From Marsupella aquatica (taxonomy: Eukaryota > Plantae > Marchantiophyta), in NCBI GenBank assembly GCA_973895155.1, contig OZ316898.1, forward strand, positions 11,431,187 to 11,495,186: DNA of 64,000 nucleotides, in the 5' to 3' direction. Made by a program: the position numbers and the translations under genes. Numbering within the stretch: position 1 is the stretch's first letter; each line of letters opens with the position of its first letter. Of this stretch, positions 1 to 64,000 are shown in pieces. Under the pieces are notes generated by a model that had not been told where the DNA came from, made no database searches, and worked only from the letters and a program-made list of their open reading frames with translations.

Positions 1-599
1 TGATATACTCTACTACCATTCTGTCACTCGACATTCGACTTATGCTCATCCGCAAGCTGAATAACAGAGCCGAGCTCAAGATATATCTACAGATCAAGAA
101 TCGAGAGAGATAGACGTCAACTAGCAACCAACTCATTTTCACACTTAATCACACATAAGCGCAACATCTTCTTACCGTCCGAGCTTTATTGATTATTACC
201 AAGCGCAGGACGACGCCAAACTCCAGCACCCTGGGCGCACAACCGTGAACAACGGAAGTAGCAGCAGTCGACCACCAACAACGACTCAATCGCCACTTCT
301 CGACTCAACTTCTTGACTCAATAGCCATCCACATTCTACCTCAGCACTGCTGCGCTGCAACATCCGATCACAGAGCAATCCCTGATTCCCCGTTCCCATC
401 GATTGCCTCGAAGTTCAAGCTTCAACTCACAAAGGAGACTATCGAATGCATACCTAGTCTGTAAACTTCTTTTTACACTTAGCCTTACACTCAATAGTCA
501 ATAGAACTTAGATTTACTTTTACAATACAGATACAAACTACTGCTTAAGTTTTACACACCCTAGTATCTTTTTTTTTCGTTATAATTCTTTGATATATT

Positions 600-1440
600 T
601 CATTTTTGGCCTTAGACCATGTAATAGTAGTGGCACTCTTCCCATGATTGAAGCATGGTTTTAATGAGACCATACTACACTTTGGCCAAATAATAGACAT
701 ATCATTACAAGGGTTAGTTTTCCCCATACTTTTGAGGTTGTTTGAAATATTTTTCATTCAACCAAGGGGGAGTGTTATAAGGGACATACTCCTACTGGAA
801 AATGCAAAATCTCGCCCACCAGGTATAGCCGCTCCACCACCCAAACCTGAAATCAATTTCAACAGACAAAATGATAAGATCCGAGGCAGAGGACGTGGCA
901 TCTTCAGGGGAGAGGACAACGACCATTTATCAGAGGCAGAAACCAACAAAGGGGCAGAGGCTATGGACAATTCCATAATTTGGAATATCAATCTTCTGGA
1001 CATTTTTATCGAGGAAGAGGACAACGTGGACGAGGTAATGGATACAGAGGCAGAGGCCGTAGCAGAGGCCGTGGCCGAGGACCTAATAGTTGGACCAGAG
1101 AGAACAAAAATCTGACTAAATGTTTTAGGTGCGGCACAAAGGGTCACCTACAGAAAAATTGCCGATCTCCTGCCCACCTGGTCCAACTTTATAAACAAAG
1201 CATGGAATTACCTAGTAATGAAGCCCATGGAAACTATATGGAAACTACAGATGATATTGAGGGATATGCACCAGAAGTACATACTGCCCAATTAGGAGCT
1301 AATCCCTCTATGCTCGACGATCATCACAACTGTATTGTCGATAGCGGCACATCTCATTCCATCCTACGCCATAAAGATTATTTCCTACGTATCACTCCAT
1401 CCCACAGATCCATGATTAATCCATATCACTTGCTGGTGTA
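600..1440 (+). mobile_element. Truncated/rearranged Ty1/copia LTR-retrotransposon fragment (Bianca-like gag zinc knuckle + protease start)
   Basis: Frameshifted reading LLLENAKSRPPG...PE, RG-rich stretch, zinc knuckle CFRCGTKGHLQKNC followed by RSPAHLVQLYKQS, and protease motif CIVDSGTSHSILRHKDYF. A polypurine tract AAGGGGGAG (764-772) followed by TGTTATAA sits directly upstream of the gag piece. Left boundary approximate. Confidence 0.8.
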
Positions 1441-1863
1441 TTGAATGTCCATGATTAATCCATGTCACAGTTAACTATTTAGAGCTGGGCAAAGTAAACA
1501 AAGAATAAGCGCAACACAGGACAAGTATTGTACATGCACAGGGATCAAGACAGGACAAAAGGCAAGGTACTCCATGCCCAGCAAGCAAGGTGTACTTTCA
1601 CTTGTCCTTGTCACGGAAATCCCACTTGTCCTTGTCACGGACAGCAAGGCATACTTCAAGGCCAGGATCTGTCTTCCTGCCATGGAGAGGTGTTTACAAA
1701 AGACAGCAAACAGGAAACAGGATTTAATAACAAAAACTGGTAACAGGAAAATGGGTGGAATTTTTTTTTGAATTTTTTTTGAATTTTTTTTTGAATTTTT
1801 TTTTTGAGAAAAAAAATTTATTATTTTTGGTCGACCAGGTTTTTTTGCTAGCGCCCAAAGCTA

Positions 1864-2097
1864 CCAGTTTCCTGTCTCCGTCGCTATACCCGCCATGGAT
1901 GCCAAGATACACGCTAGTGGGCAAAGTAGGTGAGCAATCAAAGAGGGTGCATTAGGCATTAGGGGCATGATTTTGTGATCCTACGGTTCCCAAAAAGTGT
2001 TAAACAATCTAATGGCTCTATATCATTCCTGCCCAAAACTGTTTTTGTAAAAGTAGGAAGGACCAAAAAGGGCTGCATTAGATATTATAGTTGTAGA
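1864..2097 (-). mobile_element. Non-autonomous mini-Helitron (234 bp)
   Basis: Minus-strand 5' end A|TCTACAACTATAATATCTAATGCAGCCCTTTT closely matches the 5' end of the large Helitron at 10514 (A|TCTAACACTATAATATCTGATGCCGCCCTTTT). 3' end is a degenerate hairpin CCATGGC...GCGACGG, then 10 nt, then CTGG|T. Inserted between A and T. Confidence 0.7.
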
Positions 2098-2369
2098 TTA
2101 TGATACTCCTGCATGTGACAGGGTTAGTTACATTTTTTGTCTTTTGTCTCCAGCATTCTATTCTTTTTTGTGTGAAAAGTGCATGCAACAGGGTTAGTTG
2201 CATTTTTTGTCTCCACCATTTGGTTCCTTTTTGTGTGAAAAGATTTCCTGTATACTTTTGGTTCACGCTATATTTAATTTGCTTTTGGTTTTTTCCTTTC
2301 TTTTTATTGATTACTTCTTTTCTTGGCACTGTATTTTTGAATGACGATGACACTGTATTTTTGAATGAG

Positions 2370-2451
2370 GACCACTACATAAAAAGGCGCAACCTTGTAT
2401 TATAGGAGTTGACCACTACATAAAAAGGCGCAACCTTGTATTATAGGAGTT
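2370..2451. repeat. Perfect 41-bp tandem duplication
   Basis: GACCACTACATAAAAAGGCGCAACCTTGTATTATAGGAGTT at 2370-2410 and 2411-2451. Confidence 0.95.
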
Positions 2452-2690
2452 AATGCTGGCCCTTCCCAGATGGCCAAGATGGTTGCATCGTCAACTAGCT
2501 CTTGGGGTTCAAACGTTGTAGGCAAACCTTGCTTCAAACACCGTGACAAAGGCCTCCCTCTCCCCTTGGTTTATTCCTACTGGCAGGCTTGTGGCTTATG
2601 CACCACTTGCACAACCTTTGAACCTGTGGGCACATGGTTTGCATAATATACAATGTACTAGCCCCATGCCCATGCGTTGCACGAAAGACT

Positions 2691-2951
2691 TTGAGTGAGG
2701 GCAAGATTTTGAGTGAAAGCAAGATTTCGAGTGAGGGCAAGATGTCGAGGTGAGGGCAATATTTGGAGGTGAGGGCAATATTTCAAGTGAGGGCAAGATG
2801 TCAACGTGAGGGCAAGATTTGGAGATGAGGGCAAGATTTCAAGTGAAGGCAAGATGTTGAGGTGAGGGCAAGATTTGGAGATGAGGGCAAGATGTCGAAG
2901 TGAGAGCAAGATGTCGAGATGAGAGCAAGATGTGGAGGTGAGGGTAAGATT
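2691..2951. repeat. Subterminal minisatellite of Helitron H1, ~14 copies of an 18-19-bp unit
   Basis: Repeated units of the type GAGGTGAGGGCAAGATTT / GAGTGAGGGCAAGATGT directly inside the 3' hairpin; no spacers. Confidence 0.9.
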
Positions 2952-3048
2952 TTGAGGCAAGGCAAACATGGTTGTGCATTGCAAACTTATAATTCAGGCA
3001 AAAAGTCAAAGAGATTAATACAAAAGTGATACAATCTTATTCATGTGT

Positions 3049-6000
3049 TCAATAAAGAACCTCATCATATACAACATTTTTTGTCAACTTTGCTTGACCC
3101 TCCTCGGAATATGAAAGTAAAACCTTGATAGTTGTAGGTGATGTTGCCCTTGAGAATGTTACATACAACTGTCCATGACTAAATACAGGCTTTGAAAGCT
3201 GCAGCCCTACATGTTCTAAAGTCTGACCTTGAGCCTTGTTTATGGTCATTGCATATGCCACTCAAACGGGAAATTGGACCCTACGTAATAAAAAAGGGAG
3301 TGACTCGTCAGACATCAACGGAATCCGTGGGATAAATGTAAGGGCCCCTGCATGTTTTCCTATGAGAACACGTGCCTCAATGACACGACGATTCATTGCT
3401 CTCACAATTAGCCGAGTACCATTGCACAACCCCAAAGAGTGATCTATATTCCTAAGTAAAATGATAGGGCATCCAACCTTCAGTACCAACTTATGAGGTG
3501 GCAGACCACTCGGCGTGAGTGTATTCAAGAACTTCGTAAGGTAGAAATTCTCCCCTTCAAGCTGATCTGGACGATCTATGCTAAAAAACTCACTTGATTC
3601 CCCGGGAAGTCCTTCTAAGATAGAGTCATTAATTTTTTAGTGCCTCATCATTTGTCGGCGCCAGGATAGTTCTCTCACTTAAGAACCTATCGTCCACATT
3701 AGCAAGAGTTGGGTATATTGCCTGAATCAATGATTCCACTCGTCCCCCATCCACCACCATAGACTCAGGGCAAGTAATAAGATTATTTGAAGGCCCTCCT
3801 TTTGGGAGTTTATCATCGCCCAATTGTAGTAGCCAGTGCTCCGCAAATGTAACATTACCAAATTCAGGAGAGGCATTAGTTCCTCTTGCCCGTTTATTGT
3901 CAGTTAGCTTCAAAGTCCGTATACTACGCCACACATAAGACTTCTTCAAACACGACCCCACAATCTCCGGACGACTTGCCCTTGCCTTCACTGGAAGCAC
4001 TTGTCAAAAATCACCTGCAAATACAACTACAACCCCTCCAAAGATTTGGTCGTTATTTGGTATGTCGCGTAAAGTTCTATCCAACGCCTCCACTCCATGC
4101 CGATGGATCATGGATGCTTCATCCCACAAAATAAAAGTTTCCCTCCGCAATAATCCAGCAAGGTCAGATTGTTTTTGGATGCCGCATGTCGATGTCGAGA
4201 TTGGTTTCAATGGTAGCTTGAATCTTGAGTGTGTGGTGCGACCTCCATCTAACAAAAGACTTGCAATACCCGAGGAAGCTATGGCCAATGCAATGTCCCC
4301 ATCTGCATGGACTCTTCGAAGTAGAACATTCTCCACAAATGTTTTGCCCGTCCCCTCGGTCCATCAATAAAGAATGTCGCTCCATCTCGAGCCCTCACCG
4401 TTGCAAGTATTGTAGTGTACGTTGCCCTTTGACCCTCGTTCAACAATGGCTCATGCTCTGCAAGTTGTTGTAGAAGTACATCCATCGGGTAACGTGTCTC
4501 CTCTCTTATCAACCGGTTTCTATTTTCTTCCTCTTTGAAAAACTCCATACCTGGTTCTGGAAGACCAAACTCTAGCAATATTTTACCCACACTTTTCAAA
4601 GCCTCATCCATCAAATGTAGAGCAAAGCTCTGTTGCTGCTGCTCTATAGAATCTAAGAAGCCCATTGATTGCAAACGATACCTACAATCATCACTCAAAT
4701 TGGATGCATGTTGTGTCCACAGGTCGCACGGCTTGGCAACACCTCCAAACAACAATATTGTGATAAATAGTTGTCGAGTGCACCAGTGTGCATGCTTGCT
4801 GCTTCTTGAAGGCATCTATACCACTCCTCATCGTTCTCATACAAACCCCGGGCAAGAGCGGCGGCCTGAAAGGTTGGGTATACATTGCCCTCAAATGTGC
4901 GAAAGTCGATGAATGATGTTGCACCTTTGATGTGAAGAAGAAGCGCCCTCAAGTAGTACCGTTCACCCGCGGCTGGTGGCACAAAATACATCCTACTAAT
5001 GCTAAACCCTCTTCTTCGTGGGTTCCATGCACGGGAGGATGCATCCCACACAAACTCATTGGGGAAATTGCTATAGAAAAGTTGTCTCGCACGTTCATGT
5101 ACTATGTTAGCTCTGAACCACCCTGTGAGGGTTGTGTCCCTATGAGATTCTGGTTGGACCACATCATTGATCTCAGAATCCTCATTGAACATTACCGATT
5201 GTTCCCCCTCACAATGCACTTGCAACCTTTGCACTGAAGTAGTACTCTCAGACATTTCAAACTGATTGATGCGCCATACTCCTTCAGCAGGAGACACATA
5301 TCTAGCATCTAAATGTTCCTTTACTTCGTCTCGTTGCTCAACCTCCACCGTTGCTTTATCGTGCCCTTTATAACAATACTTATATAAATACTTGATTGCT
5401 TTAATCGAAGAACATCTCCACATTGATATGAGCATTAAATCTCATGCTCAAATATGGACTATGAGGAACAATCCACCTATTGTCAAACTTAAATGTGCTT
5501 CGATCGTTTGAGAAACTACGGCCATCATCCCGATGTCGATACAAAGGAAACCCATCATCTCCAAAAACTATTTTGGATGAAAATGATCGCGGATAGCCCT
5601 TGCTACACTATCCGTCGACCATGCAAGGTGAGTTTGGATACCCGCGACCGCATGGACCATGGACCATGGACTTCATGAATAATAGTCTGATATAATTGGG
5701 GATGTACTTGTGCGTCCGGTATCTTTGCCGAAACCAATTCGTCAACCAACTCCAGGGTGCGCAACTTGTGTCGTTCCACCAATATTATCAGTATGTGGGC
5801 GTGCGGCAAACCCCTCTTCTGAAATTTGATGACATACATAGAAGAAATAGGTGTACCTAATATCCCTGCCTGAATGTCCGCCAATAGGGCCTTCAACTTA
5901 AGTTTGAATACTCTTGCAACAATGTCATCGCGGTTGGCCGGGGTCTGGTAGGGGTAGCACTCCGCTCTAATTTCAGGCCATTCAGGATTGCACGTAAAAG

Positions 6001-8358
6001 TTATGAAAAGGTCTGGAGGCCCATATGTTTGAACAACTGCCATGGCATCCTGATAGGCCTACATCATATGTCGTGCACTGCCTCCATAGGTTGATGGTAG
6101 AATATAGGTCCTACCCACATCACTTGCTCGTGCGTCCTCATTTTGAACTGCATCTTGTAGCCCTTGATACAACTCGGTCCTTAGCTTCTTCTGATTATTC
6201 CGAATGTAGGTGAGTCGTGTTTGATCAATACATGCGTAAGCATCCACAATGTATTGCTTGAGCAATCATCCTCCACAAAGCAACCAATCATCTCCCCACC
6301 TTGCATGTAACCTATACGCATAGTACTGAAGTTCGGTCACCTTCTTAGAACCATTTCGTCCACCCCTCGCTCCTGCTTCAACAGCCATAATAATTCCATC
6401 TTGGAATTCATGGCCTGCCAATGGGATGTCATAAGACCACCCATCCTGTCCATGAGGAAAAAGCAAAACATAATGAAGGGGAGCATACGACCGATGCCAC
6501 TCAGAAATCCTTTGTAGGCCACCATTCCTCTTCCTTAGGATTATGTCCCTACCACGTGTTTCAATATCTTCCTCTCCCACCATAATCACGCCAATTTCAT
6601 GTGTGGTGGGCTTATTATATAGCGCCTAGGGTCAGTATCTCGCTCTGCTATAATACGTAGTGATACCTCTGCCACCTCAGTGCCATCAATGCGGCTCCCC
6701 GCATTTTTTAAGAGCCCCACATATGGATTGTACGTATGTAGCAATATGTCTTGCAGAGAAGCTAACACAGCATGATCCAATTGTGGCATCCTATTCATCC
6801 TACAACCCAAGAAAAAACCATGAGACACAACTTATTGGAAACATATATACTTAGAATATTAAAGGAAAACGCTTTCAAGAATGCTGCACATATTACTTAT
6901 TTACCTATTTCCCAACTCATTTTTTGTATCATGAATATATAGCTGAGCAAATTTTGGTCCTTCTCCATCAGGCGGCAAGAGGCTACCGGCACAATGATAT
7001 AATGCTCCTTGGATACGAAAGGAATATGGGCCTTGATTACCACCCCTTTCATCAAGTTTAACACCTAGAGACGTAAATGCCAATGCATTATTGTAGCCTC
7101 AAATATTCTTCCGGAATGCTGTAGCTGCGGCATTGGTACCAATCAACAAACTCTGTAGAGGTTCAGGGGGATCACCAAGTTTAGACAATACCACCTTCCC
7201 TCCGGCGCAGCACATGGTAAAGAACGGGTTGCGTTGCGTCCCTGACTTTCACTCTTTGATCCAATGAAGCGCTTTGCATTGTGGGCACTCAATGTTCATG
7301 CGTCCCAAAAGATGTCGACCCATTGAAGGGTCCAACGGCTGTCTTGCCTTCGGTAACCGTTGGATTTGTTCCAATCTTTGGCGCTCCTGTAAAATAGCAC
7401 GTGGATTGGGTTGAGCCGGAGTATCCGGCGCAAGATTTGTGCCTCCCATTTCCTCTTGGAGCATATGCTCAATTTCCTCTTCTCCATCTTCATTTGACAA
7501 ATCCAAGGTGCCCTCAACAAACGTGTCGAATTGATCACCCCCATCATTGAGGATCAAATTTGGCCCCTCGTGAAGAGCACCATGAATGAGCCAATCTTCA
7601 TCAAAGACGTTAGGGTCGGACCGTTCATTGTTTGGTATGGATTCACAAGGTGGGGGCTGAGCCATAAAGGCAACCCCATCTTGTAAAGCGCCATCAATGA
7701 GCCAATCCTCTTCAAAGACGTCAAGTTGTTGTGACCCATTGTTGGTTATGGGCTCGCACGGTGGGCCAATGGCAAAATCCTGGGGAGGCTGGTCAACCCC
7801 ACATGCGTCCAAGGCACCATTGATGAGCCAACCTTCATCAAACATGGGAGAGTCGGATAATCCATTCACAGGATCTTGGCTAGTACCAATAGCAATGGAT
7901 CTGGCCAATGCCTGTTGAGCAGCCCTTGCTTCATGGCGAAGCTGCCTTCCACTATTTGCGCATGCAGATGTCAAAGTTGGTCCCCAAGTTGGTCCTGTAC
8001 TTGCCCCCTCAAAGGAGGCCAATGATGTTGCTGGTGCTTGCCGCAGTGCCCTTGCTTCGTGCCGTAGTTGTCGACCACTAACTGTGCGGGCAGACGCCAC
8101 ATTTGGTGCAGCACTTGTGGCACTTGGTTCTGGTACCAAAAGTATTGGACTTGGTGGAATACTTGTTACCGTGACCAAAGGTCCCACAGTTGGTGTGGAA
8201 GTTAGTTGTGGCACAGTACAAACTTCAACCCTTTCTTGTAGCCGTCGCTCAGCATATCGTTGGCGACACCTTGCATTTGTGACTGCCCTATTCTGGGCAT
8301 GCCACTCCCGATCAGCTTCCAGTATCTCGCGTGGGGTCCTCATGGTCCAGGTTCTCAC
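3049..8358 (-). pseudogene. Helitron RepHel (HUH Rep + PIF1-like SF1B helicase) pseudogene
   Basis: Ordered fragments: Zn motif CPQCKALHW...CC, MAFTSLG, FAQLYIHD, PDLFITFTCNPEW, HUH FQKRGLPHAHILI, Y2 KYLYKYCYKG, frameshifted Walker [48 protein letters not shown]. Many stops and frameshifts; one clear GT-AG intron at 6800-6904. Confidence 0.95.
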
Positions 8359-9469
8359 TTAAACGCCTTCATTGTTTGCATCCAACCCACAAAACCTATG
8401 AGAATTTTGTATGCACCCAAAATCAAGCTAACATACCCCTAACTATGTTGAACGCCGGTTGAGCCACACCTTTGCAAGAGACCTGAGACATGTGAGGAGA
8501 CCCAAAATCTATGAAAGATATTGCCTACCGCAGTCCCTCATCTCGCCCTCCCAACCTTTTTGGCGATCATCCTGCTTCCAAGACGTCTCTTGCCCCTATG
8601 GTATCCACTTAGCAAGCATTGGCTGATGCAAGCACCACAAAATGATCATAGTCAAATGTCTTTGTCCCATTTTGCCCCAGGATCACGCAAAAAAGAAAGG
8701 CCAAAATCCAGGGGCTCCCCAAAATTTCTGATGACGGCCAAATCCCATGGTGATCGCCCCCGGATCACCCAAAAAAGAAGGGCCAAAAATAGTTGGGGTC
8801 ACCCAAAAATATGAGAGGGGCTCCACAAAATTTTGCCGGCCACCCCATGCGGATCCCTAAAAAAATCTGCCCCAAAAATTTCCGACATAGCCACAACCCA
8901 TTTTTGTGGTTCTCACCTCTCCCCTTGAATGGCCATCACCAATGGGATGTGCTTTGGCCATTTCCATGTTCAGCCGGTTCCCATACTGCCCCCGGGGCCG
9001 GGGTGTGGTCGTTTTCCATTTGCTGCTAGTCTCCCATATGTTCCCGTGGTCTGACCGTTTTCCATTAATTGTGTGTCCGTTTTTGCTCACCTCCGATAGT
9101 TCAGGTCCCCTTATATATGTATCTGGGGTCCTGCCACCCCAGGTTCACCTCTAGCGGCATATTTTTGGCCTCCAACCCAAAAATACTCATGCAAGAACGA
9201 CTCACACGCGAGGTCCTGACGACAAATGCTATGCCCACAGAGGGCGTCTAACTCATGCGCAAGAATGGAGGGCGTGCGCCAGTAGTTACTAACCCTGACA
9301 GTCCAGGCTCGGGTATGATGGTGACAACGTCAAGAGCGTCAGATCCTGAGAGGCAAGAGGGTGTCGACTGTCAAGGTGCAACAGTAGTCTGGTGTCACCC
9401 CGGTGTCATGCCAAAAGCCGTCACGAGGCAAGCGAGAGGGACGGCGAGGCATCCCAAGGGAGGAGGGGC

Positions 9470-10260
9470 TCAGCCGGTGGCAAAGGGGGTTGAGGCAGGT
9501 GGCAAAGGGGGTTGAGGCAGGTGGCAAAAGGGGGAGTTTAGGGAGGGCCAGATATCCCGACTACAGGGGGGCGACCAAATGGGGAAGCGGAAGCCGGGAG
9601 CTCCAATTTGTACTCGCCTTGATGGGCGAGTGCATAGGGGTCCGTGGGAGGCAGCGCGCCCAAGGGAAGGGAGTGAGCAAGGAAGGGAGGGAGCATGCAT
9701 GGGGAGGGAGAGAGCGCGCATGGGGAGGGAGGGAGCGAGGCCCAAGGCAGCACGCACATGGGGAGGGGAAGGGCCACAGCAAGGCTCCAGAGTAGGAGCG
9801 CAGGCGCATGGGGAGGGGAAGGGGAGCAGGCTAGTGGGCAGTCTGCGAGGGGGAGCCAGAGCGCAGGCGCACGGGGAGGGCTCCACGGAAAGCGGAAGGG
9901 GCAGGGAGCGCAGGCTCGTACTTGCCCAGTGGCCAGTGACTGGAGATAGCATCGGGAGAGGGAGCGCATGGGGATGCGGCTTGCCGGCTCTCTCTCGCCA
10001 TGTGGGAGGGGAGTGCGCCTTTCGCCCATGGGTTTCGTCCATGCCATGCCATTGTGGTCGTGGATCAAGGAAGGAGGATTCAAACGGCCGTGGCGTCAGG
10101 AGCGCATCTGACCAAAGCGCCTGGAGTAAAATGCCGCAAGCAATGCTGACATGTCTAAGATGTGGTCGGCTAGGGCAGGAGGATTCAAACGGTTGTGGGG
10201 TCGTTTGAGTAAAACGCCTGGAGTAAAATGCCGCAAGTGATGCTGATGTGTCCAAGCTCG
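9470..10260. repeat. G/purine-rich low-complexity and short tandem repeats in the H1 5' region
   Basis: GGCAAAGGGGGTTGAGGCAGGT twice plus a partial copy; repeated (C)GCATGGGGAGGG motifs; duplicated GGAGGATTCAAACGG...CGCCTGGAGTAAAATGCCGCAAG block (~10073 and ~10178). Confidence 0.75.
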
Positions 10261-11110
10261 TATGTCGCGAGGGGGGCAGAAGTGTATTTTGAAACAACAG
10301 AGCACAAAACGCCTAGAGTAAACGGCGAGAGAGCGGCATGGCAAGCAAGGGGCCTCACAACACCCTTGCACGCCTGGACACAATCCTATTCACGATTGAA
10401 TGGCTCATAAAAACAGTCAAAGAATCTAACCGTCATGGAGCACTCCCACCCACTGCTGATTTCGTAAACGAACGAAGTTTAGAAAAGGGCGGCATCAGAT
10501 ATTATAGTGTTAGATGCTCTTTTGTTGTCTGCATTGAGTCTAGGGAAGTAGTTGACCAAGAGAACATTTGGGTCGACCAAGCTCTGTCAGATCGCCAATT
10601 TATACCTCATAAAGTAAAATTTAATGGTGAACATAGGTCTGAAGGATTCATAGGGTCCCAAAGTCTGGGAGTATTGTACACTGTATTTTGCAAGATCATA
10701 TGCTCACAAAAAAATTGGAGGCATTTTAAAATTGGAGGCATTTTAAAACGGGTGGATTTCCGGCCCCCACCACAAAGCTGAACTGAACAGCCAACAAGGT
10801 GTATTCCTGTTACTTTCTGACTAGTTTGTGTACTAGAACATTTTGGGACAGTTTGTGATCACAAGGTGTTTTTCCTGTTACTTTCTAGTTTGTACTAGAA
10901 CATTAATCACTTTGGGCCTGCTTGTGGTAGTCATTCCCTTAAGGCTTACCAATGCTCCTATTGTGAACCATTACATGTAACTATACTAACTACGGTCTAT
11001 GTCTCCGTGCATACATACGTTGGTCTACCTTTACACGCATGCAATAATGGTAGCGCCAATACATTACATCTTACTAGTAAAGCGCGATCTCCAACCTACT
11101 GTTCATGGCC

Positions 11111-11140
11111 TACGGTCTAGAGTGAAGCCTCTAGACCGTA
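11111..11140. other. Perfect 12-bp stem-loop near the H2 5' end
   Basis: TACGGTCTAGAG-TGAAGC-CTCTAGACCGTA. Confidence 0.85.
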
Positions 11141-14100
11141 ACTCTGGGGGCGTGGCATAAAAAAATTGGGGGTGCGGGGTGCGGGTGGAAAGTAAGGGTG
11201 ACCCACTGATCAGTAATAGGGTTGGGAAATAGAAGCGGCGCGGCCGATCCAGCTTTGTCAATTGGGAACACAAGGGAACACAGGGGAACACAAGGGAGTG
11301 CATGCGAATGGAAGACCTGGCTCTGTCAATGCGAAACTCAGCTGCATCGGAATGGAGTGGATCGGCGATGGCACATGGAAAAGCAGGGAAGTGCATGTGA
11401 ATCAAAGGGAAGTCCGAGCTTAGCTGCGTGACCGATTTGTCGTTTAATTTTGCTTTGCCGTTTGATTTTGAATTTGTGTGAGTTGTGGACTGCTTATTAG
11501 GATGGATTGATGCAGATTTGTCGTTTCGAATTGCAGCTGTTTGTCATTTTGAATTGCAGCTGCAAAGGATCAATTGTTCGACGAACCCAAGACTGTAGGC
11601 ATTCAAACAGGTAGCAATTCTGGGTTCAGGTGCTGTCTTTACTCAAGGAAGTGAATGCGCACTAGTGGAATTTTGTGGCACCAGCACGGAGAGGAGTTAG
11701 AGAGCTCTATTTTCGCGGAATTTTGTGGAAAATTGTGGACAGTAGTTGGGGGTTTGATTGTGAATTGCCGTGGTTGTTAACAGGGAGCAAGAGGAAGCGC
11801 TTGCGACGTCGGTGGGAGCTCTCACGAGTAAGAAGCTAGGAAAGGAAGAAGCTGCAAAGGATCAACATTCCGGGTAAAGCAAAGAATTGTTTTGCACTGG
11901 CATTGTGCCATTCATGCGTTGAAGCAGTAGCTGCTCTACAACTAAGGGTACACTCTGTATGAGGACACTTCTAACTGTCCAACTCTATAGATCTGATGTC
12001 TGGACTGATTGTGAGTGTTGTGCACTTCAGGACTGTGCGACCGATGAGTCCATTGGATCTGGCGCCTACCACAATGGATCGACAGATAATTGCTTCATGA
12101 CTCGCTTCAGGAGCGGTTCACCTGTGTTGTGTTAGCCGACCTTCTAACTAAGGTCTGTAATTGCCAGTCCTTCAGATGCTCTCAATCACAAATTCTAGGG
12201 AGATGTAATGCAAATCTACTCGGAAATTTGGAGAAACTGGCCCTCATGATCGTCCTTCACTTATTTGCTATGATCACTACCTATAGAGCCCTGCATTTAA
12301 CTACCCTGCATTTAACTAGATGAATAGTCGACAGTTTCAATGGAGACTAATTTGCAAGGATCTGGGAGTGGGACTCAGGAAAATTTGCTTTAAGGTTTGG
12401 ACTCTTCTTGGTTACGATCTGTTGCAGGGATCCAGGAGGGACTCGGGAACATTTGCTGCAGGGATTCATCGTTGAGGGGGAGCAGACGTCTAGAATGTGA
12501 TGGAATCCATGTTGCCATTTTTTCATGCTGGGGCGATCCATTGTCATTGCTGCCTTCAACCACCAGCTTCAAATTGAGGTGAGTGGTCCAATTTGCCAGC
12601 AATGTCTGTTGCAACCTGGACAGCTCATGTTTGATTATTCCAATCTAGAATAAATATGACTTCACATTCCCCAAATCTTTCAATCTGGGCCTCTGTCTCT
12701 CGGCTTGACGACGCACATCAATCCACTGGTGCTGTTCACGAGACCCACTAAGCAATCACAAAGCTACGCCACCGCCAAGATTTGGAAGTGATTGAGTGGC
12801 AATGCTTCTTCAGCTGATGCTGTTGTTGTTGTCACCACCGCGGCTTTGGACGAGAGGAAACACAGACAAGGGAAGGTAAGCTAACAGAGAACCTGCAGAG
12901 CTGTGAGAAAATTATGGTTGTGCTGCATCGAGAGTTCATCGTATGTGCCATAGGGTTGTCCCGGCAGTTCCAGTTCTGGCTCATGGCCTCCTCCGTTCTG
13001 CTCCCCCTCATTCGGCGGCATCCTCCAGTTCTATCGAATCATGTGTTGGCAACCTCCAGAGCTGCTGAAGACTTCAGCCTCCTTTGCTCAACTATCCCTC
13101 TGCCCAGATCCTTTGGCTGCATCGTCTCCTATTCAAATGTCAAAATACCTTGCCTGTCGGGGCAGCTCTGTCTCCCTCACTCCCTTCCCACTGCTTTTTG
13201 CCTTCGTTACTCGCTCAATCTCCCGTATCAGTTCGATCAAGCTTAGGTTGATAGTGCTGGAGCTAATGGGTGCCGTTGTGTCCAAGATAAAGGAGGTTGG
13301 TCCTGGGATTCATGGTCGAGAGATAGCATCAATATTTGGTGAACTTTGTGGGAAGCAAGCTGGTACTAGCGCAATGGATTTTTGGTCGTTGCAGAGACAC
13401 TGGCATCGGTGGTTGCGGCAACAGTAGAGTAGACAGTGCATTAGAGGGCATGCAGAAGAGTAGTCAGTAACAAGAGAGCGGTGAGCTGAGCAGTTCCGCT
13501 CCACCCTTTTCTTTTATCCCTTTCACCAAGAGAAAGTGAGATATATCATAGACAAAGTGAGATATCATGGTGAAGTGACCATCATAGCATATTGAATTAG
13601 TGATAGAGTTTAGATTGCTAAAACTATAGATTTTGGACCAAGATACACACATCCAAGATAGAGGCATCTTTGCATGCACTTTTAAAAAACGCCTTATATT
13701 TGATCTTCATGTTCAACTACTCAAGTCATTAGGAATACCAAATTTTGTCATTGAAGTTTATAACTTATTGTGATATAATTTCATTGATTTACATTTTTGT
13801 TACTACACAAGGACCCAATTATTGTTGACAATGTTCGAGAATCTCCACAACTTCCTTCTTCAGATCAATGTTTAACACCGGTTGTAAATGATCCATCTCC
13901 AACGTAAGTTCCAAGAGATTATCATTTTTTGAAATTTCATAATGCAACCATTTTTAAAACATGATTGTGAATGATTGATAATATTACAGGTTACCCATGC
14001 CTCTCATTCGAAGAAGCCCCCGAGATGAACAAATGCTTGCTAAGCTGAGGGGCAAAGAAATAGACGTGCAAGGATAATTAATGAGCCTGAATTTGGGCCT

Positions 14101-14543
14101 CTTATGACACGACATGGATCTACCTCTAGGTATGAAGCAAATTTATTTTCTTCTCATAAGCCATGTGTAAAATATGATTTCTACTTTGAAATGTAAATAA
14201 TTTTATATGTTTTTTATTGTTCTCCACTAGGGAACCGTCTCACAATGAAGATGATATAGTGCCTCCACAAATTACGATCAACCCACCACGCCATCGCACA
14301 AGTCGTGTTCCACATCTGCCAACTATGTATGTTGAGAACTCTTCAATTTTACAGTTCAAACTTCTACTTTGTTAAAGTTTATTGTTGGACTGTTTATTAG
14401 ATCTAATAGTTTATTATTTCTAGGATTTGACAGGATTTTGAGGAATTGGTTATTTAAAAGAAATAGGAGATAATTGGTTTATCTTTGGTTTTGATTGGTT
14501 TTTCAGCAACCTAGCATGTCGTTGCATATTTGATGAGTATCAT

Positions 14544-17500
14544 GTGTTTCACTTGAAACTACAAGGTCAAACAAATCAAGAGAGTGGTCACCATTACCTT
14601 GGACGCATGAATGTGGTTTGCCCATCATGTAAAGCCTTGCACTGGACAGCAGAGAAAGTGAGTTCTACAAAATTTAAGGACTCTCCATTTGGCAAGTGTT
14701 GTAGTCATGGTAGGGTGGATTTACCACCATTGCGATCTCTTCCTCCATTATTGGCAACATTGGTCTCAGGTGAGGGACCAACAAGTAAGAAGTTCTTGAG
14801 TCATATTCAAGCTTATAACTCAGCATTTCAGCTTGCATCCACCGGTGCTAACATGTCTGGAGAAGTACATGGTGGCATAAAACATCTTCGCATTCAAGGT
14901 GGGATCTATCATTCTATTGGTCCTCTTTATCCTGAGGTAGGACAACCCCCAAAATTTGCTCAACTTTATATTTATGACACTGAGCACGAGATAGAAAATA
15001 GAGGCAGAGTAATTATTGATGGTATTGAGATTGAGACCTTGAGAGGATTATAGAATCTTATGCGTGAGCATAATGCATATGTGCGATCTTTTCAAGCTAT
15101 AGCATGTGAAGTTGGTAGTCAAAATGTGCGCATTGTATTGAAAGCTAGCGAGAGAGGTCTTGATGCTAGACGTTATAACTTGCCGGTAGCATCGGAGGTT
15201 GCAGCCATTATTCCTGAAGATGGAAGTGAGGAGGTAGGTCCACGTGATATCATTGTATATTTCCATGGAGGAGGGGTACGTCGTATATCTGATCTCAATC
15301 AGGCATATATTCCTTTGCATTTTGTTCTCCTATTTCCATATGGTGAGGCAGGATGGCATATAGGCATTCGAAAACATAATTCTTCTATATTGCAAGAGAC
15401 TATTGCTATGGAAAGCGAAGAGGAAGTGGTGGAGAATATTATTCACGAGAGGGCCTACGACAATGTCATGGATAATGATGCACATGCAAATACAAGGACA
15501 AAGAATGTTACCCCTTTGGAGTTTGCCTCATTTAGGCTTCATACACGAGAAGATAATCCTATGGAGTGCATGGATGGTAGTAGGTTGACACGTTTTGATA
15601 GGCTTTATCAGGAGTACATGGTGGATGTGTATGCCACTATTGAGAGCCAGAGGTTGACCTATATACGTACCCATCAACCTCAGTTAAGAGCGCATCTATA
15701 TCAGGGAGTTCAAGATGCAGTGATGAGACATGATCATGCAGCAGATATTGGAAGACGCATCATACTACTTTCAAGCTTTATAGGAGGTCCACGTCATATG
15801 CACCAATTATTTCAGGATGTCATGGCTATTGTTAGGCATTTTGGTAAGCCTGATTATTTCTTGACCATGACATGCAATCCTACATGGAAAGAGATCATGG
15901 ATGAGCTGGTATGTAGCAATCAAAAAGTACGTAGCGTTCTAACTTGATTGCTCTGGTGTTTGAACAAAAGAAGAAGACATTGTTAGATTTGCTAGAAAAT
16001 CAAAAGATTTTGGGTAATTGTGTGGCAAAGATACATACTATAGAATTTCAAAAAAGAGGTTTGCCACATATTCATCTTTTGATGTGCATGGGTTATGATG
16101 ACAAATCACGAAATGCTACCCAGATTGATGATGTTATTTCGGCGGAGATACCAGATCCTATTTTGCATCCAAGTCTTTATCAAACTGTGGTTACTTGCAT
16201 GATGCATGGACCATGTGGTGCCCAAATGCGAAATGCTCCATGCATGAAAAATGGAGTGTGCTCAAAAGGTTTTCCAAAACCTTTTGCCTCCCACACCACA
16301 TTGAACGAGGATGGATACCCGACATATCGCAGGTGCGTTGATTTCAATTATTTATATATCATGCTTTTATGTACTTATATTATATTGATATGTGTATATA
16401 GTTATATTTACCTATGATTTTTTCTTACTTTAAACATTGCAGACGAGATGATGGTCGTACGGTGAAGAAGAAAAATTGTTTCTTAGACAATCGTTGGGTG
16501 GTGCCATACAATAAATTACTTTGCACACTTTTTGATTGTCACATAAATCTTGAAGTTACAAGTGACATTGCTGCTGTGAAGTATATATATAAATATGTGT
16601 ATAAGGGATCCGACGCAATTTTGGTCCGATTATCACAAGCTGGTGGCACAATTGAGAAGGAGGCACCAGTAGATGAGGTCTCAGAATATCGAGATGCATG
16701 GTATTTATTTCATTTTATATTTCTATTCTATTTTTTCTAATTCATTAATCAATTTCAACTTTTTCAATCATGTGAATTGTGTTAAGAGTTTTTGTACAAT
16801 TGTTATTTGATTCCATTTGAAGATTTCTCAAATCATACTAATATTTTTGTTTGTAGATACATCTCATCTGTTGAAGCATGTTGGCGCATTTTCAAGTTTC
16901 GTTTGCATTCGGAAGAGCCAAGTATTGTTCGATTAACTGTTCATCTTGAGAATGAGCAAAGTATAGTTTTTAGTGAGAACGTAACGACCAAGGAGATTTT
17001 ACAATGGAGGGTTGCAACCACATTGACAGAAGGGTTTGCAACGAATGTTAGTGATCCTGAGGCACGACAATATAAATACCATGAGTTTCCACTTCATTAT
17101 AGTTGGAACAAGAACAAAAAAAATGGATCATCCATAAGAAAAAGATTAAAGGCTGCGGATATCCCATCGGTCGTTTATATTTGACTCATCCAGGTATTAT
17201 TTTTATCTTGACTTAATTGCACTCAAATAATTGAATTTATTATTATTATATTCAAAATATTTATTTTAATGATTTTTTATTGTGTAGGTGAAGGAGAACA
17301 TCATTGGATGCGGTTACTTCTTCATCATATTAAAGGGGCTATTGGATATGACAGTTTGAAAACAATTGGTAATGTAGTCATGCCCACTTTTAAGGAGGCA
17401 GCAATTAAGTTGGGACTCTTGGAAGATGATTCAGAGGTTATTGACTGTTTGAGGGAATGTTCAAAAATTCGGACTGGACGTGCAGTCCGTCAACTTTTTG

Positions 17501-19936
17501 CCATCATTCTTCTTTACAACACACCTGCACGCCCTAAAGAGTTATGGGATCAATTTGTAACATCCATGACAGAGGATCTATTGTATTTGAGACGTCAGGT
17601 ATTCTTTTCTACATAAATCCATTTTTTATTCATGAGATATAACTTCTAATGAAATGGTTTAATGTGCTACATTTGTCTTGCAAACTAACATTGGTCAACC
17701 ACATTGTATTTGTAGGAGTTTGGGATGTCTGATCTTCCTCAACATGCTGTTATCAATAATGCATTGTTGGAAATTGACCGTTATTTACAAGATCACAACA
17801 AACGATTGTCTCATTTTTCTGATATGTATCAAGCAAATTTTATTTGCAATGAAGAGGCTCATTCTCATTTGGAGTTAGAGGAACTCTCATATGATCGTGT
17901 TGCACTACGTGCATGTGCATTGGAGGGAGAAGAAAAACTAAATGATGGACAAAATTTAATTTGGCAACAAGTGAATGATGTTTGTAAGACCGTATTGCAA
18001 GGTGAATCTCCTCGGGTAAGTATATACATTACCTTTTATATAGCTTTGCAACATGATTATGTGATGCTTTATTTGACACATGAATAATTTTCATGTCTAA
18101 CTCAAGGTTTTTATTTTATCTAGGAGCATTTATTCTTATTGATGGACCAGGTGGAACTGGAAAGACATTTTTGTATAATCTTCTACTAGCAAAGGTCAGA
18201 CGTGAGGGGCACATTGCTCTTGCCGTGGCATCATCGGGGATTGCAGCCTTACTACTACAGGGAGGTCGCACGGCACATTCACGATTCAAGATTCCACTCA
18301 TTGTTCACGAAAGCTCTACTTGCAAGTAAGAAGTTAAATTTGTGTTTATAATGAAATTGAGTTCATAAAAAATACTAATTTATGAGATTTTGAGCTATTG
18401 GTTTAGAGATATATAGTACAAATATTATTTTTTCATATTTTTTTGTGATGATGATGTGCAGCATAGTAATGGAGAGTGAAGCCGCGCGCTTGATCCGATG
18501 CGCATTATTGATCATATGGGATGAAGCACCCATGACTCACAGACATGCCTTTGAGGCTGTTAGCCGGACACTTCAAGATATCATGAAGAGTAATTTGCCA
18601 TTTGGAGGAAAATTGATGGTTTTTGGTGGTGATTTTTGCCAAGTGCTTCCTATAGTTCGACATAGAGATCAAGCAGCCATCATTCGAGCCACCTTCAAAA
18701 GATCTTCTATATGGTCAAAGATAAAAGTGATGAGGCTAAGTGAGAACATGAGAGTAAAAACACTAGAAGGTATGTCATATTATCAAGAATTGTTTTTTTA
18801 TCTTTTATGCTAGGTGTGTTATGATATTTATAGAGTATCAATTTCACTGTTTTGTGTATGAAATGTTAATTTATCTTAACACCAACTCTTCCATGTTGGA
18901 ATAAGTAAATATATAGTTACTTCTTTAATATTTTCTTCAAAAACATTTGACAAGGTTCTTTCTGGGTTTTCGTATATGTAGGAGAAGAGGCGCTTGAGCA
19001 ACAAGGCTTTAGCGATTGGTTACTTGCAATTGGAGAGGGAACTTTGCCAACTGAGTCTGATTTGGGTGATGATGTCATTCGTTTGCCGCATGACCTGATA
19101 ATGCCAACTGACCATCTTAGTGACCTAATTGTTGAGATCTATGGCTCAGATCCAGTGAACTTCAACAATGCTAACTTTTTAAAAGATAGAGCTATTTTGA
19201 CCACCACAAACAAAGATGTGGATAAGGTCAATGAGGAGGTGATGTGTGGCTTTCCTGGAGAGGTAAACCCCTTACCACTAGCAACATGAAGGGCTTTCAA
19301 TTTTGTCCTTGAAGGAAAAAGTTCCAATGAAAGTTAGCAACTTTCTAATGTTTATCCATGGAATTTTGCAGGAACATGAGTTTTTGAGTGCAGATTCAAT
19401 TCCCAATGAAGCAACTGCCTTCATGTATCCCACATAATTCCTCAATACATTGTTGCCATTCGGTTTACCTCCACATAAGTTGACTCTGAAGATTGGTGCA
19501 CCCATCATGCTTTTGAGAAACATGAATGGGTCAAGAGGACAAGCTAATGGCACTCGCTTGATAGTTCGTGGTTTTGGGCATCATGTCATAGATGCAGAGA
19601 TCATCACAGGGAAGAATATCGGAGACCGTGTACGTTTTCATTCCACGCATTCCTCTTATTGCATCCGACTCAGGGTTACCATTTGATCTTCGTCGATTTC
19701 AGTTTCCTATCCGTGCTGCCTTTGGTATGACCATCAATAAGTCTCAAGGTCAAACCTTGGCAAAGATTGGGATATTTCTACCAAACCCAGTTTCTCGCAT
19801 GGTCAATTATATGTGGCATTGTCTAGGGTTGGTGCTCGGACTGGTATTCGCATTATGATAGCACGGAATGCATATCCCAATAAGGATGACCTTTACATGC
19901 ACAAGGAATGTTGTATATCGTGAGATTTTAAGATGA
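14544..19936 (+). pseudogene. Helitron RepHel pseudogene, multi-exon
   Basis: CPSCKALHW...CC, FAQLYIYD, PDYFLTMTCNPTW, HUH TIEFQKRGLPHIHLL, Y2 KYIYKYVYKG, Walker [42 protein letters not shown], ending RNVVYREILR*. At least 8 AT-rich GT-AG introns (approx. 16332-16442, 16701-16856, 17194-17287, 17599-17715, 18016-18124, 18326-18461, 18770-18981, 19263-19371). In-frame stops (15051, ~19435) and frameshifts. Small upstream exons likely at 13.8-14.3 kb. Confidence 0.95.
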
Positions 19937-21384
19937 TTGCGTGATCATGGGAGGGTGCGTATCCATTGAGCTCTTGGTTACCCTAGCATGAGCCTGTGCA
20001 TTGATAGAACGGCTTCTCTACTTCGAGCTTCAATAATCAATTGTTTCAATATTTGACAGGTAAATATCCTTCCACATTCATTCAATTCAATTCTAACTTG
20101 ACCCTTTTTTGATGACATGATTGGATCTTCTTAGCACTTGGAATCTTTTTGAAGATGGTTATATTGCTTACTCCACTCTCTTTATATTCCATCATTCTAC
20201 ATGCATTTGATCTATTGCAATTGATTTCCTCCTATGACCGTTCTTTTGGCTTCTTCTTTTGGGTATTTTTGCAGTTGTAGTTTTGGTTGCTTGGTTGGTT
20301 CCACACTCCAAGCAAATGGAGCACTTCTGGATATTTGAGCAGATGTGTAGTCTACAATGGACTATTTCATGGTGGCTGTCATATGATATTATTGTTTTAT
20401 GTCATGTTGACATCTACAAGCCATCTAACATACCTTATGTTCAGATTTTCACCATTTGAATAAAATTTAGGGTTTTCTCCCACTTGAACCATTTTACCAT
20501 CAAGTTTTGACTCTTGATGGAAAAATTTCTCAAGTGGGGTTTCCCTTTGTCTTTTGATACGCTATTCTTATTACTTTCTCAAATCTATTTTGTCTCAAGC
20601 ACTTTTTGGTACTCATCGCTATTGACGTTCAAAGAACAGGTAGTCGGAGCTAGTTACCATAAAGCAAAAGCTTGCTCAGGCCCGGTCCACTCCTTTATAT
20701 ATATCACACTCTCAAAGGGCAAAAACTACTGTCAAAGTGCAAAAACTCTGAACTGAGAGACAGGAACCCAATGGCAAAGCAGCCCAATGAAGGGCAGGGG
20801 GAAAGCCCCTCCCGACTTTAGATAGACTGCTAGAAGTACAGTGGGCTGCGCTTAAGATAGACTGCTAGATATACCAGTGGGCACGTCAACAGTCGAGTCG
20901 AAACTACTGAAAGTGGAAAAGCTAGCTCACACCCAGACCACTCCTTGTTTATGACACAGTCATTCCAATCACCTATATAATGAAGAGACCTCAGAGGTCA
21001 AAATTATACAGTTTGAGTGTCTCAAACCGTGTATCTAGCATTCGCAGTTTTTTGGACTCCCATTTCCTTTCGCGTTGGCCGTGATTGTGCTCTTTTGTCA
21101 ACAGACAGAGTGACAAGGCACGACAGGAGAAGGCAGCAGTCCACACGTGATCATGCACTGCTGACAATGTGAATTAACGTTTGGAATCCCATTCCTGCGT
21201 TTCGGGTCTTCCATTGTGTAAGAGGAGATGCAGTTCTGAGCTCAGCCATATATGGACGTGAGCTCGATCACTCAAGGCTGTCCTTTGAGATCGACGAAAA
21301 GCAAGTGAGAAAGAACACATCGAGCACTTGGCCAACGAGAAATCCAGCTGCTGTGCAGTTTGCAAAAGCTAGCTAGCCGGAGTG

Positions 21385-24300
21385 ATGGCAGACACATTGT
21401 CAGTACTTCTAGGCGTGGTGCTGACTTCTCTATTTACTCTCTTGGTGCTGCATTACAGCTTGCCCTGGCAAAGACGTGTACACCGCAGCGCTCGGCTTCC
21501 GAAGGGAAACTTCGGTTGGCCTATCATTGGAGAAACACTAGCTCTAAGCCAAGATCCAATCGGGTTTGGGATTTCTCATGTACAAAGGTAATTTGGTATG
21601 GAGTACTCAAGTTTTAAATGATTCTCATTACCAGGGTCATCTTGTACGGTGGAGTACTCTTTTGAATTCATCTCATTTCTTAATCCATCGCTTCGGGTCC
21701 CAGCGTCTTGCGGACTCCGACCTGGTTACAGTGTCTTTTCTATTCTCAATTTAAAAAAGATGGTGCCGAGACCATAATTATAGCTCGCGAGTAGGATGTC
21801 TCTACTGCCATGGGCTTCGATGCGTATTGCATTTCGTATCATTCTTTCCTGTTATTCATCGCGACAGGATTGTGACGACATTTACTCGACACGAAGGAAA
21901 TCGTTCGCCTGAGGAAATCGATAGTGTTAGAATGGACAGTTTCCCTTCCGACATGCCGTCGCAGCCTTCGACGTACTGACTCTCTCGTCCTGCGGGAAAG
22001 TCGGCTGCCGTGGTTTGTTTTCCGTCCGCTTTTGCGGGATGTTGTAATTTCTAGATTATTGGGTCTAGCATCCTCATGCATCACAGTGTATTGTTCTCAG
22101 AACCTGCCGTGCGAGTCCTCCCTGATATCTCAATAAGAATTCACTCTGGTTTTGCTCCATGTTACTTCTCCCCTAGTGTCTGAATGGGAAGGAGTCAGTT
22201 ACTTCTGACGACCATCCTATACCCCAAACCGACACAGGTAAGTTGGAATGGGATGTGAGTTCGAACGACTCCAGTCCCACTCCAGTACAGTACGTCGATG
22301 AGTGCCACTGATATGGAAGTCACTTCAGTTAACGAAACATCTTGGATGCGCACGTAGATTATGCTACTGTATTGAAATTTAGAGCGAAATACAGTTTGCT
22401 TTCTAGAGTTTGATAGAATTTAACAATCTGTAGTACTCCTAGCCAGCAGCATGTGCTAGTGTTGATCGACCTGCGAATTTGTATCTCAATGACGCAGGTA
22501 TGGAAGCATATTCAAGTCTTCGGTATTTATGCGGAAGACCATACTTGGCACGACTCCCGAGTTTGCGAAATTTGTTTGTACAAACCCCGATACCTTCCCA
22601 TTGCAATATCCAAAAAGTTTGGAATTCATTCTCCCCAATTCCGTTCCTGTCGGGGATGGCCCACGCCATGTCGTTATAAAGAAGCACTTCAAAAGGTTCC
22701 TGAATCTAGAATCTCTCGCGAACAGGATCCCAGCACTCGAGAGCCTGATTCTTGAGAATTTAGCTTCTTGGGAAGACAAAGGGACTGTTGCTGCCAGTGA
22801 CGCGACTCAAGAGGTACGTGGTCTCTACGTTCTCTTCATTTAAATGAATAATTTCATATGTATCTTAATTAATAGATATGTTCCATCTCAACTAAAGTTT
22901 CACAGCAGGTCTCCAAGGCTTCGTGTTCCACCTTTCCTGAACGCAACTTGCCTTGTATGTGCACAGCTTATTGCAGACACGAGCGCGTATCTTGTACTCG
23001 GAGTTAAGAGAATCCGAAGCACACCAGAAGGAAGGTTGGCAGTGGAAAACATGTTGACCATGATCTCGAGCATTGGCGGTGTACCAATTAACCTTCCAGG
23101 AACTGCTCACCACAAAGGACGTCAGGTGCGCGCGTTTGTCCAAACTATAACTAGGATGAACATTCAGACTGTCTTCAGCCTCACTGGCTTGTGACTCTCG
23201 GTTCTGACTCCCCCCTTGACCATAGATTATATATTACTGAAATCCTGAATGCATCTGAGTTCAAGAGTAAAAAAGCTGAATGCAGCTCGATCAACAGATT
23301 TAGAGTGGAACATGGGTTAGGTACTTTAGCGGAAAAGTGCAAAATCCAGCTCCAAAACCAGCGCATGATTTTAAACAAAAGTAATGCAGCCCCTTAGGAA
23401 GAGCAAGAACTGACGGTTGGGTCGTCCATGCACGCAGGCAAGAAACGCTGTGAGGTCGTATTTGAAATCCATCGTGGAACAGAGAAAGAGCCAAGAGGGT
23501 ACCGAGTCTCATATGTTAGGAGTCCTGTTAGAAGCTCGAGACAAAGAAAAAGGAGGGGAGGTGCACTATTTGGATGGAGATAAACTGATTGACGAGACAG
23601 TTGGAGCTTGGCTTGCTGCCCTTCAGACCACGGCTGTTACTATGGCATGGACAATGAAGTTTCTCGTGGACTATCCCGACATCTTCAAGCGGATTCAGGT
23701 ATATGTGGAGCTAGTACGTTCCACTTTGTTTCTTTGTCTAGCTGGACTCTATCTCCGATCTTCGAAGTGATTGTTCAATTTCTTGGCTGCGCGCGTCTTC
23801 AGGAAGGTACATTCGATTGATCGAAATTAATTTGCCAGTGTTATTAGTTCGACAAGCTCAGAAAACAATCATATCCGTGGCCTTTATTAGTTTCTAGTTC
23901 AAATTACCGCCCTTGCCTAATCAAGAGGCCTTTCGTCACCTGACGCTTCTCCGCCGGTGTGTGATCTCGCACACAAATGTAGCCACCCGAACATGTTTAC
24001 ATGTACGAATCTCACACTGTCAAGGATTCTCACGTACCTGTATGGATGATTCTGAGCGTTAAGACGTGCAGGCCGAGCAACAAGAGATTCTTGAAGGCAA
24101 AAACTTCTCCGTCGAAGGGCCAAGACTTACTTGGGAGGATACGAGGAAAATGGTCTATACGGGCAAGGTAAATTGATGTGTCTTAGATATATAGCTACCA
24201 TATAAATTCCGTTAAGTCATCCGGTACAGACGTGCTCTGTGTTCGATGGAACATACTAAGAATAGTCCCAGCGACGGCTAAAGGGTGAACTCAAGGCCGT

Positions 24301-26049
24301 GTGGGAAGGACCCAAAGCCGTCCCCTCTGCCGCTTGACAAAGACCCCAGTAGATGGATTGTTCCGTTTGCAATTGCATCTACTGTACTCCACCGATCGAT
24401 GAACAATGGTGGAAGAAAATCATAATTTGTACTCAACTCTGGAGTTCGGGTGTGCAGTTCTTCCAAGAAATACAGAGGACACTTTCACTTAGCTTCGTAA
24501 TTACGAGAAAGGCAGTTCAAGACATTGTGTACGACGGTGAGCAAATTTCTCCCAGCTTCCACAAACTATTTTCGTGCAATACATCTTTCAGCTGAACTGG
24601 TCTGCTATCAGTACGTAGTCATGAGATCTCAGTAGCCTGGCAAGGACCACCTCGCACCCACTCAGGGTTCTGGCTGTTACACCTCGAATATATGTGGGCA
24701 TCTTAGGATCACGTACTTCCAAGATAGTCCCATCCGTGCTAGCTGGCCACCTGCCTCGGTTTTGTGAAATGAAGTTGAGTTGGAGACGGTTCCATCGAAT
24801 GCGAGCTACTTCATCTGAGTACCGTTCTAGATTTTAATGTCGTACCTGCAGGTCGCCGTCTAAATTACTGACAGAAGATCTGGAGATGGTTTTAGGCCTA
24901 ATGAAATTGTCAGCGAAACTGCTCATCGAATTCACTGAGATGACCAAATTGAACAATTTGCTGTTCAATTGCGCACAGGTTTCCTGATACCGAAGGGGTG
25001 GGCAGTGTTTCCGATGTCAGGCTTCCTGCACCATGATCCTGCCCACTATGAAGATCCCATGACTTTTAATCCCGACCGATTTGATGTGAGTGCCGCGAAA
25101 CTTGATCGATTCGTCTGTATTGTAAAAAACAAATTTATGCTTGACCGGCTGGAGTGATGGAAATGAATCATACCAAAGTGCAGGCTCGTGTAACTTCTGA
25201 ATTTCTACAACAGCTTACCGGGCCTTTGTGGGCTCTACTTCCTATGACTTTATGGGTCTCTTTGTACTGTCAATGTCTCTGACTCGGTTTTAGTACACGT
25301 AGACTGTGGTCCACTCGTCCTGAACATCTGAACATTAGTCCACATCCTAGATTAAGAAGTACTTAGTGGCCTAAACTCTCCTGGTTATCGCTTCAACTGA
25401 CACGAATACAGCCTAGCCTTTCCTTATATTTGGCATAGATCCATACTTAGGTGGTGATGTATAGACTTCTTGCTGCAACCTTTGATTGCTGAAATGACAA
25501 CAAATTCCAGGTTGCACCCAAACCAAATACCTACCTCCCATTCGGTCAGGAGTACATCGGTGCTTGGGGGAGGAACTTACCAAGGTGGTTGTTAGCATCG
25601 TCGTCCATCATCTCACCACAAGTTACAAGTAAGTAGTACTCCGACCATGATCTCGTAGAACGAGAGAGAGACCAACAAATTCAGATCATTTAATTCTGTG
25701 AATGAGTAGCGCACCGCATGAATGATTGGCATGCATGCTTTCGTCATCATTAATTACATCGATCGATTACTGCCTAGTGTTTTCTTATTTGCATATTTTG
25801 ATATGGGCAAACTTTCTTTCCTTCCTGTTCTTCAAAAGCAAGTTTTGACCAGCTAAGTTCGCGGGGTACAAGATTCACAACATCGATCTAAGCTTTGCTA
25901 AAAAACGTTTCATATTCATTGGTAAAGTTGATTTTTTATGCCATTTATACAGATTTGAGAGAGCAGGGCCTGATAGGGGCTCGGTGTACAAAGACTGCTT
26001 CCCGAGACTAGTTGGCGGTTACCCCATCAATGTTTGGCGATGGGCCTAA
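21385..26049 (+). CDS. Cytochrome P450, CYP85 clan (CYP707A-like), 9 exons; 1-bp frameshift in exon 8 (recent pseudogene or assembly error)
   Basis: Exons 21385-21587, 22498-22813, 22967-23125, 23438-23698, 24072-24167, 24458-24536, 24979-25085, 25511-25628, 25953-26049. N-terminal TM + LPKGNFGWPIIGET, I-helix AALQTTA, ExxR EIQR, FNPDRF, VAPKPNTYLPFG/GVHRCLGEELTK. Would be 478 aa with one base restored. Confidence 0.92.
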
Positions 26050-28240
26050 TGGTGGAGACTGACTATGCTGGAACGAAACACCTTGGCTGACCTGAGATCG
26101 CATGAACGAGTAACTACTTTAGCATTATGAGAGCATGAGTGCAGGCAGGGTATCAGCCGAATCGAAGTTGATCTTTATCCTGATCTAGCGGATCTACAGT
26201 AGCTAGCTCAAAGTCAATCTACGTAGGGTTGTGTTCGGCGACCTGTTATCTTTGGGGCTCTTACCTGAAGACTAATTGAAGGTGGCCAAATACACTACAA
26301 CGTCAACAAATCTAAGAAGGTTTTGGCAGGATGGGTTTCCAGATCGTGTTGGCTTGATTGTCGATAGCTCTACTCTTCCCCTTGCACTACGTTCAACAAC
26401 ATCTATTAGTGAACGTTACTTTGACAGGAAATCCAGTACTCCATCAGTACCCAAGTGGTCTGTGATTATAGACAAAATATATTGCTTATGTTCATAGATA
26501 TATTGCACAGTCAAGTCATTTTTTTAAAAATGGCTTTTATTGTACTTTCCAATTGGGCTGATATCTTAACCTGAGGATGAAGAAGTTCCATTCTCCTCCT
26601 GGCAACATTGCTGAGCCATTCTGACTACATTATACTGATGGCAATTTTGGGGGCAGTTTTGAAAAATGTGACTTAAAACATCTTGACTATTTTCTCCACA
26701 GTATCGTCAAGTCATCAACTGCAACACGCCCAACCGGTTGCCCTTCTCTTTTGATGTAGTCTGAGTGATCACTATACCCAGTCAATGGGGATGGGGACGT
26801 CTTGGTCCATCAAGGGACGTCTTGGTCGAGGAATATAATTATAGGACTCTTGGATTGTACCCAAGATTGTTTAAGATAGAATACAAGCTATAATAGATGT
26901 GCTAGCTAATTTATAATACTTTTTGGCATGGAGTATTAAAGTGTACATAGATTGACTTGAGATACAGGTTTTGGTAGGGAGCGAATAAAACGAGAAGTAT
27001 TCTAGATTGACATGAGAAAGGTTTTCTGTTTTTTGCTCTTGAGAGGGGAGTTTCATTTTTTAGGTTAATTTTGTCTTTTCTTCCTACATTTTTCCTTGTA
27101 TTAATGGTGCTGAAGGGGAAAAAGCGAGGAAGGGCAGGGACAAGGCAGGGACAAGACCTATTAACACAGTCGTAACCTAATAACCGTTTGCGGCTCACTG
27201 TCCATGACAAAACCTAGATCCATCAGGTTTCACCATTTTTAATATAATTTTCTTAAAATTGTGAAACAAAATCTCACCCTCAGGGAGAAAAATATGAAAA
27301 AGTGAGGAACCTTGGACACTTGTCTTTTTAAATGGACACTGGTGGTTTGAATGAAATACACGGTCACAAAATAGCCCTGCTTTATCGCTCCAATCCCATA
27401 GGCTGACGCCTCCCTCAAAACACACCATTATCATTATGATTATTATTATTGTTATTGTCCCTCGCTCCTCTGTCCGCTCTAGTCCCCTCTCTGCTTCCTT
27501 TCCTCTGGTCTGGTCTGGTCTGGTCTCGTTTCCTAAAACGGACGAAGAGAATCGGTCTCCTTCTTTTTTCTTCGGGAGCAGCTCACGCGTGCTCGAGGAC
27601 CAGTACACTAGAGTGTGCGATTTGTCTAGGGGTTGTCGTCTTGTCGATCGCTTGAGAACGAGAACGAGAGCACGCAAAAAGAATTAATGTCGATGGACAA
27701 GATTGCTATCAGTTGTGGACGACGGAGTGGCGCCAGTGGAGTATCGGAGAACGCCAGAGAAGCATGAAGATCGAGCCCTGCTCGTCGCGCCACTAGCAAC
27801 AACCACGGCACCGTCATTGCCGCGACGAAAACTGCAGTAGAAATGATGCCTCTCGTTGACGTTCGCATTTTGTGGTAGTTTTGTTTTCCTTTTGCCTATT
27901 GTGTGATTGATTGTGTGGCCGCATGGTCGAACGCTCGAGAAATTCGTCCGACTTCGGTCTCCGGGGCGTTTTGGTTTCTTTCTGTCCGTCTGTTTCCGCC
28001 CGTTCCACACCAGAGACACCAAGGGCAACGCGTGGTGTAGAAACTGGCGGGGTTCGTCAAAATCAGGTTAATCGAGGGAGACACGGAGAATTGCGACTGC
28101 ATTCAGGCGGTTTTACGGTTGTGAGGATCGTCTCCGTTTACGATTAGGAGGAAAGGGGAGCTTTTTGTCGAGAGAGGCTCGGGTTGTTGAGGTCTGGTTG
28201 TAGTTTCGTTCGTGTTTGGTGCTGAAAGGAGGAGGGAGAG

Positions 28241-31200
28241 ATGTCTGTGTTCTCGATCACAGCTTTGGACAGGCTGATCGAGTCGGATCGGAAGTCATCG
28301 TCGTCGGCGGCGGTGGCGGCGGCAGTGGCGCGGTTCGAAAATGGATCGACCGCGGTGGAGAGGAAGCAAAGCAACCCGCCCTCGGTCCCGCAGAGAGAAA
28401 GAAGACCGCTGTATGTCTCTTATCCCTATTCTTCGACTACGTCGTCTGCTGCTTCTTCTCCGCCTCCCCGGCCTCGCTCGCCCTCTCCCACCTCCTTTTC
28501 TCCTTCTCCCTACATCGTCAATCACAAAAGGCGTGTACCGAACGGCGGTGTGGACTCCAAACGGACTTCTCAACAGAATGGGTTCCATGTTTCAGAGAAG
28601 AGTTCTTTTAGCCGGCCATCCAAATCTCAGGACGAATTTGTGTCGTCGAGGTCTAGCAAGGAGAAGGACATCAGTTCACAGGATCGGCCCTCGAACGGGA
28701 TTGTTGCTGGAAATAATGACAAACAGAGTCAGGATGGACTTGTTGTAAAGGAGCACAACAGTAGGTCGCCTCAGAGTAGTTTAACCCTTGAGTTGCAAGG
28801 CAAGAAGACAGTTGGTATCAATGGGGACAGCATAGATGGAAATTCTTGGTATACCGGCTTCTCGCATAGGAAACCGGAGTCGGACGAAATTTATTTCGAC
28901 GGCAGCATGGTTTCAGCAGCGACTGAGGAGAAGACAAAAGGGGCCAAACGAGTAGGAAGCGCCGAGAGAAGAGAAACGAGCTCAAGGACCAATGACCCTC
29001 GCGGAAAGAAGAAGTTGGAGGAAACCCCTGCTGCGGAAGGTAGCAGCAGACCGCGTGTGGGCAATGCAGGCAGCAGTAGTTCGAGTATTTCAGGAGTGTC
29101 TGGTGATGCTCGTAAATCGAGCAATTCGGGTTCGGACGAGTGGTTCGATGCTTCGGAAGGGCTCCCAGGTAATCAATCTATGACTTCTTTCCGTTGATCC
29201 GGTTCCTTCATTTGTGACAAATTTGTAACCCTCAGTCTGAAGTTAAATGGAAAGCAAGATGCCCTAATTGGCATGATCAAGCTACTGTCCCCAAAGGATG
29301 ATCCACGTGATGCTCCGTACAATGAGGGACATGCGACTAAGATTCATTTGGCTGCATGATCGCATGCGACTGGAGGAGTTCCAATATGAAAAATTCATAT
29401 ATGGAATTTCCTCTGCCGCCGAATATCTTTTACTGTAGCGGGTCTCCCCTGGAACAGCTTACGCTTCGTGGACAGTTTTTCTTTCACGTCGGGATTCCAG
29501 ACGCAATGTCTCCGAGGTGCTCGGGCGATTCTGTCATTCCCAAGAGAATTCTTTCTCTGTTATTGCGATGCTGCGGAAAGAAAATTAAAGTCTGCCTTCA
29601 GGAAAATGAATGACTATTGTCATAGAAACCTAAGGTAAGGGGTTCTGTTTACATTTTACTTGCTGACTCTTACATCGCCCTAAAAGGTCAACTTCTTGAG
29701 CATGCTCCTTCGCCGTCCAGATTTTTTTTGTGAACCTTAATTGTGATACCAATTCGAGTGAGCAATACTGGTTGTCTCGACACGCCTTCTGCAGAGCGAT
29801 GCCCAAGAAAGTCGCCATTACCATTGCTCTTTTTGCCATCGGGGCTCTCCGGTTGCAGATTTTTCGGTGCTCGAAATGTCTTTTCTGTTAGACTGTTCGG
29901 GGCGATAGAGGTCTTGACAAGAGAGAGTAGCCTTACCTGCTTTGCCTTGTGCGAGAGGCGTTGCTGACATCTTGGACACGCTCAAGTCGTGCGGTGGAAT
30001 TCCGCTCGTAAGCTTGCTACTAAATTCAGGATTGAAAATTGGCTGCTATCTGGGTCGTAAGCTAGTGCTATTAATTATTGTCTGCTTCTCGCTGCCAGCG
30101 GTAAACGCATTAGGACATTGAAATTTTCTGCCTGGCGCGAGAAGCCGTCTGCTACCGTATGTACGCTATCTGGCCTCGGATACTGTTGCAGGGTTCAACT
30201 TCATATGGAAGGCGACTTCTAAAGTAATGTGTATTTAAAAATGTGCAGATTACTTGAGTGATGATGACTCAAGGAGGAATTGGAGTGACCCTGGTCCAAG
30301 TTCAAGGAGCGACCCTGATTTCAACATAATCCTGCAGTTGAAGGCTGAAATTCAAAGACGCATCTCAGCAGAAGAAGCCAGAGAATCGTTGCAGCATCAA
30401 CGTGATGGTATGGCACAAATGCTCTCTTCGGCCGGGATTTCTGTTCCGCAGTCGGAATTTGGGGCCGTCAAAATAACAGAAACAACTGATAAGGTGCTGG
30501 GGGTCTCGGATAGTGAATCTCAGAGACTAATGATCGCTAGATACGTAGCTGGTGCGGTAGCAACAGGAGCAGTCAAAGCAGAGGCTGAAGCAGAGCTGCA
30601 AACTGTACTTGCAGAAAAAAGTAAAGAAATTGCGAGGTTGAAGGACAAGCTGCAGTACTACGAGGTCGTGAATCATGAGATGTCGCAGAGGAATCAAGAA
30701 TCAATTGGTATGCGCACGCGCAGTTCTTTGATTTTGTTGTTTTCTCTGTAGACTAATGGGATGGATTTTCAATCCAAATTGTTGAGCTCCTACATGCTCT
30801 GATTGCGTGACTGGTCAGGCACTCCAGCAGCGAAATGACTAAGGACTCTTGCAAGGTCATTTCGTTAAGGCAGTCTAAAGAGTTGCGAAGAACGCCAATT
30901 TTCAAATATAGTTCAGGCACTTTGATTGGTTAAGAATTCCTAGAATGTCGTGGATAGTTCGTTTGTCGGTGGAGCAGGACTCTTACCTAAAATGGCTGCA
31001 TCATAACTGCACAGATCAGAATTCTGTTGACTCTCTTGCGTTGCCTGTTTGGCGTACTAGAAAGCCTTGGGAGTCTCACTAGATTTAGATGACTGAGCAT
31101 AAAGTCCTTGTAACATGTGCAGAAAGTGCTCGGCAAAGCAGGAGAAGGCGACAAAGAATACAACGGTTTGTGGTTTTTGGGTTAAGCGCTGCAATATGTG

Positions 31201-31352
31201 TGGGTGTCTCTGTTGCAGCTGTCTATCACTATGCTCCGTGGGAGCATGTAAAGAATCTCAGTACTGGCCAAGTGCTGCCGGAAGGAGAGCAACCCAACCC
31301 CGCATCTTTAGAGCAGGTTGTTGACTTGCAAGAACTGAATCCTGACAACTGA
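28241..31352 (+). CDS. Conserved plant protein of unknown function (At3g50910/At5g66480-like): Ser-rich N-terminus, coiled coil, C-terminal TM anchor; 3 exons, 538 aa
   Basis: Exons 28241-29168, 30249-30707, 31123-31352 join in phase. Motifs FSITALDRLIE, FSPSPYIVNHKRR, EIARLKDKLQYYEVVNHEMSQRNQE, then a basic run followed by a hydrophobic TM segment. Confidence 0.85.
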
Positions 31353-32699
31353 ATCAGAATCAATTATAAGCTCTTTTACACATTTTCTGCATAAGTGTAG
31401 GTTGTGTAATATTTTAGTTAAACGTCCATAAATTTTTGTCCGAAACACCATTTTTCTTCGTTAGCCGGACCACTGTGCTCTCGTTCGATTTTATAGGGTT
31501 AGGCATCACTATCCCTTCAGTATAATTGGGGCCAATGACGCCCTATCATAGCCAGTTCATTTGTCTTCTCCAGAAATTTAGCATCGCTGCGTAGTAATGC
31601 AGAAAGGTTTAAATATGTTTATATCTTGATATTGATGTGTCAATGTTTCCCGTCGAATACGAGTGTCGTTGCGTCTAAAGGGAAATACCCACAAACGTTC
31701 TAGTGATGTACTTAATTGGATCATTAGTAATCGAAGTTCATATAAAAGTTATATCTTTGTGGCACATAATTTTTTGCTCTATGCACATACACTCGTGGCT
31801 GTCTTCATCATTTCATGGAAGTTCTGACTAATGAGGTGCTGATGAATTGGGGATCAGAGAGACAAACTTTGGCTTTGGCATGTAATGGTGCAAAAGGGAG
31901 AATCTGTTATAAGATATCTCAAATGCAAAGAACATCCAGACAACCAGGCCAAGTCTGTGGAGCCAGAAGTTCTTCAGGAGGATGAATGCACTCTTATGGA
32001 CACATGTAGTTAGCCTAGCCAAGTTGCTGCTGCAATGAAGATTGACTATTGAGGCAAGGGGCGTGCCTTAATCACAACACGTGACTTTTGATGATAATCG
32101 CAATTTTGTTCTAAATTGAGGTTCTGCAATGAGTATCAGATAGAAGGTGAGGAAATCTATCCATTTGGTGATGATCATCCTCCTACAAAGCTAAGCGCAA
32201 GTATTCAACTGTGATTTTTTATTCGTGCTGCATGAACGGAATCACCAACCCAAAACATCTACGATGCCCTTATGAATGAAGATATTTGAGGGACACACAT
32301 CTGTACACTAAAGAGAAAGTCCGAGTTCAATGTATTTCTATTAATTTAAACATGTCTTCATCCACAGTATACGAGAACGGTTGTTCTGAACAGGAAGAGG
32401 TTCCACGAGTCTCTCTTCCCGCTAGAGCTTATGTTATCAGTCGAGATTACAAACAAACGAGATGATAGGATTGCTGCAGAGATTCCCTACTCTCAAAGAA
32501 TAATTTTATCCAGACAAACTTATTAATATATACAATTGTAGCTAACAATGGTCTCTGATTCCCTTTGGAGCATTTTCATCTCTGTTGCACGCCACACGCT
32601 CAGAAAATATAAGCCGTGGCTCTCCTTAAACTTTGCCGTGGCTCTCCCAAACGGGCTCAGCTGTGTCTTCGGAATTTGGGGCATAGCAAGCTGACCGTA

Positions 32700-33150
32700 A
32701 TTGTCACAGAATCTCCTGTTATCCAGATATTCCGCGATATTTGCAGTCTCGTGAAATATTGTCTTTTCAATACCCAATGAAAGTCTACTTTTTTAAGGCT
32801 ATGAAGTGCAGTTTCATTGTCACAGAATCTCCAGTTATCCAGATATTCCGCCAGCAGTTCCGTGAAAGGTTGTCTCTTCAATACCCAATCAGAGCCACTT
32901 CTTTTAAGGCTATGAAGTGTAGTTTCATGAAACTTTGGGACTCTCCGTATCATATCCAATGAGAGTCTCTACTTCTGTAAGGCTATGAGTGTAGTTTCAT
33001 GAAACTTTGTGACTCTCGGTGTCACACGCAATGCGAGTCTCTACTTCTGTAAGGCTCTGGAGTCTCGCGTTACCCAACGAGAGTCACTGCTTCTGTGAAG
33101 ACTTGTGAAGTCCCGTTTTATCAAATGAGAGCCTCTGCGGCTGTAAGGAG
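32700..33150. repeat. Degenerate tandem repeat array
   Basis: ATTGTCACAGAATCTCC.GTTATCCAGATATTCCGC at 32700 and 32816, then repeated TAAGGCTATGAAGTG.AGTTTCAT / GAGTCTCTACTTCTGTAAG units. Confidence 0.8.
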
Positions 33151-34429
33151 TGAAATTCAGGTAACCTCGAATTCCACAGGATAACCTCAATGTGGAAGTT
33201 GTCCATAATTTGCATTGGGATTTTTACTCATTGTGCTCTGGAATATCAAGTCGCAGTAAACAGTGACACTGGATTCGGAGAGATTCCTAAGAACTTAGAG
33301 ATTTATCTTGGGATGTGGGGCACACGCAAGTGAGGAAAACATGGACAGCATTGGATCCGCGAAATACTGGTGAGGTAGTGCAACCATGGCCTCAGATCAA
33401 ATTTTGAAGCTCCACCATAGTGCCCTCCGTCACAGTAGTCGTTGAAGAGGCACGAAAAAGTGATAGCTGATGATCCTGCTGCTGACGATCGACAACAGTA
33501 CGAAGACACCTAATGATTAGGATCAAAAAGACCTTTCCGTGGAAATGAGGACGGTGAAGATCGATTGTCCTGAATCATTTCGTCCTGATGTAACTTTTGG
33601 AATCCTTTCCTTCGCTGCATGTGCAAACAGTAGCAGACAGATCAGTTATTTAGAAGCAGGTTTGAACGAGCAATGTCCAAGGCTCGTGTGAAATTTAAAT
33701 AGTCCTGTACTCAGTCCAAGTCCAGTTTATTGTTCGAGTGTTTCGTTATCGGATTCTCCCATTCTTACCTACCATAGTATAGAATCCGCGATTTGGGCGA
33801 GGAAATGAAGAAAAAGTGGGATCGAAATGATTTCAGCCGTCCGATCCATCTTATCATTTTTCTCAGCAATCCGATCGTGCAAAGTTGGGTTCAACCGACA
33901 GTGCTGCAAGTGTACCAAAGCTGTCTTTTCAGGGGCATGGAGGCCATCGTCTAGCACGAGGGTTGTTGCAAGGGAGGGAAAGGAGAGGAAAGGGGAAGAC
34001 CACACAAACTAGAGGGGTGAGAAAATGGGGGTCTTGAGACTTCACCCTCGCCTCATGCTTCCCACCTCTGCCTAACAATGAAAACATTTTGTGCAACCAT
34101 AGCTTCACGGCACTAGGGCTTCTAATATATAAAAACAACTGGCACCTCACGGGAGGCCCGAGAGGCAGGCGGGAGTACCGCAACAGGGTACAACCAGGCA
34201 ATTATTTTCCGGGGTATGGGAAAATGAGTGGCCTCACGACACACTGAATGTTATTGTGTTTACTGTGAAGTCGGTGTGAAGTCGGGGCCTCTTACGGTCC
34301 CAGGTGTGACTGGTCGGCCTCACAATCAGTGACCAACCAGTCATGATTGTTCTCCCGAACCACAACACGCCCGGGCACAGTCGAAGCAGAAAAAATGGGC
34401 ATATTTGAGACGCCCTACTGCGAACCTAC

Positions 34430-34940
34430 TCAGTAGAAATGGCAACACCTCCGCAACCAGAACTCGGCTGCACAAGAACCCAGTGGAAATGACAACACTT
34501 TCACAACCGCAACTTGGCCGCACTGAGAATCCAGCAGAAACAACAGCACTTCTGCAACCATAACTTAGCAGCACTGAGAACCCAGTGGAAACACCCGCAA
34601 CTGCCTTGACTGCACTGACAACCCAGCAGAAATGACAACATGCATGGCTCAACAATAACTCATTGGCATTGAGAACCTGAAGGAAACTGCAACACTTCTG
34701 CACCCACAGCTCGGCCACACTGAGAGCACAATGGAAACCATAACATTTCCACAACCACAACTAATCCAAAATGACAACGCAGCCGCAGCTGCCACATTGT
34801 GGCAATGAGAACCCAGCGGAAACAACTATTTTTCCAACCCCAACTCGGCCACACTGAGAACCCAACAGAACAGATAACGCTTGCCCAACCACAACTTGGA
34901 CTCATTATGTACCCAGTGACAACACTTCCGCAACCACAAC
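34430..34940. repeat. Degenerate ~50-60-bp satellite-like array
   Basis: Several diverged copies of CCCAG(T/C)RGAAA..ACAACACTTC.GCAACC..AACT.GGC..CACTGAGAA. Confidence 0.75.
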
Positions 34941-35369
34941 AAACTGTCCCTAGAAGTTTTGCAAGCTTGAATGTTGGGTGGCTTGGTGGGTAGTTCACTG
35001 ACAACAGTGGGCAAACTTCATGAGGATGGTAATCCTTTGAAGCCCATTTTTGCTAAACACGACTCCAACCATTGAGCAAACCCAGGGGCATTGGGCTAGT
35101 TTATTTCATAATATTTCCTTATATAAGTATCCTCCATTCCTCCCGGAAACAGAGTCAACCATGCACGGTGTGGACTACAATATAAGTACGTTCAAAATTG
35201 CTTATACACCTCCCCATATGTGCATGGTATTCACTAAGCAACAATTGTTGGAGAAATCATTGACACACTTCCCTATATGTGCTATCAGGTCACGTACATC
35301 GTACTCCTTATATACCCCTATCCGTCAAAGTGCATGATTCAACTAGAAAAGTGGATGAAACTACTATGT

Positions 35370-36820
35370 AATTAATCCGTGGACCCCCATGTTCATCCAA
35401 GGAATGTGTGTGTGATTAAGTGAAATCAATTTTCATCAAGGCGGTAACTAACGATTTTGAGTCTCCCGATGGTGTTGGTGTGTGCTCGTACAAAAACAAA
35501 TGCTCAAAAGATAGAGATTTATCAAACGAAAGGTTGAATGTGGAGGAATTGAGTTTTTTTATAGGTTTTGCTTACACATTGGAGAAATCATCTTTCAACC
35601 ATTTGTTGATTGATTGTTTGTGAGTTGCATTGAGCATTACCGCCACAAGACAGACTGGAGCACAACACTCAGTTGTTGGCAAAAGAGCGCTTGTCGATTT
35701 GGTGGGAAGAACACACAAAACAAACAAGCCATCATTTCAAACAAAGGATTTGTAGTTATTTTTAAGAAAGCTATGGTGTGAAGGGAAGACCAACAATTGT
35801 TTCTTTGACATAGAGGCTGCATTTGGCGTCAACCTGTGTTTTCAGTTGAAGACTATCTAAGAGATGCGAACAATTCAAGCCGGGAAGCAAGCATTGTGGA
35901 CCAGCGATGACGACGTAATCAAAGAAATCAATTTGTAGTGGCTAAGTTTGTGACGGTGACGAGATTGTGATATCTCTTAATCGAGAAAGGGTTTCCAATG
36001 AGCCTCAAATTGACAAATTTTGTCAAGTTCCATATGAGTTTTTGAATTTCTTTGCCTTTCCAATGAGTGTGAGTATAATAAATTTTGATCATGAGTTCAT
36101 GAATTCTTTTAGCTTTCTAACATTGAATCCGACATTGACAAATTCATTTCAGATTTTGTCACTGTACTCAAGAGATCAGGAGATTTTCAATCTCTTTAGC
36201 TTTCTAATGTGTGACATTGAGATTATTTGTCAAGAAATAGAGAGATCATGAGTATCTAAATTTCTCTAGCTTTCCAATGAACCTAACATTGATAGATTTT
36301 GTCAAGTACTAAGGAGATGATTAGTTTTTAATTTTACTCTAACTTTCTAATGAGTGTGACATTGAGATTTTATCATGACATTACTAAAGAGATCATGAGT
36401 TTCTAAATCTTGATCTTGAATTTTCCAATGAATCAAACATTGACAGATTTTATCAAGTACTAAGGAGATTTATTATTTAGTTTTACAATGTGAAGCCAAA
36501 GGGATTTTAACTATGTACATTTACAATTAAAAAATACAAGAATTTTGATATAAAACACTGATATATCTTTGACAAACATCAAAATGGTAACTTTGTTTTA
36601 CTAAATGACATCTCTTCCTTTGTATTTTGGTTTTTTTTACGTTTAATATTTACGGCATGGCGCCCCAAAAATTACGTTGCTTTTGCCACAAACAGGAATG
36701 TGCACGTTTGTTATTGCTAAAAGTAGGATCATTCCTGTTTGTGGCTGGTTGTGGTGATGTGGCGCAACCTCATGGCAGAGAATTTGCAAGAGACCCCTAA
36801 TGGGGGTCCGTAATCATTAG
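35370..36820 (+). mobile_element. Non-autonomous dispersed repeat, copy 1 (probably rolling-circle/Helitron-like)
   Basis: Starts AATTAATCCGTGGACCCCCAT; ends with hairpin GACCCC-TAATG-GGGGTC then CGTAATCATTAG|T; collinear with 56172-56830 and ~62370-62656; internal degenerate tandem units at 36000-36470. Confidence 0.75.
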
Positions 36821-36848
36821 TTGTGCTTATCAATAAATGCCCAATGTG

Positions 36849-37339
36849 CCCAGTTTGACCTTGCCCGTCAAACTGGGCCAAAAACTCCGGCAAAACGACA
36901 ACCCGGCACCCGGGTTCGGGAGCAGTCCGGGCCGGGACAAGTTCAGGAGAGGTTTGGGCCGGGTTCAGGAAAGGTCTGAGAAGTGTCCGGGGGGAGTCCG
37001 GGAATTGTTCGGGGGGGTCCGGGGGGAGGTCGGGAAGGGTCCGGGCCGAGTTCGGGAGAAGTTCGGGAAGGGTCCGGGCCGAGTTCGGGAGAAGTTCGGG
37101 CCGGGGTCGGGGGGGAGCCGGGTTCGGGGGAGCCAGTTCGGGAGAGGTCCGGGAAGTGTCCGGGGGAGTCCGGGTATTGTCCAGGGGGGTCCGGGGGGAG
37201 TTTGGGAAGGGTCCGGGGGAGTCGGGGGGAGTTCGGGAGAATCTCGACGAATATGCGTCAAACTTCCAGTTTTGGGGCCGTCATTTGACGGTTTTACGTG
37301 CCCGGCAAGGCGTCAAGTTGCCCGTCAGGTTAAACCGGG
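36849..37339. mobile_element. MITE-like non-autonomous TIR element (491 bp) with 8-bp TSD and G-rich interior
   Basis: TSD CCAATGTG at 36841-36848 and 37340-37347; TIRs CCCAGTTTGACC / GGTTAAACCGGG (10/12 match); removing it restores a unit of the flanking GCTTATCAATAAATGCCC...TGTGTAC repeat. Confidence 0.85.
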
Positions 37340-37650
37340 CCAATGTGTACTTTGTGCAATTGAGAGTACATGCAAGTATACACTTATATCGTGAGTACAT
37401 GCATGTAGACGGTACACTAATCCAAGCTTATCAATAAATGCCCAGTGAGTACATGCATGTATACACTTATCCAATGCTTATAAATAAATGCCCTTGGTGT
37501 ACATGTATGTGTACGCTCACCCATGCTTATCAATATATGCCCTTTGTGTACGTTGTGCAATTATGAGTAACTGCATGCATAAACTTACTAGTCACCAAAT
37601 AAATTCCCTATGTGTATTTTGTGCAATTGAGAGTAAGTGCATGCAGACAA
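37340..37650. repeat. Degenerate tandem repeat hosting the MITE
   Basis: GCTTAT(C)AATAAATGCCC and GTGCAATTGAGAGTA / GAGTACATGCATGTA units recur at 36826, 37426, 37477 and 37525. Confidence 0.7.
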
Positions 37651-38776
37651 TTACCAACAGTTTGCAATTATATTTATATACCCCTAAAATATATGAACTG
37701 TTTGTCACCGTTGTAAGGCTAAATTTTTCAGCCTTGCGCACTTCGAGAAACTTCATTTTTCAGTGCTGTGACATATCAAGTCGCCAAAACGAATTGGGAA
37801 ACGAATGATGTGTGCAGTATTGGACATTATACCCACTGCACAAGTCTCTGTGTCTTTGCTTCCGCGTCTTTCGCTCCAATGACTTGGCAATTGTACATTC
37901 TGAATCTTTCTAGTGGTATTAACAAAAGTTCCTCCAGCTTCATCACCTTAGTGTCCAAATTCAGGACAACAAACTTCGGACGACCCATGCCCCCGGTGAT
38001 TCCATCCTAAGCCCCAAAACTTGACTTCCCTTTCGGTAGAGTCTCCTGTAGCCACCATCAATAACTTTGAAGACTAGTTTCTGACAATGTGTGTAGTTAG
38101 ACCCTGCCAAACTATTGAAATATGTTTTCCACGTACCCAACTCAGTCCCGACACTTACCAAAAGGTTATGTATCACCATCATTCATACTAATCTTCAGAT
38201 AAAGAAACCTGACCAGATAGACATTGAAACAAATTTACTGATGCACTGAAAGCAGAGACACCGTCAATCATATGATCCCAAGGCTTAGGGACTACATCAT
38301 GGGATTTCTAGCGCATAGCCACACTGAAAATCCGAACCCCAATTACTGTACAGTGATTGGCTTTGGTGCAGGGCTATTACCATGCCCAAATGCCAAACTA
38401 GAGAGCAGTGCGCAGAACATGGAGACACCTCTGACGGAGACGTCTTTCCTTCTATGCCGGACATGGAAAATAAACACTCGATAGTGCTCGGCACCAACAG
38501 AACCTTTCAAAGAGTGTCGAACCAGCCACACGGGAATGGACCCAGCATTAGGCACTAAACCGATATGTTGACGCATTGTCATTGAGCTGCAAAGTTCTCG
38601 AGCTAGGGAGTATGGATCTGCGTTAATGCAGAGAAATCAGTCCCTGCCAAATCTCGTGCGGCCCTACAAACCAATCGGCCACAGAAGTTCTCCATTTGAA
38701 CTGGCACAAATATTGTTTGATGCGCAGTCAATGGCGCTATATTACACACATCCTGGGCAGCTCAAACTGCAAGTTC

Positions 38777-40781
38777 TCAGTCTGGAAGAGCTGTGCCCCT
38801 TTCCAAGTTGTTTTTAATCTCGACAGTGTACTTCCCAAAGGCTCGCTCAATCTTACGATTGAAGTGCTCATTTCGGTCGTTGATTGAATCAATGTCCTTC
38901 TCATCATGAAATTTACGCCTGCGACTGAACTCCTTACGCATGCCACCTCTTTCTGTGAGTTCTTTGACCATTTTATCAATGTTTTCCTCCGGAATCTCTG
39001 GTGCCTGTGGATGACATGTGATGAGTTTTATGGATAGCTCAGGAAGATCACTCATAAATCGTTCTCAAGTCAGCTAAAAAAGTTGGAAAGTTTTGTCACG
39101 AGTACGATAAATCTCAAAAGTGCAATCTAGTGAGTCCTGCTTTAAAGGCAATGTCCTTACAGACTCATGGGTACAAACACTACACAGAATTTAGTGAAGT
39201 TCATTATCCAACATTTAGCCACGGCAGAAATGAAGATGTACATGACCACAAAGGAACAAGCTCAGAGTCCTATCTCATACCTTCCCATATTGCAGGCTGC
39301 TGCCATCACGATAAAAGTCAGGATCCGCTTCCCTAGCTTTCATGTAGTCCTCCATCCCATACGGGACATTCTTCGTTCTTTTCTTATACGCGTTGTACAA
39401 TGACTTCTGGTTGAAAACTGAAGCATCCAAGAGGACAGAAGCGCAAACGTAAGTCTTTATCGGTCAAACCGTTTACTTCCACGGTCCCTTGAACAAATCC
39501 GTCTGGTCTGTGGCCACTAATATCAACAACAACAATTACAGAACGCTCAGGGAGGAATGCCCACGAGTACATTGCAACTTTGAGGCCCTGCTTTCCACCC
39601 ATCCACAACCTATTCTCTCGTGTTAATGTGAATTTGATGAGACAGCAAGTGCGGCAAGCAAGCAATGTCCTAGAGGAGATCTTGCACAGAGCACTGAGCA
39701 AAGGCAAGGAGAACAGAGTCCAGGAAGGCTAGAACTGATGAATCAAATCAACATTTCCCAACTGTTAACATCCTTACAACATTAAACATGTTACTCACCG
39801 TCCCATCCGAAAGGTGCTGGTTTTTTCTCCCATTTGTCATACTTCGCTTCGGCCTGTTCCTGAGTGTCAAGCATGTACGATTTGGTTATATCTAGGCCAT
39901 TTGCGTCCAGAACTTTCCCTAAGCGCTTCTGCCTCTCCTCGAACCATTTCTTCTTGGACACCCCTCGAACTTCTTCTGGAGCAGTCTCCCGCTTCTTTTC
40001 TGCCACAATAGCAGTCTGATTTGCCTTTCGAGCAGCATTCTGAACACGACGTTGGAAAAAAATCAAACAACCAGCTATTGCAATTTTCTCGTTTAAGAAA
40101 TTTAGGGGTTTTCAAACGACAAAACAAAATCTCTCAAAAAGTCGGACATGGAGAGAGAAGCAATCTCAGACAGGGCCAAAGAAGGCTCAAGGTGCTCATT
40201 AAAATCCCTCTGCTTTTCGGACAATAGCGAGTAAGGGAACAGGAAACGAACCATCTTAAGCCGCAAATCGAACAGTTTCCTCTGCTTCTCGTTCATGTGC
40301 GCATACGCTTCTCTGTTCCTCTCCTCTTCAGCCTCTCGTTCCGCCTCATCAACCTCGGCAGACTGCGCAGCATCCTCTCGACCTACGGCAAGATTATCAC
40401 CACGACGAGACGACAACTAAGATTGCGACCAAACCCTAAAAGCCAACCTCTGTGTTTGCGAGCACCTTTAAGTCACGATATTGAAACAATTTCATGCGCC
40501 TCGCCTTTCCTAAATATCCCCGCCTTATAGCGTGAGCCGAGCCTCGAGCAAGGGAATGAAAACAGGCTACAATATCACATACCCGGTGATGTCATCGGCG
40601 GAGGGTCGGAAGCAGCAGCAGTGGTGTTTTCGTCGGGTTGAGCCTCCTCGCCCTCCTGTTTTCGTGCATTGGCCTCCGCAATCCGTCTGAAGCAGTAATC
40701 CGTGCACTCATGGAAGGGATTGCCCACGTTTATGCAATCGGGATGCACACCGCGCGCTCCCCCTCCTCCTCTTTCCGCCAT
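38777..40781 (-). CDS. SYF2: Pre-mRNA splicing factor SYF2 (GCIP-interacting p29 family), 5 exons, 311 aa
   Basis: Exons 40781-40583, 40382-40252, 40039-39799, 39417-39281, 39004-38777 in phase. Motifs KLFDLRLKMNAARKANQ, PFGWDVFNQKSLYNAYKKR, KEFSRRRKF, DIDSINDRNEHFNRKIERAFGKYTVEIKNNLERGTAL; plant N-terminal HPDCINVGNPFHEC motif. Confidence 0.95.
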
Positions 40782-41127
40782 GATCGCCAACCCAAAACAG
40801 CAATCTCTGGCTGGTCCCGTTCAGCAGTGTGGAATGGAACCACAGGACTCACAGGAGACCATCTCCGGAGCGATACAGCTCAAAAGTTCGACAACCTGAA
40901 CCCCTAATTATTTGTCGAGTGAGCTCAAACCTGACCAACTTGAACGATGCACAATTTCATGTCCGACTCTGCCTCGGTCCTTAAATAATCGTGAGTCCAA
41001 TCCTGTTTCAATTCATTGTTCTATGGTCTCTTCTCCAAACGACAACGAACAACTTATCACAGACTAGGTACACACTCCATAAGTGCAACCCTGGATAATT
41101 GCATGGAGACCTGTTAGTGTCAGTATG

Positions 41128-41355
41128 TGCAATTTATATCCCCTCATGCACTTGTGAGAACCCTAAACTTGCAAGTGTACACTTAGCCGTGGTTTGCACT
41201 TGCATGTTTGTCACTAGCTAACATGACTTGCACATATGCAAACTACAGACAGTATATATATGCAATTTATATCCCCTCATGCACTTGTGAGAACCCTAAA
41301 CTTGCAATTGTACACTTAGCCATGGTTTGCACTTGCATGTTTGTCACTAGCTAAC
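41128..41355. repeat. 95-bp direct duplication upstream of SYF2
   Basis: 41128-41222 and 41261-41355 differ at 2 positions. Confidence 0.9.
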
Positions 41356-42417
41356 TACAAGAAAAGGTGAAATACATGCAAAGTCTCCAAATTTTGGGGA
41401 AGAAGAGAAGCACTTCGCACTAAAACCTGTATAGCATTGATATCAGTATCTCCCGTCTCATAGGACCCAAGCCATAATGAAATGCCAGACACCTTAAACC
41501 ACCACTAGCCATGACAAAACCTGGTTCCCCATGTGTCACCAATAGTGGTAACTTTTTCCTAAAATTTTGGAGCATCCAGGCAGGTAGATGAAAGGAGTGA
41601 CTGTAAAGTGTAAAAAATGGGGAAGTCTTTGGACACTTTCCCCTTATATTTGGCCAGGGGAAGTACAAAGGGGTACTTTTGGACAATGATTGTGGCTGAT
41701 TAGGTGTAAAGTGTCTTGGAATAGGATTGTAAGTGATGAGGTCTTAGGTATAGTTCTTACATAAGTGAGTTCTCCTAAATTAAGGACTAGTTTAGGAAGT
41801 CTCTAGATAAGGGAGGCCTTTAAATTGCATTGAGTATTGACCAGTGATTGCTAATTTAATTTCACTTAAACTTAGAATATTTTCTATGGACAGTCTAGGA
41901 AGTTAAAGTTCCATGGACCACCACATTTCACAATATGTGAGGATTGACCACTGGAACCCGTATGGACCACTCTGTACATTATTTTTCACTACTATAGCTA
42001 GCGCCTTTCTTTTGTATAAGTGTACACTATTTTGGGGTGGTGGAGTCACAAAGTCAAACTTTGTGGTCTACCTAAGAATCTACTTCATTTTTGAGGGGAT
42101 TGGTTGAGCAAAATAATGATTACTCATAAGACAACATGCACATAAGCAACATCCACTGAGTACACAAGTAGTCGACATAAGAGATGTGTAGTTCACCTCA
42201 GTGAAGGCTGTGTTCATTGGAACACACAAAAGAGCTTTATTGAACTCTAAGTTTGTCGGCAGTACCAAATCTCCACAAACTAAGCACTTCCAATCTACTA
42301 ATTGGCTCCATAAGAATAAGCCTTAGTTGCATCCACTAAGTAAGTCTTGCTAGTGTAAGTAATAGTTGCACATCTAATCGTAACTAAACACCTGACTACG
42401 GTTTGACGAGCTGCAGT

Positions 42418-42507
42418 TACATAGTAACGCTAAACTTAAGAGTAAGTACATAGTAACTCCAACCTAAGAGTAAGTACATAGTAACTCTAAACCTAAGAAT
42501 AAGTACC
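42418..42507. repeat. Three tandem copies of a 28-29-bp unit
   Basis: TACATAGTAAC.C.AA(A)C.TAAGA.TAAG repeated. Confidence 0.85.
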
Positions 42508-43250
42508 TAACAAGATTCTGTGTTTTGTAAAATATTTGTCTTTTATTCTTGTTTCTCATGGAAAATGTCATCTGAATATGAAATTAAGATATTCATGCAA
42601 CATTGTAGAGAGAATCCTACCTAACCCTTGCCTGAACCTACTCTTCAGAATCCACGGACTAGAGGCTTTACTTTGGGGCATAACTGAAGTTGGGATGCAG
42701 GTGGAAAACATGATTGGGGGCAAAATGAACCTCTAAAAACGGCACAACATGTGATAAATCACTGGAAACCCATTGTGACCCCAAATCAGTGAACTGCAAC
42801 AGGCTTGAATGGCCTCACCTATATTTACTTTCAAGGAACTTGCAATCAAGCTAGTTACAGCCTCTTCTCTATGGTGTCCCTTATAAAAGTTTTCTAGGGG
42901 TGTCACTTTCTAAGGAGTAGGGTGTCTTCAGAAGGTTTCTTTGTCCCTGGTGGCACATTCTAATGTGGTAATCAAAGTCGTGGACAGGCAAGCTTGAAAA
43001 TGCACATATGATATGTTGTGGATGGTAACTAAGTCTTGCAGAAAGGAGAGATACTGCAGAGGGCGCCAAGGGGTTAGTGTGATCGTTGAAATCTGGGCCA
43101 CTTCTGTATATAAGCACAAAGCGTCTCCACCCATTTCTTTCCATTTTCCCTTCTACCTCCTGAGCTGATGATTAATTGTAATAGTTGAAGTGGTTAGGAC
43201 TTGATACCACATCAAAGATACCCGGGCTCCAAAAGCCCTGAGTTCCTGCC

Positions 43251-43758
43251 GATTCTGCCCTTCAGGCAAGGGTTACCCTTCGCTGTCTTCCATAATTGAT
43301 TCTGCCCTTCAGGCAAGAGTCACCCTTCACTGTCTTCCATAATTGCGAGGTCATGCTTCGTTTGTGATATCTGCATCTGCCTCTGTGACATGTCGTTACG
43401 GTTCTGACTAAGCAATCCCAAGGTTTTTAAAGAGTTTTCTGAATGCATCAATCAAGTGATCTCTCAGTGCTTGTTGCAAACTCATCTTTCAAGAACCCTT
43501 TGACATTTCAAGAATATCTTTGACGTGGTTGGGGACAGATTGGAGAGAATTGGGCACTATTCTGACGCGGACTGGAACATTTTGCTCATAATACTATTGA
43601 TGATCCTGAGAGTACACCCTGCTGCTGCAGCTTCCACACGGGACCTCTTGAGGCTGTCGTCCCATTTCGAAAACAGCCTTGCTGCCTCAGCTTCCACACG
43701 GGACCTCTTGAGGCTGTCGTCCCATTTCGAAAACCGCCTTGCTGCCTCAGCTTCCACA
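43251..43758. repeat. Two local tandem duplications (47 bp x2 at 43251-43344; 60 bp x2.3 at 43621-43758)
   Basis: Near-identical adjacent copies visible directly in the sequence. Confidence 0.9.
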
Positions 43759-45213
43759 GTTTCCGGCACTCGGGACCACTAGCACACTGGACGCCACTTA
43801 GGCTTCTCCAACCACTTCCTGGGCCCTTGAAGTGAAATAACATAACAAGGAATTGTGTATAATCCACATTCGCCCTTCAATGAATTTATTTCCTATTTGC
43901 TCATTTTTGAAAATAAAACACTGGAAACTCGGGCAGTGCCCCGATGAAATCACACATCGAGAAGAGCCTCCCTATTTTCGGGGCATGACTAAATGGCCAA
44001 CTCCTCTGCGCGTATTCATGCGAATGATTCTTCGAAAGGCTTCTCCAAGACTCGGTCTCCAATTTGTTCCACTAACAGTTCCGAATCATATGCCGGTGTG
44101 GAACTGGAACTCATTAATCCCTAGTATTTAAGCATCCGTAATCACCCCCCCACCTCTACACCACCCGTAGATGAAGTTCGGCGTAGAAGAGAACGAGGTC
44201 CAAACATGTCAGGACAATAAATGAATACTCCTCAACACCACAATTTTTAAGATACAGTATTTGTCAGGCGTTATTCTCCTTTAAGAGGACTTGGAGGTAT
44301 GATGGTAACACTGATTCCAGATTCTTGACTATCGTTATTCCAGAAAACCCGGGCCTTTTTGTTTCCAAGTATTCGACTTGACCACTTTGATAGGAAGGAA
44401 ATAATGACCAAACTCGCCAAGAAGTTATGGAAGCACAGGATAAATCATCCTCATAAATATGAAATCTCTCAGAATACTCCATACGCATCTTGACACGTAT
44501 TACCTCCAGCATGTCAGCAGCAGAGCCAAGAATAGTGTGAAGGGACAAACAAAAACAATACAAAACAAGTGGAACTTCAATAGAACTGCAACGTTACAAA
44601 AAGCAGTACCGAGCTCTGTATGGGAAAGAAGTAGAAAAAGTTGGAATAGTCACCTCAGGATTGTCAAACAATCTTCTTTGGTATTCATGGGGCAAGTACA
44701 AGAAAACTCCCAAAGATTCATGCAAGTTTACATAAATTGACCAGATTGCGCCTTGTCCCGCCTGGAACTTGGAGCGGGATAGAGACCTTCAATTTACTCC
44801 TTCCCTCTACCCAGTAAGCCGGGTATGATAAATTTACAGACATGACCCATGATAAAGCCCACAACTGGCTAGCTTCTGTGGACTGACCTAGAGGATAAAA
44901 TGGATTTCCTCCGCTCCTTTCTTGTCACCTCCACATGAGTATGAATTTGGACAGAGGGGCATGAGCCAATACTAGAATTACGGGCTTGGTGCGTCAAATG
45001 TATTCCTAGAAAGCTAAAAACGGAGCAAAAGACACCGACTAAGGAGAATTGGTAGCCAATACAATCAATATTACATACAACTGATGGAAAACCCGGAGAA
45101 TTGGCAGGCAGAGGCTCCTTTCCAAGCTGACATGAAACTGCTCCAGCAACCAGGAAAGCTTCTTATATCAATACAAAGGCAATCTCCCGAGAATGAGTCT
45201 CAAACAAAGCTCG

Positions 45214-48200
45214 CTATCGGCTGGAACTTCGTCTGCTTCCCATTCCCCTGAGAAAGCTTAATCTCATCCGGTGTGTGAAAGAATCGACCCTGCCGCCTGC
45301 TGTCAGGCTTTGGTTAGTTTCGCCCCCTTCGACCGACTCATTTTGCTCCGCTTCTTTAATCTCCACATCGAGAAGAGATGCCGCAATGGCGTCCATAACC
45401 ATCTGTAGACACCAGTCTAGAGATGAGGAGAATTACTACTCAAGCTTGCAGGATAACAGTGGTTCGGCAGAACAATTGCCGAGAACATTATGATCCTTTC
45501 AGATGTTTGTTGTAGGCCACGGGAAAGAAAAGGAAGGAGGGGGGATGGGGATGCGAGAAGACACATGGATTTATAGATGAACGTTAGCAGGGGGAAACCA
45601 CAATATACTTACCATAGAAGTGAAACAAATAGTAATTTAGAAGTCAGCTCACCAAGCTATCAGTGCTAGCAACTCGGATTAATATTCGAAGCAAAAAAAA
45701 AAAACTGATCACAAATCTGCCTCATTGATCTCTAAACTTTAAATCAGTCAGCGAATTTCGACGAAGGGATGAAGGTTCCGAGCATACTCTTTCTTCATCA
45801 TCACGATTTGATGGGAAGTTTGCAAAACTATCCTCTGTGTGAGGTGACATCTCTCCAGAGCTAACCCGGCTAGCTCCATTGGATGACTGAACGTCCCAGC
45901 TCCCATTGAAATCCTTGGAGGTCCCGTATCGAGCAAAATCATCTCGAAAGTTACCATGATCTCCGTTCTATCCCAAAACAAAACAAGAAAGGTGTGAATT
46001 TCCTGAAGCTGAGAGTGCCGACCATGCAAATACACGAAGGAAAAAGGAACATGAATATGATCCATTCAGATACTCAACCAAATTTATCATCCGGTAGATC
46101 ATTGAATATCGCATTCTCAGAACTAAAGTCTCAAAACAGCAGTTCTCGTACCTCAACAGCAGAAAACGATGATGAACCTTCTAGTGCATTTGTTGATAAA
46201 TCACTTCTCAATAACTCGAGATCATCTTGTGAGTTGGAAGTGTTTACCGGAACCTGAATAACATGCGACAACTCGTTCCAAAATCAAAGGGAACCTAGAG
46301 GTGCTTTCAAAGAACCCAAATACACAAGGAAGGTACTACTGGGATGCATCAGCTAATTATTGGTTAGTTCTACACAACGTACCACAGTTCTACTCATCTG
46401 CCAGCGGGAGCGAGTTTGATTAATTGCTTCTTCTGTAGACTCAGGAGTCTGACCTGCAAAAGTAAAACTCCATACTTCAATATTCTGACAACCCCTGCTA
46501 TTGACACTCTGGTTGTCAAACAGCAGCTCATTTCACAATAAGCTCCGTCAGAGTGACAAAGCCATGTCAGGTGGGACGCTGAGGAGCCCGGTACAATCAA
46601 ACTAAATAGTTCACCCTAAATTCTCCGTGTAAAACTGTGGGCAATCAGGAAATGTTGCATCTTGAAAATAGTCAACCGAATAGTTCGCTCATGACCATGC
46701 ACAAAGAACAAACTGAGTCGATCAGGCTCTCAGTCCTTCGCACATATTTTCTTTTTCCCATAAAATTGTGAGATAGTCCAATCAGGAGGCGTCAGTAGTC
46801 ATCCTAGGTATAAATCCAAAGGAAATGATGATCAAGGGACAGCTTTGATTACCTGGAGTAGGCGTTGAGGGCTGATGGGTTCCATTTTCTTGCAAAGAAG
46901 CTCCCATTATTTCATACAAAATACTCTGCATCAACCAGATATGTTAACTTCGCTTCAGCCTACAATCAAAACGGAAGCATTCGAAATCCATTCACTCGTG
47001 AGTGTTCTACTATCATTTCCAGTACGATCAGTGATGACTAGAGTTTGGCCCTCTACATTAACATTTCGAAGTAAGATCATTGACAAATAGATCTAGGCCC
47101 GAAACGCTTCCATGTTATATTATTGATAAATAGATCTTCATGGCACCGAGATAAAGTAGGCAACTGTCAACAAAATTTACTTTTCAACATCATTGGACAA
47201 CCAACCTCATCCACGTCGTCCTCTATGTTCAACTCATCGGCATCGTAAAATTGAGTGTCTCCAACTTCAGGTGCAACGGGTTCATCAGGTGGGCGCAGGA
47301 TGTTGTAAAAAAATATAGTGATAGAGTCGTAGTAAAATTGTGGACGAGGAGAATTGTGATCCCCTGCAAACTTTATAATGTTCTTATCACCCTGTATCAT
47401 GCACAAAGAAAGGAAGAATACAACAGATTAAATTTTGTAATTAACCTAAATTAGCAAGAGGATTGCACGAGCATCTCAAAGATTTCCCTTGACATTCTCT
47501 TCTAATGACTCGTTCCCCCATAAGGCATGTACGCTTAAAATCCATTTTCAGTTCAAGTGTTTGCATCCATGACATAGTCAAGGCAGGGGGATTCCTTGGC
47601 AGACCCAATTCAAGGACATCAACAACTAGACTCAATACTCTTTACAAACCGGACATCTGAAAAGGGCCAGACCAGATCCTAGCTCATCTTCCCTCGAAAT
47701 CATCCTAATCGCTCATTGTAGAACCCCTACATGAATATTACCCAAAAACAACATTGTAGTACAGTATCTTCCAGCTGAGTATCAACGAGAGATCATGAGC
47801 CCTACCGAATAGTTCTTGAACAGGAGATCGGAATGATGAGGTTGGATAAAAAGGTCCTCAGTAGCATGACCAAAAAGCGCAGGAATAAATGATTTTGTTG
47901 CTGCCTGCACCAACACAACGACTAATACAAAGCGTAAGGTCAAGCTTTCGCCACTGCAACTGCTCATAGCTATTTAAGAAGCACTCACGATAAGCTCTCT
48001 CCTCCAAAGCAGTTTTCAAGCTTTGGTGCTGGACCCAAATGACATCCCTTCATTAAAAGATGAACTTGCAAACTTTGAGCTTCAAAAACGCTCCTGGAAA
48101 CAAAGAAATTTATGTGCAATCGACAGTCACACGAGATCCAAACAACTACAATCTGCAGCGACCAAATCATTCATGGAGCAAACGCTATGGCAGCAAGGCC

Positions 48201-51167
48201 CTGGATCGGATATACCAAGCTCTCCAGATGAACCTCGGACAAAGCAAGAGAGACACAACTTTCAATTTGAATATTCTATCAAAACCCAGCTGCCAAATAC
48301 ACACCTGAGTGGTATCTAGATCCATAATGTCGAAGGTAGCTTTCTTTTGGATGACTTTGCGCATATATTGGACAGCCACCTTCACCTGGCAGATACCAAC
48401 AAGCGAATTTCCTAACATAAGGCAGTGATACAAAACGAACTTAATTCTAGCAAATCCAGAAGACGAAACAAAATTAGAATACGACGGAAAACTAAGGCCT
48501 TCGCGTAGCCTGCAATTACTCTATAACTTCTGAAAAAAGGAAACTCTGATTACCATCCACACAATAGGGGCAATAACCAAAAAAATTGTTCACATCACAA
48601 ATCTAATTCGGTGCTCACATCCGAAGCACAACTAAGACTTGCAGAGAAGAAATTAAAATCTGAAAAAGCTTCACGAAGGTGACATTTTCCACGCCATCCT
48701 TAAGACACGCATATCTATAAACTCTTGCAGGTAAAACTCCCAGCTCCTTTACTTCCTCTGATCAATTTCTTTGCCGCTTTGTTTTATTATGGTCTATATC
48801 AAGATTTCACAAAACGCCTGTCTAAGGAATTCTACATCCGGCGGGGTCCCTTACTTGCGCAAAATCGCTGTGAAACCTGGCCTTTAGGATCCGAAAACAG
48901 GGACGAGTCCAAATAAGACGCGTCACATTTTATATTCCATTGAACAGACCAATGTATATAGTATAAGTAGAAAGCTTACAGTAAATTTCGGTAGGCGGAT
49001 TTTGTACACATCAACTAGCTCCATCATCAGATCAAAGAGATTGGAGAAAGGGCTATCGACCACCATCCCTGCAATGGATGGATCCTCAGCTCCATACATG
49101 AGACTGAAACATCATTACAAAAACTTCTTGGTGAGATGGACGTTTGCATAATCAACTTATACGAAACTCACAGTTGGTCGGGATAATATACAAAGTAATT
49201 TTCCTTATCATGAACACTGTAACCTGCAGCAATGCCATAAAGGGAAGAGAGGAACAGCACCAGGTGACAGCGCCCATTGAGCGACCCCAAAGACCTATTC
49301 TCGACACCTGCTTGTCAGTTCTCAGATGTGTGACGACCGCATTTAGATCTTTCATCTGTGTGAAACAATGTCCGGATAAACATAGCAATCCAGATTAGAA
49401 TTTTCCTGCAATTTTGCCAACTCGAGGAATCCATCAGTCCTACATACCATACCTGTTTATGTCACCATCGCATACGACTACTGGCTAGACTACTCACATT
49501 AACCCCCCTTCAACGGCATTTCTCAATCTCACCAGGAGCGAGACTGGAAATCTATAGATGAAGGGAATTTACCTCGTTCCATCCAAGGCTCACATAATCT
49601 CCATCCGAAAGACCAGAACCTGAAAAGTCGAGCGTGAATACGGTTATATTTGAGGGGAGAAGAATGATGGCTGCTTCATTTGCATCTGCTCTACAACCAC
49701 TGCGCACACACATACAAAGAGTAATCAGTCAATTGCATCATTTAAACACATCAGCCCTGTGACCTTGAATTCTACACAGGTCGCATGGACGGTAATCTTG
49801 GTTGACGATGAAGTAACCAGATTTTTGAACATTATCATAATTAAAACTTTAAGCATAACTAAAGCGTTTTCCTACAACCCATGCCGGAACTAGTGAAGGA
49901 ATTGTCCGGCTCAAGTACCTGTTACCATGGCAGTAGATGACGCAAGGCAAGGAGGTATCTTCTGGGATGTTTTGAGGTAGATAATGACTGCATTGCAATG
50001 CATGACCTCTACCGTTTTTGACCTGTCAAAGAGAATTTCCGTGAGCTCAGAGTCCCGCTCAGTTTCTTCCAAGCGTGAATTTCAGGACAGACAAGTTATG
50101 AAATACTTGTTATCATCACAAGGGTAAAATATTATTTAATGTTACGAATGGTCTCACAAAACCAACCCTACAAGCACATTCTTCCGCTCTTCAATTCCCT
50201 TTGCGAGCGCGCTGAGAAACTCATAATATGTAATCAAGTACGAGACTTGCCTGCAAATCATTCCGCTGATACTTGCGACCCTTCAACAAAAACTCACTCT
50301 CCAAAAGGTCCTGGGCCGGAGTATATTTAGCCCTGCAAAATCCAGACTACTTATTATAACGACCCTCTGAGATGGTCAACTCATTTAATTGGACGACTTC
50401 ACGATAGACCAACGTTGGCAGGCGATATTGTCCATGTCGTCATGTTGCATTGCTAGATAGTTGGCTGAGACCTACGACCAATACCAACTTATTAAAATAA
50501 GATCATCAAGATCATTTGCAGCGAGGGCTTCACAATTGCTTTCCCAGACTTGAAAAGCAAGAATAGATGTGACGTTGTCTCCCAAGTCAAATAATGTTTT
50601 CCTACATATAAACTTTGCAGGACAACAAAACGGCATACGGTGGAAGAACTTTCCAATTTCCTCCACTCGTGATTTCAAAAAACTGCTGCTTGACCGGGAT
50701 AATGCCATGTACTTGAATCATTGCATGCATTGCAAATAAGGATGATGGGAAAAACTTCCAACTAGTTGTAAGCAGTGATGTAGTCTTGATTATTTGAAAC
50801 AATGCCTATTCTGTCTCATCAATTCTCAAACGGCGGGACCACACTACTGACACCTGAACCTACAAGTAATGTGGAAATTGAGTACAACCACTGAATCACT
50901 GTTGGTAGGAAGAAACCCACTGCACAGACAACCGACGCTTCTACGCGCAAAAATTGAGACAGCGTGCATGCTCATAGCAACGATATGCAGGAGAACGTCG
51001 AGTATATGATCTTAAGCTCCGAGTGTGGTTGATGACGATGTGCGAGAAAGGCAAAAGGCATAAATTTTAACTCCCCGGAGGCTAAAGACGAACGAAGAAG
51101 AGTGAGGGGAGGAGAAAGAAAAGAACCTTGGGGGCCGAATAACGAAGTTTACAAGTTGCTCAATCAT
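45214..51167 (-). CDS. Alpha/beta-hydrolase superfamily protein (YqkD/At4g14290-like), 14 exons, 517 aa
   Basis: Exons 51167-51127, 50332-50251, 50022-49919, 49699-49573, 49355-49261, 49103-48980, 48385-48305, 47904-47806, 47391-47206, 46925-46853, 46453-46383, 46253-46152, 45967-45788, 45402-45214 all in phase. Motifs MIEQLVNFVIRPPR, YCHGNSG, nucleophile GRSMG, HATED, GDHNSPRP. Confidence 0.93.
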
Positions 51168-54100
51168 CTTCAATTTCTTTATTTGCAACCCCACGATGCA
51201 CAGATCTCAACTTGCAGGCGGGGCCAGTGTGAATCCTAACAACTGCCAGAGCCATCGTCGGAAGATGGATCCCGTCCGGAATCAGGCAGGCTTCCCATGC
51301 TGAATCCCCTTCTTTCCCTTTCCCAGAGGCACCAGGCCACTGCCACACTGCCCACTCTGGTCCTCTAACACCAAATCCTCTTTCTTCTTCCCAAAGCTTC
51401 AGGGACTTTCTGTCAACGGGACTACTGCTGTCGTCCTCAACTTCGGCGAGGCCAACTCCTTTCCCACCTTCACATGTTCCCTTCCACAACAAACCTGTGC
51501 CGGACGGACGACGTCCCCAGACCCGTGCGGGACAGGACAACCTGACGTTCTCTTTCGCACGCAAGCAGAAAGCCACATCTGTGACTGCTTGCTCCGCGAC
51601 AGCCCCTACACAACTCTTCTGCGCTCCAGTTCGCTGCTAACTCCTCCACCCTAACAGCTAAAGGGCCTAACCAACTGTCAGATTCACTCGCAGCAGCAGC
51701 AGAAAGCCAATCCTGGTCATCCTCGCATGAACTATGTGTGTACACATGTCGATGAAGTGCACGAAGCCTTGTTGTCGGAGCGCTTCACCACCTGGTGTCA
51801 CACTAAAACCATCATTCCACCCTCTTGTCAAGCACTTTCATTCGCAGCCAGCCAATGCGCAAGACTCTCTAACCAAAAGCCTACTCCCACTCCTTTCTGC
51901 TTCCTCCCGGCCTGGGATCTCTCTACCCACTCCCCTCCCGCTGTTCTATAGTCGGGACGTCCGTCCGAGGCGATCAACGTGCATCAGAGTCCCCAAAAAC
52001 AGTCACCCGGTCCACCGCCCCTCCCCCCCGGCTTGAGCGGCAATCATACGACCGGCATCGGAGGAGCCTCGGACTCGAATGCGGTTGGACAAAGAAAGGC
52101 AGGAACGCAGTACACAACGACAGAATGAATGGCGCGCAAAGTGCGGGGGAGACGAATTCGTGCGAGGACGGAAACGAACAAATCAAACGAACGAACTGTC
52201 TACCGTGCTGCCTTTTTTAAAGCTACAGTACTACAGTCCAGTCGAACCGAACCGAGTCGTCGAGTCGAGTGGAGTTGAGCGGGTCAAGGGAGTCAGGCTG
52301 TCATCGACTTACTCCTAGGGCGACCATCACACCATCGTCCATGGAGGAGCTACGAAGACGACCGCAACTGCAGCAAGCGGCAATGCAAGGCCAAGCAAGG
52401 CAAGGCAAGCACAGCCTCCGCTTCTTCCCGCAGGAAAGCTGTTGCATTATTTACAGGTGCATCGAGGACGTTGCTGCTGCCGAGTTCCAACACGAGAGGA
52501 GAGTAAATTGGCAAACAGAGAAGGGCGAAGCTGAAGCAAGGCGACGCGACGACGCAACCAGAGAAGGCGGAGCCCACGGGAGACACGCCACTGGATCAGC
52601 AGCCGTCTGATGAGTTTGTTTGTATTCGTATTCGACCACTTACTTACTTACGGAGGACTGGGCTGTACAGTAAGCATCTCGACTCTCGAGGAAACGAGAT
52701 GCTGCATCGGTTGTGACTCTATTGTAGTATTGTGACTCCATTCCCTCGTCGCTCACACAGCTACACAAGTGTGTACTCCTCGTCAATCGTCATCCCTTTT
52801 TGAGATTCAACAGTACTGTAGGTTCGCGCAAAAAAAACAATTGAATGACCAGGTTTTGGCGCCCAGCTCATTAATGTTACATTCCAGCAATGGTGGGCTG
52901 GAACAATAAGCGTGCGGTTTCGGGACATGGGAACGAACTTAATTAATTCAATTCAGCATGAAAAACTTTACATGGAATGAAAGATATGCCACCCATAAAA
53001 GTTGTGCTGAAGAAATGGATTACACTTTTTGACCTGGAAAAAGTGAAACGATCACCTGCAAAAATCTAAAGCTGAAATATAAGGCTAAGAAAATAAAAAA
53101 TCTAAGATTTTTTTTAGGGTGAAAGAACCTTTTGTGAGAAAGAGATCGAGTTATCATGAACGGAATTCCTAGACCACAAACCTTATAACCTTTAGAGTAT
53201 TTTCAACAAGGTATTTTATGATGCATGCAAACACTAATTTTTGGTGGATCTAGTAATATTACCAAACTCCTGTAATTCCTATAATTCTCAAAATTGGATT
53301 AGAATAGCCCTGATCTTTTCAACAAATTTTTTTTAAGTGTTCCGCTCAATTGAATTAAAAAATCCTATCTTCTTTGCATGCAATGGGTCGGAGGAAAAGA
53401 AGTGAGGACCCGGGGTGAGCTGCAAGCAAACCAGGACCAGTCCTGGCAATCTGCTCAATCCCAATATTACTACTTCTTTGGTTTTGTTAGGCTATGTCTC
53501 TAATATAACCTAGTTACTTCCATGTATTATTTGCTTGAGTACCAAGTCCCATAGACCATGGGAGGGGTGTACCCAAGGGCCCAAACACAAAGTGAGTTTG
53601 CACTTGAAGGTCTTTAGGTGCTAAAGAGTGAGAGGACGAGAGCAAGAGATCGAGCACATTGACTATGGTGAGTGTAATCATTTTGCAACATTGGATGTCT
53701 CTCATGGTCATGAACATAACCTAGACAAGGTGAACCATGTACTTTTAGTGTTGTTATCTCTGGATGTTATTCACATGTATTTAGTAAGTTTTTTCAGTCT
53801 AGGTCGTTCCCCAACATATATGCCATTGCCTGAGTGGTCAATTGGCAACATGATGTGTGTGCACACAAGAAAATAGAGCTTGATGGATTGATGTGGGGCA
53901 AGAGAGGTGCATGAGCAACAAGAAAACTTCAAAATGAACATGAATGCTTGATGAGAAGCAAGACGTAGGGCAAGGGGGAACACAAAATAATTCAAGAGCA
54001 ATTTGCTTTTCTTTTGTTTTGCACAAGGCATCTGTCCTACTGGATTGTAGAGCTCCCATTGTCGTCCGATCAAGATCTGGCCATACTTGATCAGCGGTAC

Positions 54101-56890
54101 ACCCATTGGCTGGTCAAAGCAGTTTAGCATTCCTAACCATGGAAATCCCTTTCCCAAAAAGTGTGTTCACATTCTAATGTCTGATTGGACCTGACTTTTT
54201 GGGTTTTGCTTACTAGGTTTGGTTAAAGTCTCGTCCCTGTAGCCAAACCTGGTTGGGTCGGAGATGCTCTTATGTGATAAAGATATCAAGTTGCCATGAA
54301 TGACAAACTTAGATCACTAATTCTACAGACTATAGACAAGAGAGTCTTTAACATTTTTATATTTTTCTCTATTGTTTGTTTTGTTTTTTATGTTTATGTT
54401 TATTCCTTTTGTTATTCTTTTATTTTTAAACTTTTTATAAAAACTAGATATTTTATATCTTGGACAGGCAGGGTTATGTGTAGATCTGAGATTGCACAAA
54501 AAATTAATACTTTGGTGATTGGCTAGGATTTGCGCTCACCTTTCTTGCGTTTTGTGAAAGCACCATCCCACTTCTGGTGAGATTGTTTATTACAGCGCTT
54601 GATTTTATTATTTAGATAGTGTTGGACCTTTGTCATTTAAATCCTTTGTATGCCTTATCAAAAGCTTCTAGCCACAATTTAAAACATTCTCGTGAAGGGC
54701 AGAAGTGGGGTCAAGGCAAACACGGTTGTAACTAATGGTGGATTGGACATGGCATGAACTTCACACTTTGTTATGAGTGAACATGAACCTGTTTGTTACA
54801 TTGATAAGGACAAACTCAATGATACAACATAGCATCAAGTTAAAAAGACATTTTGTAAAACTGCCCATCTCGTAGTTGTTGACAATGCATGCACAACAAG
54901 TTCATTTTTTACTCATAGATATGCTTTAGGAGAGATGCACTCAGATTCCGTTTTAATGCCATCTTGTCTTTTAGTACCATGGTGCAGTTATGAGCAATAT
55001 CGATCCAATTCACGCCACAAAATTGAGGACACCTACAAATTCAATGTATCCCTCCCTCATTCCCATTGCTAGTTTCATCTTAATTAGCAGGCCATTGCTC
55101 TGTCCCATACAAACAAGCATTTCCCATACGGGTTCCCATGACTGTCTTGCATTGTTCCAAACTTGACCTTCAAAGACTCTATCCGCCACCCTACAATGGA
55201 GATGACATTATATGACGGTCTCAATGACGGTTAGTGCATAGACAATATTTGTCACAAGATCAAAGGGAGAGAGTAGAGAATGCAGATCGCAATGGCAGCT
55301 CCCTAGGCTTATCCAAAATTGCACGTCAAGAGGATTGGGCATGCAGCAGCAAAGCCATAATTGCAATTGCATGTTGGTGCGGAGGACATATCCCCTAACT
55401 TGGCTCATCGTCAATGTAATTTAGTGTACTGAAATTGGATTGAGAATCAACTTTTTGGATGGAAGCCTTACAATCATGGCTCAACTCATGCAATTACAGG
55501 GTCTAAATTACTTGGGTTTTGAGACAAGAAGTGAGACGAATCAGTTACATGAATTTTTTACAAAGAGTGCTGGTCCATCATGGCCTTTTTTTAAATGCTT
55601 ATATATATATGCTTCTGTTGGGGCATTGGAAAGCTGCAGAGCAGGACTACTACTATTGTGCCACCCAGTTTGCATAGGTTGGACCTAAGAGAAACATTCA
55701 TTCCTGTCCATGTTAAGAAATAACCTCCCGTACAAGAATCCTGGATCGACAAATAAGCAATAGAAACCAGACACAGATGGTCAGGAGCCTGTTTGCAAGT
55801 CACAATTCAGTTAAAATTGTAGAAGATGCTACCCAAGTAATTTAGACATTCTATGGAAACCGAGATGCAAACTTATCTGAGCTTCACAACAATTAAAACC
55901 CTTAGTTGGTCCTTTCAGACTTAAAATTCAATAATGCAAGGCCACAATATTATTCTCCCATTTTCAAATTTTCAAACTATAATCAATAAATGTATTGAGC
56001 ATCGGATGGACCAAGCCGTCATCCTTGCCCATCCTCATCTACTGTGTAAAGTCATTATTTAGCTAGTTTGTATTTGAAGAAACAATGACCATATGCTTTT
56101 AGGAAGGAAATTCCACTTTGTGAATGACACTCTAAGTAGTTTGGCCATGAGCAACTACTTACCACAAGATGAATTAATCCGTGGACCCCATGTTCATCAA
56201 GGAATGTGTGTGTGATGAAGTGAGATTAATTTTCAGCAAGGCGGTGACTGATGGTTTTGAGTCTCCCGGTGATCTTGGTGTGTGCTTGTACAAAAGAGAA
56301 TGCTCAAAAAATAGAGGAGATCCATCTCGTTGAGATGATTTCTCTAGATTATCAAATGGAAGGATGAATGTGGAGGAATTGAGTTTTTTTTACATTTTCC
56401 GCTTACACATTGGAGAAATCATGTTTCTACCATTCCTTATTGATTTTTTGTGAGTTACGTTGAGTATTACGGCCACAAGACAAACCGGAGGACAACACTC
56501 AGCTGTTGGCGGAAGAGCGCTTTTCATTTTGGTGGGAAGAACGCACAAAACGGACGAGCCATCACTTCACATGAAAGTTTTGTAGTTTTTTTATTTAAGA
56601 AAGCTATGGTGTGAGGGGAGACCAACGATTGTTTCTTTGACATAGAGGATGCATTTGGCGTCAACCTGTGTTCAGAGTGAGATTCAATTGAAGCCTGGAG
56701 GGATGTAAACAATTCAAGCCAGGAAGCAAGCGGTGCGGACAAGCGATGGCGACATAATTAATTGAAAGAATCAATTTGCAACGGCTAAATTTGAGACGGT
56801 GACGGGATTGTGACATCTCTTCATTGAGAATGGGAGGTGGGCATATATTTTATGATGTTGCATTTCTTGAGTCGGTGATGGTTCTTTAAG

Positions 56891-58730
56891 TGTGTGTAAG
56901 TTATACGCCCGGTTATACGATCATACAGAATCCACCATTCACCTCAAGTGGTGGACCTTGCCACCCAGCGCCCTCACCAATCCCAGCACTCACGCCTAAG
57001 TGCCCTTGGTGCCCAAACGCCTCCACGGAATACCTCGAGCAAGCACCCTAGTGCCCCTTGCACCACTAGTGGCCCCTCCCATACGAAGCCGCACTTGCTC
57101 TCCTACTCGACCGCTACTCAACGGTCCTCACTGTCTGCACAAGCAACCAAGCATCTCGGTAAGTAACCCTTCTAGATCTAGAACTCGCCAAGTCTAGCAT
57201 CCTAACTCAAGCTCAATAGACGTTGGTAAATAGGTCAGCAATAGGTCCTCCCAATGCCATAAGCCAAAACCAGAGCCCTCGCCCACTGTTCGTCCAGAAC
57301 AGCTCCTTCCTTGGGCGCAGCCCGGGTTCACCCTCGTACCTATCCATCACCAACTAACCGCCTTGACCTCAGGACATGCTTATGGCCCAAATTAGCGTAG
57401 CTTGTCCTAAAGTTTGTCTCAAGCTTGTCCCAACACGCCGGGACCAGAATGGCCCCGACTCTAGAATCCAACTCCCGGTTTACCCCACTGATGGTCTGGG
57501 GGCCAAACACTTTTGGGATTCAACCCCCACACCTACTTGGCCTAGCCTCCCCAACGCCAGCTCCCTAGGGAGACTGAACGCGGCTTGGCTATTATTCGGC
57601 GGGATTTGGCAAGCGGGCAAGTTAACACCCGCAAGCCCCGAGAGCCCAAGGTACCCCCAGTCTCAAGATCTTTCCAACGCACCCAAGAAGTTCTCCAACG
57701 GACTTCCCGTTGGGAAGATATTGTCACTTCTGTTTGGCGGTCTCCCTTAGTGTCGTGACCGCCGCGGCTCACGACTTCGGCTCGCCCTTAGCACCCAGGG
57801 AGACCACTCCCCTCATATATGCTTATGGAGACCTGCCACCCCCAGACCAGCTTTGGTCCCTAAACATTTGGCCCCCAACCCGGATCCCATCGCGCATAAT
57901 GGGCGCGTCACCAATTGGCAACGCCCATAACTTTCTTGATAGGCATCCGCAAGTGGAGTGCCTTAGCCCGTTGTGATCTGCAGGCCGACCCGATACTCAG
58001 GTATGATCGCCGCTCAAGGCCCCCGACCGGCCCAACCCGGATTGGGCCACAACTTGCGCCCCAAGCGTCCGTTGCCAATGGCGTCAACTCCATTGGCCTT
58101 GGGCCCAAGAGGAGCTCACACCTCGGGGGGGTCACTTCCATGGAAGTGGCATATCATGTGCGACAAAGTATAGGGCCATTTAAATGGTTTTGGCGGAAGA
58201 CTTATTAAGTCTTCTATGGAAATATAGGGTTGTTTAATTGCAAAATGCATACGTGTCATCACATGATTGGTGTCGTACAACTTTCTAGAAAGTGACTTAG
58301 GGGGGTCATAAATGACCCAAACCGTCGCACGTGATGTATGACCCCTCATATAGTGACCCCCCCAAGGCTCACACTCAAGCCCTCAGAACTCAAAGTCCAT
58401 CCGGAGGTCCAGGTGGCCATCCTTGAGCCCGACTCATTTCTCCTTGACCCGACCAGCTCTCAACTAGTCCAAGTCCTTAGTGTGTGTCACCAGCTTGGCT
58501 CCTTGCCTCGCTAGCACCACGTCTCGTTGCCCACAAGTCTCCCCATGTTAAGTCCTCCCCAGATGGCCTATACGGGCCTGGACCATAAGGGAGCTCAGCG
58601 TCGAAGTCAGCGACACCGGAGCTAAGTGTTAAGGTAGTCGAGTTCCGCGACTCCTCACAACTCAAACTCAAAACTCAGTTGAAGATCACGTTTCTTTGAC
58701 GCAGTGTAATAGAATGGTAGTACCCCTTTC
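56891..58730. mobile_element. GC-rich ~1.85-kb non-coding insertion, possibly LTR-derived
   Basis: Sharp GC increase relative to the flanking repeat; absent from copy 1; TATA-like GCATATATGAGGGG on minus (~57809-57823); no recognisable protein; TSD not cleanly verified. Confidence 0.35.
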
Positions 58731-61700
58731 ACAATCATCTCTCGTTGGTATCTCTCTCATCGAAAGTATAGGGTAATGAGGGTTTAGTCAGCCGTTACCA
58801 GGGTGTAACGGGCGACCAAGTTCTGACAGAAGGTTGACCGGCGGGAGCCGGGAAACCTTCGGGAAGAACCTGGGAGCGCAGGTTACGCTCGGTAACGAGT
58901 GATCTGAACCGTCATTACTCGACGTAACGGAGGGTTAGGATTTGGCGACTCCCAATAGCCGGTGCACCAATGAGAGAACTGGGCGACAATCAAAATAGTC
59001 AAGGGGCAAAGCGAAGCGCTACGGGCTCAATCTGCTCATTCAACGTTTCATAGGTTTTCAGTTTAGGTATTTTGAGGAGGCGGCGACACGCTGCTGCTTT
59101 CTATCATTCGATACTGTGCTCTGTGTGCTCGATGTTTGTGTTTTTGTGGATGGCGCGAGCGGGAGTGCAAGCTGCTGCCAAGGCGTCCTTGCTTTGATTG
59201 GCGGGGTTCTGTTTGTGATGGACAATCATCAACTTGCGGAGATGATTTCAAATGGATCAAAGAAGACTGAAGCTCGATGGTGATATCCTTTCCTGGCATT
59301 ACGTTTATATTTAAGATTGTGTTTCATTGTTTCAGAATCATTCGAACTCCATCAATGGAATGACACTGCTGGAAGCTTTTGATCCTGTTTCATCATATTC
59401 AATCATAACTGCGGGTCTAATTCACGTTATGGCAGGAAGTGAAGCAGTGAATGATGTGAGTGAGGATGTGAGTTTGGATCGACTGAGTGCGGACGAAGAT
59501 AATGTAGATGCGCTATTCTTTAACGAGTTCGAGGATGTTATGGGCGTGGAGATTGACATGGAAATGGTTTATGATGTCCCTGTGTCTGTGGTTTCAACAG
59601 AGTCGCTTGGTGAAGCAAGCTTGGAGGTGAGCTCTCTTTCGCTGAGCATACCTGGTTTACGATCGGTTCCAGATCAAATGCTAGCTGATGCTGGGAGAGG
59701 GGAGGAGAAACTCCCATCGGACCAGAATGATCGATGGGCATTGAAACGTGCTGACTCGCTACGTGCTGCCCTGAATTGGGATACGTCAATTTTCTTGGGA
59801 GACTTACCGTTACACATGCTCAATTTGCTCCTCAGTAACCTTTTCTCCAGGGCTGTCAAGGTTGATGGTAACACGTATCCTTCCTCAACACTAATGAACA
59901 TGATGAATGCATTCAACCGTATCATTAGACGTGCAAGTGATCTCAGGTCTGTCAGAGGACAAGGTAATCTGATCGAGAAAGGGTTCAATATCAACTCTCA
60001 TCCCGTTTTTGCAAAGACTCGAATGGTACTGAAAGCTGCAGTCAAGAAATCAGCACGGGAGGGAGTGAACAAGAAACGAAAGAAGGTAAGTTCTCTTATT
60101 TGTTTCTAGTTTATTGCCAGGTTTCTTGATCCGTTTTTATATTGCTGAGTTCTTTATGTTTGTTTCTGATGTCTGTATCCTATTGTTCACAGGCTGAAAT
60201 AATTACGGAAGAAATGGAGACCGCAGTTCTAGCAGATATAGATCATCAAATAACCAGCCCCCATGGATGCCAGAAGCGTCTTGCCTTCTTTTTCTTGGTT
60301 CGGCTGGGGATTCGAGGTGGCTCGGAGTTGTACAACCTGATGAGACACAATGTTCGGCTGTGTAGTGACAAGCAGGGACGAGAGTATGTGCAGTAAGTGT
60401 CGTAGGCTCTATAGGACGTTTCCGTTTATCATTTTCTTGCTGGATTTTAGCTTGTTTGATATCTGACTGGATTTCAGTTTGTTTGCAGTTTTGAAGAAAG
60501 AGAGAGCAAGAACAATTCGTACTCCCTTGATCGCTACAATGAAGAACAATTCTGTAAATTGTTTTACAGTTATGAGATTGATTTTATCATTTGTTTGAAA
60601 CAGTATTTGCGACATTTGCCTCCTCTGGAGGGTGACACAAAACCAGACCTTTTCTTGGGGCCCATTACTAACCCTGTGAGCAACGTGTGGTACAATCGTA
60701 AGCATAAGGTTGCACAGGAACGGGCTGGAAAGTGGCTAAGTAATATGTTGAGTGTGGTTGGATTGCCTCGTGACCTGTTTTCAAACCGCAGTGGAAGATC
60801 CACTCTAGTAACTCGCATGGCAGCCCGAGGAGTGCCTGACGAAGTGGGGATGATGATTAGTGGTCACCATACAAATAGTGGATACTCCAGATATGATCGA
60901 ACACAAGAGCTGAAAATGAATGCTGCCGTTCTTGTTTCTGCCAGTACAAATGTGGATTACGAGAAAGCCTTGATAGAAGTGTCCAAGCAATTTGTGGAGG
61001 AGAAGGTTGTTGGAAACTCGGGACAGTTAAAACCTCTGATTGAAAAGATCAGCTCGAAACCAAATCTGCAGCTTTCAGTTATCAGCCCACGATGTGAGGT
61101 ATGCTGGTGTCTCTTATGTTTAGATATCTGTGTTGTATTTGTTATCTGGTTTTTGTCCGGTTTGGAGGCTTAATACTCTTGTTGTTGGTGACAGGAATCA
61201 AGCAGCAGTAAAGTGGATGAGGAACGGGTAGTGAGTCAGACAAAGAAAGGCAAGCAGGTTCGTAGTTTTGTTTCAGTGTTTGTTCTGCTCTTGTATCCAC
61301 ACCTTACATTTATTCTGCTCTTGTACTCATACCTTGTTGTGGTTTGCTATTACAGGAAGCACTTGAAACAGTTGAACCTGTTGACACAATAGACCGGGAG
61401 CGGATGATGGCTGAGTGGCACAAGAAATTTGATGAGATCGACTGGATATCAGGGATTGCCAAGAATGATCCAGAATTTTCAGCTCGAACTTTCAGTGGAG
61501 GCACTAGTAGTTCTAGTATTTCTGTTGGCAATAGTCTCTCAGGGAATAGATTTGAGAACTGCACTATCACCTTTATTGTCAAGGATGATAAGGAGAATAA
61601 AGATCCGAAGAAGGAGACTTGATGTGATTCAGGAGATTCAGTTTTTGCATAGCAAGATTCAATCCATGAGTTTCCTGGATGATCAATTGTTTCTTTCCGT

Positions 61701-62358
61701 CAATTTTATCACAGGATTCATGATCTAATGATCCCTTTGATTTCAATAAAATGTCGAATTTCAGAGATTACTGAATGCTGTGATGGTCTTTCGACCTGAG
61801 TAATACAACTACTGTATTGTAATGGAGTGTATTTTTGAGTCCTCAAACAAAAATATGCATAGGACAGTGAGTTGCAACGCTGCTCGCTACTCATCGGAAG
61901 CAAATGTGATGGAGAGAAATTGTGAAGTCCCATATTTGGGAAGTGTTGTACTTGTCCACCGCTGTATCCATGGAGTTCATACGACAAAATATCTTACCAA
62001 AATCAAGTTATTAAATTGAACTCAGACTGTGTGGACGGAACATTCAAATTGGATGGACACCTGTCAAGGATGGACGGAATATGCCATTTGCATCAAGAAC
62101 GTACTATTTCCGTAAGCGGATTATTACATTCCATAGGCCCATTATGACATTCCGTAAGTCAATTATGAAACTCAGTAAGGAATTATGTCATGTCAGACCG
62201 GATATTATGGAAATAAACAAGTATGATGGAAACCTTCACCAGACGGTAAGCCAAACCCTAAGCCTCTGTTACGAGAGAGGATCAAGTATGAGCCGTTGAC
62301 AATCATCTCTCATTGGTATCTCTCTCATCGAAAGAGAGAGGATCAAGTATGAGCCGTT
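58731..62358 (+). mobile_element. Crypton-like tyrosine-recombinase element with miniature split direct repeats A1...B1-A2-B2
   Basis: A1 58731-58766 = A2 62299-62334 (36 bp, 1 mismatch); B1 62273-62297 = B2 62334-62358 (25 bp, identical); single YR gene between them; no RT or gag; no long TSD. Confidence 0.85.
59429..61622 (+). CDS. DUF3504/Crypton-type tyrosine recombinase, at least 5 exons, ~598 aa, open throughout
   Basis: Exons 59429-60085, 60193-60392, 60489-61098, 61195-61257, 61356-61622 join in phase. Motifs VKVDGNTYPSSTL, LGIRGGSELYNL (R), EERESKN (K), LFLGP...WY, SNRSGRST (HxxR position, H replaced by R), ISGH (H), YSRY (Y), C-terminal FENCTITF. The start may lie in an upstream exon 59252-59279. 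Confidence 0.88.
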
Positions 62359-63439
62359 ACTTACGTTCTTTTAGAAGCAGTTATCTAACTAATTACATAT
62401 TAAACAATTAAAAACACTCAAAATATAACTAATATGAGAAAAAAATACATCTTTTCCTTTGTATTATGGTGTTTTTAACGCTTAATACTTACGGCGTGGC
62501 ACCCCATAATTTACACGAATATGAACACAAACATGAGAAGGACCTTTTAGTTTTCCAGAAACCCTGCTCTATCCTGTTTGTCACCATCCTCGCTGATGTG
62601 GTGCATTCTCTTGGCAGCAAATTTGCAAGGAACCTTTAATGGGGGTCTATAACTAATGAAGACAAACTCCAAATAATCAGGACATCATTTACAGGTCAAA
62701 ATTACAGCTACCTCCAGAAGAGGTTTTCTTTCAATTCTTTTCAGCCGTTCTGCCCAAATTCATTCCCAACTCTGCCTTTCCATCCAAGATTCACATTCAA
62801 CCCGCCATCCTAGCTTAATTTTCTTGAAAAGTTAGTGCAAGCTGTTTTGTTTTTCTCTGTACGTTGGATTTCATTATACCCCTTAAGAGCTTTTGTTGGC
62901 ACTCATTTTGTTCCCCTTTTAAATTGCTCCTCGTCCATATAGTTTTCTTTAGTTTTCTCCATACTGACAAAGTATGGGTACATAAGTCAACTCAACATTT
63001 GAAGGATCCTATCCAAACTTAGAAATCCCATCAGTGAAAGTAAAAGGTTCCAAAATTTTTGTGGTTATAAAAGTGGCACTTCAACAGTTTAAATTAACAC
63101 AAAACACGGTAAAACCCTGTAAAATGGACTTAAAACAAGCCAAGCTGGTATCCTTGTTACAATCAATGTGTAAAGAAGTAGTAAACAAGGCCCAACTTTA
63201 CAAACATGTTTAGAATATTCTTGTAGTTCCAGCTGGCAGCAAACTTTTCTACTATACTTTACAGGAAAATTTATTTTGACAAGGGGACGGGATCTCAAGC
63301 TTGCAGATATGTTTTGCTCAGGGCAAGGGATCTTAGGAATGTGGAGTAATTGGGGGGTAAAACCTGTTATATATGCCCCACTGGTAATGTAGAAATGAGG
63401 CAAACAGAAAGTCAATTCAACAATCAACCACAACATTTC

Positions 63440-64000
63440 TGTTGAGCATAGACGACATCCGTAATGGCAAGCCCATGAACCATCCAACGCACAAGAGTCG
63501 ACACAGAGAGATATGTGGTTCACATCGACATGAGGCTACGTCCACGGGAACACACAAGAGCTTTACTGCACTCTAGGCCGATCGGCCATACCAAGGATCC
63601 ACAGCACAAGCTCTCCCTATCTCTCAACTAGCTCCGTAACAATGAGCCTAAGTTCCACCAGGGTCTGGCATCAGCCCTGGCTATATACACAATAGCACTA
63701 CCGCTAACATTAGCTAAATCCTAACCCAAGTTAGCCTAACTGTAGTTAGCTCATGAGTCATAAGACTAGAGCAATATCTAACAAACTCCCCCTTGACTCT
63801 TGTCTTGGGGACTGGACTAAATGCTACCATATGGAATCCTCAGTGGGAAGTTCTAGACAATCACCAAACTAGGTCTCCCCCTAAAAACCACAAGGGTTAA
63901 CTAAGGGTTAACTAGAACTAAGCCGTAGCCTAACAGGAATGAGTAATCCATATACAAATAGTCACACATTGCTAAATAACTCTACTTGCACTACAACTGC
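63440..64000 (-). mobile_element. 3' LTR (63440-63783, 344 bp) + PPT and 3' region of a minus-strand Ty1/copia element running off the window
   Basis: Minus strand PPT TCAAGGGGGAGTT then TGTTAG...CTCAACA; LTR contains a copia-like GATATGTGGTTCAC...CTACGTCCACGG motif and a TATA-like element (TATATA ~63683). Confidence 0.75.

Follow-up and report, generated by a model that had tools for sequence, protein, structure and literature searches.

A probable Crypton-type DNA transposon inserted in a host tandem repeat of the liverwort Marsupella aquatica, with a palindrome spanning its joined ends

The window analysed here is a 64,000-nucleotide stretch of contig OZ316898.1 of Marsupella aquatica. Near its right end, a tyrosine-recombinase gene lies between short direct repeats, A and B. 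The copies of repeat A (58731-58766 and 62299-62334) are 35/36 identical, with one G/A difference, while those of repeat B (62273-62297 and 62334-62358) are 25/25 identical. The order along the locus is A1 - interior - B1 - g - A2 - B2, with one G common to A2 and B2. The positions, lengths and order given in a first-pass annotation were thus recovered as described. Neither A nor B was found elsewhere in the window at <=3 mismatches, and 0 matches were expected from 100 shuffles. The features, with the interpretation argued for below, are as follows.

58731-58766, + strand: A1, putative left part of host 61-bp unit 1, split by the element; the terminal G (58766) is shared with the junction of the element
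58767-62272, + strand: element proper, probable Crypton-type tyrosine-recombinase DNA transposon, 3,506 bp plus one ambiguous G (58766 or 62273)
58771-58921, + strand: core hairpin, an imperfect palindrome of ~150 nt adjoining the 5′ end (-97 kcal/mol when folded as RNA, z -10.3)
58924-58946, + strand: subterminal arm, 20/23 complementary to 62250-62272
59360-60085, + strand: coding exon 1, N-terminal region as far as the core-binding domain
60193-60392, + strand: coding exon 2, first catalytic Arg in the motif IRGGSEL
60489-61098, + strand: coding exon 3, Lys (ESKN), RSGR, GHH and the nucleophile Tyr (RYD)
61195-61257, + strand: coding exon 4, GT-AG borders read
61356-61622, + strand: coding exon 5 with the stop codon, matching the C-terminus of P0005
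62250-62272, + strand: 3′-terminal arm, last letters GTTAC, pairing with 58924-58946 in the joined form
62273-62298, + strand: B1 and g, putative right part of the split host unit 1
62299-62358, + strand: A2-B2, putative intact host unit 2

The gene model starts at the first in-frame ATG (59360) and has five coding exons, four GT-AG introns and an open frame of 621 codons. An extra 5′ exon (59218-59279) was rejected for being out of phase. The catalytic set is complete (R, K, R/KxxR, H, Y), and the RSGR of the window protein is KSGR in most relatives. Three homologs without introns (P0012, P0014 and P0140) are colinear with the window exons. Since no Pfam match was obtained for the window exons taken singly, the protein was classified by a family profile; the other interior ORFs gave no Pfam match either. 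The profile of 55 family members matches the Crypton-derived DUF3504 of QRICH1 (E 1.7e-18), and it also matches integrases of bacteria and archaea (E 1e-5 to 1e-3). PF12012 matches in 21 of the 55 members (best E 1.2e-35), and distant members show DUF3504, QRICH1 and Phage_integrase domains of Pfam. Exon 1 of the window gene gave weak QRICH1-like and ALOG-like leads. When the AlphaFold model of P0012 was compared with Cre, ~360 columns were aligned (E 4e-7, TM 0.61-0.68), so that a Cre fold is predicted for this family member. No RT, RNase H or methyltransferase was found in the interior. In a distant fern gene model, P0087, a 126-aa family match is fused to RVT_1, but the model is probably chimeric. 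The protein collection contains no paralog of the window protein above 70% identity. In summary, the repeats enclose a single spliced tyrosine-recombinase gene and no other Pfam domain, and the earlier description of an RT-less, intron-containing element of Crypton type holds. The retention of introns argues for a DNA intermediate. With its open frame and near-identical repeats the element appears young and intact, as had been suggested.

What are the A and B repeats? When 58767-62272 plus one G was deleted in silico, a 61 bp x 2.0 tandem repeat with 98% identity was restored, whose units differ at 1 of 61 positions. Thus, A1|B1 would be a host unit into which the element inserted, with A2-B2 as the intact unit beside it, and, as far as can be judged from the sequence, A and B are host sequence and not the element termini. 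The A2-B2 unit holds an unbroken target (...ATCGAAA-G-AGAGAGG...) with 9-10-bp inverted arms on either side. A third A-B unit adjoining the two was not significant, and the second copy of the right-flank repeat (36603-36808) has no A-B inside. It had been proposed that A2-B2 is a minimal 60-bp derivative integrated in tandem with the full element, but the flanks without the element are a plain host tandem. For the same reason, the empty site predicted earlier, CCCCTTTC-AC-TTACGTTC, is replaced by a predicted A-B-g-A-B.

The element ends were set by the continuity of the palindrome, by the homologous junctions in the related loci L001, L018, L006 and L008, by the tandem restored upon removal, and by contigs of a related organism. 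In the window and its relatives, the left junctions read flank-G(T)|AT(A/T)GG... and the right junctions ...TTAC(G)(T)|flank. The junction motif TTAC-GT-ATWGG, together with a palindrome across the junction, is common to the Calypogeia fissa paralogs and a multi-copy metagenome family. The bases common to terminus and target are GT in L018 and L006, ACG in L008, and TTACG(T) in L001. In the window, the target matches the junction at only one base (G), while 2-5 bases match in the other insertions. There are no LTRs or TIRs in the window element or its relatives, and the short end identities reflect the match of terminus and target. No A/B-like repeats surround six other insertions in three related lineages, and no enrichment of the CGTAA/TTACG motif was seen near the 3′ end.

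Logan contigs were also compared. In contigs of a related organism, the match begins at 58764/58766, and the sequence upstream differs. The depth of A-B and its flanks is 5-7 times that of the interior, and contigs with a 'solo' A-B are present. In some contigs that lack the interior, A-B directly continues the left flank, and a diverged B is present in one contig. Among the reads of two organisms, several variants and one copy with an internal deletion (60963->62178) were found, all as short contigs. A circle-junction form was not seen among these short contigs.

Relatives of the element were found in Calypogeia, which has the nearest, and in Adiantum and metagenomes. In L001 of Calypogeia fissa, the 3′ end (9825-9857) is complementary to 5630-5662 at 30 of 33 positions. 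Its paralog L018 is alignable exactly from the first base to the last, while the flanks are unrelated. The metagenome family (L003-L011 and L017) consists of copies 99-100% identical with at least 3 different flanks on each side; they have a 124-nt palindrome at the start, and their contigs are plant-like. Unrelated flanks around the copies were seen in the relatives; for the source genome, the data on copies are short Logan contigs. For the second Calypogeia lineage (L002), no 3′ end was found within the locus. A metagenome scan with P0140 alone gave no match, and a closer alignment yielded a single weak locus (L016). Taken together, these sequences indicate that the window locus and its relatives are one bryophyte/fern lineage with exact termini. 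The lineage is of Crypton type and apparently undescribed so far; in agreement with the first-pass annotation, no description of a land-plant Crypton family with such features was found in the open literature searched.

The ends of the element are related to each other by a palindrome. As the 3′-terminal arm is complementary to the 5′ subterminal arm, the joined ends complete a palindrome of ~200 nt. This complementarity (20/23) is unique, since no other 30-mer in the window scores as high. The fold energy is -126.8 kcal/mol for the joined ends versus -100.0 kcal/mol for the integrated left end. Integration splits the palindrome into the 23-nt 3′-terminal arm and a 5′ part of ~180 nt. The core-hairpin structure is also present in L001, L002, L006, L008, L009 and L018. 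Compensatory changes occur at 20 of 40 consensus pairs, and the structure is kept while the sequence drifts. The left arm has a conserved 2-nt excess adjoining the crossover. Its position and conservation suggest that the palindrome serves as the recognition and synapsis site of the recombinase.

Thus, the locus is very probably explained by a 3.5-kb Crypton-type DNA transposon that inserted in unit 1 of a host 61-bp tandem, A and B being host-derived. The element encodes a tyrosine recombinase alone, in its four-intron gene. By analogy with known Cryptons, it would most likely be excised as a double-stranded circle, and re-insertion would occur via recombination between the joined ends (GTTAC-GT-ATAGG) and a target matching the junction at 1-5 bases. 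Insertion between A and B in the first of the two tandem units would produce the order A1 - element - B1 - g - A2 - B2. A trait particular to the lineage is that the recombination junction lies inside the imperfect palindrome of the joined form.

Do the repeats belong to the element after all? The first-pass annotation regarded A and B as miniature split direct repeats, in one version with B1-A2 as a built-in circle junction. On such a reading, with the repeats belonging to the element as in Ngaro, PAT and VIPER and B1-g-A2 copying the circle junction, the element would be an RT-less derivative or a new class of DNA transposon. The A1...B1-A2-B2 order has the form of split direct repeats, the copies are nearly identical, and the excess of A/B over the interior in the reads could represent solo relics. 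However, the palindrome runs unbroken across the joined ends (62272 to 58766) and leaves A and B outside, and the true ends appear to lie inside A1...B1, at 58766/7 and 62272. The six related insertions in three lineages lack such repeats, a simple tandem is restored once the element is removed, and there are contigs that carry the left flank on A-B without the interior, one with a diverged B. The lack of RT and the retained introns also speak against this reading, which is very improbable. A less drastic possibility is that the 61-bp duplication did not pre-exist but was made by or with the insertion, through unusual integration or through repair that copied the target on one side. The single difference between the units suggests a duplication as young as the insertion, and the sister insertion L008 lies within a 26-nt local duplication with an intact unit on the other side. 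But the duplication of L008 is weak and missed by TRF, no tandem repeat is found for L001, L018 and L006 once their empty sites are reconstructed, and a tyrosine recombinase that simply integrates a circle leaves no duplication. Such an origin of the tandem is quite improbable. Domestication as a single-copy host gene is extremely improbable; an open frame with intact catalytic residues would suit it, but the variant contigs and the internally deleted copy in two organisms, and the sharp boundaries common to multi-copy relatives, point to a mobile element.

The role of the hairpin is a separate question. In 4 of 4 independent lineages, folding is more stable for the sense than for the antisense strand, the difference being 14-26 kcal/mol under RNA parameters and 3-16 kcal/mol under DNA parameters, and G.T pairs are commoner on the sense strand. 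In addition, the basal stems covary and the apical loops are conserved. These features would suit an RNA, such as a structured 5′ leader or a small-RNA precursor of the recombinase transcript, instead of a DNA recombination site. However, the stem crosses the 3′-to-5′ junction, which a transcript of the integrated copy cannot contain, and all insertions have the crossover within the stem. The hairpin apex is inverted in L009, which is a DNA-level event. An Rfam search of 58500-62700 at E<=10 gave chance snoRNA- and CRISPR-like matches only, none on the hairpin. I therefore regard a function as RNA as unlikely. A tentative proposal about the palindrome as a DNA site, likewise with a low probability, is that the palindrome itself is the recombination substrate, folded as a hairpin or cruciform like attC or the CTX attP, and that the 2-nt bulge by TTAC^GT marks the strand. 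If this is true, it would account for targets needing just 1-5 matching bases, and a structure-specific site for a tyrosine recombinase would be seen for the first time in a eukaryotic transposon family.

Cryptons are a rare and little-understood group, with ends that are notoriously difficult to delimit. The lineage was compared with Cryptons of the DUF3504/CryptonA type (Goodwin et al. 2003; PMC3212892; Glomhopper, PMC13465315). As in these, the tyrosine recombinase is the sole enzyme, the gene has introns, and the tips have no LTRs or TIRs, with a few bases common to terminus and target. The recombinase of the window family is detectably related to DUF3504, as that of CryptonA is; in DUF3504 searches, CryptonA recombinases were matched while those of DIRS and Ngaro were not (Kojima & Jurka 2011, PMC3212892). 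Unlike known Cryptons, the lineage has liverworts and ferns as hosts; the only 'plant' Crypton in the 2011 survey was that of Chlamydomonas (Kojima & Jurka 2011, PMC3212892). The shared terminus-target bases are 1-5 bp and variable in the lineage versus 4-6 bp in Cryptons, and the conserved HxxR of Cryptons is KxxR in the lineage and RxxR in the window protein. The 3′ tip is an inverted copy of subterminal 5′ sequence, which is not described for Cryptons, and a hairpin or palindrome like the junction-spanning one is not mentioned in the Crypton literature examined. According to the available part of its report, CryptonF-1_cRei of Chlamydomonas reinhardtii is active and excises cleanly, and its terminus CACCG resembles the target CAYCG (PMC9977147). 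On this basis, it serves as the working model for the TTACG(T) terminus of the lineage and its G(T)/ACG/TTACG targets. It differs in belonging to Crypton group F and in having a more specific target motif, and that part of the report mentions no palindrome (PMC9977147).

Outside Cryptons, Ngaro, PAT and VIPER share with the window copy the formal repeat order and a tyrosine recombinase; in contrast, they encode RT and RNase H, and their repeats are present in all copies, whereas the window element has no RT, has introns, and is flanked by repeats that appear to derive from the host target. DIRS1, with its inverted terminal repeats and internal complementary region, also has a terminal sequence complementary to an internal, subterminal one, 'stitching' the ends in a circle. 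However, this stitching proceeds via reverse transcription of RNA, whereas the window element has a DNA palindrome around the crossover. The attC sites of integrons (IntI) and the attP of the CTX phage (XerCD) are folded single-stranded hairpins recombined by tyrosine recombinases. Like the window palindrome, they keep structure over sequence and have unpaired bases by the cleavage point, one strand folding better and the target sequence requirement being weak; they are bacterial, and use of the folded form by the window element is hypothetical. The conserved junction motif and the split palindrome would nevertheless offer an experimentally tractable recombination site of a eukaryotic tyrosine-recombinase transposon. 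The window copy also illustrates how the A1...B1A2B2 split repeats, by which Ngaro, PAT and VIPER are classified, can be imitated when an element inserts into a short tandem repeat.

The locus is very probably a Crypton-type element lying in a host tandem repeat. The 36-bp repeat A and the 25-bp repeat B were found exactly at the positions and in the order described in the first-pass annotation, which took them for split direct repeats of the element. No further match to either (up to 3 mismatches) exists elsewhere in the window, where none is expected by chance.

Features of the locus (window coordinates)
58731-58766, repeat A1 (one G/A difference from A2)
58767-62272, element proper
58771-58921, hairpin of about 150 nt, directly after A1
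59360, + strand, coding start (first in-frame ATG)
59360-60085, + strand, exon 1
60193-60392, + strand, exon 2
60489-61098, + strand, exon 3
61195-61257, + strand, exon 4
61356-61622, + strand, exon 5
62250-62272, 3′ end of the element, complementary to 58924-58946 (20/23, unique in the window)
62273-62297, repeat B1 (identical to B2)
62299-62334, repeat A2
62334-62358, repeat B2

When 58767-62272 and one G were deleted, TRF reported a tandem repeat of 61 bp x 2.0 with 98% identity; no third A-B unit was found beside the two. Thus, A1 and B1 together make up host unit 1, interrupted at ...ATCGAAA-G^AGAGAGG..., and A2-B2 is the intact unit 2, so that A and B are not borne by the element and the reading as split direct repeats is not supported. 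The contig evidence agrees with a host tandem repeat, since the A/B region and its flanks have 5-7 times the contig depth of the interior, and some contigs run from the left flank into A-B with the interior absent. In a related organism, one contig has A, then a diverged B, then the right flank, and in two contigs the match begins at 58764/58766 with a different sequence upstream.

Is the 61-bp duplication a product of transposition? No tandem repeat was found at the reconstructed empty sites of L001 and L018 (Calypogeia fissa) or of L006 (a member of a multi-copy family on plant-like metagenome contigs). The empty site of L008, from the same metagenome family, has only a weak 26-nt repeat, with the intact unit on the side opposite to that in the window. 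Thus, from these site comparisons, the duplication is read as a property of the host site, and a link to the transposition mechanism is given a small probability. In the window target, a 7-bp spacer is flanked by inverted arms of 9-10 bp, and the crossover falls at the spacer edge; this is suggestive, though a single case.

Decisive for the ends of the element is a palindrome that runs on across the junction of its two ends. The interior starts with the hairpin (-97 kcal/mol, z -10.3), and L001 has the same hairpin, with a similar apex sequence and covarying basal stems. L002 (a second Calypogeia lineage), the L001 paralog L018 and the metagenome family (L003-L011 and L017) have hairpins at this position too; the consensus has compensatory changes at 20 of 40 pairs. 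As in the window, the 3′ end of L001 (9825-9857) is complementary to another part of that copy (5630-5662; 30/33). The joined ends, 3′ to 5′, fold at -126.8 kcal/mol in the window and -124.0 kcal/mol in L006, against -100.0 and -106.5 kcal/mol for the respective integrated left ends. A and B lie outside the palindromic structure. In every lineage, folding is more favourable for the sense than for the antisense strand, a hint, short of proof, of a single-stranded form, DNA or RNA.

The insertion boundaries in relatives lie at the same ends. The metagenome family copies are 99-100% identical, with three or more different flanks on either side; their similarity begins at the palindrome and stops at ...GATTACG(T). 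L001 and L018 are alike from a common first base (GTATAGG...) to a common last base (...GTTACGT), with unrelated flanks. In every copy, the sequence across the left junction is flank-G(T)/AT(A/T)GG and that across the right one TTAC(G)(T)/flank, where the slash marks the boundary. The bases shared by target and terminus are G in the window, GT in L018 and L006, ACG in L008, and TTACG(T) in L001. About 1 kb inside L001 (6937-7939) is absent from L018, the remainder being 87-94% identical.

The coding capacity, the termini, the split palindrome and the few bases that terminus and insertion site share are established, as are multiple copies with different flanks in the relatives. The element would be excised as a circle whose joined ends form GTTAC-GT-ATAGG inside the completed palindrome; the recombinase would recognize this joined-end site and integrate the circle into targets of minimal identity. 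I lean slightly towards the palindrome being the recombination site. The left site copy in the palindrome is TTAC-GTAT(A/T)GG-GTAA; in each of the four lineages, its mirrored counterpart on the right has a spacer that is shorter by 2 nt. Thus, simple recombination between the two copies is precluded, and a 2-nt bulge would adjoin the crossover if the site were folded; use of the palindrome in folded form is unlikely.

Between A1 and B1 there is one gene, on the + strand, with an open frame of 621 codons and four introns, all GT-AG. An extra 5′ exon at 59218-59279 was rejected as out of phase. Intronless homologs align colinearly with the exons, in support of this structure of the gene. Each exon was queried singly; Pfam gave no match to the single exons, and neither RT nor any further domain in the interior. 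When the catalytic exon was run exhaustively with HMMER against 1.84 billion representatives, only 138 relatives came up. Those with species names are from the liverwort C. fissa and the ferns Adiantum capillus-veneris and A. nelumboides; all others lie on metagenome or Logan contigs, in some cases near plant-type genes (such as LTP and copia-like). A profile of 55 family members matched the Crypton-derived DUF3504 of QRICH1 (E 1.7e-18) and, at E 1e-5 to 1e-3, the bacterial/archaeal integrases XerA and IntI4; Pfam DUF3504, QRICH1 and Phage_integrase are present in distant members. The structure was predicted for the intronless homolog P0012. Its AlphaFold model (pLDDT >90 over about residues 190-555) superposes on Cre in both domains (Foldseek E 4e-7, TM 0.61-0.68). 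The window copy has the full catalytic set: Arg (IRGG), Lys (ESKN), RSGR, GHH and Tyr (RYD). RSGR is shared with the homolog P0005, and most relatives have KSGR there.

The sole RT link seen was P0087 of A. nelumboides (492 aa), with a 126-aa recombinase-family match and RVT_1 at residues 394-490; this gene model is probably a chimera that takes in an adjoining retroelement. In the metagenome family (L003-L011), a 132-aa ORF (L006:1239-1637) separates the palindrome from the recombinase gene; this ORF has no Pfam match and no counterpart in the window element.

The first-pass reading is supported in part: this is an RT-less, intron-containing tyrosine-recombinase element, of Crypton-like kind and without split direct repeats of its own. 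By the criterion of Kojima and Jurka (PMC3212892), similarity to DUF3504 points to Cryptons; the recombinases of DIRS and Ngaro gave no DUF3504 match in their searches. A short stretch common to the target and one end of the element, as in the window and the relatives, is a Crypton pattern. In the active CryptonF-1_cRei of Chlamydomonas (PMC9977147), the terminus is CACCG, the target CAYCG and the excision clean, a terminus-target likeness as in the window lineage. The window element agrees with Cryptons in the features that could be checked and differs from Ngaro, PAT and DIRS in both defining features, as it has no detected RT and no split repeats of its own. Cryptons are described as having neither TIRs nor long repeats (PMC3212892; Glomhopper 2026, PMC13465315), and these two papers mention no hairpin or palindrome; nor did a search of the full-text literature (Repbase/Dfam entries outside its scope) return a title or abstract on a Crypton palindrome. 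Relative to that literature, the liverwort and fern host range, K/RxxR replacing HxxR, and the junction-spanning palindrome are new.

Some further sequences were noted. Relative to L006:1064-1206 and L008:865-1007, the central ~42 nt (apex and inner stem) of L009:391-533 is an exact reverse complement, and the GA/AA internal loop outside it keeps its orientation; the centre of the palindrome has undergone a flip/flop inversion. Three tandem 21-bp units (TTCCGTAAG...ATTAT.ACATTC; 75-79% alike) at 62108-62173, 100-165 nt upstream of the element 3′ end, might serve as accessory binding sites; the relatives showed no enrichment of a matching motif. In contigs from two runs of one organism, 60963 is followed, after one G, by 62178; these contigs come from a copy elsewhere in the genome that has lost its middle part and is probably non-autonomous. 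Upstream, 58200-58652 is a very high-copy repeat (contig depth 100-1000x that of neighbouring DNA) with a sharp end at 58652/58653, beyond which each of the four runs shows many different continuations. This abundant element is distinct from the host sequence with A-B that it adjoins. The DNA 3′ of B2 (62443-62647) belongs to a moderately repeated family (~17x interior depth in one run), with a 70%-identical copy lacking A-B at 36603-36808. A 295-aa ORF at 15060-15947 with a Helitron_like_N domain (E 5e-33) marks a Helitron-type element.
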